NCBI GenBank assembly: GCA_963667785.2
Contig: CAXXMU010000001.1
Coordinates: forward strand, 576,001 to 640,000
Direction of reading: 5' to 3'
DNA from: Alphaproteobacteria bacterium
GTDB taxonomy: Bacteria > Pseudomonadota > Alphaproteobacteria > UBA828
DNA length: 64,000 nucleotides
Made by a program: the position numbers and the translations under genes
Shown: positions 1 to 64,000 of the stretch, in pieces
Layout of the letters: each line of letters begins with the position of its first letter
How positions within the stretch are numbered: position 1 is the first letter of the stretch
Notes under the pieces: model-generated
Database searches by the model: none
What the model saw: the letters and a program-made list of their open reading frames with translations, nothing else
What the model was told of the DNA's origin: nothing

Positions 1-35
1 GCTGCTCTTCCGAGAGAGAGAAGTCCATGGCGGCC

Positions 36-1127
36 CTAGCTTAGCGAGCGCCGGCGCGCTTGCGCGAGGCGAAATACCAGCGGGCCCGCGACCACGATCA
101 GCATGATCCGCGCGACATGGTGGGTCGAGACGAAGGCGGCGGCGCTGCCGAAGGAAAGCGCGATCAGGCTCATCTCGGCGAGCCCGCCGGGGGCCAGCGC
201 GAGGAAGAGGGCCGATCCGGAGAGGTCGGTCGCGCCTGCGAGCCCGTAGGCCGCGCCGGCCGCCACCAGCACCATCGCGACGGCGACCAGCGCCGCCAGC
301 AGCATGACCCGCCCGAGCTCCCTGAAGGCCATGCCCACGAAGCGCGCGCCGATGGCCGCGCCCAGCACCACCTGGGCGGCGGCGATCAGCTCGCCCGGCG
401 GGTGCGCCGAGACCAGGCCGCTCAGATGGAGCGCGGCGCTCAGCACCAGCGGGCCCACGAGCTGGGCCGCCGGCACGCGCAGCGCCTTGGCCGCCGGGTA
501 GCCTGCGAGCGCGCAAGCCGCCAGCGCCACGAGGTCGAGCCAGGTGGCCTCGCCGCCGGCGGGCACCGGGAGCGCGAGCGGCTCGTAGCCCTCGAAGATG
601 CGGTAGTAGAAGGCGATCAGGAAGACGGCGACGAGGATGCGCGTGCCGTGGGTGAGCGAGATCGTGCGCCCGTCGCCGCCCATGCTCTCGCCCAGCACCA
701 TCATCTCGCTGAGCCCTCCCGGCATCGACGCGAAGTAGGCGGTCGCGCGGTCGTAGCCGCCGAGCCGGCGGAAGACGACGTAGGCCATGCCGGCCATCGC
801 CGCCGTCGCGATGACGACGCCGGAAAGGCCCACGTACCAGTCGGCGATGCGGGCGAAGAGGTCGAGCGTGAACTGGCTGCCGAGCAGGACGCCCAGGATC
901 GCGATCATGGCGTTGCGGACCTGCGGCGGCACGGCGAGCGGCGCGCCCGCGAGCGCGGCCGCCGTCGCGGCCGTCATGGCGCCGAGCATCCAGGGGAGCG
1001 GCAGGGCAAGCGCGAAGAAGATCGCCCCTCCGCCCGCGCCGAGGCCGAGCGAAAGGGCGAAGCGCTGCGAGGCGACGCGGAGCCGCGCCGCCGCCGGCCC
1101 GCCGAAGAAGGGAGCGCGCTCGCGCAT
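36..1127 (-). CDS. AbrB-family (AbrB duplication) membrane protein
   Basis: Highly hydrophobic with two internal repeats: LPLPWMLGAM...SMPGGLSEM and VPAAQLVGPL...LAPGGLAEM...HHVAR. Confidence 0.85.
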   Translation of the reverse strand: MRERAPFFGGPAAARLRVASQRFALSLGLGAGGGAIFFALALPLPWMLGAMTAATAAALAGAPLAVPPQVRNAMIAILGVLLGSQFTLDLFARIADWYVGLSGVVIATAAMAGMAYVVFRRLGGYDRATAYFASMPGGLSEMMVLGESMGGDGRTISLTHGTRILVAVFLIAFYYRIFEGYEPLALPVPAGGEATWLDLVALAACALAGYPAAKALRVPAAQLVGPLVLSAALHLSGLVSAHPPGELIAAAQVVLGAAIGARFVGMAFRELGRVMLLAALVAVAMVLVAAGAAYGLAGATDLSGSALFLALAPGGLAEMSLIALSFGSAAAFVSTHHVARIMLIVVAGPLVFRLAQARRRSLS

Positions 1128-1140
1128 CAGGCCCCGGCCC

Positions 1141-1911
1141 TCAGGAGGGCGTGAACTGTTCGCTGAGGATGCGCTCGGTCAGGTTGTGCTCGGGATCGAA
1201 GAGGAGGTTGATCGCCGTCGCGTGATCGACCGCGACCTCGACCGACGCCACGTCGCGCACCTCGGTGTAGTCGGCGACGGCGCTGACCGGCCGCTTGTCG
1301 TGCTCGATCACTTCCAGCCGCACCGTCGCCTCGTGCAGCAGGAGCGCGCCGCGCCAGCGCCTGGGCCTGAAGGCGCTGATCGGCGTCAGCGCCAGGATGT
1401 TGGCGCCGAGCGGGATGATCGGCCCGTGGGCGGAAAGGTTGTAGGCGGTGCTGCCGGCGGGCGTCGCCACCAGCACCCCGTCGCAGATGAGCTCGTCGAC
1501 CCGCACGACACCGTCCACGCTGATCCTGATCTTGGCGGCCTGGCGGGTCTCGCGCAGCATCGAGACCTCGTTGATGGCGAGCGCCTCCTGTGTGCTTCCA
1601 TGGATCGATTCCGCCCGCATGCGGAGCGGATGCAGGACCGTGCCGTGCGCCCGCTCGAGCCGCGCGGGCAGATCCTCGATCGAGAACTCGTTCATCAGGA
1701 AGCCCACCGTGCCCCGGCTCATGCCGTAGATCGGCTTGCTCCGACGCAGGAAGCGATGCTGCGTCTCCAGCATGAAGCCGTCGCCGCCGAGCGCCACGAT
1801 GACGTCGGCGTCGGCCGGCTCGGCGAGGGGATAGCGGGCGGCGATCTCCGCCAGCGCGGCCTGGGCATCGTCCGAGGTCGACGCGACGGCGGCGATCCTG
1901 CGGTAGCGCAT
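1141..1911 (-). CDS. nadK: NAD kinase
   Basis: [17 protein letters not shown] and [21 protein letters not shown] motifs. Confidence 0.95.
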
Positions 1912-1966
1912 TAGCTCCCCCGGTGGGCTGCGCAGGCGCTGCGCGGAAGGCGGGTCGGGCGGCGGC

Positions 1967-2959
1967 TCAGCCGCCGGTCACGCTCATGTGACGGCTGACC
2001 GCCGGGCGCGAGTGGCGGCGGTCGATGACGAAGTCGTGGCCCTTGGGCTTGCGCCCGATAGCCTCGTGGATCGCCGCGATTAGGGTCTCGTCGCTCTCGC
2101 TGCGCCGGAGCGGCGTGCGCAGGTCGGCCGCGTCCTCCTGGCCCAGGCACATGTAGAGCGTGCCGGTGCAGGTGAGCCGAACCCGGTTGCAGGCCTCGCA
2201 GAAGTTGTGGGTGAGCGGCGTGATGAAGCCGAGCCGCTGGCCGGTCTCGCGCACCGTGACATAGCGCGCCGGCCCGCCCGTGCGGTGGTCGCTCTCGTCC
2301 AGGGTCCAGCGCTTGCGCAGCCGCGCGCGCACCATGGAGAGCGGCAGGTACTGCTCGGTGCGGTCGCCGTCGATCTCGCCCAGGGGCATGGTCTCGATGA
2401 AGGTGAGGTCGTGGCCCTCGGCCGCGCACCAGGCGACCAGGTCCTCGATCTCGTGCTCGTTGACGCCGCGCAGCGCCACGGTGTTGATCTTCACCCTGAG
2501 GCCCGCCGCGCGCGCCGCCTCGATCCCCTCCAGCACCTGCTCGAGCCGGCCCCAGCGGGTGATCCGGGCGAAGGCCTCGGGATCGCGGGTATCGAGGGAG
2601 ATGTTCACCCGGCGCACGCCGGCGGCACGGAGCCGCTCGGCATAGCGCGGGAGCTGGCTGCCGTTGGTGGTGAGCGTGAGCTCGTCGAGGGCGCCCGTCG
2701 CGAGGTGCCGGCCCAGGCTCTCGAACAGCCCGATGACGCCTTTCCGCACCAGCGGCTCGCCGCCGGTGATGCGGAGCTTGCGCACGCCGAGGCGTACGAA
2801 GGCGCTGCAGAGGCGATCGAGCTCCTCCAGCGTCAGCAGCTCCGCCTTGGGCAGGAAGCTCATGTGCTCCGACATGCAGTAGACGCAGCGGAAGTCGCAC
2901 CGATCGGTGACGGAGACCCGCAAGTAGGTGACGTGACGCTCGAATGGGTCGATCAGCAT
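1967..2959 (-). CDS. moaA: GTP 3',8-cyclase MoaA (radical SAM)
   Basis: [24 protein letters not shown]-terminal FCEACNRVR...C, ends MSVTGG; start set at MLIDPF (ATG 2959). Confidence 0.96.
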
Positions 2960-3207
2960 GTGTCTTCCGCTCCGAAGGCCCGCGGCGGCCACCCGGCCCC
3001 GCGGCCCGGACCATATTACGCGACGGCGCCGATTTTCTCTTGGGGAATCTGGGGACGATTCGGCCGGCGCCAAGGCGGCGGCTGACGAAGGCTTTCGCCA
3101 TCCGCCCTTGACTCACCGCGCCTGACTCCGCGAATTCGGGCCACGCGTGGCGGGCGCAGCGCGACCCGCGCGGCGGGCGATGGACGGGTATCGGAGAGGA
3201 GGCGGCC

Positions 3208-4557
3208 GTGGCCGAAGACGCAGGGCAAGGCGCCCAGGATCGGATCGGGGATGCGCAGGCGCAGCTCGAGCGCGACGGCATCCAGCATGTCCGCTTCGAG
3301 CTGCCGGACATGCACGGCTCGGCACGCTCCAAGCAGGTGCCGGTGGAACGGTTCGCCGCCACCGCGCGCGAGGGCCTCAACATGTATGGCGGTATCGTCG
3401 CTCTCGACTCCGCCTCGCACGTGATCCCCGGCACCCTCTACAACGAGGAGGTCAAGTACAAGGACCAGACGCTGCGTCCCGACCTTTCGACGCTCGCGCA
3501 GGTGCCGTGGCTCGAGGGCACGGCGAAGGTGATCTGCGACACCGAGTGGGAGGACGGAACGCCGCTTCGCGCGGCGCCTCGCCACGTCGCCCGCCGCATG
3601 CTCGAGCGGGCCGCGGAGCTCGGCTTCGGCATCCAGAGCGCCCACGAGTACGAGTTCTTCGTGCTGGAGCAGGGCACGCACCAGCCGCTCTTCGGCGGCG
3701 TCCACATTTTCAACAATCTGCGCAACGAGCACCTGCCTGCGATCCGCCAGGTGGTGGACGGCCTGCGTGCGGCCGGCATCCCGATGCTTACGGCGAACGC
3801 CGAGTACGCGCCCTCGCAGTACGAGCTGGTCTACCGCCATGCCGAGGGGATGGAGGGCCTCGACAACGCGTTCACCTTCAAGAACGGGGTCAAGGAGATC
3901 GTCCAGCACGCGGGCTACACCGCGACCTTCATGGGCAAGCCTGCGGCCGGCATGGCGGGCTCCGGCTGCCACTACCACATCAGCCTGCACGAGCGGGAGA
4001 GCGGCCGTAGCGCCTTCTACGACGCCGACGACCCCAGTGCCATGACGCCCACGCTCAGGCATTTCGTACAGGGGATCATCGATCACGGCGCCGCCTGCAT
4101 GGCGCTCTTCAACCCGACGCCAAACTGCTACCGCCGGCTCACGCCCCACACCTTCGCGCCGTCGAACGTGAGCTGGGGCGAGGAGGACCGCAGCGCCATG
4201 GTGCGCATCAAGCAGCCGGGCGCGCCGGGGATGCATGTGGAGATGCGGGCGTCGTCGGCCATCAGCAACCCCTACCTCTGCGCCGCCGGCACGCTGGCCT
4301 GCGGGCTGCTCGGACTTGCAGAGGAGCGCGCGCTCGTCGCGCAGTCCGAGGGGCCGAGCGAGGACGATCCCACCCTCGCACCCTTCCCGGCCACGCTGGA
4401 GGCGGCGCTCGCCGCGATGGAGGCGGATTCCGCGGTGGTGGACCTGCTGGGCGAGGAGTTCGTCACCGTCTTCACAACGATGAAGCGCGCCGAGCTCGCC
4501 CGCTTCAACGCCCATGTCACCCAGTGGGAGCGCGAGGAGTATATCGAGCTCTACTGA
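3208..4557 (+). CDS. Glutamine synthetase-family protein (likely gamma-glutamyl-amine ligase, PuuA/GlnA-like)
   Basis: EYEFF, EYAPSQYE, ATFMGKP...GSGCHYHISL, NCYRRL, EDRSAMVR, EMR, SNPYL; GAGAGGAGG RBS before GTG. Confidence 0.9.
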   Translation: MAEDAGQGAQDRIGDAQAQLERDGIQHVRFELPDMHGSARSKQVPVERFAATAREGLNMYGGIVALDSASHVIPGTLYNEEVKYKDQTLRPDLSTLAQVPWLEGTAKVICDTEWEDGTPLRAAPRHVARRMLERAAELGFGIQSAHEYEFFVLEQGTHQPLFGGVHIFNNLRNEHLPAIRQVVDGLRAAGIPMLTANAEYAPSQYELVYRHAEGMEGLDNAFTFKNGVKEIVQHAGYTATFMGKPAAGMAGSGCHYHISLHERESGRSAFYDADDPSAMTPTLRHFVQGIIDHGAACMALFNPTPNCYRRLTPHTFAPSNVSWGEEDRSAMVRIKQPGAPGMHVEMRASSAISNPYLCAAGTLACGLLGLAEERALVAQSEGPSEDDPTLAPFPATLEAALAAMEADSAVVDLLGEEFVTVFTTMKRAELARFNAHVTQWEREEYIELY

Positions 4558-4575
4558 GGCGGGTAGCGCCGTCGC

Positions 4576-5595
4576 CTAGCGGAAGTGCGGGAGCACGTGG
4601 TCGGCGTAGGCCGCGACGATCTGCTCCTCGCCGCCGTTGGTGAGATAGATGTTGAACTGGGTGACGCCCGCCGCCTCCAGCGCCCGGATCTTCTCGACAT
4701 GGGCCTCGGCCGGGCCGATCACGCAGAAGTCCTCGGTGATCTCAGGCGTGACGTAGGCGCTGTTGTCCGATTCCAGCGCCGTGTGCTGGTGGTAGTCGTA
4801 GCCCTCGTCGGCGCCGACGCCGTCGCGCCGCGCGATGTATGAGGTGAGGCTCGCCGGAACCAGATCGGTGCCGGCGCCGTGGTGCTTGACGATGTCGGCC
4901 ACGTGGTTGCCGACCAGCGCCGGGAACCACTTGGTCTGGGCGATCCCGGTCTCGCGGTCGCCTACCCAGACGGGCGCGCAGGCCATGACTCGGTAGCCCG
5001 CCATGTCGCGGCCCTCGGCGGCGCCCGCGGCGCGCGCCTGGTCCCCCATCCATTGGCAGAGGCCCACATCGGCGAGCTGCACGATGAGCCCGTCGCCGAC
5101 GCGGCCGGCCGCCGCCAGCGCCCTGGGCCCGTAGGCTGCGATCCAGACCGGCATCTCGTAGCCGCCGGTCCAGTCGAACTGCACCGGCTCGGGCGCGCCG
5201 GCGTAGCTCACCGCGTCGCCCCGCACCAGCGCCTTCATGGCCCGGCAGAACTCCTCCAGCCGGGCGACCGTCGCCGGCCGCTTGCCGATCACCCTGACGG
5301 CGCTGTCGCCGCGCCCCACGCCCATGTCGAAGCGGCCTTCGGACTGCACCGCCATCGCCGCGAAGAGGCTCGCCGCCACCGACCAGTCGCGGGTCACCGG
5401 GTTGGTCACGCAGGGGCCGAAGCGCAGCCTGGACGTGTGCTCGATGGCGACCGCCATCTGCGGATAGAGGTCGCGCCACAGCACGTGGCTGTCGAAGAAC
5501 CAGGCATAGTCGAAGCCCGCGGCCTCGGCCTGTCGGCAGATGGCGACGACGCGCTCCTTCTCGAGATCGCCGCGAAAGGTGATGGCGAATTCCAT
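4576..5595 (-). CDS. LLM-class (luciferase-like) oxidoreductase, probably F420-dependent
   Basis: AEAAGFDYAWFFDSHVLW, GPCVTNP, GVGRGDSA, AAYGPRAL..AG.VGDG; directly downstream of npdG; start MEFAIT. Confidence 0.85.
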   Translation of the reverse strand: MEFAITFRGDLEKERVVAICRQAEAAGFDYAWFFDSHVLWRDLYPQMAVAIEHTSRLRFGPCVTNPVTRDWSVAASLFAAMAVQSEGRFDMGVGRGDSAVRVIGKRPATVARLEEFCRAMKALVRGDAVSYAGAPEPVQFDWTGGYEMPVWIAAYGPRALAAAGRVGDGLIVQLADVGLCQWMGDQARAAGAAEGRDMAGYRVMACAPVWVGDRETGIAQTKWFPALVGNHVADIVKHHGAGTDLVPASLTSYIARRDGVGADEGYDYHQHTALESDNSAYVTPEITEDFCVIGPAEAHVEKIRALEAAGVTQFNIYLTNGGEEQIVAAYADHVLPHFR

Positions 5596-5606
5596 GTCAG
5601 CCCCCG

Positions 5607-6275
5607 TCACTCGCTTTCCGGCCAGATTCGCACGCCCGCGTGCTTGAAGCCCGTCGTCTTCGACATGTTGAGGCGGATGAGCAGCGGGGTGATCGCCTCG
5701 ATGCAGCGGGCGCTCTCGGCCGGGCCGCAGTTGTAGGCGCGGGCGCCGATGGTCTCGATCAGCGCCATCACGTCCCGCTTCGCCTCGAGGTCGTCGCCGC
5801 AGACGAGAATGTCGCAGTTGATCGGCTGATCGAGCGCGGCCAGCACATGGGCGGAGACGTTGTGCAGCGCGCCGACCACGGCGCAGCCCTCGCCCAGCAT
5901 CGCCTGCGCCGCCTCGGTCGCCGAGCCCTCGGGCGGCATCGCCGCCTTGCGCGGGTTGCCGGCGGCGAGCGGCACCGCCATGTCGACCAGGATCTTGCCC
6001 TGCAGCGCGCCCGCCAGCCCGGCCAGCGTCGCCTGATGAGCCGACCACGGCACCGCCAGCACCACCAGCCGGTCTGCGCGGGCGACCGCGTCCGCATTGG
6101 CCGCGCCGGCGATGCTCCCCGGCGCACCGGGGACGCCCGCCCTGAGCTCGGCGGCGATGTCGGCCGCCCGGTCGGCGTCGCGCGAGCCCACGACGATATC
6201 GATCCCGGCGAGCGCGCAGCGCTGCGCCAGGCCGCGCCCCTGCGGGCCGGTGCCTCCGATCACGGCGATCGCCAT
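5607..6275 (-). CDS. npdG: NADPH-dependent F420 reductase
   Basis: [52 protein letters not shown]. Confidence 0.9.
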
Positions 6276-6303
6276 GGCTCTCTCCCGCAGTTTCCCGGCG
6301 CCG

Positions 6304-6828
6304 TCAGGCGTCGTAGGCGACGAGCGAGGTGACCGGCAGGTCGAGGCGCGCCCGCCCGCCGAGGAAGGTCAGCTCGATGATGAAGGCCGCGGCCACCACC
6401 TCGGCGCCGACCCGACGCAGCAGCGCGTGCGCCGCCGCCGCAGTGCCGCCGGTCGCCAGCAGGTCGTCGAGGAGGACGACCCGCTGGCCGGGGGCGATGG
6501 CATCGGCCTGCACCTCGACCTGGTCGGCGCCGTATTCGAGCTCGTAGCGGTGCGCCACGGTCTTTCCCGGCAGCTTGCCCTTCTTGCGCACCATGATGAA
6601 GCCGCAGCCGAGCGCGTGCGCCAGCGGGGCCGCGACCAGGAAGCCGCGCGATTCGATCCCCGCGAGAAGATCGGGCTCGTGCTCGCGCACCACGCCCGAG
6701 AGGCGGCGTACCGTCTCGGTCCATGCCGGCCCGTGGGCGAGCAGCGTCGACAGGTCGTAGAAGAGGATACCGGGCTTGGGGAAGTCGGGAATCGCGCGGA
6801 TATGCTCGCGCAGGTCGATGGCGGACAT
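6304..6828 (-). CDS. apt: Adenine phosphoribosyltransferase
   Basis: [44 protein letters not shown]. Confidence 0.96.
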
Positions 6829-6879
6829 GGCCGCCCCCGGCACCCCAGGCCTACCCTGCGCCGATCGTGACCTCCCCGG

Positions 6880-7287
6880 TCACTCGGCGCCGGTCGCTTC
6901 CTTGAGATAGGCGATCAGGTTCAGGCGGTCTTTTTCCTTCTTGACCCCCCTGAATGCCATCTTGTTCTTCGGGATGTAGCCCTTGGGGTCGGCGATGTAC
7001 GCGAGGATGGTCTCCTCGCTCCACACGATGCCGGCTTCCTTCATCGCCTTCGAGTACTTCTTGAATCCCTCGGCCGTGCCCGAGGTGCGGCCGAAGACGC
7101 CGTACAGGTTGGGGCCCTGCTTGTGCTTTCCGCCTTCCTTGACGGTGTGGCAGACCTTGCACTTCTTGAAGACCTTCTTGCCCTTCCCCGCATCTGCGGC
7201 GATGGCGGACGCGCTCGCCGCCATCATGGCGGAGGCGAGGGCGATGGCGAGAACGTGTCGTGCGCGCACGGGAATCTCCCTGGTCAT
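6880..7287 (-). CDS. Class I cytochrome c (c2/c550-like), exported
   Basis: Signal peptide, CKVCH haem motif, [22 protein letters not shown] distal Met; Lys-rich. Confidence 0.92.
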
Positions 7288-7371
7288 GGCCCCGATCGGC
7301 CAGTGTGGGGGTGCGAGGATAGGCCGGGTTCGCACCCTCGATCAAGGACACCCGGCCTTGTGCAACCGGCC

Positions 7372-8634
7372 CTATTGCGCGCGGTATTCCTCGTCCAGGA
7401 AGAAGCGGCTGTCGTACTCCTCCACGCCGAGGTGACACTCGGCGCAGAACTCGACCCGCGCCGCGCCCTTGCCGCCGGTCGCGCCGATCACCTTGCCGCT
7501 CGGCATGATCAGCGTGTAGCGCCAGTCGCCCGTATCGGGGTCGAATCCCGCCTCCATCTTCTCCATCAGGAAGAGCGGCCCAGCACCCACCCGGCCGCCG
7601 GCGGTGACGGTGAAGCTGTCCTTGGCGAGCACGGTGCCCACAGGCGCGGGACCGGCCTCCTCGAAGAGGGCGTAGTTATCGGCGCCGATATCGTTGGCGT
7701 AGTTGTTGACGTAGCGCGCCCCGTGGGTGTCCGAGACATAGGGCTGGGCGGCGACGTTCCGCCAGCCCAGGTAGGACGCGGCCCACTGATTGCCGGACTT
7801 CGCATAGCCCTCGGCCATGGCCCCGCTGATGCAGGCGTAGGCGTCGCGGGCTTCGTCCGCCGTCAGCTCGACCTCCTCGCCGGCAGCACAGGGGTTGCAC
7901 GGCCCGCAGGGGTTACAGGGAGCGCACGGATTGCAGGCCGCCGCGCACGGGTTGCACGCCGCCGCGCACGGATTGCATGGGTTGCAGGGAGAGCACGGGT
8001 TGCACGCCGCCGCGCATGGATTGCAAGCCGCCGCGCAGGGGTTGCACGGATTGCAGGGAGCGCACGGATTGCAAGCCGCCGCGCATGGATTGCAGGGGTT
8101 GCAGGGAGCGCACGGATTACAGGCCGCCGCACAGGGGTTGCACGGAGCACACGGTCCGCAGGGGCCGCTCGCTGCGGCGAGGCGCGGCACGACGCAATCG
8201 GAACTCGCCGCCGCGCCCGCCGCACAGGGATTGCACGCACCGCACGGCCCGCAGGCGCCGGCACAGGGGTTGCATGGGTTGCACGCCCCGCACGGGTTGC
8301 ACGGCCCACACGGGCCGCAAGCAGCCGCGCACGGGTTGCACGGATTGCAGGGACTGCACGGGCCGCAGGCGCTTGCGCACGGCCTGCACGGATTACAGGG
8401 ATTGCAGGCTGCCGCGCAGGGGTTGCACGGGTTACAGGCCCCACACGGGTTGCACGGCCCGCACGGATTGCAGGAGGCGAGCTGGAGAGCGCCCGCGTCC
8501 TGCTGCGGCGGAGCCACGGCCGGCGCATCGCCGTCGGGCGCGCTGGCCAGGGCGTGGCCGCCGCCGGCGGCGACCGCGAGGCCGATGACCACGGGGACCA
8601 CCGTTCCGGCGAGCAGGGGTTTCGTGCGTGGCAT
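7372..8634 (-). CDS. Secreted CNPC-repeat (Cys-rich) protein with C-terminal cytochrome P460/c'-beta-like haem domain
   Basis: GAGGGAGG RBS before ATG 8634; signal peptide [10 protein letters not shown]...GHALA; two Cys-x-x blocks; C-terminal GTVLAKDSF / LFLMEK / GDWRY / CAECH. The 779-aa ORF in the track is an over-extension. Confidence 0.85.
7888..8472 (-). repeat. Coding tandem repeat of C-[N/G/A/S]-P and C-AAA units (9-12 nt units, degenerate)
   Basis: Two blocks (27 and 29 Cys by manual count) separated by [18 protein letters not shown]; synonymous variation between units. Confidence 0.95.
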
Positions 8635-8662
8635 GTCGGGCCTCCCTCGTTGACCGTATCCG

Positions 8663-8682
8663 TCGCGACGTGTCCGTCGCGA
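8663..8682. promoter_or_regulatory. Perfect palindrome TCGCGACG-N4-CGTCGCGA in divergent promoter region (candidate operator or 5' hairpin)
   Basis: 8-bp inverted repeat containing GCGAC...GTCGC between the divergent starts at 8634 and 8773. Confidence 0.3.
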
Positions 8683-8772
8683 ATTGTCGACGAGTGCATG
8701 GTGCGGAGCAAACCCCTTCGACTCAAATTTTTGTGATTCCCGCGTCGGGCGGGCGGGGGCTACGCTCATCCG

Positions 8773-9636
8773 ATGATCGCTCTCCGTGCCGCTCTTGCCG
8801 CGTGTCTCGTCGTCGCCGGCGCGCTGCTCGCGGGCTCCGCAGAGGCCGCTGGCGCGATCGTGCCGGAGGTGGTCGAGGTTCCGGCCGGCTCCTTCATCGC
8901 GGGCTCCGATGCGGCCGAGCGCGAGTACGCCTACCGGCTCGACGAGGCGGCCTACGGCCACTCCCGGACTCGCGAGCGCGGCTGGTACGACCGCGAGCGC
9001 CCGCGCGGCCCCAAGTCGCTCGACGGCTTCCTCATCACGCGCAACCTGATTACCAACGCCCAGTACCGGGCGTTCGTGGCTGCCACGGGCCATCGCGTCC
9101 CCGATGTCGATCCCGAGACCTGGCGCGGCTATCGGCTCATCCACCCCTATGAGCGCACCCGCCGCCATGCGTGGGCGGACGGCCGGCCGCCGCCGGGGCG
9201 GGAGAATCATCCCGTGGTCATGGTCTCGCACGGCGACGCCATGGCCTATGCGGCCTGGCTCTCGGCCGAGAGCGGGCACGGCTGGCGGCTCGCCACCGAG
9301 CTCGAATGGGAGAAGGCCGCGCGCGGGACCGACGGCCGCTTCTTCCCCTGGGGCGACACCTTCGACCCGGCCCTGCTCAACAGCCACGACAACGGTCCTT
9401 TCGACACGCTGCCCGCCGGCAGCTTTCCCGCAGGCGCGAGCCCTTACGGCCTGCTCGACGCGGCGGGTCAGGTCTTCGAGTGGACGGCGTCGCCGGGCAA
9501 TCCGGGGCGCTTCCTCGTGAAGGGCGGATCGTGGGACGACAGCGGCTGCGGCATCTGCCGTCCTGCGGCGCGGCACGGGCGGCCGGCGGACATCAAGCAC
9601 ATCCTCGTCGGCTTCCGCCTCGTCAGGGAGCCGTAG
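8773..9636 (+). CDS. Exported FGE-sulfatase (SUMF1/EgtB/PvdO) family protein
   Basis: Signal peptide; [84 protein letters not shown]. Confidence 0.92.
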
Positions 9637-9676
9637 AGGACGGAGAGCCGGCACTGGCCCGCTCCCGTCGCCGCGT

Positions 9677-10072
9677 TCACGGCCTGCGCGCCAGGAGATC
9701 GATTTCGACACGGGCGCCGAGGGCGAGCCCGGTGACGCCGACGCAGGTCCGCGCCGGGCGCCGCTCGGGATCGAAGTAGGTCTCGTAGACCGCGTTCATC
9801 GCCGCGTAGTCCTCCTCGAAGTGCGTGAGATAGACCCGCGCGACGATTACGTGCTCGAGCCCGAGGCCGAGAGAGTCGAGCACGACCTTCAGATTGGCCA
9901 TGACGTTCCGGGTCTGGCCCTCGATGCCGGCGGGCAGGGGAGCGGCCTCGTCCTTCGGATCGTTGGGCATTTGACCTGTGACGAACACCCAGCCATCCGC
10001 TTCGACGGCGTGGCTGAAGGGAGCCACCGGCGTCGGTGCGCCGGCCGCCATGTGAAAGATCGGTGCTGTCAT
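9677..10072 (-). CDS. RidA/YjgF-family protein
   Basis: [39 protein letters not shown]...VEID. Confidence 0.92.
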
Positions 10073-10194
10073 CGGCATCCTCCCATCTCGCGCGCGTCCG
10101 AGCGGCGCCGCACCTGCGGCGCCACCGCGCAGACCATGACTCCGGCAAGATAGGCGGGCTAGTCTTCTGCAGGACAGGACGGGGAGGGCTCCTC

Positions 10195-11097
10195 ATGCGC
10201 CTGACGCGCCGGGCGGTGCTGGTCGGAGGGGGCGCTCTGCTCGCGGCGCCGGCGCTCCGAGCCTCGGCCGCAGAGCCGCCCTCGCGGCTCATTCCGGCGA
10301 CCGGAGAGCCGGTGCCCTCGATCGGGATCGGAAGCTGGATCACCTTCAACGTGGGCGACGATCCGCTGCTCCGCGCCGAATGCCGCGCCGTCATGGCTGC
10401 CTTCCTGGAGGCGGGCGGGGGGATCGTCGATTCCTCGCCCATGTACGGCTCCTCGCAGGAGGTCATCGGCGATGCGCTGGAGACGCTGGGCCGCCCGCCC
10501 GGCCTCTTCTCCGCCGACAAGGTCTGGACCGACGCGGCCGACGGCCCGTCCCAGATCGCGGAGACGACCCGCCGCTGGGGGATCGAGCGCTTCGACCTGC
10601 TGCAGGTCCACAACCTGATCGACTGGGAGGCGAACCTCGACACCCTCGCCGCCATGAAGGAGGCGGGCCTGCTCCGCTATACCGGCGTCACCACCTCGCA
10701 CGGCCGCCGGCATGGCGAGCTCGAGGAGGTCATGCGCCGCCGGCCGCCCGATTTCGTCCAGCTCACCTACAACATCGTGGACCGGGAGGCGGAACGCCGG
10801 CTGCTGCCGCTCGCGATGGAGCGCGGGATTGCGGTCATCTGCAACCGGCCGTTTCAGCGCGGCCGCCTGCCGGACAGGCTCGCGGGCCGGCCGCTGCCCG
10901 CCTGGGCCGGCGAGATCGGGGTCTCCACCTGGCCCCAGTTCCTGCTGAAGTTCATCATCTCGCATCCCGCAGTCACGGCTGCCATCCCGGCGACGCGACG
11001 TGTCGACCACGTGCGCGAGAACAAGTCCGCCGCATTCGGCCCCATGCCGGACGCCGCCCTGCGTCGGCGAATGGCGGCGCATGTGCAGGGCCTGTAG
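10195..11097 (+). CDS. Aldo/keto reductase with twin-arginine signal peptide
   Basis: MRLTRRAVL Tat motif; IGIGSW, DSSPMYG, ADKVW, DLLQVHNL, GVTTSHG, QLTYN, AIPAT. Confidence 0.9.
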   Translation: MRLTRRAVLVGGGALLAAPALRASAAEPPSRLIPATGEPVPSIGIGSWITFNVGDDPLLRAECRAVMAAFLEAGGGIVDSSPMYGSSQEVIGDALETLGRPPGLFSADKVWTDAADGPSQIAETTRRWGIERFDLLQVHNLIDWEANLDTLAAMKEAGLLRYTGVTTSHGRRHGELEEVMRRRPPDFVQLTYNIVDREAERRLLPLAMERGIAVICNRPFQRGRLPDRLAGRPLPAWAGEIGVSTWPQFLLKFIISHPAVTAAIPATRRVDHVRENKSAAFGPMPDAALRRRMAAHVQGL

Positions 11098-11160
11098 CGC
11101 CGCCCGGCTCGATACGGAACGCGGCGGGACGCTCGGGCGAGGCAGACGCGCGGCCTAGCC

Positions 11161-11823
11161 GTGTTCTGGGCGCTCAAGGATCTGCTGCCGTTCTCGCCGC
11201 GCGTCTATTGGCGGCTCTTCGCCCTGGAGAACGAGGCGGTCTGGCCGGGGCAGCCGGTGGCGCTGGCGGCCGCTGCGCTGCTCGCCCTCTCCCTGGTGCT
11301 CGGGCGCCGGCCCTCCGGGCGCTGGCTCGGCCCGCTGCTCGGGATCGCCTGGCTCTGGACCGGCTGGCACTTCGTCGCGCTGCGCTACGGCGCGGTCAAC
11401 TGGGTCGCGCCGACGCTGGCCTGGGGGTTCTACGCCGAGGCCGCGCTGCTGGCGGCCCTCGGCCTCTCCGGCCGGCTCGCCTTGCGCCGGCGGGGGCACG
11501 GCGCCTGGCTGGGCACTGGCCTGCTGGCGGCGGCGGTGCTGTGGCCTCTCCTTGCACCGCTCGACGGACGATCCTGGCACGAGGCGGAGGTCGTCGCGCT
11601 CGCGCCGGACCCCACGGCCGTCGCCACGCTCGGCCTGCTGGCGCATGCCGCCCGCAGCCGGTGGACAGCCCTCCTCGGCATCGCCCCGGTGCTGTGGCTC
11701 GCGCTGTCCGCGCTCACGCTCGTCACGATGGGTGCCTGGCAGGGCTGGGTGGTGCTTGTCGCCCTGCTGATCGGCCTCGCCGCATGGGTCGTGCCGGGGC
11801 GCACCGCTGCGGGCGCCCGTTGA
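11161..11823 (+). CDS. Polytopic membrane protein, DUF6064-like
   Basis: LLPFSPRVYWRLF..ENEAVWP N-terminus, several TM segments, APDPTAVATLGLL motif; family name from recall. Confidence 0.65.
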   Translation: MFWALKDLLPFSPRVYWRLFALENEAVWPGQPVALAAAALLALSLVLGRRPSGRWLGPLLGIAWLWTGWHFVALRYGAVNWVAPTLAWGFYAEAALLAALGLSGRLALRRRGHGAWLGTGLLAAAVLWPLLAPLDGRSWHEAEVVALAPDPTAVATLGLLAHAARSRWTALLGIAPVLWLALSALTLVTMGAWQGWVVLVALLIGLAAWVVPGRTAAGAR

Positions 11824-11919
11824 ACCGCCGCGTCGCCGCCGCCCCGACTGGCAAGAGCCGCTCCGCAGCACTATGTTTGGTTCCTGGCAGCGCGCGCGGG
11901 CAACCGGTAGAGCGGCAGG

Positions 11920-12681
11920 ATGGCTAAGGCCCAGGCGACCAAGAGCGGCCGGCAGGAGGAGACCCGCCACCTCGACATGGCGACGCAGCCCGTGAAGAGG
12001 CTGCGCATGATGCTCGCCGCGGGCGAGGACGTGCTCGAGATCCAGCGGGTGCTCGGCCGGACCGGCGACAGCGTGGTGAGCGAGCTCCTGCGCGGCCATG
12101 AGACGTTCTACGAGTGGGATCATTACCCGAAAGGGGACGTCTTCGACGGCGAGAGCCACGCCCAGTACTTCTACCACACCCATCCCGGCGGCCTCAGGGA
12201 CAAGGAGCACGGGCACTTCCACACCTTCATCCGCGCCAAGGGCCTGCCGCGCGGCATGAAGCCCAAGCGTCACAAGAGCCGTGACAAGTGGCCCATGGGC
12301 GATGACGCGGTGACCCACTTGGTCGGCATCTCCATGGATTCCAAGGGCCAGCCGCTCCGGCTCTTCAGCACCAACCGCTGGGTCACCGGCGAGACCTGGT
12401 ACAAGGCCGACGACGTGTGCAAGGTGATCGGCCGCTTCGTCATCGGCCACGCCCGCCCGTCCTGGCCGACCAACCGCTGGATCGGCGCCATGGTGCGGCT
12501 GTTCTGGCCGCAGGTCATGATGCTGCTGAAGGCGCGGGATCAGGTGATCGAGAACTGGGCCGCCCAGAATCCCGCTCTCGACACACTCGAAGACCGCCGC
12601 CTCGAGGTGGCCTCGCAGGCCGAGGTCGACATCGAGGCGCAGCTCGCCGCGGTCAGGGCCGCTCTCGACGCACGGACGTGA
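11920..12681 (+). CDS. His-motif protein, DUF6969-like
   Basis: WDHYP..DV.D, QYFYHTH, EHGHFHTF, HLVGISMD..G.P.RLF.TNRWVTGETW; good high-GC codon usage; family name from recall. Confidence 0.7.
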   Translation: MAKAQATKSGRQEETRHLDMATQPVKRLRMMLAAGEDVLEIQRVLGRTGDSVVSELLRGHETFYEWDHYPKGDVFDGESHAQYFYHTHPGGLRDKEHGHFHTFIRAKGLPRGMKPKRHKSRDKWPMGDDAVTHLVGISMDSKGQPLRLFSTNRWVTGETWYKADDVCKVIGRFVIGHARPSWPTNRWIGAMVRLFWPQVMMLLKARDQVIENWAAQNPALDTLEDRRLEVASQAEVDIEAQLAAVRAALDART

Positions 12682-12791
12682 GGCGGCGCAGCCTCGTCGG
12701 GCCCGGTGCCGTCACGATACCGGGCCCGAAATGAAGAACGCCGCCTCTTGCGAGGCGGCGCCCTCGGATAAGGTCAGAGATACGCGTGAGC

Positions 12792-12995
12792 CTAGCTCGA
12801 TGCGCACGGATTGCAGGCGCATGGATTGCAGGCGCACGGGTTGCAGGCACACGGGTTGCAGGCACCGCAGGGGTCGTCATCGTGCGAATCCGCAACCACG
12901 ATCGGCGTGTCGCCAGCGGATACGGCCGACGGCGCGAGAGCGGCGCCGGCCGCCATGGTGACAACGCTCACGGCAACCACGGTCTCCTTGATCAT
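12792..12995 (-). CDS. Small secreted Cys-rich peptide (67 aa) with (CNPCA)n core; putative RiPP/metallophore precursor
   Basis: Strong AAGGAGGAG RBS; MIKETVVAVSVVTMAAGAALAPSAVSA signal, then [40 protein letters not shown]; 9 Cys. Confidence 0.85.
   Translation of the reverse strand: MIKETVVAVSVVTMAAGAALAPSAVSAGDTPIVVADSHDDDPCGACNPCACNPCACNPCACNPCASS
12804..12863 (-). repeat. 4 x 15-bp coding tandem repeat (ACNPC)
   Basis: Plus strand gcacggattgcaggc / gcatggattgcaggc / gcacgggttgcaggc / acacgggttgcaggc; all differences synonymous. Confidence 0.95.
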
Positions 12996-13156
12996 GATGG
13001 GTTCTCCTCCTTGCAGGCGCATGTTGTGATTTTGGTTTCGCGCCGCCGTTCTGGCTGGCCTGTCTGTGCGAAACCTGGGCCATTGTGGTGTATATCGGCA
13101 ACGGTTGAAAGGAGTTTCGCCGCCACGGTGGCGGCCTAGGCGCACGGGGGCGGCCG

Positions 13157-13933
13157 ATGCCCGGCTCGAGCAGCGACGACTATCCGAGGCTTGCGGCTGC
13201 GGCCCGGCGCCTCGCGCTGGAGGCCGGGCGGGCGATCATGGCCCTCTACGGGCAGGCCGCAGAGGTGCAGATGAAGGATGATCGGTCGCCGGTGACCGAG
13301 GCGGACCGGGCCGCCGATCGCCTCATCGTTTCGGGCCTGCGTGCCGCTGACCCCCGTATCCCCGTGATCTCGGAAGAGAGCATGGCCGACGCCGCACCGC
13401 CTGCGGGCGAGCGCTTCTGGCTCGTCGATCCGCTGGACGGAACCAGGGAGTTCATCGCCGGATCAGGCGAGTTCACGGTCAACATCGCGCTGATCGAGGC
13501 CGGCCGGCCGGTGCTCGGCGTCGTGCACGCGCCGGCGCAGGAAGAAGTCTATGTGGCAGACGGGCAAGGGCAGGCCGTGCACGTCGTCGGCGCGCGCGCG
13601 CCGCAGGTGATCCGCGCCCGCCCGGTGCCGGCCGTCGGCCCGGCGGTCATCGCCAGCCGCTCGCACCGCGATGCCGAGACCGATGCGTTCATCGCGGGCC
13701 TCGGGCCGTCACGGACCGCGAGCGCCGGCAGCGCGCTGAAGTTCGGCCTGCTGGCGCGGGGCGAGGCAGATCTCTACCCCCGCTTCGGCCGCACCATGGA
13801 GTGGGACACCGCCGCAGGCCAGGCCGTTCTCGCCGCCGCAGGCGGACACGTCCGTGACCTCGGCGGCCGCGAGCTCGGCTACGGCAAGGCGGGGTTCGTC
13901 AACCCTCCCTTCGTCGCCAGCGGCGAGGACTAG
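13157..13933 (+). CDS. cysQ: 3'(2'),5'-bisphosphate nucleotidase CysQ
   Basis: SPVTEAD, SEE, FWLVDPLDGTREF, SRSH, GSALKF, YPRFGRTMEWDTAAG. Confidence 0.93.
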   Translation: MPGSSSDDYPRLAAAARRLALEAGRAIMALYGQAAEVQMKDDRSPVTEADRAADRLIVSGLRAADPRIPVISEESMADAAPPAGERFWLVDPLDGTREFIAGSGEFTVNIALIEAGRPVLGVVHAPAQEEVYVADGQGQAVHVVGARAPQVIRARPVPAVGPAVIASRSHRDAETDAFIAGLGPSRTASAGSALKFGLLARGEADLYPRFGRTMEWDTAAGQAVLAAAGGHVRDLGGRELGYGKAGFVNPPFVASGED

Positions 13934-13938
13934 GGCCC

Positions 13939-14601
13939 GTGGCACGCTCCGCCGCCTCGGCCGGCCCGCCCTGCCTCGCGCCCACGTCCGCCGCCATCGC
14001 GGAGGCTGCGCGCCTGATCCGCCAGGGCGCGCTCGTCGCCCTGCCGACCGATACGGTCTATGGGCTCGCCGCCGACGCCACCTCCGATGCGGCGGTCGCC
14101 GGAGTCTTCCGCGCCAAGGGCCGGCCGGCCGAGAAGCCGCTGATCGCGCTCGTGGATACGCTGGCGATGGCCGCGACCTGCGGCGACTTCCCGCCTGCCG
14201 CCCGCGCCCTCGCCAAGGCCTTCTGGCCGGGGCCGCTGACGCTGGTCGTCCCGCGCGCCGCAGAGTCCCCTCTCTCGGCGCTGGTCCATCGGGGGGCGTC
14301 CGGAGTCTCGCTCCGCATTCCCGGCAACGAGACCACGCGCGCCGTGGTCGCCGCGGCCGGCTGCCCGCTGACGGCCCCGAGCGCCAACCCCTCGGGCGCG
14401 CCGAGCCCGCTCACCGCCGGCGAGGTCGTGGCCGGCCTCGGGCCGGCGCTCGCGCTGGTCATCGACGGCGGCAGGGCCGCGGACAGTCTCGGCTCCACCC
14501 TCGTCGACCTCAGCGGCGAGAGCCCCCGCCTGCTGCGCGCAGGCGTCGTGGACGATGCGGCGATCGAGCGCGTGATCGGCCCCCTCGATCGCACTGCGTA
14601 A
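13939..14601 (+). CDS. tsaC: L-threonylcarbamoyladenylate synthase (YrdC/TsaC, no Sua5 C-domain)
   Basis: PTDTVYGL, KGRP..KPLI, FWPGPLT, APSANPSG. Confidence 0.9.
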   Translation: MARSAASAGPPCLAPTSAAIAEAARLIRQGALVALPTDTVYGLAADATSDAAVAGVFRAKGRPAEKPLIALVDTLAMAATCGDFPPAARALAKAFWPGPLTLVVPRAAESPLSALVHRGASGVSLRIPGNETTRAVVAAAGCPLTAPSANPSGAPSPLTAGEVVAGLGPALALVIDGGRAADSLGSTLVDLSGESPRLLRAGVVDDAAIERVIGPLDRTA

Positions 14602-14632
14602 TCGGGCGTAATCGGTCGTCCCTGCCGGCCGG

Positions 14633-15544
14633 TCAGGGCGAGGGGGCATCGGGCCGCAGCGCCGCCGCCAGGGGCGTGGTGCCGCTGCCCCGCCGGGCCG
14701 GCTGCTGCTGGGACTCATGCGGCCGCCACCCGGTCAGATAGAGGATCTGGAAGGTTGCCGGGATGCGTCCGTCCGGGGTGCCGAACGTCTCGCGGTAGCA
14801 GGCGTCGGCGGCGCGGAACGTCGTCCGCCGCGCGAAGTGGCGAACCCGCTCCCGGGTGGCATTGGCCTCCCCCATGGCACGCAGGTCGTGCATGAGCGCC
14901 TCCGCGCCGTCATAGGTGACGGTGATCCGGTCGCTGTCGACCACCGGCAGCGCGAAGCCGGCCCGCTGAAGCAGGGCGCCAAGGGTCTGGACATCGGGGA
15001 AGGGCGAGACATGCGGGCGGGCGCCGCCTTCGCCCGCTGCTTCCGCACGCAGAAACGCCTCGCGGAGCTCGAACAGCGTGTCGCCCCCCAGCATCGCCGC
15101 GAGCAGCAGGCCGTCCGGCTTGAGCGCGCGCCTGATCTGGACGAGCGCGCCCGGCAGGTCGTTCACCCAATGCAGGCTGAGCGCGCTGATCACGAGGTCG
15201 AGCGAGGCGTCGCGGAACGGCAGCCATTCCTCGTCCGCCGCCAGACGGCAGGCGCCTGCGGCTCGCGCCGCCATGGCCGGCGAGAGATCGGCCTCGACGA
15301 GAAGCTCCGGCGCGCCCCGCCGGCGCAGCAGGGGCGCGAGCTGGCCGCTGTGGCAGCCGAGATCGAGCACGCGGGCGAAGCGGCGCTTCACGTCGTCGAG
15401 GCGGCCCACCAGCCGCTCGCCCACCTCGCGGACCAGGAAGTCGCCCCGCTCCGCGAAGCGGGCGGCGGCGCGGTCGCGGTGGGCCCGCACGGCGGCACGG
15501 TCGAAGACCAGGGCGCCGTCGGGCGAGGGCGCGTGCCGGACCAT
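14633..15544 (-). CDS. SAM-dependent methyltransferase (BioC/NDUFAF5-like)
   Basis: LDLGCHSG, LHWVNDLPG, GGDTL.ELR, PHVSPF, AGFALPVVD; usual divergent partner of comF. Confidence 0.88.
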   Translation of the reverse strand: MVRHAPSPDGALVFDRAAVRAHRDRAAARFAERGDFLVREVGERLVGRLDDVKRRFARVLDLGCHSGQLAPLLRRRGAPELLVEADLSPAMAARAAGACRLAADEEWLPFRDASLDLVISALSLHWVNDLPGALVQIRRALKPDGLLLAAMLGGDTLFELREAFLRAEAAGEGGARPHVSPFPDVQTLGALLQRAGFALPVVDSDRITVTYDGAEALMHDLRAMGEANATRERVRHFARRTTFRAADACYRETFGTPDGRIPATFQILYLTGWRPHESQQQPARRGSGTTPLAAALRPDAPSP

Positions 15545-15596
15545 GGCACGGGTTATGGCATGATGCCTGCGAGGCGGGAAGCGTCGGGAGGGCGCG

Positions 15597-16364
15597 ATGC
15601 GGAGCGGCCGGCGCAGGGGGCGATTGACGGCCCTCGCGCGCGCCGTCGCTGCGGGCGGTATCGACCTGGTGCTGCCGCCCGCGTGCCTCGCGTGCTACGC
15701 GCCGGTGGCCGAGGCGGGTGCGCTCTGCGCGGACTGCTGGAGCCGGGTTTCCTTCATCGTCAGCCCCTGCTGCGCCCGCTGCGGCCTGCCGTTCGAGATC
15801 GAGGCAGCGACCGGCGCCGTCTGCGGCGCCTGTACCCGGGCACCGCCGGTCTACGACCGGGCGCGCGCGGCATTCCTCTACGAGGGTGCCGGGCGCGAGT
15901 TGATCCTCGCCTTCAAGATGGCCGACCGCTCCTGGGTCGCGCCCAGGCTGGCCGCATGGCTGCATCGTGCGGCGGCGCCGCTGCTGGCCGACGCCGATCT
16001 CGTGGTGCCCGTGCCGCTCCACCGCTGGCGGCTGCTGGCGCGGCGGTTCAACCAGGCGGCGGTGCTGGCTCAGCTCATTGCCGGGCGGTCGGAGGCGCGG
16101 CTGGTCCCAGATCTGCTCGTGCGCACGCGCCGCACGGCGCTCCAGAGCCGGCTCTCCCGGCCGGAGCGGCGGCGCAACGTGCGCGGCGCATTCGCGGTGC
16201 GGCGGGGGCGGGCGCCCCTGGTGGCGGATCGCCACATTCTGTTGGTGGACGACGTGCTGACGACCGGCGCGACCGCGTCCGCCTGCGCCCGCGCCCTGCG
16301 CAAGGCGGGCGCCGTTCGCGTCGATGTCGCGACTCTTGCGCGGGCCGGGCGCGACCCGCCATGA
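15597..16364 (+). CDS. comF: ComF-family (zinc ribbon + PRTase) protein
   Basis: CxxC pairs, VPVPLH, RRFNQA, LLVDDVLTTGAT. Confidence 0.9.
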   Translation: MRSGRRRGRLTALARAVAAGGIDLVLPPACLACYAPVAEAGALCADCWSRVSFIVSPCCARCGLPFEIEAATGAVCGACTRAPPVYDRARAAFLYEGAGRELILAFKMADRSWVAPRLAAWLHRAAAPLLADADLVVPVPLHRWRLLARRFNQAAVLAQLIAGRSEARLVPDLLVRTRRTALQSRLSRPERRRNVRGAFAVRRGRAPLVADRHILLVDDVLTTGATASACARALRKAGAVRVDVATLARAGRDPP

Positions 16365-16431
16365 TGCCGGCCTCGGGCGCACCTGTCGCGCCGGCAGGCG
16401 CGCGGAATCGCTCCAGTGGGGAGGTGGAACC

Positions 16432-17292
16432 ATGACCGAAGCCGTGCGGGTCGCCTGCGTTCAGCCCTCGAGCGGCCAGGACCAGGACGCCAACCTCGCC
16501 GCCGCCGCCGCTCTGGTGCGCGAGGCCTGCGCCGCCGGCGCCGAGCTCGTCGCGCTGCCGGAGAATGTCGCGCTCATGGAGCACCGCACCGCGCTGGTGC
16601 AGGCGAGCGCCGCCCCGCTCGACAGCCATCCGGCAGCCGCCTTCTTCCGCGAGCTGGCGGAGGATACCGGGACATGGCTGCTCGCGGGCTCGATGGCGGC
16701 GAGCGCAGGCGAGGGCCGCATCGCCAACCGCTCGCTGCTGATCGACCCGGCTGGCACCATCGTCGCGACCTACGACAAGATCCACATGTTCGACGTGGAC
16801 CTGCCCACCGGCGAGAGCTATCGCGAGAGCGAGGCCTTCCGCCCGGGCGGGCAGGCCGTGGTGGCGGAGACGCCCTGGGGCGGGCTCGGGATGACCGTCT
16901 GCTACGACCTGCGCTTCCCGCAGCTCTACCGCGCGCTCGCCCATGCGGGCGCACGCCTGATCACGGTGCCCGCGGCCTTCACCAAGCACACCGGCGAGGC
17001 GCACTGGCACGTCCTGCTCAGGGCGCGCGCGATCGAGACCGGCTGCTTCGTCGTCGCGCCCTGCATGTGGGGCAGCCACTCTGGCGGCCGAAAGACCTAC
17101 GGCCACTCGCTCATCGTCGATCCCTGGGGCGAGGTGCTCGCCGACGGCGGCGAGGGCGTGGGCATCGCGATCGCCGATCTTGAGCTTGCGCGCGTCGAGG
17201 CGGTGCGCAGCACCATTCCGGCGCTGGCGCACGACCGCGCCTTCCTGCCGCCGGCAGATGCGCAGCAGGAGCCCCGCCGCGCCGCCGGCTGA
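16432..17292 (+). CDS. Carbon-nitrogen hydrolase (Nit1/deaminated glutathione amidase-like)
   Basis: LPE, YDKIHMFDVD, VCYDLRFP, AAFT..TG.AHW..LLRARAIE, GHSLIVDPWG; GGGAGG RBS before ATG 16432. Confidence 0.92.
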   Translation: MTEAVRVACVQPSSGQDQDANLAAAAALVREACAAGAELVALPENVALMEHRTALVQASAAPLDSHPAAAFFRELAEDTGTWLLAGSMAASAGEGRIANRSLLIDPAGTIVATYDKIHMFDVDLPTGESYRESEAFRPGGQAVVAETPWGGLGMTVCYDLRFPQLYRALAHAGARLITVPAAFTKHTGEAHWHVLLRARAIETGCFVVAPCMWGSHSGGRKTYGHSLIVDPWGEVLADGGEGVGIAIADLELARVEAVRSTIPALAHDRAFLPPADAQQEPRRAAG

Positions 17293-17309
17293 CGCGGGGG
17301 CCGACCGAC

Positions 17310-18122
17310 CTAGAGGTACGCGCCGCCGTCCAGGTTGATGGCCTGGCCGGTGACGTGCGGGGCGTTCGCGAGATAGAGGGCGAGCGCGGCCATGTCCTCC
17401 TCGGTCTGCGGGACGCCTTGGGGGATCAGGCGCTCGATGGCGCGCGCGTAGGACTGCTCCGGCGTCTCCCCGGGCTCCGCGAAGGCGTCGTTGAGCAGGG
17501 TCCACATCTGCGTCCCCACGATGCCCGGACAAATGCAGTTCACGGTAATGCCTTCGCGCGCGACCTCCTTGGCGAGCGCGTTGGTGAAGCCCACGACGGC
17601 GAACTTCGAGGCGCAGTAGTGGCTGAGCGTTGCAGAGCCGAACTTGCCCGCGATCGAGGCGATATTGATGATCCGCCCGCCGCCGCCCTGAGCGCGCATC
17701 CGGATGATCGCCGCCCGGTTCACCAGGAAGGTTCCCTTGGCGTTCACGTCCATGATGTTGTCCCACTCCGCCTCGCTCATCTCCGCGATCGGGCGGGCGG
17801 TGATCACGCCGGCCGCATTGACCACCACGTCGACCCGGCCGAACGCATCGAGACAGGACGCGAACATGGCGTCGACCGACTCCGCGTCGGCGACATCGGC
17901 ATCGATGGCGATCGCGCGCCGGCCGATCTCGCTCGCCACGGCCTGGGCCGCGGAATAGCCGCCGATGTGGCTCCTCTCGTACTGGTTCTCGGCGCTCGGC
18001 GCGTGTTCCAGGCCGGCGAGGGCAAGCCTCATGCCCTCGCGCGCGAAACCGAGGGCGATGCCCCTGCCGATGCCGGTCCCACCGCCGGTGACGAGTGCGA
18101 CTCTTGCCTCTTCGTCAGCCAT
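17310..18122 (-). CDS. SDR-family oxidoreductase
   Basis: TGGGTGIG, NAAG, ASIAG, YCASK, NCICPG, INLDGG. Confidence 0.92.
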   Translation of the reverse strand: MADEEARVALVTGGGTGIGRGIALGFAREGMRLALAGLEHAPSAENQYERSHIGGYSAAQAVASEIGRRAIAIDADVADAESVDAMFASCLDAFGRVDVVVNAAGVITARPIAEMSEAEWDNIMDVNAKGTFLVNRAAIIRMRAQGGGGRIINIASIAGKFGSATLSHYCASKFAVVGFTNALAKEVAREGITVNCICPGIVGTQMWTLLNDAFAEPGETPEQSYARAIERLIPQGVPQTEEDMAALALYLANAPHVTGQAINLDGGAYL

Positions 18123-18212
18123 CTCTGCCAAGCTCCATCGTCGGTTCGTGTCGTCGTGTCGCGAGACGCGTCTGCCGTACGGGAAGAACCGCTCGCGTGT
18201 CCAGACTCTCGC

Positions 18213-18746
18213 TCACGCGCGCGGCGGCTTCCTGGCGCAGAGGCGCTGCACGATCTTCGGCGTGGGCGGCGGGAGCGCCAGATGCTCGTAGGCGATGACC
18301 GTGAGCCGGCCCTCGGCCAGCGCCAGCAGCTCGCCCCGCTGCAGCAGGTAGTCGGGATTGCGGGGGCGGCCGAAGCGCTCGTTGCCGAGGGCGAAGGTCT
18401 CGTAGAGGAAGACCCCGCCCGGCTCCAGGCACTCGATCAGGGGGACGAGCAGGGGGCGGAACAGATAGCCCGTCACCACCACCGCATCGAAGCGCAGGCC
18501 GGCGAGCGGGGCGGCGCCGGGGCGCTCCAGATCGGTCTCGACGATCTCGACCAGGGGGTCGCCCGCGAGGTCGGCGAGGCCCGCCGTGTCGATGTCGATG
18601 GCCGTGACCCTGAGGCCCCGCTCGCGCAGGAGGCGCGTGTGCCGGCCGCCGCCGCAGGCGAGGTCGAGGACGTGGCCGCCGCCGGCGATCAGGCCCGCAT
18701 GGCGGACGATCCAGGGGGAGGGGGTGCGCGATCGATGGTGATGCAT
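18213..18746 (-). CDS. Class I SAM-dependent methyltransferase (TehB-like)
   Basis: VLDLACGGGRH, DLE, YLFRPL, LYETF, P.NPDYLL..GEL. Confidence 0.85.
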   Translation of the reverse strand: MHHHRSRTPSPWIVRHAGLIAGGGHVLDLACGGGRHTRLLRERGLRVTAIDIDTAGLADLAGDPLVEIVETDLERPGAAPLAGLRFDAVVVTGYLFRPLLVPLIECLEPGGVFLYETFALGNERFGRPRNPDYLLQRGELLALAEGRLTVIAYEHLALPPPTPKIVQRLCARKPPRA

Positions 18747-18841
18747 GGTGGCGCTACCCGCGCGAGACAACCGATTGGCGCATGGATTCGGGCTTTTATG
18801 CTACCCTGCCGCGACCTTCGCAGCGTGCCGGGCACCGCTCC

Positions 18842-19306
18842 ATGATCGTGTTCGACCTCAAGTGCGGCAAGGACCACGTGTTCGAGGCCTACTTCGCCGA
18901 TTCCGCCACCTACGAGCGGCAGGCGGAGGCGGGCGAGATCGCGTGCCCCCTCTGCGGCGACGTCAGGATCGCCAAGGCGCCGATGGCGCCCAACATCGCG
19001 GTGGCCAACAAGGCGCGGGGCGAGCCCGAGCCGGTGCCCGCGCCGGCACCCGCTCCGGCGCGCAAGCCGCCGAGCCCGCCGGAGATGGCCCGCGCCGTGG
19101 CGACGCTCAGGCGGATGCGCGCCCATATCGAGCAGAACTTCGACCATGTGGGAGAGCGCTTCCCCGAGGAGGCGCGCAAGATCCACTACGGCGAGGGCGA
19201 ACGCCGCAACATCTACGGCGACGCGACCAAGGAGGAGGTCGGCGAGCTCGCCGACGAGGGGATCGAGGTCGGCGAGATTCCCTGGGTGCCCCGCCACGAC
19301 GCATAG
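18842..19306 (+). CDS. DUF1178-family protein
   Basis: MIVFDLKC..DH.FEAYF, CPLCG, KAPMAP, VGERFPEEARKIHYGE. Confidence 0.9.
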   Translation: MIVFDLKCGKDHVFEAYFADSATYERQAEAGEIACPLCGDVRIAKAPMAPNIAVANKARGEPEPVPAPAPAPARKPPSPPEMARAVATLRRMRAHIEQNFDHVGERFPEEARKIHYGEGERRNIYGDATKEEVGELADEGIEVGEIPWVPRHDA

Positions 19307-19366
19307 GCGCCGCGGCGGCGGGCCGCGGTCGCGGCCTGTCGCGCGTCCGTCAAGGACGGACGCGCT

Positions 19367-19684
19367 CTAACGGTCGTTGAAGAGCGGGCCGCTGAAGAGG
19401 GTGAGCCCGCCGAAGCGGTGCGACAGGCCGACCTCCCCGCCGTACTTGTAGAGCGTCAGGCCGCCGTAGGCCCGCGAGACGCCGTGTCTGCGGTCGATGC
19501 TGTAGGGAATCGAGCCGCCGTACCTGTGCGCCAGGCCGGTCTTGCCGTCGCAATTGTAGATGGCGAACGCGCCGAAGCTCTTCGCAAGGCAACGGGCCTG
19601 CGCGGAATCGCTCAGCCACAGGGAAGCGACGAGGCAAGCGATCACACCACCCGCGGCAATCATGCGCTGCGTGGTTCTTGGCAT
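19367..19684 (-). CDS. Small putative secreted protein with 17-residue internal repeats
   Basis: AGAAGG upstream; signal-like N-terminus ending AQA; three G-x-[AS]-x-x-[YF]-GG repeats; fills the gap between DUF1178 and ubiG. Confidence 0.6.
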   Translation of the reverse strand: MPRTTQRMIAAGGVIACLVASLWLSDSAQARCLAKSFGAFAIYNCDGKTGLAHRYGGSIPYSIDRRHGVSRAYGGLTLYKYGGEVGLSHRFGGLTLFSGPLFNDR

Positions 19685-19786
19685 CGCGCCCTTCTCCGTC
19701 CCTCGTATCGGATGGAACGGCCAGCATGGACCTGCAGGCGGGGCGGATCAAGCACGGATGGGCGGCCCGCCTCGCCCGCTCGCCGC

Positions 19787-20611
19787 TCAGGCGTGGTGCT
19801 TCTTCGCGTGCACGATGTAGTTGACCGCGAGGCTCGGGCTCGTCGTCCAGCCACCGGCGAGCGGGTTGTAGACCATGCCCCGCATGTCCGCGACGGCAAG
19901 CCCGTGGCGGCGCAGCAGGCGGACCATCTCGGCCGGCCGCACGAAGCGCGACCAGTCGTGGCTGCCGGCCGGCACCCAGCCGAGGATGCGCTCGGCAGCG
20001 ACGATGCCCAGCGCGTAGGCCGCGAGAGTGCGATTGAGCGTCGCCACGAAGAGCGACCCGCCGGGCCTGACGAGGCCCGCGCAGGCGGCCGCGAAGGCGT
20101 CGCGATCGGCCACGTGCTCGACGATCTCGAGCGCCAGCACGGCGTCGAAGCGCTCGCCGGCGTCGGCCAGGGCCTCGGCGGTGGCGAAGCGATAGTCGAT
20201 GGCGAGCCCCTGCTCCTCGGCATGGTGGCGGGCGGCGCGGATGTTGGGCTCCGCCGCGTCGATGGCGACCACGTCTGCCCCCAGCCGGCACATGGGCTCG
20301 GCCATCAGGCCGCCGCCGCAGCCGACGTCGAGCAGCCTGAGCCCGGCAAGCGGCCTGAGCGACGTCGCGCCTTCGGCAGGGTCGGCCGGCGCTGTGTCGG
20401 CGACGAGCGCGTCCCGCACATAGGCGATGCGGACCGGGTTGAGCGCGTGCAGGGCGCGGAGCGCGCCGTGGCGGTCCCACCACCGGTCCGCGAGCCGGGC
20501 GAAGCGCTCGACCTCGGCCGGATCGACGCTGGGATCGGCCGCCGCAGCACCCGCCGCGTCGCCCGCGTCTGCGGCTTGCGGCGCCTCCCGCGTGCGTTCC
20601 TTCGCGGCCAT
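19787..20611 (-). CDS. ubiG: Ubiquinone biosynthesis O-methyltransferase UbiG
   Basis: EVERF, WWD, LH.LNP.R, LDVGCGGGL, LEIVEHV, TLNRT; GGAGG RBS. Confidence 0.95.
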   Translation of the reverse strand: MAAKERTREAPQAADAGDAAGAAAADPSVDPAEVERFARLADRWWDRHGALRALHALNPVRIAYVRDALVADTAPADPAEGATSLRPLAGLRLLDVGCGGGLMAEPMCRLGADVVAIDAAEPNIRAARHHAEEQGLAIDYRFATAEALADAGERFDAVLALEIVEHVADRDAFAAACAGLVRPGGSLFVATLNRTLAAYALGIVAAERILGWVPAGSHDWSRFVRPAEMVRLLRRHGLAVADMRGMVYNPLAGGWTTSPSLAVNYIVHAKKHHA

Positions 20612-20726
20612 CCGCACGTCCTCCAAGGCTGCGTCGTGCGCTTGCGCGGCTCCGACCGAGTCAGTATGTAGGGGCGTCTCCACGACCGGCAAGCGTCGCC
20701 TTCCCGACGCGGACGCGCCCCACCCG

Positions 20727-21950
20727 ATGGCTCTAATCGTTCACAAGTACGGCGGCACGTCGGTGGCCGACCTCGACCGCATCAACGCCGTCGCCGACCG
20801 CGTGAAGGCGACGGTCGATGCCGGCGACCGTGTGGCGGTCGTCGTCTCCGCCATGGCCGGCACGACCGACCGGCTCGTCTCCCTGGTGCGGTCGGCGGCG
20901 CCGCTCCACGACGCGCGGGAATACGACACGGTCGCGTCGGCGGGTGAGCAGATCACCGCCGGCCTGCTCGCGCTCGCCCTGCAGAGCCGGGGGGTCACGG
21001 CGCGCTCGTGGCTCGGCTGGCAGATTCCGATCCGCACCGACGGCGGCCACGGCCGCGCCCGGATCGAGGGGATCGAGACCGACGAGCTGCACCGGCGCAT
21101 CGCCCGGCAGGAGGTGCCGGTGGTCGCCGGCTTCCAGGGCCTGGGCCCGCTCGGGCGGATCACGACGCTCGGGCGCGGCGGCACCGACACGACGGCAGTC
21201 GCGCTCGCCGCGGCGCTGGGGGCCGATCGCTGCGACATCTTCACCGACGTGGAGGGCGTGTTCACAGCCGATCCCCGTATCGTTGCGACGGCCCGCAAGC
21301 TGGCTAAGATCACCTACGAGGAGATGCTGGAGCTCGCCTCGCTCGGCGCCAAGGTTCTGCAGATTCGCGCCGTCGAGATGGCGATGAAGCACCAGGTGAC
21401 GCTTCAGGTCGCCTCCAGCTTTGCCGATACCCCCGGAACATTCGTGGTCGACGAGGACGACATCGTGGAACAGGAGCGGGTCAGCGGAATCGCCTACAGC
21501 CGGGACGAGGCCAAGATCACCGTGATCGGCGTCGCCGACCGCCCCGGCGTCGCAGCCAGCATCTTCGGGCCGCTGGCGGACGGCAACGTCAACGTCGACA
21601 TGATCGTGCAGAACATCTCCGCCGACGGCACGACCGACCTCACCTTCACGGTGACGGAGGCCGACCTGGAGCGCTCGATCGCCATCCTGGAAGAGGCGCG
21701 GAGCGCTGTCGCCTTCGAGCGGCTGGCGGCGGATTCGGGCGTGGTCAAGGTATCGGTGATCGGCGTCGGGATGCGCAGCCACGCCGGGGTGGCGCAGACG
21801 ATGTTCGCCGCGCTCGCCGAGAAGGGGATCAACATTCAGGTGATCTCGACCTCGGAGATCAAGATCAGCGTGCTGGTCTCGGAAGACTACACCGAGCTCG
21901 CCGTGCGCGCCCTTCACGCGGCCTACGGGCTGGACGAACGTGAGCCCTGA
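20727..21950 (+). CDS. lysC: Aspartate kinase
   Basis: KYGGTSV, VVSAM, VAGFQG, TTLGRGGTD, two ACT domains, STSEIKIS. Confidence 0.96.
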   Translation: MALIVHKYGGTSVADLDRINAVADRVKATVDAGDRVAVVVSAMAGTTDRLVSLVRSAAPLHDAREYDTVASAGEQITAGLLALALQSRGVTARSWLGWQIPIRTDGGHGRARIEGIETDELHRRIARQEVPVVAGFQGLGPLGRITTLGRGGTDTTAVALAAALGADRCDIFTDVEGVFTADPRIVATARKLAKITYEEMLELASLGAKVLQIRAVEMAMKHQVTLQVASSFADTPGTFVVDEDDIVEQERVSGIAYSRDEAKITVIGVADRPGVAASIFGPLADGNVNVDMIVQNISADGTTDLTFTVTEADLERSIAILEEARSAVAFERLAADSGVVKVSVIGVGMRSHAGVAQTMFAALAEKGINIQVISTSEIKISVLVSEDYTELAVRALHAAYGLDEREP

Positions 21951-23061
21951 AGCGCGCGACGACGCGGACCTGCAAGACGCGCGCGAAAACGCGCGACGAC
22001 GGCTCGACGCCTACTGGGCGCGGGGATGCGCGTTCCTCGGCACCCGCTACGCGCTCATGGGGGGCGCGATGTCGTGGGTTTCCGAGCGGAACCTGGTGGC
22101 GGCCATCTCCAACGCCGGCGGCTTCGGCGTCGTCGCCTGCGGCTCGCTCGAGCCCGATCAGCTCGGCGACGAGATCGACGGCGTTTACGAGCGCTGCGAC
22201 AAGCCCTTCGGGGTGAACATCATCGTCATGCACCCCGCGCTCGACGCGTTGATCGCGACCTGTATCGAGCGCGGCGTCGGCCATGTGGTGCTGGCAGGCG
22301 GCATGCCGCCGCGCCGTGCCATCGCGGCTCTGAAGGAGGCCGGCACGCGGGTAATCGCGTTCGCGCCGACGCTGCCGCTCGCGCGCAGGCTGGCCGGGCA
22401 GGGAATCGACGCGCTCATCATCGAGGGCATGGAGGCGGGCGGCCATATCGGCCCCGTGTCGACCAACGTGCTGGCCCAGGAGGTGCTGCCCCATTTCGAC
22501 GACGTGCCGGTCTTCGTCGGCGGCGGCATCGGGAGGGGCGATGCGGTCGCGCTCTATCTCGCGATGGGCGCGGCCGGCTGCCAGCTCGGCACGCGCTTCG
22601 TCTGCGCCACCGAATCGATCGCGCATCCGCGCTTCAAGCAGGCCATGATCCGCGCCAACGCACGCGACGCGCGGCTCTCGGTGCAGGTGGACCCGGATTT
22701 TCCGGTGATCCCGGTGCGTGCCGTCGCCAACAAGGCAACCGAGCGTTTCGAGGCGTTTCAGCGGGAGACCATCGCCCGCTTTCGCGGCGGCGAGATGGCG
22801 CTTGCCGAGGCGAGGCTCGCCATCGAGCACTTCTGGGCGGGCGCGTTGCGCCGGGCCGCGATCGAGGGCGACATCGAGAACGGCTCCCTGATGGCCGGCC
22901 AGAGTGTCGGCATGGTGAGCGCGGAGCAGTCGACCGAGGAGATCGTCACCGAGCTGGTCGGTCAGGCGGTAAACGCGATCGCTTCCAGCGCCGAGCGCGG
23001 CACGGGTGCTGCCGCGGAAGACGATCGGCCGTCCCGTCCGCCGCTCCCCGCCACCGCGTGA
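21940..23061 (+). CDS. Nitronate monooxygenase/FabK-like flavin oxidoreductase
   Basis: GGAMSWVS, PFGVN, EGMEAGGHIG, QLGTRF, GSLMAGQSVG. Confidence 0.88.
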   Translation: MSPEARDDADLQDARENARRRLDAYWARGCAFLGTRYALMGGAMSWVSERNLVAAISNAGGFGVVACGSLEPDQLGDEIDGVYERCDKPFGVNIIVMHPALDALIATCIERGVGHVVLAGGMPPRRAIAALKEAGTRVIAFAPTLPLARRLAGQGIDALIIEGMEAGGHIGPVSTNVLAQEVLPHFDDVPVFVGGGIGRGDAVALYLAMGAAGCQLGTRFVCATESIAHPRFKQAMIRANARDARLSVQVDPDFPVIPVRAVANKATERFEAFQRETIARFRGGEMALAEARLAIEHFWAGALRRAAIEGDIENGSLMAGQSVGMVSAEQSTEEIVTELVGQAVNAIASSAERGTGAAAEDDRPSRPPLPATA

Positions 23062-23319
23062 CGTTACCGGCTTGTTTTGCGCGCATATGTCCGGCGGTCT
23101 TTGCAAGGGGCCGTAATTGGTATAAAATCGCCCGCAGTACGACTTGTGCCAAGGGAGGTAAGCTGCCCGCGACGCAGCCCGTAGCGCCGGGGAACAATCG
23201 GCGAATCGAGGTCGCGCGCGTGCAACACGGAGCGGGTTTGAACATCGGAAGTAGGCGCCTGAGCGTGTAACGCCGACGGGAGGGCCGGCGTGCGCGTTCG
23301 CGTTTGCGGGACGCGGGTG

Positions 23320-24945
23320 ATGAAGGATCCTCTGCGGGTGCCGTTCGAGGCGACCGATCCCGATCCGGCGGGGCCGCGGCTCGTGCACGAGGCGGGCGAC
23401 GGCGAGAGTCAGGCCGCCCCGAGCTTCTGCGAGACGCTGATCGAGGCGCGGGTCAGAGGCGGCTACAGCGTGGGAGACGCCGCCCGGGCGCTGCGAATCC
23501 AGGAGCACTACCTCCAGGCGCTGGAGGATGGCCGCTTCGACGAAATCCCCGGCAATACCTACGCGATCGGGTTCCTGCGGAGCTATGCGGGCTTTCTCGC
23601 CCTCGACCCGGATGAGCTCGTGGACGCCTTCAAGCGCGAGCAGGGGCTCGAATCCGGCGAGCAGAGGCTCGCGTTCCCCTCGCCCAGCGATACCAGCCCG
23701 AAGCCCAAGTTGTGGCTCATCCTGCTCGTTCTCGTGCTCGCCGGTCTCGCCTATGGCGGCTGGCAGTATCAGTCGACCGGCAGCCAGATCGCGACCGATC
23801 TGGTCGACGACGTTTCGACTCGGCTGACAGAGGCGGTCGGCCTGGGGACGGAAGAGGCTGCGCAGGCCACGCAGGCCACCCAAGCCACCGGAGCAACGGA
23901 AACCGCGCAGACCGCGCAGGAGCCGGCTGCCGTCGCGACGGACGCCACGCCGGCGGCGTCGGCTACGGCGGGGGCCGAGGTGTCGGCGGAGACCTCCCTG
24001 GCCGAGGCCACCATATCGGACGCGAGCCCGGCCGCTCCCGCCCCTGACGGCCCGGCTCCGACGAGCGTCGCTGCGGGCGATGCCGCCATTCCGGCGGCCG
24101 AGAGCTGGGACGAGACCGGGACGGAGCAGGCGGCGGACGCTGCGGTGATCGACGGGGCGCGGGAGGACGGTGAGCCGATTCCGCCGGCGCCGCCCAAGGC
24201 CGAGGCGGCCGACGATGCCGCTCCCGTGACATCCGCGCCGGCCGCGCCGGGCGAGGCCACGCAGCAGGCCGAGGCCGCGGCGCCGATCGAACCGAGCGCT
24301 TCCGGCGAGGCGATCGCTACGGCGGTCGAGCAACGCCCGGCCGTCGCGGCGCCGCTCGACCTCGCGGCCGCCCAGGTCGGCGGGAGCGGCAGCGCCGAAG
24401 AGGCGGTCACCGTCCCCGATGCGCCGACCGCCGCGTCCGCCGCCTCCGCTGAGAGCGCGGTGTCCGCAGAAGCACTGCCGGTTATCGAAACGGAGCCGGT
24501 GGAGGTCGTCGCGCTGCAGGAGCTGCCGGCCCCAGCGCAGGAGCAGCCGTCGCAGCCGGCCGTCGATACGGCAGGGGAGGGGACCGCCGCTCCCCAGGTC
24601 CCGGGTGCGGACGAAACATGGCCCGCGGCCGACAGCGGCTACGTTCCCAAGGTCTACGGACGCAGCAACGCCGATGCCCGCGTCGTCATCACCGCGACCG
24701 ACGACAGCTGGGTCCAGGTGCAGGGCCCCGACAACGAGCTGCTGCTGACCCGGATCCTCCACACAGGCGATTCCTATCGCGTGCCCGACCGTCCCGGCCT
24801 CGTCATGGTGACGGGCAATGCGGGCGGTCTCGAGATCCGGGTCGACGATGCGCCCGCGCCGGCGCTGGGACCCCTCGGAGTGGTCATGCGGAACATCGCC
24901 CTCGATCCCGACCGCCTTCTGGCCGGCACGGCGACGGGCGGCTAG
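23320..24945 (+). CDS. rodZ: RodZ-like protein (HTH-TM-long acidic linker-DUF4115)
   Basis: L.EAR, LRI..YL.ALE.G, YA.GFLRSYA..L.LD; one TM; C-terminal SWVQV...TGNAGGL domain. Confidence 0.85.
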
Positions 24946-25057
24946 GCGCCACGACGGGGCGGCCGCCGCCGCCGCTTGCCGAAATCGCGGATTCGAGTCA
25001 CTAAACCCGCCGCCGTCGCGTCGGCGGCAGCACCGGCGCCGCTCGGGAACCCAGACA

Positions 25058-26320
25058 GTGCGCAAGATTCAGCCGGTTCGCGGAACGCACGACCTCGCGG
25101 CGGACGAGATGCGGCGCCACCGCCACGTCGTCGAGCGCGCCCGCGCCCTCGCCGAGCGCTACGGATTCGCGGAGGTGGCGACCCCGATCTTCGAGTTCAG
25201 CGACGTCTTCCGCCGCACGCTGGGCGACACCTCGGACATCGTGACCAAGGAGATGTACACCTTCACCGACCGCGGCGGCTCCGAGCTTACGCTCAGGCCC
25301 GAGAACACGGCGGGAGTGGCCCGCGCGCTCATCGGCGGCACCTTCGGCGACCGCCGCCCGGTCAAGTGCTTCTACGCCGGGCCCATGTTCCGCTACGAGC
25401 GGCCGCAGAAGGGCCGGTTGCGCCAGTTCCATCAGATCGGCGTCGAGCTGATCGGTGCCCCCGAGCCCCTTGCCGACATCGAGGTGATCGCCCTCGGCGC
25501 GCATGTGCTGGAGGAGCTCGGCGTGCTGGAGCGGGTCACGCTGGAGATCAACACGCTCGCCGACGAGCCGAGCCGGCTGGCCTATCGTGAAGCGCTCGTC
25601 GCCCATCTCGAGGCCAACGAGGACGCGCTGTCCGAGGAGAGCCGGCAGCGTCTCAGGCGCAATCCGCTGCGCGTCCTCGATTCGAAGGACGAGGGCGACC
25701 GGGCGGTGCTGGCCGATGCGCCGCTGATCGACGCCCATCTGAGCCCCGAGGCCGCCGCCTTCTTCGATGCCCTCTGCGACGGGCTGAGCGGCCTCGGCAT
25801 CGCGTTCGCGCGCAACGCCCGGCTCGTGCGGGGCCTGGACTACTACTGCCACACGGCCTTCGAGTTCGTCACCGAGGCGCTCGGCGCGCAGGGCGCGGTG
25901 CTGGCGGGAGGGCGCTACGACGGCCTGGTGGAGACGATGGGCGGGCCGGCCACGCCCGGCGTCGGCTGGGCCGGCGGCATCGAGCGTCTGGCCGCCCTGG
26001 TGGCCACGGCAGGGGAGGTGGCGGCGGCGCCCCGCCCCATCGCCATCGTGCCCCTCGGTGCGCGTGCCGAGGCCAGCGCCCTCAGGCTCGCCCAGCGCCT
26101 GCGCCACGCAGGCTTCGCGGTTGAGCTGACCTATCGCGGCACCCTCTCCAAGCGGCTCAAGCGGGCGGATCAGGCACGCGCCGCGGCGGCGGTGATCCTG
26201 GGCGAGGACGAGTTGGAGCGTGGGGTCGCGACGGTCCGCGACCTCGACAGCGGCGAACAGGTCGAGACGCCGGAGGCGGAGCTCGGCGCGCATCTCGCCC
26301 GCTACGCGCCGGGCCGATGA
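25058..26320 (+). CDS. hisS: Histidine--tRNA ligase
   Basis: [54 protein letters not shown]; GTG start. Confidence 0.96.
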
Positions 26321-27404
26321 GCGCCGCGACCGGGTTCGAGGAGCGCCTGGACCGGGTGCTCGCCCGCCACGGCGAGCTCGGCCTGGCGCTGTCCGCCTCG
26401 CCCCCGCCCCCGCCCGGCGAGCTCGCGCGGCTCTCCGCGAGTACACCGCGCTCTCGCCGATCGTGGAGGCGATCTCGGCGCTCCGCGCCGCCCGCGACGA
26501 GGCCGACGAGCTGCAGGCGATGGCCGAGGATGCGGAGAGCGATCCCGAGATGCGGGAGCTGGCCGAGGAAGAGCGCGCCGCGCTGTTGGCGGCCATCCCT
26601 GCGAAGGAGGAGGCGCTGAAGCTCCTTCTCCTGCCGACCGACGAGGCCGACGAGCGCAACGCGATTCTCGAGGTCCGGGCCGGCACCGGCGGCGAGGAGG
26701 CCGCGCTCTTCGCCGGCGATCTGCTCAGGATGTACCAGCGCTACGCGGAAGCCCGGCGCTGGCGCTTCGAGCTGATGTCGATGTCGGACACCGGCCTGGG
26801 CGGGGTCAAGGAGGCGGTCGCGTCGATCGGGGGGCGCGGCGTCTATGCGCGGCTCAAGTTCGAATCGGGCGTCCACCGCGTTCAGCGGGTGCCGGAGACG
26901 GAGGCCAGCGGGCGCATTCACACCTCGGCGGCGACCGTCGCCGTGCTGCCCGAGGCGGAGGATGTCGACATCGCGCTGGACGAGAAGGAGCTCCGCATCG
27001 ACGTCTACCGCTCCAGCGGGCCGGGCGGGCAGAGCGTCAACACCACCGACAGCGCCGTGCGAATCACCCACCTGCCGACAGGCATCGTGGTCACCCAGCA
27101 GGACGAGAAATCGCAGCACAAGAACAAGGCCAAGGCCATGAAGATGCTGCGCGCCCGGCTCTACGACCGGGAGCGCGCGCTGCGCGATGCCGAGCGCGCC
27201 GCCGCGCGGCGCGGGCAGGTCGGCTCCGGCGACCGCTCCGAGCGCATCCGCACCTACAACTTCCCGCAGGGCCGTGTGAGCGATCACCGCATCAACCTCA
27301 CCCTCTACAAGCTCGACAAGGTGTTGAGCGGCGAGGCCCTCGACGAGGTCATCGATCCGCTGATGACGGCCGACCGCGCCGCCCGGCTCGCGGAGGCGGA
27401 GTGA
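26317..27404 (+). CDS. prfA: Peptide chain release factor 1, split by a 1-nt frameshift near 26435
   Basis: N-terminus ([11 protein letters not shown]...GELARLS) and remainder (REYTALSP...[26 protein letters not shown]) lie in different frames; PxT motif identifies RF1. Confidence 0.93.
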
Positions 27405-28285
27405 GCGCCGCCGCCGCGACCCGGGCAGAGGCGCTCGGCGCTGCCGCGCGGCGCCTGGGGCGCGCCGGCATCGCCGCACCGCGCCGCGACGCGCGCCTCC
27501 TGATGCAGCATGCATTGGAGCTCTCGCCCGAAGCTCTGCTCGCCGGGGGGGAGGCGCCTCTCGGCGCGAGCGAGGCGCGGCGGCTCTCCGCGCTCGTCGA
27601 CCGCCGCTGCGCGCGCGAGCCGATCGCCTACCTCACGGGCGTGCGCGAGTTCTGGAGCCTCGACTTCGCCGTCGACCGCTCCGCCCTCGTCCCGCGGCCG
27701 GAGACCGAGACCGTCGTCGAGGCGGTGCTGGCGCAGGCCGGCCGCCTCAAGGCGCGGCCGCACCTGCTCGATCTCGGCACCGGCTCCGGTTGCCTGCTCG
27801 TCGCCCTCCTCAGCGAGCTTGAGGGCGCGGTCGGGCTCGGCATCGATATCAGCGCCGCCGCCGTCTCGCTGGCGCGGGCCAACGCCAGGCGGCACGGAGT
27901 CGCCGGGCGCGCCTCCTTCGTCGTCGCCGACTGGGGCGCGCCGCTTGGCCGCCGCTTCGACGTCGTGGTGAGCAACCCGCCCTATGTGGCGGCCGCGGCG
28001 CTGGCTGCGCTCGCGCCGGAAGTCTCGCGTCACGAGCCCAGGGCGGCGCTCGCCGGCGGGGCCGACGGGTACGAGAGCTATCGGCGACTCGCGCCGCAGA
28101 CCGCACGCCTGCTGGCGGCGGACGGGCTCGCCGCGGTCGAGCTCGGCGCCGGCATGGCGAACGACGTGGCGGCGTTGTTTCGGGCGGCCGGACTCGTGCA
28201 GATGGGCCGTCATCGCGATCTTGCCGGAATCGATCGATGCGCGCTTTTCGTGCACGCGGGCCGCACCCGGTTCTCGCCGGAATAA
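27401..28285 (+). CDS. prmC: Release factor glutamine methyltransferase PrmC/HemK
   Basis: [28 protein letters not shown]. Confidence 0.95.
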
Positions 28286-28507
28286 GGCGGTCGTCCCGCC
28301 TCCCTACGACGGGACGCGATAACGGAAATGACGCAAAAAAAATGTTGCAAACCGCGCCATCATGGTTAGGGTCTGCGGGACTCGCGAAACGCGACCGTAT
28401 GGACGGTCTCGTCGAGTTCTTCAGCAACAGATGCTGATAAGCGTGACCGGAACCAACGCAGTCGGCGCGCGCCGCGTAGCTGCCTGTGAGGCCAGAAGGC
28501 GATCAGT

Positions 28508-28963
28508 ATGAAAGGTCCGAACAACAAACGCCCGCGCGGGTACAGAGGCAACGGGCGGCGCCCCGGCTTTCACGGGCGCGGTTCTACCTTCGAGAGCAAC
28601 GGCCCCGAAGGAAAGATACGAGGAACGGCCTTTCAGGTTATCGAGAAATATCAGGCCCTGGCGCAGGACGCGCTTTCGGCCGGAGACCGCATCGGCGCCG
28701 AAAACTTCTTCCAGCATGCCGAGCACTATTACCGCGTGGTTGCCGCCAATGGCTGGGACCAGCGGGGGCAGCGTCAGCACGGTCAGCAGTCCCAACAGTC
28801 ACAGCAGTCACAACAGCCGCAGCCGCAGCAGCGGGTCGAGCCCGAGCAGAAGGCCGACGGAGACGCCGCGACGAATGCTGGCACCGAGTCGCAGCCTCAG
28901 CCTCAAGTGACGGGCGACGATGCGCCGACGCCTGCGGCGGAGCACGCACCGCAGGCCTCCTGA
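28508..28963 (+). CDS. DUF4167 domain protein
   Basis: FESNGP..KIRG.A.QV.EKY..LA.DA, AENFFQHAEHY.R; Q-rich tail; usual prmC-DUF4167-clpB synteny. Confidence 0.92.
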   Translation: MKGPNNKRPRGYRGNGRRPGFHGRGSTFESNGPEGKIRGTAFQVIEKYQALAQDALSAGDRIGAENFFQHAEHYYRVVAANGWDQRGQRQHGQQSQQSQQSQQPQPQQRVEPEQKADGDAATNAGTESQPQPQVTGDDAPTPAAEHAPQAS

Positions 28964-29052
28964 CGGGGACGCCTCCCCCCCGAACCCCGTTGTTCCTATC
29001 CGATCTCATCCCCTGTCCCGTCGAAGGACGGCACGCGAGACGCTGCCGCCCC

Positions 29053-29080
29053 CTTGCCGCGGCGCGGCCGAACCCCATAT
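29053..29080 (+). promoter_or_regulatory. RpoH (sigma32)-type promoter of clpB
   Basis: CTTG-N17-CCCATAT about 110 nt upstream of clpB; matches the alphaproteobacterial heat-shock consensus. Confidence 0.7.
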
Positions 29081-29189
29081 AGGGAACGGTTGCTAGGATA
29101 CCCGGCATCCGGCTGCGGGCTTCTCCCGAGGTCAGGAGGGCGCGACTCGAGTCGGCTCTCGGCGGCGGATGGCCAGCGAGGGACGGCAC

Positions 29190-31793
<2,604 letters not shown>

Positions 31794-31869
31794 CCCGCAT
31801 TTTTCACCATGGTCGCGGCCTGCGCGACTCTTCTCCCGCGCTCGCGACCTTGCGCCGTTCCTTCTTCAC

Positions 31870-31903
31870 GTCATGGCCGGATTTATTCCGGCCATCCACG
31901 TCT
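31870..31903. repeat. REP-like palindrome GTCATGGCCGGA-TTTA-TTCCGGCCATCCACGTC
   Basis: Hairpin resembling the common alphaproteobacterial GTCATGGCCGGG...CCCGGCCATC extragenic element. Confidence 0.6.
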
Positions 31904-32070
31904 CGCGGCCGTACCAGCCAGACCACATGCGTATGAACCCCGGACCATGGTGCGGTGCAAGGCAGGGGGTGTCCGTGCGAGGGTCGCGGCATGATGGGCG
32001 AGAGCGCAGGCAAGCGGGAAGGAGCGGGGCGCGGCAGGGGAGCCGGTGCTCAAGTGGGATATGCAGGCCG

Positions 32071-32217
32071 CCTGTCCCGCCCGGAATCCCTCGCTATCCC
32101 GCGAAATCCCGCATGCCCCCCAGGCCTCCGGCTCCTGTCCCGTGCAATCCCGCTTTACTCCGGCCGGATCCCGCCGAATCCCGCAGGATCCCGGTGCCTC
32201 CCCGGCCCCCTGTCCCG
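32071..32217. repeat. Degenerate ~10-bp-period repeat (..ATCCC(G)) with three CCTGTCCCG copies
   Basis: ATCCC ends at 32090, 32100, 32110, 32151, 32172, 32182, 32192; CCTGTCCCG at 32071, 32134, 32209. Confidence 0.65.
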
Positions 32218-32288
32218 CACGGCGCGCACATCTCGTCCCGCCTGCCCGCCGGCGGGGCCGCCCTGCTGTTGACAGCGCCGCCCATTCT

Positions 32289-32333
32289 CCCTCTCCGCCC
32301 CTGGGGGCGGAGAGGGCCGGGGTGAGGTGGGGG
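32289..32333. repeat. REP-like palindrome CCCTCTCCGCCCC-TG-GGGGCGGAGAGGG followed by CCGGGGTGAGG
   Basis: 13-bp perfect stem between convergent genes; resembles a common proteobacterial CCCTCTCC...GGAGAGGG-x-GGGGTGAGG element; may also act as a terminator. Confidence 0.65.
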
Positions 32334-32407
32334 AAGCTCGGGCAACACCGCACGAAGGTTGGGCACTCGCAGCAACTCGCTGCGATCGTGTCTGAACGAA
32401 AAATGCT

Positions 32408-35383
32408 CTAGCGGCTGGCGACCCGCGCGGGCGCGGGCATCTCGGCGAGCAGCACCGTGATCTTCTGCACCTGCCGCTGAAACGCGGCGAGCTCGGGTCC
32501 CGCCAGCTTGCGACCGGCCGGCAGCTTGAGCGTCATCGGATTGATTCGCCTGTCGCCCTGCATCACCTCGTAGTGGAGGTGGGGGCCGGTCGACATTCCG
32601 GTGGAGCCGACATAGCCGATGACCTGCCCCTGGCGGACCCGCTTGCCCCTCGCCATGCCCTTCGCATAGCCGCTCAGGTGCGCATAGCCGGTGCTGTAGG
32701 TGCTGTTGTGCCGGATGCGGATGTATTTGCCGTAGTTGCCGTAGCGGCCGATCATCGAGATCGCCCCGTCACCGGCGGCGAAGATCGGCGTGCCTATCGG
32801 CGCGGCGAAGTCGAGGCCCAGATGCTTCTTGTTGTAGCCGAGGATCGGGTGCATGCGCATGCCGTAGCCGGATGAAAGTCGCGCGCCGTTGATCGGTGTC
32901 CGCATGAGAGCCTTGCGCACGCTGGCGCCCGTCGCGTCCAGATAGTCCGCCGGCCCCTCCGCGGGCTCGTAGCGGAAGAGCTCGATCGTGCGCTTGCCGG
33001 CTTCGAGCGAGGCGTAGAGGAGGGGACCGTTTTCCACGAACGCGCCGGCCATGTCGTATGCCGCCTCGTAGAGGACCTCGAAACGGTCGCCCGGCTGGAG
33101 ATCGCGCTGGAAGTCGACGTCGTAGCTGAAGATGTGCACCATCTCCATGAACACCTGGTTCGGCATTCCCGCCGCGTCCGCCGCCACGTAGAGGCTCGAT
33201 TCGATGGTGCCCGCGTTCCTCTCCAGAATGCGGTCCAGCGGCCGGTCCACCACGCTCGGCAGGAAGAGGCCGTCATCGCCGCGCGTCACCACGACATCGC
33301 GGTCCGGCGCCACGTCGAGAGCGACGGCGGCGAGTCTCGGGGCGTCGCTCGACCCGTTCACCGGATCGAACGAGAGCGAGAGGGTCTGGCCGACCTGCAG
33401 CCGCCGTGGATTGTGGACCTGACGGAAGGCGACGATGACCGATTCGGCCTCCTCGCGCGAGCCGCCGGCCCGGGTCAGCGCGGCCGACAGCGTGTCGCCC
33501 GAGCGCAGGACGACCTTCTTCCGCACCAGGCCGTCGTCTTCGTCGACAAGGTCACTGACGGTGCCGTTGACGGTGTTGCCGTCGATCGCGCCCATGGCGG
33601 GCGGCGGCAGCGGCGCTGCGGCGGCGACGAAAGCGCCGTCCATCACCTGCCCGCGGGTAGGTGCCGGCGCCTCCTGCTCCTTCTCGCCCTCGGCCGGTGC
33701 GCCGGTTGCGGCGATGCGCCGGAGCGGTGCAGGGGTCAACACAATTCGGCTCGTCGTCTCGGCTTCGAAGGTTCCGGCGGCGGTGCGTGTCACCTTGACG
33801 TAGCGATCGTCGCCGGTGCGCAGCGCGACGGCGGCGAGCGTATCCGCTCCCCTCTCGTCGATGCCGGTCACCAGGGTGATTTCCTGTCCGATACGGAGCC
33901 GCCTCAGATTGAACATCGTGCGGGCCGCCTCGATGGCGCGGTCCGCCTCCACGCGGTCGATCCCGTGCCGCCGCAGGATCGCCATCAGGGTATCGCCCGA
34001 TCGCACCTCGATCTGCCTGGCCGATGTCGGCAGAGGTGCCGGCGCCGCCGCCACCGTCGGCGCGCTCTCGGTGTCGGGCTTGGGCTTGGCCTGCGTACCC
34101 GTCGCGGTCGGCCCGGCCGGCTTCGCGGTCGGCACGGCCGGCTTCGCGGTCAGCCAGGCCCTGGGCGCCTCCCTGGTAATCCGGCTCGAGAAGCGCCCCT
34201 TCTCACCCCGCTCGACCTGGATGAATCGGCCCTTCGGGAGCGCGATATCCAGCCTCGCGATGCGCGGTTCGAAGCCCGGCACCGGCCGTTTCGTGACCCG
34301 CACGGTGATGCCGGCGGGAAGGCGGCGCGGATTGAACACGCGGCGCAGGCTCTGCACGAGCGCGTCCGCCTCGGGCCTGCGTACCTCCGCATCGAGGAGG
34401 AGATCCATCAGGGTGCTGCCCGCGCGCAGGGTACGGCGCAGTTCGACGGTCGCCTGCTCCGGCTCCGCCGCACCCGTATTTTCGCCGCTCTCGTCGGGCC
34501 GGGGGGCGGCCGGCTGTGCAGCGGCCGCGGCCGGTGCGACATCGGCGGCGACCGATGCGATATCGGCGGCGGCAGGGCCGTCCGGCTTGAGCCGCGGAAC
34601 CGCGAGCTCTCCCGTCCCGGCGCTCGCGATGGGAGCGAGTTCGGCTGCCCTGAGCGCGGTGCCGGTCGTCCGTTGCGCGGCGAATCCGCCGCCATCGGTG
34701 CGGATGACGGCCACCGCCCGGTCGTCGTCGAGATAGAGCGCGATGCCGCGCAGCCGGGCCCTGCCGTCCGCATCGCGCCCCGCCGCGATCGAGATGACCT
34801 GCCCCGGCATCAGCTCGCGCGGGTCGAAATCCGTCCTCAGTGCTCTCACGACGGCGTCCACGGTCTCGCCGTCGACGCCGTGGCGGCTCAGGATGCCGCC
34901 GATCGTCTCGTTGCGCCGCACGGTCACGGTGCGGCCTTCGCGGTCGAACGCCACTTCCGACAGTGGAATGGGGCGGGTGAGCGGGAGTCGGGTGCGGCGC
35001 GCGCTGTAGCGGCCGTTCGGGCGCCGATTCGCCTCGACGAACCGTTCCTTCCCCGTCTGGACGCTGATAGCGAGCGGAACGCGCCGGCCCTCATCCTCCA
35101 GACGGAACAGAAGCCGGACTTCGTGGCCGACCCGCATGCGCCGCAGGTTCGTCTTTCGCTGCACCGCGGTTGCGATCCAGCCGGCGTCCACCGGGCTCAC
35201 GCCGGCGCGGTCCAGCAGGATGGAGAGCGTGTCGCCGCGCTCGACGCGGAGGGTTTCGAGCTCGGTTGCGTCCTCTGTCGACGCCAGTGCCGCCTGCATC
35301 GGCGCCGGCAGGCCAGCCGCGACCCCTGCAATCAGCAGGAGTCCCGCAACCAGCCATGTCCAGCGTCGAAGGCGGCGATCCAT
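32408..35383 (-). CDS. Large M23 peptidoglycan DD-endopeptidase with five LysM-like N-terminal modules
   Basis: C-terminal H.G.DFAAP.GTP, YAHL, STGPHLHYE; DFQRDLQPGD; N-terminal TM/signal; start at MDRRLRRW is inferred. Confidence 0.9.
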   Translation of the reverse strand: MDRRLRRWTWLVAGLLLIAGVAAGLPAPMQAALASTEDATELETLRVERGDTLSILLDRAGVSPVDAGWIATAVQRKTNLRRMRVGHEVRLLFRLEDEGRRVPLAISVQTGKERFVEANRRPNGRYSARRTRLPLTRPIPLSEVAFDREGRTVTVRRNETIGGILSRHGVDGETVDAVVRALRTDFDPRELMPGQVISIAAGRDADGRARLRGIALYLDDDRAVAVIRTDGGGFAAQRTTGTALRAAELAPIASAGTGELAVPRLKPDGPAAADIASVAADVAPAAAAAQPAAPRPDESGENTGAAEPEQATVELRRTLRAGSTLMDLLLDAEVRRPEADALVQSLRRVFNPRRLPAGITVRVTKRPVPGFEPRIARLDIALPKGRFIQVERGEKGRFSSRITREAPRAWLTAKPAVPTAKPAGPTATGTQAKPKPDTESAPTVAAAPAPLPTSARQIEVRSGDTLMAILRRHGIDRVEADRAIEAARTMFNLRRLRIGQEITLVTGIDERGADTLAAVALRTGDDRYVKVTRTAAGTFEAETTSRIVLTPAPLRRIAATGAPAEGEKEQEAPAPTRGQVMDGAFVAAAAPLPPPAMGAIDGNTVNGTVSDLVDEDDGLVRKKVVLRSGDTLSAALTRAGGSREEAESVIVAFRQVHNPRRLQVGQTLSLSFDPVNGSSDAPRLAAVALDVAPDRDVVVTRGDDGLFLPSVVDRPLDRILERNAGTIESSLYVAADAAGMPNQVFMEMVHIFSYDVDFQRDLQPGDRFEVLYEAAYDMAGAFVENGPLLYASLEAGKRTIELFRYEPAEGPADYLDATGASVRKALMRTPINGARLSSGYGMRMHPILGYNKKHLGLDFAAPIGTPIFAAGDGAISMIGRYGNYGKYIRIRHNSTYSTGYAHLSGYAKGMARGKRVRQGQVIGYVGSTGMSTGPHLHYEVMQGDRRINPMTLKLPAGRKLAGPELAAFQRQVQKITVLLAEMPAPARVASR

Positions 35384-35585
35384 ACCCCGAATCAGTCCCC
35401 AAGCCACACGCATACGCGTCGACTCGTCAGTTGGGAGCGATGAGAGAACACCAAGCCTGAAGATACGCCGGCGCCTTGTCAATCGCGCGAGGGTCAATCG
35501 CGTGACGCCGGAGGCGATCCGGAAATCCCGTGATTCCCGAGACTTGGGCGTGTCGCTGGTTCACAACGCAGGCCCGGTGCCAGCC

Positions 35586-35834
35586 CTAGCGTCTGCTACT
35601 GGCGCCCGATCGGCGCCCTGCGCCTGCACTTGCCGTTTGCAATCGTGCGATCTCGTCCTTGACCTTGAGCTTGCGGCGCTTCAGGTCGGTGAGCGACAGC
35701 CCGTCCGGCGCCGGCCGCCGGGCTTCTTCCTGGATCGCCCGTTCCAGCCCCGCATGTCTCGCGGCGAGAGTGGCAAGATAATCGTCGACCCCGATCTCGT
35801 AGACCAGTGTGAGAGGGTCGATCCGCGAGTACAT
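35586..35834 (-). CDS. DUF465/YdcH-like small coiled-coil protein
   Basis: L..RHA.LE..I.EE..RP.PD......LKR.KL..KDEI; start uncertain. Confidence 0.7.
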
Positions 35835-35982
35835 CTGTCGTTGGATCTCTCTGGGACTGTCTCGTCGGAGCGTACTGTGGGCGTGCCACGGAAGATTGGC
35901 GATTCCGACGTCAGTATGTCATATCGCCCGCACCATTGCCACCGCGCCAGCCGGCCACGACACGGCCCCGGGGAGTTCGTCG

Positions 35983-37572
35983 ATGCCTGACGCGCAAGGC
36001 CGGCCCATCGCCCGCGCCCTGATCTCGGTTTCGGACAAGAGCGGCCTCGTGCCGTTCGCCTCCCGGCTGGCACGATCGGGCGTTGCCATCCTGTCTACCG
36101 GCGGCACGGCGCGGACGCTCCGCGAGGCCGGCATCGCGGTCACCGACGTCTCCGACCACACCGGCTTTCCGGAGATCATGGACGGCCGGGTCAAGACCCT
36201 GCATCCGGCGATCTACGGCGGGATTCTCGCCCGCAGGGACGACGCCGGCCACCGCGCGGCACTGGAGGCGCACCGCATCGCCGGCATCGACCTCGTTGCG
36301 GTCAACCTCTACCCCTTCGAGGAGGCGGTGCGGGAGGGTACCGCGCTCGACACCTGCATCGAGACCATCGACATCGGCGGCCCGGCGATGATCCGGGCGG
36401 CGGCCAAGAACCACGATGACGTGACGGTGGTGGTGCAGCCCTCGGACTACCAGGCCGTGCTGGACGACATGGAGGCGCTCGGCGGCGCCACCAGCCTGGC
36501 CCTGCGCCGCCGCCTGGCGGCGACGGCGTTCGCGCGGACCGCCGCCTACGATGCCGCCATCGCCCGCCGGCTCGCGGCCGAGACCGAGGGCGAGATGCTG
36601 CCGTCCCGCATGGTGCTCGGCGGCGCGCGCGCCCGGCTGCTGCGCTATGGCGAGAACCCGCATCAGAGCGCCGCTCTCTATGTCGACCCCACGGCCCCGC
36701 CGGGCATCGCCCAGGCCGATCTGATCCAGGGCAAGGAGCCGAGCTACAACAATCTGGCCGATGCCGACGCGGCGTTCGCGCTGGTGCGCGAGTTCGGCCC
36801 GCCCGCCATCGCCATCATCAAGCACGGCAACCCCTGCGGCGTCGGCGTCGCGGACAGCCTCGCCGCGGCCTACGAGAAGGCGCGGGCCTGCGATCCGGTG
36901 AGCGCCTTCGGCGGCGTGGTCGCGGCCAACCGTGCGCTCGACGGCGCGACTGCGGGCGCCATCGCCGGCCTCTTCACCGAGGTCGTGGTCGCGCCCGAAG
37001 CGGATGCGGACGCGCGCGCCGCCCTTGCCGCCAAGCGCGACCTGCGTCTGCTGCTCACGGGCACGCACACGGGCGACGGTGGCGAGCGGCTGGTGCTGCG
37101 CGCTCTCTCGGACGGCTTCCTGATGCAGACCGAGGACTCCGTGCGCGTCACTGCCGACATGCTCAGGACGGTGACCAGGCGTGAGCCGACGGAACGGGAG
37201 CGCGCGGACCTCCTGTTCGCGTTCACCGTCGCCAAGCACGTGAAGTCGAACGCCATCGTCTATGCCAGGGGCGGCGCCACCGTCGGCATCGGCGCGGGCC
37301 AGATGAGCCGCATCGATTCCTCCCGTATCGCGGCGCAGAAGGCGGCCGACGCTTCGGCCGCCGCCGGCGAGGACCGCTCGCGGGCGGAGGGCTGCGTGGT
37401 GGCGTCGGACGCGTTCTTTCCCTTCGCCGACGGGCTGCTCGCGGCCGCCCAGGCCGGCGCCACCGCGGTGATCCAGCCGGGAGGCTCCAAGCGCGATGCC
37501 GAGGTCATCGCCGCGGCCGACGAGAAGGGCCTCGCCATGGTCTTCACCGGCGTCCGTCACTTCCGCCACTAG
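35983..37572 (+). CDS. purH: Bifunctional AICAR transformylase/IMP cyclohydrolase
   Basis: [43 protein letters not shown]. Confidence 0.97.
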
Positions 37573-37584
37573 GCGCGGGCTCCG

Positions 37585-38523
37585 ATGATCGTCGTATTCG
37601 GCTCGATCAACGCCGATCTCCTGTTCGCCGTCGATGCGCTGCCGCGCGCCGGCGAGACGGTGCTCTGCCCGGGCCATCGGGCAGTGGCCGGCGGCAAGGG
37701 CCTCAATCAGGCGGTCGCCGCCGCGCGTGCTGCCACCGACCCTGCGACCTCCGTCCAGATGGTGGGCCGCGTCGGCCCCGACGGCTTCGCCACGCTCGCG
37801 CTCGGCGCGCTCGAGGACGCCGGCGTCGGGACCGAGGCGGTCACCCGGAGCGCGCTTCCCACCGGCTGCGCCGCGGTGATCGTCGACCGCGCAGGCGAGA
37901 ACCAGATCACCGTGGCGAGCGGCGCCAACACGGACCTTTCGCCGGACGCGCTGCCCGATGCGTGGCTCGGGCCGGAGACGGTGCTCGTGCTGCAGATGGA
38001 GGTCCCGCTCGAGTCCAATTGGGCGGCGGTCGAGCGGGCCAAGGCGCGCGGTGCCCGCGTGGTCCTCAACCTGGCGCCCGCCAAGCCGGTGCCGGCCGCC
38101 TTGCTGCCCGCATTCGACCTCGTGGTGGTGAACGAGATCGAGGCAGGCATGCTGGCCGAGGCGCTGGGACTGGACGCCACCTCCGGCGAGGAGGCCGGGC
38201 GCGCGATCGCAGGCCGCTACGGCGTGACGACGGTGGTGAGCCTGGGCAGCGCCGGGGCTGCCGCCTTCACGCCCGATGCGGCCTGGCGCTGCGGCGCGCT
38301 CGCGATCGAGCCCGTGGACACGGTCGGCGCGGGCGATGCCTTCGTCGCCGGCCTCGCGCTCGGGCTGGAAGCAGGCGCGCCGCTGCCCCGGATGCTGCAG
38401 CGGGCGAGCGTCATCGGCGGGCTCGCCTGCCTCGGCGAGGGCGCCGCGCCGGCGATGCCGCAGGCCGCAGAGGTCGAGGCCCGCCTCGCCGATCTGGCGC
38501 CGGCGCAGCCCCTCGATCTATGA
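37585..38523 (+). CDS. rbsK: Ribokinase (PfkB family)
   Basis: GSINAD, GGKGLNQA, GENQI...GAN, NLAP, NEIE, DTVGAGDAF. Confidence 0.88.
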   Translation: MIVVFGSINADLLFAVDALPRAGETVLCPGHRAVAGGKGLNQAVAAARAATDPATSVQMVGRVGPDGFATLALGALEDAGVGTEAVTRSALPTGCAAVIVDRAGENQITVASGANTDLSPDALPDAWLGPETVLVLQMEVPLESNWAAVERAKARGARVVLNLAPAKPVPAALLPAFDLVVVNEIEAGMLAEALGLDATSGEEAGRAIAGRYGVTTVVSLGSAGAAAFTPDAAWRCGALAIEPVDTVGAGDAFVAGLALGLEAGAPLPRMLQRASVIGGLACLGEGAAPAMPQAAEVEARLADLAPAQPLDL

Positions 38524-39618
38524 CGAGGCCGCCTCGGCTCTCTCGGGGAAGAGGTCGCGGAGGCCCCGCTCCGACGCCTCGCACACGCCGCGGTCGGTGA
38601 TGAGCGCGGTCACCAGTCGCGCCGGCGTCACGTCGAAGGCATAGTTGGCGGCGCGGCTGCCGGCGGGCGTCAGCGCCACTGTCGTCTCGCGTCCGGCCTC
38701 GTCGCGCCCGGTGATGGTCAGCACCTCGTCTTCCGCCCGCTGCTCGATGGGCGTCTCGGCGCCGTCGGCGAGGCTCCAGTCGATGGTGGGATGGGGCAGC
38801 GCGACGTAGAAGGGGATGCCGTTGTCGCCGGCCGCCAGCGCCTTCAGATAAGTGCCGATCTTGTTGCACACGTCGCCGCGGGCGGTGGTGCGGTCGGTGC
38901 CGGTGATGCAGAAGTCGACCATGCCGCGCTGCATCAGGTGGCCGCCGGCATTGTCCACGATGACCGTGTGCGGCACCCCGTGGCTTGCGAGCTCCCAGGC
39001 GGTAAGCGCCGCACCCTGGTTGCGGGGCCGCGTCTCGTCGACCCACACATGGACGGGAATTCCCTTGTCGTGGGCCAGGTAGAGGGGCGCCAGCGCCGTT
39101 CCCCAGTCGACCGCGGCGAGCCAGCCGGCGTTGCAATGGGTGAGCACGTTGACCGGGCCGTCCTTCTCGCCGGCGACCCGTTCCACCAGCGCGAGCCCGT
39201 TCTCCCCGATCGCCCGGTTGATGGCCACGTCCTCGTCGCAGATCTCGCCCGCCCGCCGATAGGCGGCGGCGGCGCGCTCGCCCGCGCCCAGGGGGCGGAG
39301 CCTCCGGCCCAGGTCCTCGAGCGCCCAGCGCAGGTTGACCGCCGTCGGCCGGGTGGCGGCGAGCAGCGCGATGGCGTGCTCCAGACTGGCATCGCCCGGG
39401 TCGTCGGCGAGCGCCAGCGCTAGGCCGTAGGCCGCGGTCGCGCCGATGAGCGGCGCACCACGCACCACCATCGTCCTGATGGCATCCGCCGCATCGTCCA
39501 CGGTGCGGAGCGGGCGGGTCGAGAAGCTGTGCGGAAGCCGCGTCTGGTCGATGACGACGACCGTGCGGCCGTCCTCGTCCAGCCAGATGCTGCGATAGGG
39601 GCGGCCGTCGACCTTCAC
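38518..39618 (-). CDS. mtnA: S-methyl-5-thioribose-1-phosphate isomerase
   Basis: IDQTRLP, MVVRGAPLIG, RPTAVNL, LTHCNAG.LA, DETRP.NQGA.LTAWEL, NKIGTY, FDVTP; GTG start overlaps upstream TGA. Confidence 0.95.
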   Translation of the reverse strand: MKVDGRPYRSIWLDEDGRTVVVIDQTRLPHSFSTRPLRTVDDAADAIRTMVVRGAPLIGATAAYGLALALADDPGDASLEHAIALLAATRPTAVNLRWALEDLGRRLRPLGAGERAAAAYRRAGEICDEDVAINRAIGENGLALVERVAGEKDGPVNVLTHCNAGWLAAVDWGTALAPLYLAHDKGIPVHVWVDETRPRNQGAALTAWELASHGVPHTVIVDNAGGHLMQRGMVDFCITGTDRTTARGDVCNKIGTYLKALAAGDNGIPFYVALPHPTIDWSLADGAETPIEQRAEDEVLTITGRDEAGRETTVALTPAGSRAANYAFDVTPARLVTALITDRGVCEASERGLRDLFPERAEAASS

Positions 39619-40301
39619 GAGCCGGCGCCCGCCTTCGTCATCATGTCGTAGCGCACCCTGTCGTGGGCCTCGACCGGGTCCACCCCCTGGCGCACCGCCT
39701 CGATGATGCCTTCCTCGATGTTCTTGAAGAGCGTGGCGTGCTCCAGCACCTCGGCGGCGCGGGCACGGGGGACGACGCAGACGCCGTTCTCGTCGGCGAC
39801 GATGATGTCGCCCGGCGCCACCGGGACGCCGCCCAGCCGCACGGGGATGGCGTAGCCCGCGCAGGCGCAGCGGTTGCGGATCGACTGCTGGATGAAGCCC
39901 CGGCCGTAGACCGGCAGGTTCAGCGCCTTGTACTCGTCGATGTCGCGGGTGACGCCGTCGATCACCGTGCCGACGAGGCCGAAATGCCGGGTGGTGAAGC
40001 CGGCGACGCCGCCATAGCTGTTGACGTCCATCCGCCCGCCCTGGTCGATCACCAGCACGTCGCCGGGATTGCCCCGCTTGACCGCCTCGAGCGTGCCGAG
40101 CACGGGCGATTCCTCGGCCTCGCCCACGGGCACCAGCTTCAGCGTCGCGGCGGGGCCGACGATCCTGGCGCAGCTGTCCCACAGCGGGCCGATGCCGTGC
40201 GGCGCGCCGGCGATTCCGGCGCGGTCGAGGCCGTCCGAGACGTTGGCGGTGGAGAGGCGGCGAAAGCCCTCGACCAGGTCTCTGAGGTCGGCGGCGGTCA
40301 T
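39615..40301 (-). CDS. RraA/HMG-aldolase family protein
   Basis: STANVSD, G.A.T, PGDVLVID, G.VIDG..RD, V.PGDII.ADENGV. Confidence 0.88.
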   Translation of the reverse strand: MTAADLRDLVEGFRRLSTANVSDGLDRAGIAGAPHGIGPLWDSCARIVGPAATLKLVPVGEAEESPVLGTLEAVKRGNPGDVLVIDQGGRMDVNSYGGVAGFTTRHFGLVGTVIDGVTRDIDEYKALNLPVYGRGFIQQSIRNRCACAGYAIPVRLGGVPVAPGDIIVADENGVCVVPRARAAEVLEHATLFKNIEEGIIEAVRQGVDPVEAHDRVRYDMMTKAGAGS

Positions 40302-40331
40302 GGTCGCTCCCGATCCGATTGCTGCATGGGT

Positions 40332-41273
40332 CTACGGCTGCTCGTCCTGCGGCCCTCGGAAGCCCCTTTCCTTGGCCCGGATCAGCGCCGAGACGAGCGT
40401 GTTGTAGGGCGCTTCGAGGCCGAGCGCCAGAGCCTCCGGCGGGATCGCGCCGTTGATGGCGTCGATCTCCGAGCGGCGGCCGGCGAGGTGGTCCAGCAGC
40501 ATCGAGGGGCGGGCATCGGGGATCTTGGCGCCGAAGTCGCGCACGTAGGCCACGGGCTCCTCGAAGTCGAGGCGGACGCCGCGTGCGCGCGCGACATGGA
40601 AGGCCTCGGCAGCACAGCCGGAGGCGATGGGCCAGGCGTCCGCATCGGCCATGATCTCGCCCACCGTGAGCCCGGTCAGCGCCGCCGTGCCGCTGTAGCA
40701 GACGTTGCAGATCAGCTTCTCCCAGACGAGCTGGTCGATGTCGTCGAAGCACCTGACGGTGAAGCCGGACTCCCGCCAGAGCGCGGCGATGCGCTCCAGC
40801 CGGGGCGTCACCGCGCCGTTCGCCTCGCCCAGTCGCACCAGCTCCATGCCGTTGTGATGGGCGTGGCCCGGCGCCTTGATCGAGGCGCCGAAGCCGCCGA
40901 CCACGCCGATGATGACGCGCTCTGCGCCCATGATGCGGGCGACCCTGGCGGCGCTGCCGAGGCCGTTCTGGATGGTCAGCACCGGGGTCTCCGGGCCGAG
41001 CAGAGCGCGCGCGCTGGTAGCCGCTTCCTCCACCTGCGGCGCCTTGGTGGCGATGATGACGAGGTCGCAGGGGCCGACGGCGGCCGGATCGCTGGTAGCG
41101 CCCAGCGCAACCGTGCGGTCGCCGCTCGCGCCTTCGAGCCGGAGACCGTTCGCCGCCATCGCGTCGACATGGGCCTGCCAGGTGTCGATGGCCCAGACCT
41201 CGTTGCCGGCATCGGCCATGAGCGCGGCATAGACGCAGCCCATGGCGCCGGCGCCGACGATCCCGATCTTCAT
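40332..41273 (-). CDS. Ketopantoate reductase-family (PanE/ApbA) protein
   Basis: GAGAMG, ATK, QNGLG, WEKL..N, SMLLD...GRRSEIDAING. Confidence 0.9.
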   Translation of the reverse strand: MKIGIVGAGAMGCVYAALMADAGNEVWAIDTWQAHVDAMAANGLRLEGASGDRTVALGATSDPAAVGPCDLVIIATKAPQVEEAATSARALLGPETPVLTIQNGLGSAARVARIMGAERVIIGVVGGFGASIKAPGHAHHNGMELVRLGEANGAVTPRLERIAALWRESGFTVRCFDDIDQLVWEKLICNVCYSGTAALTGLTVGEIMADADAWPIASGCAAEAFHVARARGVRLDFEEPVAYVRDFGAKIPDARPSMLLDHLAGRRSEIDAINGAIPPEALALGLEAPYNTLVSALIRAKERGFRGPQDEQP

Positions 41274-41309
41274 CGCTCTTGCTCGCTCCTTCTTGGTGAG
41301 GGTCCCGGC

Positions 41310-42023
41310 TCAGCCCGGGCCGACGCGTTCGCCGTGCATCGTGCAGGATGCCTCGGCAAGCGCGACGAAGGCCTCGGTGACCGTGTCGGGAGCCGGCAGG
41401 CGGCTCGGGTCCTCGCCCGGATAGGCGCGGCGCCGCAGAGCCGTCGCCACCGGGCCGGGATCGAGCAGGTTGACCCGGAGCGCGCTGCGGCGGGTCTCCG
41501 CCGCGTAGCAGCGGACCAGCGCCTCGAGGCCCGCCTTGCTCGCGGCATAGGCGCCCCAGAAGGCGGATGCGTCCCTGGCGGCGGCGGCGGTGACGAAGAT
41601 CGCCCGGCCTGCCGGAGACGCGCGCAGCAGGGGGTCGAGACTGCGGATCAGCCGCCAGTTGGCGCCGAGGTTGAGCGCGAGCGTCGCTTCCCAGTCTTCC
41701 GGCGCATGGTGGCCGACCGGACTGAGCTGGACCAGCATGCCCGCGTTGGCGACGAGGACGTCGAGGCGGCCGAAACGCTCGGCGAGCGCCGCGCCGAGCC
41801 GGTCGATCCGCTCCCCGTCGCGGAGGTCCATCGGCACCAGCGTCGCGGTCTCGCCGGAGGCGCGCTGCACGGCGTCGTCCACCTCCTCCAGGCCGCCCGT
41901 GGTGCGGGCGACGAGGACGAGGCGCGCCCCCTCGGCGGCGAAGCGGCGGGCGACGGCGGCACCGATGCCGCGCGAGGCGCCGGTCACGAGAGCGATCCGG
42001 CCGTCGAGGCGCGGTGGCGCCAT
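41310..42023 (-). CDS. SDR-family oxidoreductase (YciK-like)
   Basis: TGASRGIG, NAG, WGAYAASK, T.LR..AYPGED; conserved position downstream of purF. Confidence 0.9.
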   Translation of the reverse strand: MAPPRLDGRIALVTGASRGIGAAVARRFAAEGARLVLVARTTGGLEEVDDAVQRASGETATLVPMDLRDGERIDRLGAALAERFGRLDVLVANAGMLVQLSPVGHHAPEDWEATLALNLGANWRLIRSLDPLLRASPAGRAIFVTAAAARDASAFWGAYAASKAGLEALVRCYAAETRRSALRVNLLDPGPVATALRRRAYPGEDPSRLPAPDTVTEAFVALAEASCTMHGERVGPG

Positions 42024-42031
42024 GATGTCGG

Positions 42032-43495
42032 CTAGACGCTCTCGGCGAGCAGAGAGAGCTGCGCCGGCGGCTCGTCGCCCTGTTGATCCAAGAGCGCGAT
42101 GGGATAGTCGCCGGAGAAGCAGGCGTCGCAGTATTGCGGGCGTGCGGGGTCGCGCCCCGGCTCGCCCATAGCGCGGTAGAGGCCGTCGATCGAGATGAAG
42201 GCCAGGCTGTCCACGCCGATCGAGCGCGCCATCGCGGCCACGTCGTGGCGCGCGGCCAGAAGCTGCTCGTGCGCCGGCGTATCGACACCGTAGAAGCAGG
42301 GATGCGCCGTCGGCGGACTCGCGATCCTCATGTGGACCGTCGCCGCGCCTGCCGAGCGCACCATCTCCACGATCTTCGTCGACGTCGTGCCGCGCACGAT
42401 GCTGTCGTCGACGAGCACGACCCGCCGACCCTTCAGGATTTGGCGGTTGGCGTTGTGCTTGAGCTTGACGCCGAGATGTCTGATCCGGTCGGTCGGCTCG
42501 ATGAAGGTGCGCCCGACATAGTGGTTGCGGATGATGCCGAGCTCGAACGGAAGGCCCGCCTGCGCGGCATAGCCGATCGCCGCCGGCACGCCCGAATCCG
42601 GCACCGGCACCACCACGTCCGCCGCGGCCGGCGCCTCGCGGGCGAGCTCGGCGCCGATGCGCTGCCGCGCCTCGTAGACTCCGATTCCCTCGGCCACGCT
42701 GTCGGGCCGCGCGAAGTAGATGTACTCGAAAACGCAGAAGCGCCGCGCGGCGGGGCGAAAGGGCTTCACGCTCTCCACGCCCGCGTCGGTGATGATCACC
42801 AGCTCGCCCGGCTCGATGTCGCGGACGTGGCTGGCGCCGATGATGTCGAAGGCCACGGTCTCCGACGCCAGGATCATGGCGCCGTCGAGCTGGCCCAGCA
42901 CCAGCGGGCGCACGCCGTGGGGGTCCCGCACGCCGATCAGCGAATCCCCGGTGAGCGCCACCAGCGAATAGGCGCCGTGCACCCTGCCCAGCGCCTCGAT
43001 CATGCGCTCGACCAGGCGCGCGCGCCGGCTGATGGCGATCAGGTGGACGATCGTCTCGGTGTCGGAGGTGGACTGGAAGATGCAGCCGCGCGAGACGAGA
43101 TCGGTGCGCAGCGAGAGTGCGTTGGTGAGGTTCCCGTTGTGCGCGATGCTGAGCCCGCCGGTGGCGAGGTCCGCGAAGAGCGGCTGGATGTTGCGCACTT
43201 CGGGTGCGCCCTGGGTGGAATAGCGGTTGTGGCCGATCGCCGCGCGGCCCTCGAGGGCGTCGATTACCTCGCCCGAGGAGAAGATGTCGCCGACCTTCCC
43301 CAGCGCCCGGTGCGAATGGAAGAGGGCGCCGTCGGTGCTCACGATGCCGGCCGATTCCTGCCCCCGGTGCTGCAGCGCATGCAAACCGAGCGCCGCGTGG
43401 GCGGCGGCGTCGGGGTGCCCGAATATGCCGAAGACGCCGCACTCCTCCCGCAGCTTGTCCTCGCTGGGCCCGTTGCCTGCCCGGGGTGCGCTCAT
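42032..43495 (-). CDS. purF: Amidophosphoribosyltransferase
   Basis: EECGVFG, LQHRGQE, GHNRYST, VDDSIVRGTT, C.ACFSG.YP. Confidence 0.97.
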   Translation of the reverse strand: MSAPRAGNGPSEDKLREECGVFGIFGHPDAAAHAALGLHALQHRGQESAGIVSTDGALFHSHRALGKVGDIFSSGEVIDALEGRAAIGHNRYSTQGAPEVRNIQPLFADLATGGLSIAHNGNLTNALSLRTDLVSRGCIFQSTSDTETIVHLIAISRRARLVERMIEALGRVHGAYSLVALTGDSLIGVRDPHGVRPLVLGQLDGAMILASETVAFDIIGASHVRDIEPGELVIITDAGVESVKPFRPAARRFCVFEYIYFARPDSVAEGIGVYEARQRIGAELAREAPAAADVVVPVPDSGVPAAIGYAAQAGLPFELGIIRNHYVGRTFIEPTDRIRHLGVKLKHNANRQILKGRRVVLVDDSIVRGTTSTKIVEMVRSAGAATVHMRIASPPTAHPCFYGVDTPAHEQLLAARHDVAAMARSIGVDSLAFISIDGLYRAMGEPGRDPARPQYCDACFSGDYPIALLDQQGDEPPAQLSLLAESV

Positions 43496-44157
43496 CACTC
43501 GACGCTCTCGCTCAGCCCGTCGAGCTGCTGCCGCTCGCCGCCGCTGTAGCCGGTCTCGCTTTCCTCTTCCGGCTGGTTTGCGGGAACGGGCTCGGTGAGT
43601 TCCCGCACGCTTCGCTCGCGGCCATCGTCGAAGGTCTCCTCGATGTGTCTGGTGCCTTCCTCTGCGACTTCCTCCGGCACCACCTCGCGAAGCGCGGCGA
43701 CTCCCTGCTTGATATAGGGCAAGGTCCTGGCCTCGTCGACCCACGGCGGCCAGTCGCTCTGCTGCACCACCGAGCCGAACAGCATGTAGGCGATGCAGAC
43801 CAGCGCCGCCCCGCGCAGGATTCCGAAGATGAAGCCGAGCGTGCGGTCCAGCGCGCCGCCCCGGCTGCGCTGGATGCGGCCCGAGATGAGCTGGTTGACG
43901 ATCGTGAGAGCGATCAGGACGACGACGAAGACCGCGAGGCCGGCGACCACGTCGGCGATCAGCGTGGACGAGGTGATCAGGTCGCGGGCGATCGGCCGGG
44001 TGTGGGGGAAGGCGAAGAAGGTGGCGACGCCGGCGCCGACCCAGGCGCCGATGCCGAGCACCTCGCGCGCCGCCCCGCGCCCGAAGGCGAGCAGCGCCGA
44101 AAGGATGATGATCAGCGCCACCAGGATGTCGATGAGATTGACCGGCAGGTCTTCCAT
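43495..44157 (-). CDS. cvpA: CvpA-family membrane protein
   Basis: RG..RE, DRTLGFIFGILRG; between radA and purF. Confidence 0.9.
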   Translation of the reverse strand: MEDLPVNLIDILVALIIILSALLAFGRGAAREVLGIGAWVGAGVATFFAFPHTRPIARDLITSSTLIADVVAGLAVFVVVLIALTIVNQLISGRIQRSRGGALDRTLGFIFGILRGAALVCIAYMLFGSVVQQSDWPPWVDEARTLPYIKQGVAALREVVPEEVAEEGTRHIEETFDDGRERSVRELTEPVPANQPEEESETGYSGGERQQLDGLSESVE

Positions 44158-44170
44158 TCTCTCGCGATCG

Positions 44171-45553
44171 TCAGGGTGCTTCGCGCGACGCGGGAAAGAG
44201 CGCCACCAGGTCTCGTACATGGGTGAGCCGCGTCACGGCGATCCCCGGACCCTCCGCCTCGCCGCGGGCCGTGTCCGGCACCGGCGCCAGTGCATGGCTG
44301 AAGCCGAGCTTCGCGGCCTCCTTGAGCCGGGCGCCGCCTTGGCTCACCGGCCGGACCTCGCCGGCCAGCCCGATCTCGCCGAAGATGACGGCGCCCTGGT
44401 CGAGCGCCCGGCCCGCAGCCGATGAGGCGAGCGCGGCCGCGACCGCGAGGTCCGCGGCGGGCTCGGTGATGCGCAGGCCGCCCGCCACGTTGAGATAGAC
44501 GTCACAGACGCTGAGCCTGAGTCCGGCGCGCGCCTCCAGCACCGCCAGCACCATGGCGAGCCGGCCTGCATCCCAGCCGACCACGGTGCGCCGCGGCGAT
44601 CCCGCCGGCCCGGATGCCACCAGGGCCTGGATCTCCACCAGAACCGGCCGCGAGCCCTCGACCCCGGCGAAGACCGCAGCGCCGGGCACGGGCCCGCGCT
44701 CCGGGTCCACGAAGAGGCTGGAAGGGTTGGGGATCTCCACCAGGCCGCGGTCGGTCATCTCGAAGACGCCGATCTCGTCGGTCGGTCCGAACCGGTTCTT
44801 GATGGCGCGGACGATGCGGAACTGGTGGCCGCGCTCGCCCTCGAAATAGAGCACGCAGTCGACCATGTGCTCGAGCACGCGGGGGCCCGCGATCTGCCCC
44901 TCCTTGGTGACGTGGCCGACCAGCACCAGGACCGTGCCCGTGCGCTTGGCGAGGCGGATCAGCTCCTGGGCCGCGCCCCGCACCTGGGCGACCGTTCCCG
45001 GCGCCGAATCCAGCGTGTCGAGGTACATGGTCTGGATCGAGTCGACCACCACCATGTCGGGTGGCGCATCGCCCTCCAGCGTCGTCAGGATGTCGCGGAC
45101 ATCGATCGCCGCCGCGAGGCCGACGGGCGCGCCCGCGAGGCCTGTGCGGGCGGCGCGCATCCGGATCTGCTCGATTCCCTCCTCGCCGGAGACGTAGGCG
45201 ACGCGGGCGCCGCGCACGGCCAGGGCCGATGCCGCCTGCAGCAGCAGGGTCGACTTGCCGATGCCGGGATCGCCCGCCAGCAGGACCGACGAGCCGGGCA
45301 CGAAGCCGCCGCCCACGACCCGGTCGATCTCGCCGATGCCGCATTCCCGCCGGGCGAGCACGGCGCCGGGCCCGTCGAGGGGCAGGAACTCGATGCGGCG
45401 GCCCTTGGCGGTCCCGAGCCCGCGCGGCGGGGCTGCGCGCGACACCTCCTCGACGATGCTGTTCCAGGCCCCGCAGGCATCGCAGCGCCCGGCCCAGCGG
45501 GGCCGCGCGGCGCCGCAGGCGTCGCAGACAAAGCGCTTCTCCGCCCGCGCCAT
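44171..45553 (-). CDS. radA: DNA repair protein RadA/Sms
   Basis: C4 zinc finger, GDPGIGKST, KNRFG, Lon-like C-terminus. Confidence 0.96.
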   Translation of the reverse strand: MARAEKRFVCDACGAARPRWAGRCDACGAWNSIVEEVSRAAPPRGLGTAKGRRIEFLPLDGPGAVLARRECGIGEIDRVVGGGFVPGSSVLLAGDPGIGKSTLLLQAASALAVRGARVAYVSGEEGIEQIRMRAARTGLAGAPVGLAAAIDVRDILTTLEGDAPPDMVVVDSIQTMYLDTLDSAPGTVAQVRGAAQELIRLAKRTGTVLVLVGHVTKEGQIAGPRVLEHMVDCVLYFEGERGHQFRIVRAIKNRFGPTDEIGVFEMTDRGLVEIPNPSSLFVDPERGPVPGAAVFAGVEGSRPVLVEIQALVASGPAGSPRRTVVGWDAGRLAMVLAVLEARAGLRLSVCDVYLNVAGGLRITEPAADLAVAAALASSAAGRALDQGAVIFGEIGLAGEVRPVSQGGARLKEAAKLGFSHALAPVPDTARGEAEGPGIAVTRLTHVRDLVALFPASREAP

Positions 45554-45595
45554 GGGTCTCCCTAACCGGGTAGCGACATGGCCGGCCCGCGCCGC

Positions 45596-46411
45596 TCAGG
45601 CGCGCCCGTCGGCGGCGACCGCGAGCCTGATCGGCCCGTCCGCCCGGCCGTTGATGAACTGCTCCACATGGGCGTTCCCGCTCTCGTCGATCTCGCCGGC
45701 CGGGCCTTGCCAGATGATCGTGCCGTCGTGGATCATGGCGATCCGGTCGGCGATCTTGCGCGCGCTGGCCATGTCGTGGGTGATGGTGAGCGTGGTCGCG
45801 CCGAGCTCGCGCGTGCAGGCCACGATCAGGTCGTTGATCACGTCGGCCATGATCGGGTCGAGGCCGGTCGTCGGCTCGTCGAAGAAGATGATCTCCGGCC
45901 GGGTCGCAATGGCACGCGCCAGACCCACCCGCTTGCGCATGCCGCCCGAGAGCGCGGCCGGATAGAGATCGGCCGAATCCTCGGCGAGACCGACCTGGGC
46001 CAGGGTCTCGATCGCGATATCCCGCGCCTCGCGCCGCGCCACCCCTTGCGCCTGGATCAGCCCGAAGGCGACGTTCTCCCACACCGGCAGGCTGTCGAAG
46101 AGCGCGCTGTTCTGGAACAGCATGCCGATCCTGCGCATGGCGGCCTCGCGCGCGGCGCGGTTGCCGGCGAGCTCCTCGCCGTCGATGGTCACGCTGCCAG
46201 CATCCGGGTGCAGCAGGCCCAGCAGGCACTTGAGCATGACCGACTTGCCGACTCCCGAGCAGCCGATCACCACCACCGACTCCCCGCTCCCGATCTCGAG
46301 GTCGAGGCCGTCGAGCACCACCTGGCCGGCAAACCTCTTGCGCAGGCCGCGAAGGGCGATCTTGGGCTCGTTCGCGCCGTGCGCGGCGCGGGCGCTCGAC
46401 GGCGCGCTCAT
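45596..46411 (-). CDS. mlaF: ABC ATP-binding protein (MlaF-like)
   Basis: G.SG.GKS, LSGGMRKRVGLARA, FFDEPTTGLDP, ITHD. Confidence 0.9.
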   Translation of the reverse strand: MSAPSSARAAHGANEPKIALRGLRKRFAGQVVLDGLDLEIGSGESVVVIGCSGVGKSVMLKCLLGLLHPDAGSVTIDGEELAGNRAAREAAMRRIGMLFQNSALFDSLPVWENVAFGLIQAQGVARREARDIAIETLAQVGLAEDSADLYPAALSGGMRKRVGLARAIATRPEIIFFDEPTTGLDPIMADVINDLIVACTRELGATTLTITHDMASARKIADRIAMIHDGTIIWQGPAGEIDESGNAHVEQFINGRADGPIRLAVAADGRA

Positions 46412-47187
46412 TGGGCGAAGAACGCCTCCGTGATGATGTAGTTGAAGATCAGAACCAGGATGGCGCCGGTCACGACGGCATTTGTGGTGGCCTTGCCCAC
46501 GCCCTGGGCGCCGCCCTTCGAGTGGAAGCCGTGGTAGCAGCCCATCAGCGCGATCAGATATCCGAAGACGGCGGCTTTGACGAGGCCCGAGACCACGTCC
46601 ATCGTCTCCAGATACTCGAAGGTGTTGGTGATGTAGGTGTCGGCGTTGAAGCCGAGCTTGTAGACGCTGACCAGATAGCCGCCAAGCACGCCGATGATGT
46701 CGGCGACGAGAACGAGGAAGGGCAGCATCAGGAAGCCGCCGAGGAGGCGCGGCACGATCAGGTACTTGTGCGGATTGGTCGACAGCGTGGTCAGCGCGTC
46801 GATCTGCTCGGTGACACGCATGGTGCCGATTTCGGCCGCCATGGCGGCGCCGACCCGTCCGGCGACCATGAGGCCGGCGAGCACCGGCCCCAGCTCCCGC
46901 GTGATCGACAGCACCACCACGGTCGGGATCGTGCTCTCCGCCGAGAAACGCGAGAAGCCCGTGTAGCTCTGCAGCGCCAGCACCATGCCGGCGAAGAGCC
47001 CGGTCAGCCCCACGACCGGTAGCGAGTAGAAGCCGATCTCCACCATCTGGCGGAGCAGGAGGCGCGGGTAGAGCGGCGGCCGGACGCAGTGCGAGGTCGC
47101 CTCGAAGGCGAAGAGGGCGAGGCGGCCTATGGCCCCGAACAGGGCCAGGACGCCGTGGCCGATCGCCTGCAGCGGATTGCTCTTCAC
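46408..47187 (-). CDS. mlaE: ABC permease (MlaE family)
   Basis: RELGPVL, EIGTMRVTEQIDAL, GGAQGVG.ATT..VV. Confidence 0.92.
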   Translation of the reverse strand: MKSNPLQAIGHGVLALFGAIGRLALFAFEATSHCVRPPLYPRLLLRQMVEIGFYSLPVVGLTGLFAGMVLALQSYTGFSRFSAESTIPTVVVLSITRELGPVLAGLMVAGRVGAAMAAEIGTMRVTEQIDALTTLSTNPHKYLIVPRLLGGFLMLPFLVLVADIIGVLGGYLVSVYKLGFNADTYITNTFEYLETMDVVSGLVKAAVFGYLIALMGCYHGFHSKGGAQGVGKATTNAVVTGAILVLIFNYIITEAFFAQ

Positions 47188-47289
47188 GCACTCTTCCCGT
47201 CGACGACGCACGCGGGCCGATCTCCGACTCGGCGCCCGTCGCCGGGGACTCTAGCCCGGAATTCTCGTCAGGGTCATGGCCCGAGCGGC

Positions 47290-47337
47290 ACCGCGCGCGT
47301 TCCGCGCGACTCACCTACCGCGCGCGTTCCGCGCGAC
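47290..47337. repeat. Exact 21-bp direct repeat ACCGCGCGCGTTCCGCGCGAC x2
   Basis: Copies at 47290-47310 and 47317-47337 in the mlaE/ilvE divergent region. Confidence 0.9.
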
Positions 47338-47413
47338 GCAGGCCGTGACCCCGGCGAGACAGGCGGGCTAACATCGGCCATCGCCGCACGACATCGAGCT
47401 GGCCGGAGAAGCG

Positions 47414-48349
47414 ATGAGCACGACAATCAAGGAGACCGAGTGGATCTGGCGCGACGGGGAATTCGTCCGCTGGCGGGATGCCACCCTCCATCTCCTCTCC
47501 ACCGCCGTCCAGTTCGGCTCCTCGGTCTTCGAGGGCATCCGCTGCTACGACACCCCGGCCGGCCCCGCCATCTTCCGCCTGCCCGAGCATCTGAGACGGC
47601 TCCGCAATTCGGCGCGCATCTACCGCATGGAGTGCGCCTATGACGACCGGGCGCTGACCGAGGCCTGCTTCGCGCTGATCCGCCGCAACGGGCTCAGCGC
47701 CTGCTACATCCGCCCCGTGATCCTGCGCGGCTACGGTGCGATCGGGATGGACGGCGTCGGCAGCCCCATCGAGACCTGGATTCCCGCCTGGGAATGGGGC
47801 GCCTACCTCGGCGAGGACGCGTTGGAGAAGGGCGTCGACGTCTGCGTCTCCTCCTGGAGCCGGGCTGCGCCCAACACCTTCCCCGGCATGGCGAAGGCGA
47901 CCGGCCACTACAACAACGCCCAGCTGATCAAGCTCGAGGCCATGGCCAACGGCTTCGTCGAGGCGATCGCGCTCACCCACGATGGCCAGATCAGCGAGGG
48001 CAGCGGCCAGAACCTCTTCGCGGTGATGGACGGCACCGTGCTGACCCCGCCGATCGACGGCAGCAACCTCTCCGGCATCACGCGGAACGCGGTGATGACC
48101 ATCGCCGGCGACCTCGACCTGCCGCTTCGCGAGTGCCCGATGCCGCGCGAGCTGCTCTACTGCGCCGACGAGCTCTTCTTCTCCGGCACGGCGGCGGAGA
48201 TCACGCCGATCCGCTCCGTCGACCACGTCACCGTCGGCCCAGGCGGGATCGGCCCGGTCACGCGGCGCATACAGCGGCGCTTCGCCGACATCGTCAGCGG
48301 CCGTTCCAACGACGATCACCGCTGGCTGACCCTGGTCCCGCCCGCCTGA
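47414..48349 (+). CDS. ilvE: Branched-chain amino acid aminotransferase
   Basis: FEGIRCY, FRL.EH..RL, YIRP, K..G.Y, EGSGQN.F, L.GITR, GTAAEITP. Confidence 0.93.
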   Translation: MSTTIKETEWIWRDGEFVRWRDATLHLLSTAVQFGSSVFEGIRCYDTPAGPAIFRLPEHLRRLRNSARIYRMECAYDDRALTEACFALIRRNGLSACYIRPVILRGYGAIGMDGVGSPIETWIPAWEWGAYLGEDALEKGVDVCVSSWSRAAPNTFPGMAKATGHYNNAQLIKLEAMANGFVEAIALTHDGQISEGSGQNLFAVMDGTVLTPPIDGSNLSGITRNAVMTIAGDLDLPLRECPMPRELLYCADELFFSGTAAEITPIRSVDHVTVGPGGIGPVTRRIQRRFADIVSGRSNDDHRWLTLVPPA

Positions 48350-48377
48350 TCTACCCGTCTCGCGAGGAGGAATGCGC

Positions 48378-49178
48378 ATGACCGAGAGCCGCGATCCGGC
48401 GGCCGCTCTTGCCGACCGGCTCTTCGCCGAGCATGCGGACGGGCGGCCCTTCCGCCCCATCCGGGGCGCCGACCGGCCCGCCTCGCTGGACGAGGGATAC
48501 CGCGTCCAGGGCCTACTCAACCGGCGCTTCACCGAGGCCGGGCGGGGAGCGTCCGCCGGCTACAAGGTCGGCCTCACTTCCGAGGCGATGCGGGCGATGT
48601 GCAACGCCGATCAGCCGATCAGCGGCGTGATATTCGAGAGCACGGTGTATCGCTCACCGGCGCGGATCGCGCTCGCCGACTTCGCCCATCTCGCGATCGA
48701 GTTCGAGCTCGCCGTCGAGATCGGTCGGGAGTTTCGGCCCGGGGACGGCCCCTTCACGCAGGACGACGCGCGAGACCGCGTCGCCGCCTGCCTGCCCGCC
48801 TTCGAGCTGATCGAGGACCGCAACGCCGACTATGGCGACCTCGACGTGCTCTCCTGCGTGATGGACAACGCCTGGTGCGGCGGTGTCGTGCTCGGGCCGC
48901 GGCAGAGCGACTGGCAGGCCCTCGACCTCGCAGCCACGCCGGCCTCGCTCACGGTCAACGACGGGCCACCGGAGCCGGCGGTCACGGGCGCGGCCATGGG
49001 CAATCCGCTGAACTCGGTGGTCTGGCTGGCCAACCAGCTCGCGGACCGGGGCACTGCCCTCGAAGCGGGCATGATCGTCATGACCGGGAGCACGCTCGCC
49101 ACGCGCGTCCCGGAGGCGGGCGACCGCTTCGTCTACGCGATCGAGGGGCTGGGCCGGGTGGAGGCCACGATCGTCTGA
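48378..49178 (+). CDS. 2-keto-4-pentenoate hydratase-like (FAH family) protein
   Basis: GYKVGLTS, E.E.A, PAFELI, DNA, G.PL..V.WLAN, TGS. Confidence 0.88.
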   Translation: MTESRDPAAALADRLFAEHADGRPFRPIRGADRPASLDEGYRVQGLLNRRFTEAGRGASAGYKVGLTSEAMRAMCNADQPISGVIFESTVYRSPARIALADFAHLAIEFELAVEIGREFRPGDGPFTQDDARDRVAACLPAFELIEDRNADYGDLDVLSCVMDNAWCGGVVLGPRQSDWQALDLAATPASLTVNDGPPEPAVTGAAMGNPLNSVVWLANQLADRGTALEAGMIVMTGSTLATRVPEAGDRFVYAIEGLGRVEATIV

Positions 49179-49188
49179 TCGCGCGGCG

Positions 49189-50343
49189 CTAAGGAGAACC
49201 GCCGCCGGCGGGGCGGCGCGAGATGACGACGTCGCGGTGGACGCCGACGCAGAGCAGGAGCCCGAGACCGAGCATCAGGCTCAGCATGGCGCTGCCGCCG
49301 TAGGAGATCAGCGGCAGCGGCAGGCCGACGATGGGGATCAGGCCGATCACCATCGCGACGTTGAAGAACACGTGGAAGAAGAACGTGACCGTCATGCCCA
49401 TGCCGAGCAGGCGGCCGAAGTGGTTGTTGCTGCGCGAAGAAATCACCACGCCGTAGGTGGCGATCGCCAGGTAGAGCAACAGGACGCCGGTCACGCCGAA
49501 GAAGCCGAGCTCCTCCGCCATCATCGTGAAGATGAAGTCGGTCTGCTTCTCGGGCAGGAAATTGAGGTGGCTCTGGGTCCCCTGGAGATAGCCCTTGCCG
49601 AAGAGCCCGCCGGAGCCCAGCGCGATCTTCGATTGCAGGATGTGATAGCCCGCGCCGAGGGGGTCCGCCTCCGGATCGAAGAAGGTCAGGATGCGCGCCT
49701 TCTGGTAGTCGTGCAGGAACTGCCAGACGACCGGCCCGGAGCCGAGCACGACGGCCACGGCCACGCCCATCTTCCACGCCTTGAGCCCCGCCAGGAACAG
49801 CATGATCCCGCCGCCGAGCGCCAGCAGCAGCGCCGTGCCCAGGTCCGGCTGGCGCAGGATCAGCGCAGCCGGCGCCAGGATCATCAGCAGCGGCGGGATG
49901 TAGGTCCGGATACGGCCCAGCGCGTCCAGCGGGATGCCGTGGAAATAGCGCGCGAGCGCGAGCACCAGCGCGATCTTCATCAGTTCCGACGGCTGCAGCT
50001 GGATCACGCCGATGTCGATCCAGCGCTGCGCGCCCATCACCGCCGCGCCCAGCAGCTCGACGCTCACCAGCAGGATGAAGGCGAGGCCGTAGATGGTGTA
50101 TGCGGCGCGCAGCCAGAAGCCGATGTCGATCACCGCCACCGCGAGCATCACGACGAGGCCGGCACCGAACCAGACGATCTGGCGTGCCGCCCAGGGCTCA
50201 GTGGTGCCGCCAGCGGCCGAGATCAGCATCCCGATGCCGACCGCGCCGAGGGCGCAGACCAGGACCACCAGGAGCCAGTCGAGCCTCAGAAGGCGCTCGG
50301 CGAGCCGGAAGCCCCGATGGCTTCTGATCTCCAGCTGCGCCAT
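49189..50343 (-). CDS. rodA: Rod shape-determining protein RodA
   Basis: GAQRWI, QPSE, QPDLGT, GSGG..GKG, PE.QTDFIF, LPL.SYGGS. Confidence 0.96.
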   Translation of the reverse strand: MAQLEIRSHRGFRLAERLLRLDWLLVVLVCALGAVGIGMLISAAGGTTEPWAARQIVWFGAGLVVMLAVAVIDIGFWLRAAYTIYGLAFILLVSVELLGAAVMGAQRWIDIGVIQLQPSELMKIALVLALARYFHGIPLDALGRIRTYIPPLLMILAPAALILRQPDLGTALLLALGGGIMLFLAGLKAWKMGVAVAVVLGSGPVVWQFLHDYQKARILTFFDPEADPLGAGYHILQSKIALGSGGLFGKGYLQGTQSHLNFLPEKQTDFIFTMMAEELGFFGVTGVLLLYLAIATYGVVISSRSNNHFGRLLGMGMTVTFFFHVFFNVAMVIGLIPIVGLPLPLISYGGSAMLSLMLGLGLLLCVGVHRDVVISRRPAGGGSP

Positions 50344-52220
50344 CAGGCGGACTCGCTCGGTCGGACCGCGGGGGCGAGCAAGGGGGCGCGCGCGGACGGG
50401 TCACGGCGTTGGACCTCACGCAGGATGTCGCGCGCGATCGGGGCTGCGACGGAGCCCCCGCTGCCCCCGTGTTCGACGACGACCGCGACGCCGTAGCGGG
50501 GCCGCTCGATCGGCGCATAGGCGACGAAGAGCGCGTGGTCGCGCTCCTTCCACGGGCGGTCCTCGTTCTTGACCACGCCGGAGCGGTGCTCGCTTTCGGA
50601 GATCCGCCGCACCTGCACGCTGCCGGTCTTGCCGGCCATGGCGAGCGTGGGCTCCTCGATACGGGCACGATAGGCTGTCCCCTCGGGGTCGTTCACCACG
50701 TTCAGCATGCCTTCGCGGACGATGTCGAGGTGGGCGGGCGACATCCCCATGGTGGGGAACGCCGGGCGCTCCGGCGCAAGCGGCTGCCCGTCGCGGATGG
50801 TCTCGCCGAGGATGCGGGGCTGAACCGCGATACCACCATTGGCGATGCGCGCGACCATCACCGCGAGTTGGAGCGGCGTGGTCAGCAGATAGCCCTGGCC
50901 GATACCGACCACCAGCGTCTCGCCGCCCTGCCAGGGCTCGCCGATGGCGGCGAGCTTCCAGTCGCTCGTCGGCACGAGGCCCGGCTTCTCCCCCGGCAGC
51001 TCGATGTCGAGCGTCCTGCCGAAGCCGAAGCGCTCCGCCATCGCGGCGATGCGGTCGATGCCGACGCGCTTGGCCACCTCGTAGAAGTAGACGTCGCACG
51101 ACTGCGTCAGGCCCTTCACCATGGCGACGTGGCCATGGCCATGGCGCCGCCAGCAGCGGAACCGCCGGTTCCCGAGCTCGAGATACCCGGGGCAGTAGAA
51201 TCTGTGACCGGGGCTCACCTCGCCGCCTTCGAGCGCGGCCAGCGCCACGATCATCTTGAAGGTGGAGCCCGGCGAATACTGCCCGGTGATCGACTTGTTG
51301 CTGAGCGGGAAACGCGGATGGCTGATCAGCTCCCGCCACTGCTGGTTGCTGATGCCGGCGGTGAACATGTTGGGGTCGTAGCTGGGCAGCGACGCCAGGG
51401 CCAGTATCTCGCCGGAATGGATGTCAAGAACCACGGCCGACCCGCTCTCGTCGCCGAAGCGGGCCGCGACATACTGCTGCAGCCCGAGGTCGACCGTCAG
51501 CATGTGGTCGTCGCCGGGCCGGCCGGCCCTGCGGCCGAGCTCGCGGATGACGCGGCCGTAGGCGTTGACCTCGACCTGGCGGGCGCCGGCCTCGCCGCGC
51601 AGGGAGGTTTCCAGCGTCTTCTCGGCGCCGTTCTTGCCGATGCGGAAATCGGGGAGCGACAGGAGCGGATCGTCCGTCAGCTCGGATTCGGTGACGGCGC
51701 CTACGTAGCCGACGATGTGGACCGTGTCAGGGCCGAAGGCGTAGAGGCGGCGGCGGCCGACGTCGATCATCACCCCAGGCAGATCCGGCGCGTTGACCTC
51801 GATCTGGGAGACCTCCTCCCAGGTCAGGTTCTCGCGAACCATGATGGGGACGAATACCTCCTTGCGCCTGGCCTCGCGCAGCGCCCGCTCGCGGTCGTGG
51901 TCCTCGATCGTCACCAGCGCCGCGATCTTGCTCAACGCGGCGTCGAGGTCCAGCGCCGCCTCCGGCACCACGACCAGCCGGTAGTTCAGCCGGTTCTCCG
52001 CGAGAATCCGGCCGAAGCGGTCGAAGATCCGTCCCCGTGCCGGCGGCAGGAGCTGCATGTTGATCCGATTCTCGTCGGCGAGCACCGTGTAGCGCTCGGA
52101 CTCGACGACCTGGAGCTGATAGAGGCGTCCGGCGAGCCCGGCCGTGAGCAGCGCCTGCGCGCCGCCCACGATGAAGGCGCGGCGCGTGAACAGGTTGGCG
52201 CGGCCCGTCTCGCCCCGCAT
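50343..52220 (-). CDS. mrdA: Penicillin-binding protein 2
   Basis: RG.I.DR, PGSTFK, SCD, KTG motifs; start MRGETG. Confidence 0.96.
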   Translation of the reverse strand: MRGETGRANLFTRRAFIVGGAQALLTAGLAGRLYQLQVVESERYTVLADENRINMQLLPPARGRIFDRFGRILAENRLNYRLVVVPEAALDLDAALSKIAALVTIEDHDRERALREARRKEVFVPIMVRENLTWEEVSQIEVNAPDLPGVMIDVGRRRLYAFGPDTVHIVGYVGAVTESELTDDPLLSLPDFRIGKNGAEKTLETSLRGEAGARQVEVNAYGRVIRELGRRAGRPGDDHMLTVDLGLQQYVAARFGDESGSAVVLDIHSGEILALASLPSYDPNMFTAGISNQQWRELISHPRFPLSNKSITGQYSPGSTFKMIVALAALEGGEVSPGHRFYCPGYLELGNRRFRCWRRHGHGHVAMVKGLTQSCDVYFYEVAKRVGIDRIAAMAERFGFGRTLDIELPGEKPGLVPTSDWKLAAIGEPWQGGETLVVGIGQGYLLTTPLQLAVMVARIANGGIAVQPRILGETIRDGQPLAPERPAFPTMGMSPAHLDIVREGMLNVVNDPEGTAYRARIEEPTLAMAGKTGSVQVRRISESEHRSGVVKNEDRPWKERDHALFVAYAPIERPRYGVAVVVEHGGSGGSVAAPIARDILREVQRRDPSARAPLLAPAVRPSESA

Positions 52221-52221
52221 C

Positions 52222-52737
52222 TCAGCCGGGCCGTGGCGTGGCCAGCACGCCGAGAGGCCGGAAGAACACCGCGAATACCGGGAAGACGAGCACGGTGATG
52301 ACGATCTGCACGATGATCGGGAGCAACGGGACGAGCGTGCCGAAGCAGGCCGAGGCAATGGCCCAGCCGAGCAGTCCTGCCGCCGGCATCACCATGGCGA
52401 AGCCCCACCAGACCACGAGAAACGGCTTGCCGCGGAAGAAGGTGCGCTGCGAGGCGACGACTCCCTGAACGATGAGGAGCACCAGCGCCGTCATGCCGAG
52501 CGGCGTGCCGGCAAGCAGGTCCTGCAGCACGCCGATGGCGAAGGTCGCCACGTAGGGGAGCCGCTCCGGCCGGTAGATGGTCCAGTAGAAGACGGCCATC
52601 GCGGCGAACGCCGGCGTGACCTCGACGAAGGCGGGCAGCCTCCAGGGCAGCGATCCGGCGAAGACCAGCGCCACCGTCACGGTTACCGGGATCAGGCCGC
52701 GCAGCGAGTGGCCGGCCCGCAGCACCCAGTCGCTCAT
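52222..52737 (-). CDS. mreD: Rod shape-determining protein MreD
   Basis: YW..YRP, G.LQD...G.PLG; hydrophobic; between mreC and mrdA. Confidence 0.9.
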   Translation of the reverse strand: MSDWVLRAGHSLRGLIPVTVTVALVFAGSLPWRLPAFVEVTPAFAAMAVFYWTIYRPERLPYVATFAIGVLQDLLAGTPLGMTALVLLIVQGVVASQRTFFRGKPFLVVWWGFAMVMPAAGLLGWAIASACFGTLVPLLPIIVQIVITVLVFPVFAVFFRPLGVLATPRPG

Positions 52738-53618
52738 CACTGAAGGCTCCCGGTGCGCTCGGCGCGGCGCGTTTCGGGAAAGACGCCCGGCACCACGTAG
52801 TCGAGGATCGTGACGTAGTCGAGCCGCTCCCACACCACGAAGGGATGCACGGTGGCGCGGTCCTTGTCGACCGCAGACACGATCCCGACATCCAGCGCCG
52901 GCGGGAACATGCCGCCTTCTCCCGATGTCACGATCCGGTCGCCGGGCTTCACCTGCGCGCCTGTCGCGAGGAAGGCGAGATAGGGATGCGGGCTGTTGTC
53001 GCCGCGCAGGATGGTGCGGTCGCGGCTCTCCTCAAGGACCACCGGGATACGCGAGTTCAGGTCCGTGAGCAGGAGGATCCGCGCCGTGTGCTCGCCGGCC
53101 TCCAGCACGCGGCCCACCAGCCCGTCGTGGTTGACCACCGCCTGGCCCCGGCGGACGCCGTGGGACTGGCCGGCGTTGACCATCACCATGTGGATGAACG
53201 GCCCACCCGAATCGGCGATGACCCGGGCGGTGACGAATTGCGTCCGCTGGTCCGGCACCACCTTGAGCAGCCGGCGGAACATCTCGTTCTCGTAGCCGAG
53301 CTGCTCGGCCACCGCCTGCCACTTGCGGAGCGTGGCGTTGTCGCTCTCGAGGCGCTCGTTGCGCTCGTGCACGACCAGCATGCCGCCAAGCTCGTCCACG
53401 CCGTCGGCGATCGTCGTGGCCGGGCGCGAGAAGAAACTGAAGACCGGAGCCACGGCATCGGCCACGCCGACCCGCAGCGTCTCAACCAGACGAGGCTCCG
53501 CCTGGCTGATGATCATGAGCGTGATCGCGGCACACGCCAGGATCGCGTAAGCGAAGCGTTGGGCGAATGCCCTCCCCGGCACGGCCAGAACGAGATGGCG
53601 ACCGCGGCCAACCCTCAC
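52737..53618 (-). CDS. mreC: Rod shape-determining protein MreC
   Basis: TM plus coiled coil, GLVGRV, TSG.GG.FP. Confidence 0.93.
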   Translation of the reverse strand: MRVGRGRHLVLAVPGRAFAQRFAYAILACAAITLMIISQAEPRLVETLRVGVADAVAPVFSFFSRPATTIADGVDELGGMLVVHERNERLESDNATLRKWQAVAEQLGYENEMFRRLLKVVPDQRTQFVTARVIADSGGPFIHMVMVNAGQSHGVRRGQAVVNHDGLVGRVLEAGEHTARILLLTDLNSRIPVVLEESRDRTILRGDNSPHPYLAFLATGAQVKPGDRIVTSGEGGMFPPALDVGIVSAVDKDRATVHPFVVWERLDYVTILDYVVPGVFPETRRAERTGSLQ

Positions 53619-53674
53619 TCAGACCTCCATGCGACACGCAGCCTCCCCGACTCGGAGGCCGCGAAGCTGGGTGT

Positions 53675-54730
<1,056 letters not shown>

Positions 54731-54780
54731 TCAGACGGCGACGGAGCGTAGGGGCGTCGGCCGGCGCCCGCCGTCGTCGT

Positions 54781-56331
54781 TCATGCCGACAATGCCTCCG
54801 GAGCCGACTTCTCGCGCTTGACCAGAAGCTTGTTGAGCGCGTGCACGTAGGCCAGCACCGAGGCCACGATGGTGTCGATGTGCGCGCTCTGCCCGTTCAC
54901 CGTGCGCCCGTCCTCCTCCAGCCTCACGCTCACCTCGGCCTGGGCGTCGGTGCCCTCCGTCACTGCGTGGACCTGATAGAGCTGGAGCCTGGCCTCGTGC
55001 GGGTAGATCGCCTTGATTGCGTTGAACGCCGCATCGACGGGGCCGTTGCCGGTGGCGCGCGCCTCCGCCTCCTCGCCGTCGATGGCGAGCGTCAGCGAGG
55101 CTTCCTGCGGCCCCGACGAGCCGCAGGAGACGGCAAGCGAGCCGAAGCGGATACGGTCGTTCGCGCCGGCGACCTCGGTGTCGACGAGCGCGATGATGTC
55201 CTCGTCGAAGAGTTCCTTCTTCTTGTCGGCGAGATCCTTGAAGCGCACGAACGCTTCCTGAAGCGCGTTGTCGCCGAGCTCGGTGTAGCCCAGGCTGCGC
55301 AGCTTCTCGCGGAAGGCGTGCCTGCCCGAATGCTTGCCCATGACGAGCGTCGACTGCACCAGGCCGACCGATTCGGGCGTCATGATCTCGTAGGTCTGCG
55401 CGTCCTTCAGCACGCCGTCCTGGTGGATTCCCGCCTCGTGGGCGAAGGCGTTGGCGCCCACGATCGCCTTGTTCGGCTGCACCACGAAGCCGGTGACCGC
55501 CGAGACCAGGCGCGAAGCGTGCATGATGCTCTCGGTCCTGATGCCGGTCTCGTAGTCGAGCAGGTCGTTGCGCGTGCGCAGCGCCATGACGATCTCTTCC
55601 ATCGCGGCGTTGCCGGCACGCTCGCCGAGCCCGTTGATGGTGCATTCCACCTGGCGCGCGCCCGCCTGCACGGCGCCGAGCGAGTTGGCGACCGCGAGGC
55701 CGAGATCGTTGTGGCAATGCACGCTGAGCACCGCCTTGTCGATGTTGGGCACCCGGTCCAGCAGCATGGCGATAAGCGCCGCGAACTCGTCCGGAACCGC
55801 GTAGCCGACGGTATCGGGGATGTTGATGGTGCCGGCGCCGGCCTTGATCGCGGATTCGACGCAGCGGCAGAGGAAGTCGTGCTCGGTGCGCGAGCCGTCC
55901 TCGCAGGACCACTCGACATCGTCGGTGAACTTGCGCGCGTAAGACACGCTGTCGATCACCGCCGCATGCACGGCGTCCGGCTCCATCTGCAGCTTGACGC
56001 GCATGTGGAGCGGGCTGGTGGAGATGAAGGTGTGGATGCGCCCGGAACGCGCCGGCGCCAGCGCCTCAGCCGCCCGATCGATATCGCGCCGGCCGGCGCG
56101 GGCAAGACCGCAGACGGTGCTCTCCTTCACCACCTTGGCGACCTCGCGAACCGCCTCGAAATCGCCGTTCGACGCGATGGGGAAGCCGGCCTCGATCACG
56201 TCGACCCGCATCTCCTCGAGCACCTCGGCGATCCGGAGCTTCTCCTCGAGATTCATCGACGCGCCCGGCGACTGCTCGCCATCGCGCATCGTCGTATCGA
56301 ATATTCGGACTCGGTTCCCTGTGTCGGTCAT
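54781..56331 (-). CDS. leuA: 2-isopropylmalate synthase
   Basis: FDTTMRDGEQ, HCHNDLG, GERAGN, H.AGIHQDG, GNGPVDA regulatory domain. Confidence 0.96.
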   Translation of the reverse strand: MTDTGNRVRIFDTTMRDGEQSPGASMNLEEKLRIAEVLEEMRVDVIEAGFPIASNGDFEAVREVAKVVKESTVCGLARAGRRDIDRAAEALAPARSGRIHTFISTSPLHMRVKLQMEPDAVHAAVIDSVSYARKFTDDVEWSCEDGSRTEHDFLCRCVESAIKAGAGTINIPDTVGYAVPDEFAALIAMLLDRVPNIDKAVLSVHCHNDLGLAVANSLGAVQAGARQVECTINGLGERAGNAAMEEIVMALRTRNDLLDYETGIRTESIMHASRLVSAVTGFVVQPNKAIVGANAFAHEAGIHQDGVLKDAQTYEIMTPESVGLVQSTLVMGKHSGRHAFREKLRSLGYTELGDNALQEAFVRFKDLADKKKELFDEDIIALVDTEVAGANDRIRFGSLAVSCGSSGPQEASLTLAIDGEEAEARATGNGPVDAAFNAIKAIYPHEARLQLYQVHAVTEGTDAQAEVSVRLEEDGRTVNGQSAHIDTIVASVLAYVHALNKLLVKREKSAPEALSA

Positions 56332-56375
56332 GGCGGGCACCCCTTCACCCCGGCGGCTACGATGGTCATCGCGCT

Positions 56376-56418
56376 CCCCTGGACGGTGGTCGATCGCGCG
56401 CGACGCACCGCTCAGGGG
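56376..56418 (-). promoter_or_regulatory. Hairpin in the leuA 5' leader (candidate attenuation/translation control element)
   Basis: CCCCTG..CGGTG / CACCG..CAGGGG arms; overlaps the TGA of an upstream ORF ending ...RLSCP. Confidence 0.35.
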
Positions 56419-56673
56419 CAGCTAAGTCGCCGCCCGCCTGGGGTGAGACCTGCCGCGGCCGCCGCTTCGCACACCTCGGGCGTGCCCTCCGGCTCGTTCT
56501 CCCACGATGCCATCATCGGACCATGCCCCAGACCCTGCCTGCACGAATTCGGCAACCCACCGGCGCGGCGCAACGCAGAATCGCCGCGGCCACGCACCTT
56601 TTACGCCCAACTCATTGGGCTAGGCAATAATATTGTCGCTGCCCGCCTGCGCCCATCCGGCCGCGGCGGGGCC

Positions 56674-57693
56674 TCAGTTCTTGCTGCGGTCCACCAGCCG
56701 GGCCTCGGCGATCCACGGCATCATCGCCCTGAGCCGCTCGCCCACCTCCTCGATCGGGTGCTCGGCCGCGCGCGCGCGCATCGCCTTGAAGGAAGACTGG
56801 CCGGCCGCATTCTCGGTCATCCATTCGGTGGTGAAGCGGCCGTTCTGGATGTCGGCGAGGATCTGCTTCATCCGCGCCCGCGTGTCTTCGTCGACCACCC
56901 GGGGGCCGCGCGTGTAGTCGCCGTACTCGGCGGTGTTGGAGATCGAGTAGCGCATGTTGGCGATGCCGCCCTCGTACATCAGGTCGACGATCAGCTTGAC
57001 CTCGTGCAGGCACTCGAAATAGGCCATCTCGGGCGCGTAGCCGGCGTCCACCAGGGTCTCCCAGGCGGCGGTGATGAGCGAGGTGAGGCCGCCGCAGAGC
57101 ACCACCTGCTCGCCGAAGAGGTCGGTCTCCACCTCCTCTCGGAAGCTGGTCTCGATGATGCCGGCGCGGCCGCCGCCGATTCCGGCCGCATAGGAGAGGC
57201 CGATCTCCTTGGCATTGCCGGATGCATCCCGCGCCAGCGCCAGCAGGCAGGGGACGCCGCCGCCGCGCTGGTATTCCGAGCGGACCGTATGCCCCGGCCC
57301 CTTGGGCGCCACCATGAAGACGTCGAGATCGGGCCGGGGCTCGATCAGGCGGAAGTGGATGTTGAGCCCATGGGCGAAAGCCAGCGCCGCGCCCTCCTTC
57401 ATGGCGCCGTGCAGCACGTCGGCATAGAGCTGGCGCTGCAGCTCGTCCGGGGTGAGGATCATCACCACGTCGCCGAACCGGGCGGCCTCCTCGATGTCCA
57501 TGACCGTGAGCCCGGCGGCCTCGACCTTGGCCGCGCTCGTCGACCCCGGCCTGAGCCCGACGGCGACGTCGGCGACCCCGCTCTCCTTCAGGTTGTTCGC
57601 GTGCGCGAAGCCCTGGCTGCCGTAGCCGATGATCGACACCTTCTTCGACTTGATGAGGTTCAGGTCGGCATCGCGATCGTAGTAGACCCGCAT
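56674..57693 (-). CDS. ilvC: Ketol-acid reductoisomerase
   Basis: IGYGSQG.AHA.NL, APKGPGH, DLFGEQ, SNTAEYG. Confidence 0.97.
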
Positions 57694-57749
57694 CGTGCTC
57701 TCTCCCGATAGGCTGATTGGGTGTTGTCTGCGGCCGGCCGCCGCGTCGG

Positions 57750-58256
57750 TCAGATCGACCCCTTGCCGCGCGAGATCGCGACCACGCCGGTGCGCGATAT
57801 CTCGGTCAGGCCGAGCGGGGTCATCAGCCGGATGAAGGCGTCGATCTTGTCGCCGTTGCCGGTCATCTCGAACACGAACGAATCGATCTCGCTGTCCACC
57901 ACATGGGCGCGGAAGATGTCCGCGATCCTGAGCGATTCGACCCGCTTCTCGCCGGTGGCGACGACCTTGATCAGGGCGAGCTCGCGCTCGATGTAGGGGC
58001 CCTCGGTGCCGAGGTCGGAGACCTTGTGGATCGGCACCAGGCGATCGAGCTGCGCCTTGATCTGCTCGATGACCATGGGCGAGCCCGAGGTCACGAGGTT
58101 GATGCGCGAGAGGCGCTGGTCGCGCTCGACCTCGGCGACGGTCAGGCTCTCGATGTTGTAGCCGCGGCCTGAGAAGAGGCCGATGACCCGCGCCAGCACG
58201 CCGGGCTCGTTCTCGACCAGCACAGACAGCGTGCGGCGCTCGGCAGTCTCGTCCAC
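57750..58256 (-). CDS. ilvN: Acetolactate synthase small subunit
   Basis: [30 protein letters not shown]. Confidence 0.95.
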
Positions 58257-58362
58257 GGCCGTTCCTCCCGGCCGCCTAGCGGCGGACGGCGCGGCGCGGC
58301 CGGCATACTGGCGTGCCGGACGGCGGCTTGGCGATTGGCGTCATCGGTCGGTGTCCGGGATC

Positions 58363-60156
58363 CTAGACGAGCACCATCCCGTCTTCGGAGCGCTCCTCGA
58401 GCTCGCCGTGCTCGGGCCCAAGCTTCATCTCGTAGTGTGCGGCACCCGCCGGGATCATCGGATAGACGTTCTCTTCCTTGTCCACGAGGATGTCGGCGAT
58501 CACCGGCCCCGGCGTCTCGATCATGGCCCGGATCACGTCGTCCACCTCCTCGGGCCGGCTGGCCCGGAGTCCGGTTGCGCCGAACGATTCCGCGAGCTTC
58601 ACGAAGTCCGGCAGCGAATCCATGTAGCTCTCGGCATAGCGGCCGCCGTGGAAGAACTCCTGCCACTGGCGCACCATGCCCATGTACTCGTTGTTGAGCA
58701 GGAAGGTCTTCACCGGCAGCCGGTACTGCACCATGGTGGAGAGCTCCTGAATGACCATGAGGAGCGAGGCCTCGCCGGCGATGTCGATGACGAGCGAATC
58801 GGGATGGGCCACCTGCACGCCCATCGCCGCAGGAAAGCCGTAGCCCATGGTGCCCAGCCCCCCGGAGGTCATCCAGCGGTTGGGCTCCTCGAACTTCAGG
58901 AACTGGGCCGCCCACATCTGGTGCTGGCCCACCTCGGTGGTGAAGTAGGCGTCCCGCCCCTTGGTCGCTTCGTAGAGCCGCTGGAGCGCGTATTGCGGCT
59001 TGATGGAGCTGTTGGAGCCCTTGTAGCGCAGGCAGTCGCGCCCGCGCCACGCATCGAGCTGCCGCCACCACGCCGCCAGCGCCTCGGCGTTGGCCGCCGC
59101 GCCGCCCGCTTCCCACTCGGCCGCGATGGCGTCGACCGCGAGCCCCGCGTCGCCGAGGATGGCGACGTCCACCGGCACGTTCTTGTTGATGGACGAGGGG
59201 TCGATGTCGATCTGTACCTTGGTCGAGCCGCGCGAGAAATCGGCGAGCCGGCCGGTGACGCGATCGTCGAAGCGGGCGCCGACCGCGATCATCAGGTCGC
59301 ACTCGGCCATCGCCATGTTGGCTTCGTAGGTGCCGTGCATCCCCAGCATGCCGAGGAAGAGCGGGTCGGAGCCCGGATAGCAGCCGAGCCCCATCAGCGT
59401 GTTGGTGATGGGAAAGCCGGTGCGGCGCACCAGCGCCGCGAGGCTCTGCGCGGCACCGGGGCCGGCATTGATGACGCCGCCGCCGGCATAGAAGAGCGGG
59501 CGCTTGGCGGCGGCCATCAGCTCGACCGTGCGCTTGACCGCATCTGCATCAGGCTCCCGCTGCGGCCGGTAGGAGCGATGGTCCAGGCCGTTGCCCGGCG
59601 CCCTGGCCTCCTCATAGGGCGCCTTGGCCATCACCACGTCCTTCGGCAGGTCGACGACGACGGGGCCGGGCCGGCCGGCGCTGGCGATATGGAAGGCCTC
59701 GCGGATCGTCGAGCAGAGCCGGTCGACCTCCTTGACCAGGTAGTTGTGCTTGGTGCAGGGGCGCGTGATCCCCACCGTGTCGGCTTCCTGGAAGGCGTCG
59801 TTGCCGATCATGTGGGTCGGCACCTGGCCGGTGAGGCAGACGACCGGGATGCTATCCATGAGCGCATCGGTGAGCCCGGTGACGCTGTTGGTGGCGCCGG
59901 GGCCGGAGGTGACCAGCACCGTGCCGACCTTGCCGGTCGAGCGCGCATAGCCCTCGGCCGCGTGGACCGCGCCCTGCTCGTGCCGCACCAGGATGTGGCG
60001 CAGCTCGTTCTGCTTGAAGATGGCGTCGTAGATCGGCAGCACCGCGCCGCCGGGGTAGCCGAACACCACGTCGACGCCGAGGTCGACCAGGGTGCGGACG
60101 ACCAGCTCGGCCCCGGTCAGCTCGGCCGAGGCGTGATCCGCGGCTTCCGATGTCAC
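58363..60156 (-). CDS. ilvB: Acetolactate synthase large subunit
   Basis: FGYPGGAVLP, RHEQGA, TSGPGATN, GMHG, SGGLGTMG, GMVRQWQ; GGAAGGAG RBS before GTG 60156. Confidence 0.96.
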   Translation of the reverse strand: MTSEAADHASAELTGAELVVRTLVDLGVDVVFGYPGGAVLPIYDAIFKQNELRHILVRHEQGAVHAAEGYARSTGKVGTVLVTSGPGATNSVTGLTDALMDSIPVVCLTGQVPTHMIGNDAFQEADTVGITRPCTKHNYLVKEVDRLCSTIREAFHIASAGRPGPVVVDLPKDVVMAKAPYEEARAPGNGLDHRSYRPQREPDADAVKRTVELMAAAKRPLFYAGGGVINAGPGAAQSLAALVRRTGFPITNTLMGLGCYPGSDPLFLGMLGMHGTYEANMAMAECDLMIAVGARFDDRVTGRLADFSRGSTKVQIDIDPSSINKNVPVDVAILGDAGLAVDAIAAEWEAGGAAANAEALAAWWRQLDAWRGRDCLRYKGSNSSIKPQYALQRLYEATKGRDAYFTTEVGQHQMWAAQFLKFEEPNRWMTSGGLGTMGYGFPAAMGVQVAHPDSLVIDIAGEASLLMVIQELSTMVQYRLPVKTFLLNNEYMGMVRQWQEFFHGGRYAESYMDSLPDFVKLAESFGATGLRASRPEEVDDVIRAMIETPGPVIADILVDKEENVYPMIPAGAAHYEMKLGPEHGELEERSEDGMVLV

Positions 60157-60269
60157 GACGGTCTCCTTCCTGCGCGCATGCGCAACCGTCCCTCTGTCTG
60201 GCGGGAGGGTCGGCCGGCCCCCGAACGTGCGCACGAGCGCGCCCGTGTCGGTGGGCGGACAGTAGACGC

Positions 60270-61226
60270 TCACCCGGTGCCGGTCAATAGCAGCCGCTCG
60301 ACGAGGGCAAGGGATTCCCGTTTCGATTCCGCATGGTAACGGTCCGGCATCCGGGCCTGACCGGGCATCTGGGTGCGGAACCAGGTGGTCTGGCGCTTGG
60401 CATAGCGGCGCGTCGCCTGGCGGCCGAGCACGACCGCACGCTCCAGCGGACTCTTGCCCGCGAGATGATCGAGCAGGGCGCGAAGGCCGACCGCCTTCAT
60501 CACCGGCAGGCCGGGATCGAGACCGCGCGCGAGCAGCCGCGCCGCCTCGTCGAGCGCGCCCGCCGCCATCATGGCGTCGAAGCGCGCGTTGCAGGCGTCG
60601 TAGAGCGCCTCGCGCGGCGGCTCGAGGACGAGCACGGCCGCGCGGCCCGCATAGCGCTCGTGCCGCTCCTCCTGCCAAGAGAGCAGCGAACGGCCGGTCG
60701 CCTCGATCACCTCGTAGGCCCGCATGATCCGCTGGCTGTCGCCGGGCTCGAGCCGCCGCGCCGCCTCGGGATCGCGCACGGCGAGGCGCGCGTGCAGGGC
60801 GGCGCTGCCGTCCTGCGCAAGCAGCGCGCGGGCAGCCGCGCGCACGCTCTCGGGTATGGCCGGCACCGGCGCGAGGCCTTCGAGCAGCGCCCTGAGGTAG
60901 AACCCCGTGCCCCCCACCAGGATCGGCAGCGCGCCGTCTGCGCGGATTTGCTCGATTTCCGCCATCGCCAGGGCGCGCCAGCGTCCCGCCGAGCAGCGCT
61001 CCGTGCCGTCGAGCACGCCGTAGAGCCGGTGCGGCGCGCGCGCGCGGAGGTCTTCGTCTGGCCACGATGTCAGGATCGGCAGGTCCCGATAGAGCTGCAT
61101 GCTGTCGGCGTTGACCACCACGCCGCCGACGCGCCGGGCGGCATCGGCCGCGAGCGCCGACTTGCCGCTCGCCGTCGGGCCGCCGATCACCAGTATCGAG
61201 GGCCGGTCCCGGGCTTCGGCGTGCAT
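60270..61226 (-). CDS. miaA: tRNA dimethylallyltransferase
   Basis: GPTASGKS, NADSMQ.Y, VGGTGFY, TRRYAKRQ.TW. Confidence 0.95.
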   Translation of the reverse strand: MHAEARDRPSILVIGGPTASGKSALAADAARRVGGVVVNADSMQLYRDLPILTSWPDEDLRARAPHRLYGVLDGTERCSAGRWRALAMAEIEQIRADGALPILVGGTGFYLRALLEGLAPVPAIPESVRAAARALLAQDGSAALHARLAVRDPEAARRLEPGDSQRIMRAYEVIEATGRSLLSWQEERHERYAGRAAVLVLEPPREALYDACNARFDAMMAAGALDEAARLLARGLDPGLPVMKAVGLRALLDHLAGKSPLERAVVLGRQATRRYAKRQTTWFRTQMPGQARMPDRYHAESKRESLALVERLLLTGTG

Positions 61227-61234
61227 GCGCGGCG

Positions 61235-62455
61235 TCAGGACAGGACCAGCGAGACCAGTCCGTCGGCGAGCTTGGGTTCGAACCAGGTGGTCTTCGGCGG
61301 CAGGATCGCGCCGGCATCGGCGACCGCCATGAGGTCGTCGACGGAGGACGGATGGAGTGAGAAGGCGACCGAGGCCTCGCCGCCGTCGACCGCCGCGGCG
61401 AGCGCCGCCGTGCCGCGCCCGCCGCCCACGAAGTCGATGCGCGCATCGAGCCTCGGATCGCCGACGCCGAGAACGGGGCCGAGCACGAGGCGCGCGAGGA
61501 TCGAGACGTCGAGCCCTTCCACCACGGAGTCCGCGTTTCGCTCGCGCTCGTCGGCCGCGAGGCTGTACCAGCGGCCGTCCACATACATGCCGAACGTGGC
61601 CGGCCGTGCGGGCTCCACCGGGGCATCCGCCGGCTCGCAACTGAGCGCGGTGCCGATCGCCTGCAGGAACGCCGCCGGTGACAATCCGTTCAGCCCCCGC
61701 ACGATGCGGTGATAGCCGAGGATCCGCACCTCGTCGGCGGGGAAGTTCACCGTCAGCAGGCGGGGGTCCGGCCCGCCCGCCGCGCGACACGCCGTGCGGC
61801 CTGCGGCGGCACGGTGGTGGCCGTCGGCGATGTAGAGCGCGCCGATCGCATCGAAGCGCGCCGCCAGCGCCTCGATCTCGCCCGTGCCGTCGATCGGCCA
61901 GAGCGTGTGGGTCACCGCGCCGTCGAGCACGCAGCGGCTGAGCGGCGGCGGCTCGCAGGCCGCCGCGATCAGCCGGCGCACCTCTGCGTCCGGCCGGTGA
62001 ATCGCGAGGATGGGGCCGGTATGCGCGCCGAGCGCCGCGATGTGGCGGGCGCGGTCGGCCTCCTTGTCCGGCCGGGTCGATTCGTGCCGCTTGATCGCGC
62101 CCCCCTCGTAGGCTGCGAGCGAGGCCGCTCCTGCCAGCCCCGTTTGCGCGCGGCCGCCCGCCTCCATGCGCCAGGCGTAGAACCGGGGCGCCTGATCCCG
62201 GATCAGCAGCCCGTCCGCGATCATGCGCGCGAAGGTCGCGGCCGCACTGTCGTAGAGGGCCTGGGCGCCGGGCGGCGTCTCGGGCGCGAGGTCGATCTCG
62301 GGCCGCGAGACATGGAGGAAGCTCCAGGGCCGCCCCTGCACGGCGGCGCGGGCTTCCGCCGCCGACAACACGTCGTAGGGCGGTGCCGCCACCGCGTCCG
62401 CGTGCTCGGGCGCCGCGCGGAGCCCGGCGAAGGGCGCTAGCAGCCGGCCGCTCAC
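61235..62455 (-). CDS. DUF1015-family protein
   Basis: PPYDV, SFLHV..PE, I.RHE.T...KE.DR, YIADGHHR, PPK.TWF.PKL..GL. Confidence 0.9.
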   Translation of the reverse strand: MSGRLLAPFAGLRAAPEHADAVAAPPYDVLSAAEARAAVQGRPWSFLHVSRPEIDLAPETPPGAQALYDSAAATFARMIADGLLIRDQAPRFYAWRMEAGGRAQTGLAGAASLAAYEGGAIKRHESTRPDKEADRARHIAALGAHTGPILAIHRPDAEVRRLIAAACEPPPLSRCVLDGAVTHTLWPIDGTGEIEALAARFDAIGALYIADGHHRAAAGRTACRAAGGPDPRLLTVNFPADEVRILGYHRIVRGLNGLSPAAFLQAIGTALSCEPADAPVEPARPATFGMYVDGRWYSLAADERERNADSVVEGLDVSILARLVLGPVLGVGDPRLDARIDFVGGGRGTAALAAAVDGGEASVAFSLHPSSVDDLMAVADAGAILPPKTTWFEPKLADGLVSLVLS

Positions 62456-62491
62456 CCCGCGTGTGCTCCCCGAGTCACGACCGCCCCGCTC

Positions 62492-62686
62492 CTAGTTGAC
62501 GAGCCAGACCAGCAGCAGGCCTGCCAGCGCCGCGCTCGTGCCGACGGCGCGGATCCGGCCCACCGGCTGGGCCAGCACCCGCTCGATGCTGCGTCGCATG
62601 GTGCCGGGAAAGAGCGCATAGAGGCCGCCTTCGATGACGAAGATGAGCCCGATGGCGGTCAGGAACAGGGTGAGCTCGTCGCTCAT
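62492..62686 (-). CDS. DUF2065 small membrane protein
   Basis: GL.FVIEG..YALFP; follows hflC. Confidence 0.88.
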   Translation of the reverse strand: MSDELTLFLTAIGLIFVIEGGLYALFPGTMRRSIERVLAQPVGRIRAVGTSAALAGLLLVWLVN

Positions 62687-62746
62687 GGCCGGATCGTTCG
62701 GAGCGGCCCGCGTCCCGGCACAGGTCCGGCCCGCGGCCGGGGCGCG

Positions 62747-63661
62747 CTACTCGGTGGTCGCCGGAGCGGGTGCCGGGGGCAGCACGATGTCGTCGAAGAA
62801 GCGGAAGAACTCGCTGTCGGGCGACAGGACCATGCTCGTGTCGTCGTCGCCGAGGGATGCGCGATAGGCCTGCATGGTCCGGTAAAAGGCGTAGAACTCG
62901 GGATCGCGTCCATACGCGTCGCGCGAGATGCGGAGCGCCTCTTCGTCGCCCTCGCCGCGCAGGGTCTGGGACTCGCGCTCGGCCTCGGCCAGAATCACCA
63001 CCCGCTCGCGGTCCGCGCGGGAGCGGATGCGCTGCGACTCTTCCTCGCCCTGCGCCCTGAACTCCTTGGCCTCGCGCTCGCGCTCGGTCTGCATGCGCTG
63101 ATAGACCGCCTGGCTGTTCTCCTCCGGCAAGTCGGCGCGGCGGATACGCACGTCGATCACGTCGACGCCGAAGCCGGTCGACTGCCGGTTCACCTGGTCC
63201 CTGATCTCGGTCATCAGCTGCGCGCGCTCGCCCGAGAGCACGGTGATCAGCTCGACCGTGCCCAGCACCTGACGCGTGCTGGCGTTGAGGATCGCGCCGA
63301 GCCTCGCGCGGGCCACCGCCTCGTTGCCGACCGACTGGAAGAATTTTAGGGGATCGATGATCCGGTAGCGGATGAAGGCGTCCACCACTAGCCGCTTCTG
63401 GTCGCCGAGGATCATTTCCTCCGCCGGCGCGTTGAAGTCGAGCACGCGCTTCTCGAAATACTCGACGTTCTGGACGAAGGGCGTCTTGAAGCGGAGCCCC
63501 GGCTCGTCCGTGCCCCACTGGTTCACCACCTTGATGGGCTCGCCCAACTGGAGGAGGATCGCCTGCTCGTCTTCCCGCACCTTGAAGGTGGAGATCAGGA
63601 TCAGGACGATGGCCACGAGGATGACCGCGGCGCCGATGATGATCTTGGTCCGGGTGCTCAT
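62747..63661 (-). CDS. hflC: Protease modulator HflC
   Basis: SPFH domain, D.KRL.VD, DVRI.R.DLP, RM.TER, FY.FYR....Y. Confidence 0.95.
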   Translation of the reverse strand: MSTRTKIIIGAAVILVAIVLILISTFKVREDEQAILLQLGEPIKVVNQWGTDEPGLRFKTPFVQNVEYFEKRVLDFNAPAEEMILGDQKRLVVDAFIRYRIIDPLKFFQSVGNEAVARARLGAILNASTRQVLGTVELITVLSGERAQLMTEIRDQVNRQSTGFGVDVIDVRIRRADLPEENSQAVYQRMQTEREREAKEFRAQGEEESQRIRSRADRERVVILAEAERESQTLRGEGDEEALRISRDAYGRDPEFYAFYRTMQAYRASLGDDDTSMVLSPDSEFFRFFDDIVLPPAPAPATTE

Positions 63662-63664
63662 GGC

Positions 63665-64000
63665 CTACTGCGTGCCTGTCGTGTTGCCCTGCCGGCGCTG
63701 CAGCTCCGGCAGAGGCAGGTAGGGAACGACGCCGCTGCCGCCCTGCGCCGGCGAATCGATGATGATCTTGTCGATCCCGCCGAGCACCTCCTCCATCGTC
63801 TCCAGGAACATGCGGCGGCGGACCACGTCCATGTTCTGCGCATACTCGCCGTAGACCGAGAGGAAGCGCGCCGCCTCACCCTGGGCCTTGGCGACCACCT
63901 CCTCCTTGTAGGCCGTGCCTTCCTGCACGAGCCGCTCGGCGGCGCCGCGTGCGCGCGGGATGATGTCGTTGCGGTAGGCCTCGGCCTCGTTCTTCGCCCG
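63665..64000 (-). CDS. hflK: Protease modulator HflK (3' part; truncated by window edge)
   Basis: A.GEA.RF, R.R.FLETME.VL, VVPYLPL; upstream of hflC. Confidence 0.9.
   Translation of the reverse strand, partial: RAKNEAEAYRNDIIPRARGAAERLVQEGTAYKEEVVAKAQGEAARFLSVYGEYAQNMDVVRRRMFLETMEEVLGGIDKIIIDSPAQGGSGVVPYLPLPELQRRQGNTTGTQ

Follow-up and report, generated by a model that had tools for sequence, protein, structure and literature searches.

Bufferins and the related Buf_EGKCG/oxazolins are described in PMC11626156 and PMC12452194 as Sec-exported cysteine-containing RiPPs that are matured by an MNIO (DUF692) enzyme together with a DUF2063 protein. Passages of the latter paper also describe MNIO precursors as possessing a signal peptide, Cys repeats with up to 58 cysteines, and fusions to cytochrome c and FGE-sulfatase domains; its main text, as far as covered here, contains no mention of NPC repeats, DUF6969, P460 or YeeE, and its precursor tables could list some of the peptides discussed below. 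Comparable systems that handle sulfur are the subject of passages of PMC10812762, on import of zero-valent sulfur by YedE1E2, of PMC13510729, on MccSep/ExtKL as a periplasmic polysulfide reductase, and of PMC11034169, on Sulfitobacter sox clusters that contain DUF302 and YeeE.

The window, a 64,000-nucleotide stretch of an alphaproteobacterial genome, contains a block of genes flanked by apt and cysQ that shares several features with the bufferins/oxazolins, namely signal-peptide-bearing Cys-motif precursors, long repeat forms, cytochrome c and FGE-sulfatase fusions and a neighbouring cytoplasmic protein with a metal motif. Additionally, one related locus has an ECF sigma/NrsF pair, as in Buf1 clusters, and the KCG/KCA motifs of some partners of the DUF6969 protein come close to EGKCG. 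However, the searches made linked DUF6969 to MNIO neither by sequence nor by fold, and the lack of a DUF692 gene that had been noticed in the window extends to the whole 98%-complete genome. MNIO (PF05114) had no match there, with the positive control matching in Caulobacter, and neither did DUF2063 (PF09836), a profile that divergent PME-type 2 partners could escape. As the genome encodes neither MNIO nor DUF2063, the locus is not a bufferin, and an MNIO acting in trans was likewise rejected because there is none in the genome. The Pfam and NCBIfam models, including those for Buf1 (DUF2282) and bufferins/oxazolins, matched neither the 67-aa peptide nor the Cys-rich arm described below. For comparison we assembled 47 NPC loci, by removing from 78 long-flank pattern loci 23 with no in-frame NPC ORF, 7 that visual inspection showed to be shadow frames or not secreted, and one duplicate. 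MNIO is present in 16 of these 47 genomes, and DUF692 lies inside the NPC locus in just one of the 47.

Repeat proteins and the conserved gene group

The original prediction that two genes encode signal peptides along with the same CNPC repeat was borne out. The first (7372..8634, reverse strand) specifies a 420-aa protein with 60 Cys and 27 CNPC copies, in which the signal peptide is followed by an approximately 197-aa NPC/CxPC arm (57 Cys) and a haem domain of the P460/c'-beta fold with K338 and a C-terminal CAECH haem motif. The second (12792..12995, reverse strand; RBS AGGAGGAG upstream) encodes a 67-aa secreted peptide with 9 Cys, comprised of a signal peptide, an IVVA-type spacer and four CNPC copies. 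These numbers are far above those from 2000 residue shuffles, which gave on average 0.08 copies (maximum 2) for the long protein and 0.007 (maximum 1) for the peptide; moreover, of the long protein's 59 intervals between successive Cys, 55 are 3 or 4 residues in length. The hydrophobic N-termini of the two proteins (KD maxima 2.44 and 2.81) are predicted to be Sec signal peptides. A third NPC peptide gene is found unlinked on contig C2 (L001:10178-10381).

The repeat had been termed rare, a view that does not hold across bacteria, where a genome scan for the motif recovered at least 122 stretches. Placed after a signal peptide, it behaves as a movable tag that either stands alone or is attached to other domains, namely thioredoxin, YHS, YceI and haem domains of the P460-fold or SoxA/TsdA-like kind. 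The motif in the partner of DUF6969 varies by lineage: besides NPC there are xPCAA (S. meliloti, Ciceribacter), KCA/KCG (a B. glumae plasmid and others) and CAA lipopeptides. No TGA selenocysteine codon occurs inside the NPC arrays of any collected locus. Orthologues of the 67-aa peptide are present in all 14 loci from the same genus, and its exact sequence occurs in public protein collections. The casting of the CNPC proteins as substrate or chelator only stands in part, failing for the long NPC protein, which is itself a haem protein.

Pfam agrees with the original assignment of cytochrome c, FGE-sulfatase, RidA-family, aldo-keto reductase, DUF6064 and DUF6969 genes between apt and cysQ. A class I cytochrome c (c2/c550-like) with a signal peptide (6880..7269, reverse strand, probable GTG start at 7269; PF00034, E 4e-12) adjoins the P460 gene in 14/14 genus loci and in locus L050, and is present in 18 of 80 DUF6969 loci. 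The FGE-sulfatase-fold gene (8773..9636, forward strand; PF03781, E 2e-43) is divergent from the P460 gene, and the DUF6969 gene (11920..12681, forward strand; PF22308, E 1e-81) is convergent with that of the peptide. Between the FGE and DUF6969 genes lies a block on mixed strands (9677..11823) with the RidA-family gene (9677-10078, reverse), a Tat-type aldo-keto reductase (10195-11097, forward) and DUF6064 (11161-11823, forward), all three of which had been counted as members of the system. They are missing from this position in 14/14 same-genus loci, and the distance between the FGE and DUF6969 motifs is 327-386 nt in the 11 of 14 genus loci that allow its measurement, versus 2520 here. We accordingly reject their membership and regard the 2.2-kb insert as passengers. 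In same-genus genomes DUF6064 is located elsewhere in 16 of 20, and among 11 examined loci the reductase adjoins it in 9 and RidA in 3. Reductase homologues of 36-39% identity lie near NPC genes in 3/47 loci (L065, L106, L114) and were discounted in view of their small number and remoteness. Thus, the conserved core consists of the cytochrome c, as an accessory member, the NPC-armed P460-fold haem protein, the FGE-like CxxC protein, DUF6969 and the NPC peptide.

Two predicted sigma70-like promoter geometries precede the repeat genes on the reverse strand: TTGCTC-N17-GACAAT (8683..8711) upstream of the P460 gene, with the same geometry in 12/14 genus loci, and TTTCAA-N17-CACAAT (13082..13110) upstream of the peptide gene, with a conserved box in 9/14. 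The divergent P460/FGE intergenic region also contains a TCACA-N4-T(T/G)TGA box (8723..8736, reverse strand), a candidate regulator site kept in 14/14. A strict scan for sigma70 consensus and terminators gave nothing above chance and missed the P460-upstream geometry too.

The P460-fold and FGE-like proteins

The haem domain scores 24.2 bits with the P460 profile, under the 27-bit cut-off, and 27.8 bits when its neighbours are included. Its predicted model (pLDDT 90) matches P460/c'-beta structures (2je2, 6hiu, 7s5o, 7ead) with E-values of 3e-6 to 1e-3 and TM-scores of 0.42-0.58, and as modelled the domain has the beta-sheet P460/c'-beta fold with a C-terminal CxxCH, which is kept in 118/120 homologues. 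K338, a Lys in 119/120 homologues, aligns to a Lys of 2je2 (TVTVKELV) and of 6hiu and to a Met of 7s5o. The aligned Lys of 2je2 is presumably the one cross-linked to the porphyrin, making K338 the predicted cross-link position. E358 (112/120 homologues), a candidate for the distal Glu associated with hydroxylamine oxidation, aligns, albeit weakly, to a Glu of 2je2. Passages of PMC10411619 name Lys70 for the P460 cross-link, along with a capping Phe (Phe41) and an Arg (Arg44) needed for hydroxylamine oxidation. Our protein differs from the characterized members of the family, to which it is 17-24% identical, by one additional helix at the N-terminus, by the invariant motifs STHG and ME, and by the Cys-repeat arm. 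An arm with at least three NPC is present in 113/120 near homologues, and arm-less relatives also exist; none of the homologues was found on a plasmid. Each of the 86 homologues whose arm contains the motif C-x-[VI]-x-[RG]-L also has a helix cysteine (C268), which is missing from 14 of the 34 homologues that lack the motif, a pairing that suggests a docking disulfide.

The exported FGE-like protein, whose family occurs in 39/80 DUF6969 loci, matches FGE-fold structures in the PDB (E 6e-25 to 1e-4) and scores under every NCBIfam cut-off. Like FGE/SUMF1, PvdO, ToxD and CalU17 it belongs to PF03781 and has paired cysteines in the region of the GGSW loop, but it forms a distinct subfamily. In place of the CxxxxC copper pair after GGSW of the aerobic FGEs it has CG[VI]C (C259-G-I-C262 here), as do 11 of the 12 rows of the subfamily alignment; in L062, the true-FGE-type row of that alignment, the pair reads CxxxxC. 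The sulfatase substrate tag of FGE is CxPxR. The partner arms do not contain it: CNPC has no such Arg, the residue after Cys in the arms is mostly N, A or G, and the 197-aa arm has only 2 Arg. The FGE-like protein is probably Cu-binding.

DUF6969 and its association with Cys repeats

Although the partner enzymes had been proposed to be an exported set, 119 of 120 homologues of the most constant of them, DUF6969, lack a signal peptide, and just one has a hydrophobic N-terminus. Across 80 DUF6969 sequences H86, H99, H101, H133 and N152 are invariant, and H88 (79), H68 (77), E96 (77) and H97 (76) nearly so; overall the protein retains 5-7 His together with Glu/Asp. In the model (pLDDT 92), with placement from secondary structure, the His cluster would lie on a beta-sheet. 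A Foldseek search with this model gave no match at E<=0.001, and the best hit by VIA (Z 6.1; 58 residues superposed at rmsd 2.9) covers only a helical hairpin; a PDB sequence search with the profile had no match, and one of the ESM Atlas recovered DUF6969 clusters only. Absence of a solved-fold match is no proof of a new fold. The family comprises 962 clusters at 50% identity (E<=1e-10), and its fusions are restricted to SH3/coiled-coil, PAP2 and tandem forms, with none to the peptide.

DUF6969 was found in 19 of the 47 motif-selected NPC loci and in 24 of those 47 genomes (24/27 of those titled Pseudomonadota), as against 9 of 300 sampled Pseudomonadota genomes (~3%). Of these nine genomes, six have a Cys-repeat gene adjacent to DUF6969, one is broken up by contig ends, one has the gene elsewhere and one lacks it. 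A further set of 48 DUF6969 loci was assembled (51 minus one truncated and two below cut-off), four of them from genomes already in the 300-genome sample. In 31 of the 48 a gene for a secreted Cys-repeat protein lies no more than 1.5 kb away, versus 0/297 random windows. One genome (G777) has two DUF6969 paralogues, each with its own adjacent peptide (L329, L344), and the pair is also present in harmless strains that can be cultured (S. meliloti 1021, Thalassospira tepidiphila and Marinobacter mobilis). The proposed co-localization with NPC proteins holds in other families and classes for DUF6969, the FGE-like and P460-like proteins and class I cytochromes, but not for DUF6064. The motif clades on the DUF6969 tree track taxonomy and hence do not demonstrate co-evolution. 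Literature searches found nothing on DUF6969 and, judged by titles and the beginnings of abstracts with supplements outside the search, nothing on the system under NPCAAK, NPCAA, CNPC or Asn-Pro-Cys repeats. The gene group recurring across Proteobacteria is likely to be an undescribed system.

Proposed cysteine modification and competing explanations

DUF6969 is predicted to be a metalloenzyme acting on the Cys repeats. We favour, while giving it somewhat less than an even chance, a scheme in which it modifies the cysteines of the repeat proteins before export, so that these would buffer reactive sulfur or soft metals in the periplasm. The His cluster would bind one or two metals and convert Cys side chains successively, like MNIO on bufferins, via an unrelated fold; Sec export of the modified proteins would come next. 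In the periplasm the peptide and the arm of the haem protein would capture thiophilic species, and the Lys-cross-linked haem, the CxxC FGE-like protein and the cytochrome c would oxidize or recycle the load and forward electrons. More tentatively still, DUF6969 may be a new-fold peptide-modifying metalloenzyme that defines a widespread MNIO-independent class of Sec-exported Cys RiPPs, with at least four motif types and with long haem-protein tags. The tags would provide cytochromes with a modified polythiol arm of their own, which would catch soft metals or sulfane sulfur and feed them to a haem of the Lys-cross-linked or the His/Cys kind. Within the genus, residues 1-25 of the peptide are 95% identical versus 76% for the mature part, which favours modification; but the evidence for a leader is weak, given that the cytochrome c signal peptide is likewise 85% conserved and the spacer motif is found in just 39/109 armed P460s. 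Counting against modification are the separate operons of the convergent peptide and DUF6969 genes, the absence of DUF6969 from all 20 NPC-tag genomes outside titled Pseudomonadota, and 31 genomes of family f46 that have the NPC pattern and no DUF6969, with no constant cytoplasmic enzyme found in 12 f46 loci. So does DUF6969 with no nearby peptide, as in Azospirillum, genome G276, 17/48 loci at 1.5 kb (three with an NPC-armed cytochrome) and 16/30 well-flanked metagenome loci.

NPC tags in DUF6969-free lineages would be explained if the repeats stayed free thiols and served as a periplasmic persulfide/polysulfide carrier, loaded by exported rhodaneses, oxidized or reduced by His/Cys-type or P460 haems and emptied through YeeE import, with DUF6969 handling sulfur in the cytoplasm and not touching the peptide. 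YeeE/YedE importers with rhodanese (YedE1E2, TsuA, SoxT) and Geobacter ExtH/ExtKL (MccSep) do neighbour the peptide-DUF6969 pair in other lineages, and such neighbours suit free thiols better than converted cysteines. The 47 NPC loci include YeeE/YedE in 8, DUF302 in 8, SoxA/TsdA-like NPC cytochromes in 14 and multihaem c in 5; rhodanese-YeeE-peptide-DUF6969 form tight operons in rhizobia and Burkholderiales; of the 22 loci from the Burkholderiales order, 5 have a YeeE pair with rhodanese and 6 more a single-chain YeeE. Resemblance to ExtKL (69 bits, cut-off 250) and to ExtH (66 bits, cut-off 200) is weak and stays under the cut-offs. Our locus, however, has neither YeeE nor rhodanese, a 52%-identical YeeE being unlinked on C2, and no ExtH/ExtKL; SoxZ and SoxA/TsdA have no domain matches in the genome (~2% incomplete), and the passages of PMC10812762 and PMC13510729 contain no Cys-repeat peptide or DUF6969. 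Furthermore, sphingomonad-family loci have the peptide and DUF6969 alone within 1.5 kb, and the pair is therefore more constant than any sulfur gene. We consider such a carrier rather unlikely. If either it or cysteine modification is correct, the finding would be new, respectively as a genetically encoded carrier of polysulfide in the periplasm that connects to P460/SoxA-like haems or as a non-MNIO class of cysteine-modifying enzymes; DUF6969, a large family whose model is confident and matches no solved fold, gains a specific candidate substrate, and a role would follow for a P460 clade outside nitrifier-type contexts.

It appears improbable that the repeats form an unmodified metallothionein-like periplasmic sink that takes up Cu, Hg or As(III) while DUF6969 serves as a metal chaperone or sensor in the cytoplasm. 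The CxxC/CxxxC vicinal spacing, cupredoxin-like neighbours in 5/47 NPC and 14/80 DUF6969 loci (Atlas lead at 0.90), arsM (5/12), arsS (5/12) and MerA-like fusions (4/12) in f46 loci, and the arsenosugar glycosyltransferases adjoining the B. glumae copy are consistent with it. However, in many repeats (NPCAAK) a Cys comes only every 5-6 residues, which is sparse for a thiolate cluster, the periplasm oxidizes free thiols, metal regulators among clustered neighbours are single cases with none recurrent, and the haem fusions are left unexplained. Attachment of the tag to unrelated domains, the tracking of the arm motif by C268 and retention of the Lys and aligned Glu would all fit a disulfide-cross-linked tether that clusters haem proteins, with the P460 domain detoxifying NH2OH/NO like classical P460s and DUF6969 linked through shared stress regulation. 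We hold this to be the least probable account, as identity to characterized P460s is about 20% and P460 is found in just 13/80 DUF6969 loci, most of which have a free peptide.

Cys-repeat genes and the conserved core of the locus

Re-reading the sequence bore out the two CNPC genes of the original prediction, both on the reverse strand, at 7372-8634 (420 aa, 60 Cys, 27 CNPC motifs) and 12792-12995 (67 aa, 9 Cys, 4 CNPC); residue shuffles give on average 0.08 and 0.007 CNPC by chance in the respective proteins. Family matches agreed with the names proposed for the remaining genes, and the claimed absence of DUF692 holds for the whole source genome (98% complete), in which profile searches also recovered no DUF2063, SoxZ or SoxA/TsdA domain. 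The proposed CNPC block itself stood in part. The genes for cytochrome c, the NPC-P460 protein, the FGE-like protein (8773-9636, forward), DUF6969 (11920-12681, forward) and the NPC peptide recur together as a core in 14/14 same-genus loci, all of which lack RidA, the aldo-keto reductase and DUF6064. In the genus the FGE-like gene adjoins DUF6969, the motif-to-motif distance being 327-386 nt in the 11 measurable loci versus 2520 nt in the window, and DUF6064 is present at other sites in 16/20 genomes, with the reductase beside it in 9/11 loci and RidA in 3. Since the core loci lack these genes and DUF6064 and the reductase are found elsewhere in relatives, the middle 2.2 kb of the window is a translocated block. 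RidA, the Tat-exported reductase and DUF6064 (9677-11823) constitute a travelling module of their own in the genus, and the reductase-DUF6064 pairing also occurs in another family (L353). The FGE-like, NPC-P460 and DUF6969 genes cluster again in two other alphaproteobacterial families (L047, L050); these two genomes contain four more P460 copies, all without such partners alongside.

The predicted structure of the C-terminal domain of the 7372-8634 product matched the P460/c'-beta fold. A cross-linked haem is predicted because K338 aligns with the lysine of the Nitrosomonas europaea and M. capsulatus P460 proteins and is conserved in 119/120 homologues. Across related sequences, in counts uncorrected for phylogeny, a helix Cys is present in all 86 homologues bearing C-x-[VI]-x-[RG]-L within the Cys-repeat arm, and this constant association suggests a disulfide docking the arm to the helix. 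The FGE-like protein is one of an exported subfamily of its own, in which CG[VI]C takes the place of the CxxxxC of FGE; from its family membership it may bind copper. A third NPC/CxPC peptide, with an almost identical signal peptide, is encoded unaccompanied on contig C2 of the same genome (L001:10178-10381, forward). Judged by sequence, its flanking genes are ABC1-kinase-like and ACC-deaminase-like, and L001:15923-19476 nearby presumably encodes a phosphoenolpyruvate mutase-nucleotidyltransferase fusion and hydantoinase/oxoprolinase proteins.

The NPC repeat and its neighbours

A pattern scan of species genomes recovered at least 122 NPC stretches, and among the matches listed 83 of the 120 loci examined contain an in-frame NPC ORF. 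Among the carriers are free peptides as well as fusion proteins in which the repeat is joined to P460, a SoxA/TsdA-like monohaem cytochrome, thioredoxin, YHS or YceI, and they come from alpha-, beta-, gamma- and deltaproteobacteria, cyanobacteria, Gemmatimonadota and others; the NPC repeat is a portable tag. Around the 47 long-flank NPC loci retained from the matches listed, we counted DUF6969 (19), SoxA-like NPC cytochromes (14), FGE-like proteins (9, and 2 more distant), DUF302 (8), YeeE (8), multihaem cytochromes c (5), cupredoxin-like proteins (5), P460 (4) and cytochrome c (4), with RidA and DUF6064 at 0/47 each. Of the 47 genomes, 24 encode DUF6969, every one of them among the 27 titled Pseudomonadota, against a baseline of 9/300 in a phylum sample; no p-value is attached to this co-occurrence, as kin are not independent. 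Cyanobacteria, too, carry NPC tags, on thioredoxin and YHS proteins as well as on free lipopeptides (L109, L116, L130 and L074, L116 being titled only "uncultured bacterium"), and DUF6969 was not found in these genomes. In the bacterial family f46, 12 loci (L362-L373) lacking DUF6969 combine an NPC peptide with an NPC-armed SoxA/TsdA-like cytochrome (11/12) and a multihaem cytochrome weakly resembling ExtKL (9/12), often directly 3' of arsS-arsM (5/12). Their repeats are Met-, His- and Lys-rich, and the peptides resemble a Mariprofundaceae record (L063).

DUF6969 and its adjoining peptides

Starting from DUF6969, nine genomes of the phylum sample encode it, with a secreted Cys-repeat gene adjoining in six, split off by a contig end in one, located elsewhere in one and not found in one. 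The best 80 of 521 metagenome loci, those nearest to the window's protein, have FGE (39), NPC (32), cytochrome c (18), P460 (13), rhodanese (11) and YeeE (8) genes; for the 30 of these 80 with long flanks on either side the counts are FGE 18 and NPC 14. In samples of two further orders, 21/301 and 20/201 genomes were DUF6969-positive; here a secreted Cys-repeat gene lies no more than 1.5 kb away in 31/48 loci, and the detector used was positive in 0/297 random windows of the source genome. The partner motif varies between NPC, xPCAA (S. meliloti, Ciceribacter), KCA/KCG (a B. glumae plasmid and five sampled loci) and a lipoprotein-type CAA; motif types form groups in the phylogenetic tree, though along taxonomic lines, and one genome has two DUF6969 paralogs with one peptide apiece (L329, L344). 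Our case for DUF6969 and the peptide being directly linked in function draws chiefly on the persistence of the pairing where identity has fallen to 30-35% and the motif has changed. In a sphingomonad-order family (L327-L339) the gene immediately 5' of DUF6969 encodes a lipoprotein-type peptide whose CAA, CCAAEG or CAACGAAC repeats contain as many as 21 motif Cys. On pSymA of the model strain S. meliloti 1021 (L292; NC_003037.1, about 1281350-1281720) DUF6969 is preceded by an unannotated xPCAA peptide ORF; the rhodanese-YeeE genes situated ahead of the L297 copy are missing there. Also repeatedly beside DUF6969 is an unannotated exported 150-aa family (L071:5910-6368 and relatives) with cupredoxin/SoxE-like Atlas features, and L281:3614-4735 encodes a P460-like protein that lacks CxxCH and begins with a long non-Cys stretch; it forms a tandem with an ordinary P460 devoid of the arm, next to DUF6969.

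DUF6969 carries no signal peptide, and among 120 homologues just one does. In 80 diverse sequences H86, H99, H101, H133, N152 and P70 are invariant and H88, H68, E96, H97 and D73 nearly so; in the structural model (pLDDT 92, pTM 0.90) the conserved residues lie on adjacent strands (81-87, 98-105, 131-139), pointing to a putative metal site on one face of the sheet. Searches with the model matched no solved or viral structure, sequence searches gave no PDB match, and the homologues display no telling domain fusion. P0296 is a divergent tandem duplication (497 aa), and the His motifs are degenerate in the SH3-fused forms P0306 and P0350.

Candidate functions

The Cys-repeat/DUF6969 system is real and widespread. 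Neither it nor the name DUF6969 was found in the literature searched, and its two defining parts match no characterized family; the function we offer is a proposal from sequence. We tentatively favor a scheme in which DUF6969 would alter the Cys repeats ahead of Sec export, the exported products would buffer reactive sulfur or soft metals, and the haem and FGE-like proteins would recycle them. This mirrors the logic of bufferins, for which precursors with long Cys repeats, and their fusion to cytochrome c or FGE-sulfatase, are known (PMC12452194, PMC11626156), but the system falls outside that group, the source genome having neither DUF692 nor DUF2063. Against modification by DUF6969 speak the NPC tags without it in f46 (31 genomes; 12 loci) and, among the matches listed, outside Pseudomonadota, as well as DUF6969 genes with no nearby peptide.

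Somewhat less likely, though a serious rival, is that unmodified Cys repeats act as a persulfide carrier, an idea drawing on PMC10812762, PMC13510729 and PMC11034169; rhodanese-YeeE-peptide-DUF6969 operons elsewhere and the His/Cys-type haems favor it, whereas rhodanese and YeeE genes are absent at the window locus. We consider it improbable that the repeats are simply a metal sink, and more improbable again that they are a structural tether accompanying classical P460 chemistry.

Regulation and flanking genes

Sigma70-like promoter geometries are predicted separately for the two Cys genes, and the locus is a cluster rather than a single operon; a strict sigma70 scan returned no promoter for either. 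A TCACA-N4-T(T/G)TGA box (8723-8736) lies between the P460 and FGE genes, immediately 5' of the -35 element of P460, in 14/14 genus loci. At 4576-6275 the window encodes an F420-dependent LLM oxidoreductase (TIGR03842) and the NADPH:F420 reductase npdG, both exceeding the cut-off; these genes, in a genome of alphaproteobacterial type, are conserved next to apt in the genus.

What the first reader, a model, noticed from the sequence alone, without database searches (positions are those of the whole stretch)
12792..12995. 67-aa secreted peptide with an acidic spacer and (ACNPC)x4 core: RiPP or metallophore precursor
Seen: near-perfect RBS (AAGGAGGAG), hydrophobic signal ending AVSA, spacer GDTPIVVADSHDDD, then [26 protein letters not shown] (9 Cys). 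The core is four 15-bp units differing only at silent sites. Gene callers could easily miss or mis-start it; the ORF track extends it to 117 aa. It is a stand-alone miniature of the repeat in the 7372-8634 protein, so the motif looks like a portable module. Inference: a highly expressed periplasmic metal-binding or post-translationally modified peptide.
Basis: partly seen in the sequence, partly recalled or inferred. Interest (0 to 1): 0.75.

Follow-up and report, generated by a model that had tools for sequence, protein, structure and literature searches.

The report
Exported cysteine-rich Asn-Pro-Cys repeat peptide
This is a real, conserved small gene for a secreted 67-residue peptide packed with cysteines in Asn-Pro-Cys repeats; it belongs to a widespread but unnamed bacterial family whose role, probably binding metals or doing thiol chemistry outside the cytoplasm, has never been tested.

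Summary
Window 12792-12995 (-) encodes a 67-aa pre-peptide with a strong Shine-Dalgarno site, a Sec-type N-terminus, an acidic spacer and a 9-Cys core. The core is four 15-bp units that differ only at third codon positions.

It is a real gene. Seventeen homologous loci in 12 alphaproteobacterial MAG assemblies keep the start, ribosome-binding site and frame (dN/dS 0.07-0.36). They also keep a terminator hairpin with compensatory changes.

A profile search found 116 cluster representatives. Sixty-nine are small signal-bearing peptides with at least 2 Asn-Pro-Cys units. Others carry the same repeats as tails on periplasmic haem domains (P460/c'-beta, SoxA/TsdA-type), LysM, YceI and YHS. No Pfam, NCBIfam, PDB entry or searchable paper covers the module.

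No RiPP-tailoring enzyme lies in the window or around the paralogues, so the RiPP reading is weak. My best guess is an unmodified, metallothionein-like thiol-rich periplasmic peptide. The main rival is a thiol or sulfur carrier serving the neighbouring haem protein. Function is untested.

The parts
12792..12995 (-). Coding sequence of the 67-aa pre-peptide (stop codon 12792-12794)
   Evidence: Translation. ATG, frame and architecture are kept in 17 loci. Over the first 35 codons, 14, 8 and 31 of 35 columns vary at codon positions 1, 2 and 3. dN/dS against the window copy is 0.07-0.36.
12915..12995 (-). Residues 1-27, Sec-type signal region: MIKE, an uncharged stretch T5-P22, then V-S-A; cleavage inferred after A27
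   Evidence: Read directly; not run through SignalP. It is nearly invariant in relatives: 28-33 of 35 N-terminal residues are identical to the window copy, including paralogues.
12873..12914 (-). Residues 28-41, spacer GDTPIVVADSHDDD with the short hydrophobic strand motif P-I-V-V-A-D
   Evidence: P31, V33, V34 and A35 are invariant or at least 90% conserved. The motif recurs before each extra repeat block in multi-block relatives L002, L003, L005 and L007.
12795..12872 (-). Residues 42-67, Cys-rich core [26 protein letters not shown] (9 Cys); the tandem array is 12802-12863
   Evidence: Repeat number and linker residues vary freely among relatives. AlphaFold2 gives no confident fold (mean pLDDT 54).
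13004..13012 (-). Shine-Dalgarno site AAGGAGGAG, 8 nt before the ATG
   Evidence: GAGGAGGAG or a close variant is kept at the same place in the 16 aligned upstream regions.
12725..12765 (-). Intrinsic-terminator-like hairpin (GCGCCGCCUC-GCAA-GAGGCGGCG) followed by UUCUUCAUUU
   Evidence: Folds at -29.2 kcal/mol, z = -3.8, with 0 of 200 shuffles as stable. A hairpin sits at this place in all 17 downstream sequences printed, with both arms changed together in L010, L014 and L017. The simple terminator scan did not call it, because the T-run is interrupted.
13034..13075 (-). Possible 5'-leader stem-loop (GGUUUCGC...GCGAAACC)
   Evidence: RNAalifold on 13 upstream regions gives 10 pairs in this stem. 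One pair shows a both-sides change in 3 sequences, and several show G-C to G-U changes. This is weak evidence. There is no Rfam match.
13080..13096 (-). Conserved upstream box GATATACACCACAATGG, in the promoter region shared with divergent cysQ
   Evidence: Conserved in the syntenic loci and partly in paralogue L008. No sigma-70 consensus was called. Its role is unknown.
7372..8634 (-). Related gene: a 420-aa protein with a signal, two long C-x-P/CNPC repeat blocks and a C-terminal cytochrome P460/c'-beta domain bearing CAECH
   Evidence: Pfam P460 scores E 4.7e-5, below the curated cut-off. The AlphaFold2 C-terminal domain has pLDDT above 90 while the repeats are below 50. Foldseek matches 7ead at E 1e-6 with TM 0.70 and also P460 structures. 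There are 374 relatives with the same architecture.
8773..9636 (+). Neighbour in relatives: a signal-bearing protein of the FGE-sulfatase fold
   Evidence: Pfam PF03781, E 1.9e-43. The closest solved relatives are ToxD, CalU17 and OvsA, ahead of true formylglycine-generating enzymes. It lies next to DUF6969 and the repeat-P460 gene in 9 of 9 syntenic loci long enough to show it.
11920..12681 (+). Convergent neighbour, a DUF6969 protein
   Evidence: Pfam PF22308, E 1.4e-81. No paper and no solved relative.
13157..13933 (+). Divergent neighbour cysQ (3'(2'),5'-bisphosphate nucleotidase)
   Evidence: NCBIfam TIGR01331, E 3.5e-84, above the cut-off. It is adjacent to the small gene in 11 loci, including the most distant one, L017.

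Best explanation
The locus is a monocistronic gene with its own ribosome-binding site and terminator. It encodes a pre-peptide whose N-terminal 27 residues direct Sec export. This leaves a mature peptide of about 40 residues that is acidic, intrinsically disordered and carries 9 cysteines in Asn-Pro-Cys / C-x-P-C repeats.

It belongs to an unannotated, widespread family of small exported NPC-repeat peptides. The same module forms the N-terminal tails of hundreds of periplasmic haem proteins.

The mechanism I think most likely is that the peptide works unmodified, through its thiolates, as a periplasmic metallothionein-like buffer for soft metal ions (Cu(I) first; also Zn, Cd, Hg). The Asn-Pro turn would bring the two cysteines of each C-N-P-C unit together. 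Capacity would be tuned by rapid gain and loss of repeats and by gene duplication. One plausible benefit is shielding c-type cytochrome maturation, a known periplasmic copper target.

Shown here: the gene is real, under purifying selection, has export-type architecture and is a portable module. Inferred: cleavage, periplasmic location, lack of modification and metal binding.
For: Gene reality:
- ATG, SD and frame are kept in 17 loci from 12 assemblies.
- Third-position variation dominates: 31 of 35 columns against 14 and 8.
- dN/dS is 0.07-0.36, with a median of 0.185 over 150 pairs.
- The terminator is conserved with compensatory changes.

Family:
- There are 32 close homologues.
- There are 116 cluster representatives at E <= 1e-3. 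Of these, 75 are <= 125 aa, 69 of the 75 have at least 2 NPC units, and 67 of the 69 have an uncharged N-terminal stretch of at least 14 residues.

Thiol chemistry rather than fixed disulfides:
- Cys number is even in 38 and odd in 28 of 66 members.
- The window copy has 9 Cys.

Unmodified and autonomous:
- Paralogous copies occur in 4 of 12 assemblies, in unrelated contexts with no shared neighbour.
- No tailoring enzyme lies in the 64-kb window.

Metallothionein-like traits:
- About 35% Cys in C-x-x-C spacing, no predicted fold (pLDDT 54), and modular repeat expansion.
- One fusion to a YHS putative metal-binding domain, 1 of 40.

Link to cytochromes:
- The module is fused to P460 in 374 proteins and to SoxA/TsdA-type haem domains in 13 of 40 long hits.
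- c-type cytochrome assembly is a periplasmic copper target (PMC4600104; title and abstract seen in the listing).
- Exported Cys-based copper buffers exist: bufferins (PMC11626156, passages) and Csp1 (PMC7558416, passages).
Against: - No copper, zinc, mercury or cadmium homeostasis gene or metal sensor lies next to any copy. This covers 48 window proteins, 64 ORFs around paralogues, and the syntenic loci, which mirror the window.
- The periplasm is oxidising, so C-x-x-C pairs may simply be disulfides.
- Many family members have one Cys per six-residue NPCAAK unit and few or no C-x-x-C pairs.
- Core charge flips between clades: basic in 50, acidic in 9 and equal in 10 of 69. Charge is therefore not part of a conserved metal site.
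- The n-region (MIKE) carries a Glu and has no net positive charge, and no signal-peptide predictor was run.
- The N-terminal 35 residues are more conserved (28-33 of 35) than neighbouring enzymes such as CysQ (61-80% identity). That is more than a disposable signal peptide needs.
- There are no expression, proteomic or binding data.
Confidence: 0.4

Rival explanations
1. The peptide is a thiol or sulfur carrier, or redox partner, for periplasmic haem enzymes. The NPC cysteines would be the working groups on which open-site haem domains (P460/c'-beta, SoxA/TsdA-type) form or resolve S-S, persulfide, thiosulfonate or S-nitroso adducts. The free peptide would be a diffusible version of the tail, comparable to the carrier cysteine of SoxY (recalled).
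For: - The repeat is the N-terminal tail of 374 P460-family proteins and of 13 of 40 long profile hits with a SoxA/TsdA cytochrome c domain. By established knowledge, that domain's chemistry is oxidative S-S bond formation at a Cys-ligated haem (recalled).
- In 9 of 9 syntenic loci long enough to show it, the small gene lies within about 2.1-4.1 kb of the repeat-P460 gene, and the cytochrome c gene follows that gene.
- The odd/even Cys count is unconstrained.
- cysQ, a sulfur-assimilation gene, is the one neighbour kept even in the most distant locus, L017.
Against: - Paralogues sit far from any haem gene.
- L017 keeps the peptide without FGE-like or repeat-P460 genes within 20 kb.
- The module is also fused to non-haem domains: LysM 4, YceI 2, YHS 1 and DUF5666 1 of 40.
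- The synteny comes from closely related genomes (neighbour proteins 69-94% identical), so linkage may be inherited rather than functional.
Confidence: 0.25
2. The peptide is a RiPP or protein-PTM precursor. The conserved N-terminus and the IVVAD strand would act as recognition elements. The cysteines would be enzymatically converted, either by enzymes encoded elsewhere (for example MNIO plus DUF2063, as in bufferins and oxazolins) or by the nearby periplasmic FGE-fold protein and/or DUF6969.
For: - A strongly conserved leader sits on a hypervariable, repeat-number-variable core.
- In L002, L003, L005 and L007 each extra core block is preceded by its own acidic linker plus IVVAD motif, as in multi-core precursors.
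- Sec-signal Cys-repeat precursors of 31-506 aa are known (oxazolins; PMC12452194, passages).
- The FGE-fold family contains Cys-oxidising enzymes whose motif starts C-x-P (recalled). An FGE-fold gene lies beside the repeat-P460 gene in 9 of 9 loci.
Against: - No MNIO, DUF2063, rSAM/SPASM, YcaO or lanthipeptide enzyme appears in the window or around paralogues.
- There is no profile match to bufferin families. BufA2 matched 1 of 66 members at E 0.0066, and nothing matched the window peptide.
- The FGE-fold protein is closer to ToxD, CalU17 and OvsA than to true FGE.
- Many family members lack C-x-P (NPCAAK units).
- L017 lacks the FGE-fold neighbour.
- The rest of these genomes could not be searched.
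Confidence: 0.12
3. The peptide is a structural element: a proline-rich, disulfide-cross-linkable spacer or envelope component, like the eukaryotic C-X-P repeat proteins of sperm tails or cornified envelopes. The free peptide would be a small cross-linker.
For: - There are composition-level Pfam hits to MSSP (3 of 66), Mst87F (1 of 66) and Cornifin (2 of 66; also in long hits).
- The repeats sit as linkers between the signal and folded domains, and flank LysM peptidoglycan-binding domains.
- In the 420-aa protein only the short strand-helix between the repeat blocks is modelled with confidence (pLDDT 82), as if the repeats were tethers.
Against: - Strict conservation of N-P-C in a mere spacer is unexplained.
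- A 40-residue free peptide is an odd structural element.
- The Pfam hits are weak and driven by composition.
Confidence: 0.1
4. It is not a functional protein gene. Either the ORF is a by-product of the GC-rich repeat, or the antisense 12811-13029 (+) ORF is the real product.
For: - The antisense frame shares third codon positions and is open in 16 of 18 copies.
- A simple GC3-based caller chose it.
Against: - The conserved ATG, SD site and terminator all lie on the minus strand.
- dN/dS is well below 1 in the minus frame.
- Signal-plus-repeat architecture recurs in 69 distant small proteins.
- An open antisense frame is expected at 71% GC.
Confidence: 0.02

Closest known systems
Bufferins and oxazolins (Sec-exported, Cys-bearing RiPP metallophores modified by MNIO/DUF692 with DUF2063; PMC11626156, PMC12452194, PMC11252979)
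   Same: A small precursor with an N-terminal Sec-type signal, cysteines as the functional residues, a periplasmic destination, variable numbers of short Cys repeats and occasional fusion to larger domains (oxazolins: EGKCG repeats, 31-506 aa).
   Different: No sequence relationship. No MNIO or DUF2063 gene near any copy. The genes are monocistronic with their own terminator rather than first in a bufABC-type operon. The repeat is N-P-C, not EGKCG.
Bacterial metallothioneins (SmtA/BmtA, MymT), described in PMC7558416
   Same: Short, Cys-rich, no fold without metal, and modular.
   Different: Those proteins are cytosolic and not built of N-P-C repeats. This peptide carries an export signal. No homology was found.
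Csp1 copper storage protein (Tat-exported four-helix bundle; PMC7558416)
   Same: An exported protein whose many cysteine thiolates bind Cu(I).
   Different: Csp1 is a pre-folded helical bundle exported by Tat. This peptide is Sec-type, about 40 residues long and predicted disordered.
N-terminal NPC/CNPC repeat tails of alphaproteobacterial 'cytochrome P460 family' proteins, including window 7372-8634
   Same: The same repeat unit and a hydrophobic strand before each block; both are present in the same locus.
   Different: Those proteins carry a folded P460/c'-beta haem domain and a different signal peptide. Their linkers are mostly basic (AAKK), while this peptide's clade is acidic. The tails themselves are undescribed.
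Eukaryotic C-X-P repeat proteins (Drosophila Mst84D/Mst87F; Pfam MSSP and Mst87F; cornifin/SPRR)
   Same: Cys-Gly/Asn-Pro triplet repeats. L017's copy reads (CGP)n. There are weak Pfam hits.
   Different: The resemblance is compositional only. Those proteins are intracellular eukaryotic structural proteins, and no homology is implied.

Membership tests
Bufferin / oxazolin RiPP precursors | N-terminal Sec signal peptide on a Cys-containing precursor | tested here: inconclusive
   The sequence shows a K-containing n-region, an 18-residue uncharged stretch, Pro at -6 and V-S-A before G28. No signal-peptide predictor or experiment was available.
Bufferin / oxazolin RiPP precursors | Match to DUF2282, BufA2 (BUF_6/12Cys) or EGKCG-repeat profiles | tested here: not met
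   The window peptide has no Pfam or NCBIfam hit. Of 66 family members, 1 touches NF050166 BufA2 at E 0.0066 and none matches DUF2282.
Bufferin / oxazolin RiPP precursors | Precursor gene directly followed by MNIO (DUF692) and DUF2063 partner genes | tested here: not met
   Neither is found among 48 proteins of the 64-kb window or 64 ORFs within +/-10 kb of the paralogous copies. The gene ends in its own terminator. The rest of each genome was not searchable.
Bufferin / oxazolin RiPP precursors | Cys converted to thiooxazole or oxazolone-thioamide | not testable with these tools
   Needs mass spectrometry of the mature peptide.
Metallothionein (functional class) | Small, high Cys content in C-x-C or C-x-x-C motifs, no aromatic residues | tested here: met
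   The 26-residue core holds 9 Cys and 5 C-x-x-C pairs. The mature part has no aromatic residues and one His.
Metallothionein (functional class) | Binds several metal ions in thiolate clusters; induced by, or protective against, metals | not testable with these tools
   No binding or expression data exist. No metal-responsive regulator or operator was recognised nearby.
Cytochrome P460 / c'-beta family (for the 7372-8634 protein only) | P460 fold with a C-terminal CxxCH haem site | tested here: met
   CAECH is present at residues 397-401. Pfam PF16694 scores E 4.7e-5, which is below the gathering score. Foldseek matches 7ead, 9hrk and 6hiu at E 1e-6 to 2e-5 with target TM 0.67-0.70. The small peptide has no such domain.
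Formylglycine-generating enzyme (for the 8773-9636 neighbour as a possible Cys modifier) | Closest relatives are true FGEs, and the substrate motif is C-x-P-x-R | tested here: not met
   ToxD, CalU17, OvsA and SUMF2 score better than FGEs. The repeats read C-N-P-C-A with no Arg at +4. The aligned stretches listed for the FGE entries end at query residues 239-258, before the C-terminal Cys region; their residue-level alignments were not printed.
Lipoprotein (lipobox before the first Cys) | [LVI][ASTVI][GAS]C at the end of the signal's hydrophobic region | tested here: not met
   Some relatives read IVVAS-C or VQIAA-C, but 10-15 residues after the hydrophobic region and past charged residues. 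In the window copy, DSHDDDP separates VVA from the first Cys. The same motif recurs internally in multi-block copies.

The most novel reading that the evidence does not exclude
N-P-C repeats are a new, widespread class of exported multi-thiol 'arm'. They would serve open-site periplasmic haem enzymes (P460/c'-beta and SoxA/TsdA-type) as a protein-borne covalent carrier or acceptor for sulfur or nitrogen-oxide species. Alternatively, they would be the substrate of the adjacent periplasmic FGE-fold oxidase. The free 67-aa peptides would be the diffusible form, a SoxY-like carrier system that nobody has described.
Probability: 0.15. Interest if true: 0.85.

Novelty: new variant of a known kind. 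Interest (0 to 1): 0.6.

Why it matters
Exported, ribosomally made Cys-rich metal buffers were recognised in bacteria only recently, with the bufferins, and those need dedicated modifying enzymes. This family would be a simpler, enzyme-free version.

The family is invisible to annotation. It has no Pfam or NCBIfam model, no solved structure and no paper found, and the genes are often mis-started or called on the wrong strand.

The same module decorates hundreds of periplasmic haem proteins of unknown role (P460/c'-beta and SoxA/TsdA-type). Learning what the free peptide binds would therefore also explain those tails. The peptide is short enough to synthesise, so the key test is cheap.

Tried and rejected
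- **Rfam.** A scan of 12600-13300 at E <= 5 gave only 4 chance-level hits.
- **Promoter and terminator scan.** The consensus scan found nothing. The terminator was recognised only by folding and comparison.
- **AlphaFold2 on the peptide.** With a 66-row alignment the mean pLDDT was 54, so there is no usable fold.
- **ESM Atlas.** It returned unnamed clusters at 0.81-0.84, below the level that counts as evidence.
- **Complex prediction.** I tested the mature peptide (residues 28-67) against residues 135-420 of the repeat-P460 protein. The result was no verdict (score 0.00) and is not used either way.
- **tblastn against plasmids.** The P460 domain gave no match, so no extra annotated contexts were gained.
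- **Lipobox reading of IVVAS-C / VQIAA-C.** Rejected; see the membership test.
- **Haem-regulatory Cys-Pro motif.** Rejected by inspection: the order here is Pro-Cys or Cys-x-Pro.
- **Metal-regulator operators.** I looked by eye for CueR/MerR, CsoR, Zur or Fur boxes in the aligned upstream regions and recognised none. This rests on recalled consensus sequences and is not a formal test.
- **Literature.** String searches for NPCAAK, CNPCNPC, CNPCAA, NPCAAN, NPCNPCA and PCNPCN found 4 papers, none relevant. Searches for CNPC/CGPC with metallothionein, P460 with cysteine-rich, CNPC with periplasm and DUF6969 (0 papers) found no description of this module.
- **Not checked.** bioRxiv supplements were closed, and no supplementary files were opened for any paper. 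The supplementary precursor lists of the MNIO landscape paper (PMC12452194) were therefore not checked and could hold related sequences.
Full report
**1. The observation**

Window 12792-12995 on the minus strand translates to [67 protein letters not shown] (67 aa, 9 Cys). AAGGAGGAG lies at 13004-13012, 8 nt before the ATG. Tandem Repeats Finder reports an array at 12802-12863 with period 15, 4.1 copies and 91% matches.

The four units differ at three sites, all third codon positions and all silent. The chance of that placement is 0.022. In all six frames of the window, CNPC occurs 27 times in the 7372-8634 gene, 4 times here and nowhere else. The description is therefore correct and not a chance pattern.

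**2. Is it a gene?**

At 71% GC the antisense frame 12811-13029 (+) shares its third codon positions with the minus-strand frame. GC3 therefore cannot tell the two apart, and a simple GC3-based caller of mine picked the antisense ORF. Comparison settles the question.

- A word-indexed search found 33 proteins of 36-118 aa at E <= 0.01 among 37 candidates, the query included. None has a functional name.
- One scan of GTDB representative genomes returned 17 loci from 12 MAG assemblies titled Alphaproteobacteria or Rhodospirillales.
- All 17 keep the start (ATG in 16, GTG in L016), the N-terminal region, the spacer and an N-P-C / C-x-P-C core.
- Over the first 35 codons of the 18 genes, 14, 8 and 31 of 35 columns vary at positions 1, 2 and 3.
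- Nei-Gojobori dN/dS against the window copy is 0.07-0.36, with a median of 0.185 over 150 pairs.
- The GAGGAGGAG-type ribosome-binding site is kept.
- A GC-rich hairpin followed by a T-rich run is kept downstream of every copy, with both arms changed together in L010, L014 and L017. In the window it folds at -29.2 kcal/mol, z = -3.8.

A possible 5'-leader stem (13034-13075) and a conserved box (13080-13096) lie upstream. The covariation for the stem is thin: one pair has a double change, in 3 of 13 sequences. There is no Rfam match. I conclude that this is a monocistronic, strongly translated small gene.

**3. Context**

Eleven loci share the window's synteny on the cysQ side. In 9 of the 9 that extend far enough (L002-L007, L011-L013) the order is:

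- cysQ
- small gene
- DUF6969
- FGE-fold protein
- repeat-P460 protein
- cytochrome c

The window differs from these loci. It has three extra genes between the FGE-fold gene and DUF6969: RidA-like, a Tat-signal aldo/keto reductase and DUF6064, at 9677-11823. L001 ends too soon to tell. The most distant locus, L017, keeps only the cysQ adjacency. Its DUF6969 is 5 kb away, and no FGE-fold or repeat-P460 gene lies within 20 kb.

Four of the 12 assemblies hold two or three copies. The six extra copies (L008/L009, L010/L014, L015/L016) sit in unrelated places:

- beside a PAP2/VCPO-like protein and a Mu-like prophage
- between an ABC1 kinase plus PntAB and a PLP enzyme
- after MreB and a molybdenum oxidoreductase

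Among 48 window proteins and 64 ORFs around the paralogues there is no MNIO/DUF692, DUF2063, radical-SAM maturase (only MoaA), YcaO or lanthipeptide enzyme. There is also no copper, zinc or mercury resistance gene and no metal sensor. Those ORFs came from my own ORF filter, so very small genes may be missed.

**4. The wider family**

A profile of 24 intact members, searched against 1.84 billion cluster representatives, gave 116 hits at E <= 1e-3 and 20 at <= 1e-10.

- Seventy-five hits are <= 125 aa, and 69 of these have at least two NPC units.
- Of those 69, 67 have an uncharged N-terminal stretch of at least 14 residues.
- The shared layout is a signal (M-[ILF]-K-[KE]-T...LP-x-A-x-A), a short spacer, a hydrophobic strand (VQIAA or PIVVA[DS]) and then the repeats.

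The invariant unit is N-P-C. Many members read NPCAAK, with one Cys per six residues. Core charge is basic in 50, acidic in 9 and equal in 10 of the 69. The window's clade is the acidic one. Because the profile included the signal, similarity of signals among these hits is partly selected for.

Of 40 longer hits scanned with Pfam:

- 13 carry a SoxA/TsdA cytochrome c domain
- 3 carry cytochrome P460
- 4 carry LysM
- 2 carry YceI
- 1 carries YHS
- 1 carries DUF5666
- 15 carry nothing recognised

Separately, the C-terminal domain of the window's 420-aa protein has 374 relatives of 231-735 aa. Most carry PF16694, and some are named 'cytochrome P460 family protein' by NCBI, from Sneathiella, Kiloniellales and other Alphaproteobacteria. 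The 11 sequences I read all have CNPC/NPC repeat blocks before the P460 domain. The seven complete ones I read have two blocks split by a conserved CV(V/I)PRL linker.

AlphaFold2 models that protein's residues 250-420 at pLDDT above 90. The inter-block strand and helix reach 82, and the repeats stay below 50. Foldseek matches cytochrome c'-beta and P460 structures (7ead at E 1e-6 with TM 0.70).

**5. What is known about the module**

Nothing that I could find.

- The window peptide has no Pfam or NCBIfam hit.
- Of 66 family members, single members touch four NCBIfam models at E about 0.005-0.007, one of them BufA2. Three, two and one members touch the composition-driven Pfam models MSSP, Cornifin and Mst87F.
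- No PDB sequence matches at E below 0.29.
- The Atlas returns only unnamed clusters.
- Literature searches by motif string and by topic found no description.

**6. Mechanism**

The mature peptide is predicted disordered. Its conserved chemistry is the cysteine set in an Asn-Pro turn. That Asn-Pro favours a tight turn is established knowledge that I recall and did not test here.

Cys counts are even in 38 and odd in 28 of 66 members, and the window copy has 9. This argues against an obligatory set of paired disulfides and for thiols as the working groups. Autonomous genes in unrelated contexts, with no shared enzyme, argue that the peptide acts unmodified.

Given these points, I rank a metallothionein-like periplasmic soft-metal buffer first, at 0.4. 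Precedents are the bufferins (PMC11626156, passages) and Tat-exported Csp1 (PMC7558416, passages). The frequent fusion to c-type haem domains fits the finding that cytochrome c maturation is a periplasmic copper target (PMC4600104, listing only).

Against this reading:

- no metal gene lies beside any copy
- the periplasm is oxidising
- many relatives have only one Cys per unit
- core charge varies between clades
- there are no data on binding or expression

The N-terminal 35 residues (28-33 of 35 identical) are better conserved than neighbouring enzymes such as CysQ (61-80%). A disposable signal does not explain that, and I leave it unexplained.

**7. Rivals**

- *Thiol or sulfur carrier, or redox partner, of the haem proteins (0.25).* The fusion statistics and the synteny support it. 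The scattered paralogues and the non-haem fusions weaken it.
- *RiPP or PTM precursor (0.12).* In its favour are a conserved leader with a variable core, and per-block IVVAD motifs in L002, L003, L005 and L007. The known Sec-signal Cys-repeat oxazolins are a precedent (PMC12452194, passages). Against it, every membership feature I could test failed. The nearby FGE-fold protein is closer to ToxD, CalU17 and OvsA than to true FGE. The rest of these genomes could not be searched for MNIO genes.
- *Structural cross-linker or spacer (0.1).*
- *Not a gene (0.02).*

**8. Verdict**

The locus is a real member of an unannotated, widespread family of exported N-P-C repeat peptides and tails. Its kind (exported Cys-rich peptide, probably a metal or thiol buffer) is known, but this variant has no homology to known families, appears enzyme-free and is a shared module of periplasmic haem proteins. 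In those respects it is new. Function remains inference, and the decisive experiments are simple.

Noticed in passing
window 7372-9711 (-): The ORF track runs the repeat-P460 gene to 779 aa from a GTG at 9711, across the whole FGE-fold gene on the other strand. The likely start is the ATG at 8634 ([10 protein letters not shown]..., 420 aa). The protein holds about 60 Cys in C-x-P repeats ahead of a P460/c'-beta domain, and 374 relatives share this architecture.
   Followed up: partly
window 8773-9636 (+): A signal-bearing FGE-sulfatase-fold protein with a C-terminal C-G-I-C pair. It is divergent from the repeat-P460 gene in 9 of 9 syntenic loci. Its closest solved relatives are ToxD, CalU17 and OvsA rather than true FGEs. 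Its substrate is unknown.
   Followed up: partly
window 9677-11823: Three genes lie between the FGE-fold gene and DUF6969 here: RidA-like (-), a Tat-signal aldo/keto reductase (+) and a DUF6064 membrane protein (+). They are absent from that position in the 9 related loci, so this is a lineage-specific insertion.
   Followed up: partly
window 13034-13096 (-): A conserved 17-nt box (GATATACACCACAATGG) and a downstream stem-loop lie in the leader shared with divergent cysQ. Both are also partly kept upstream of paralogue L008. No Rfam family and no promoter consensus was found, and the covariation is weak.
   Followed up: partly
L017:10001-10261: The most distant copy replaces most CNPC units by a run of (C-G-P)n. 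This reads both as repeated thioredoxin-like CGPC and as Gly-Pro-Cys triplets.
   Followed up: no
L002, L003, L005, L007 (small ORFs at about 10001 or 8808): Multi-block versions (85-118 aa) repeat the whole unit of acidic linker (ESSLDE), (G/R)IVVAD and CNPC block two or three times.
   Followed up: partly
L008:12061-17933 and protein P0169: One paralogue lies next to a HicA gene and Mu-like phage genes (protein F, portal, terminase, Gp27). Database protein P0169 (303 aa) starts with the peptide's N-terminus and spacer and then continues into unrelated sequence with a weak helicase-like hit, as if the gene had been disrupted or fused.
   Followed up: no
window 19367-19684 (-): A 105-aa ORF with a hydrophobic N-terminus, high GC3 and no Pfam match. 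It may be another small exported protein.
   Followed up: no
window 58363-61626 (-) and 4576-6048 (-): These ORFs are over-extended, as is typical of 71% GC DNA. In the 1087-aa acetolactate-synthase-like ORF the TPP domains begin only at residue about 504. The luciferase-like monooxygenase ORF likewise starts far upstream of its domain.
   Followed up: no
window 61709-62440 (+): A 243-aa ORF with coding-like GC3 and no Pfam family at E <= 1e-5.
   Followed up: no
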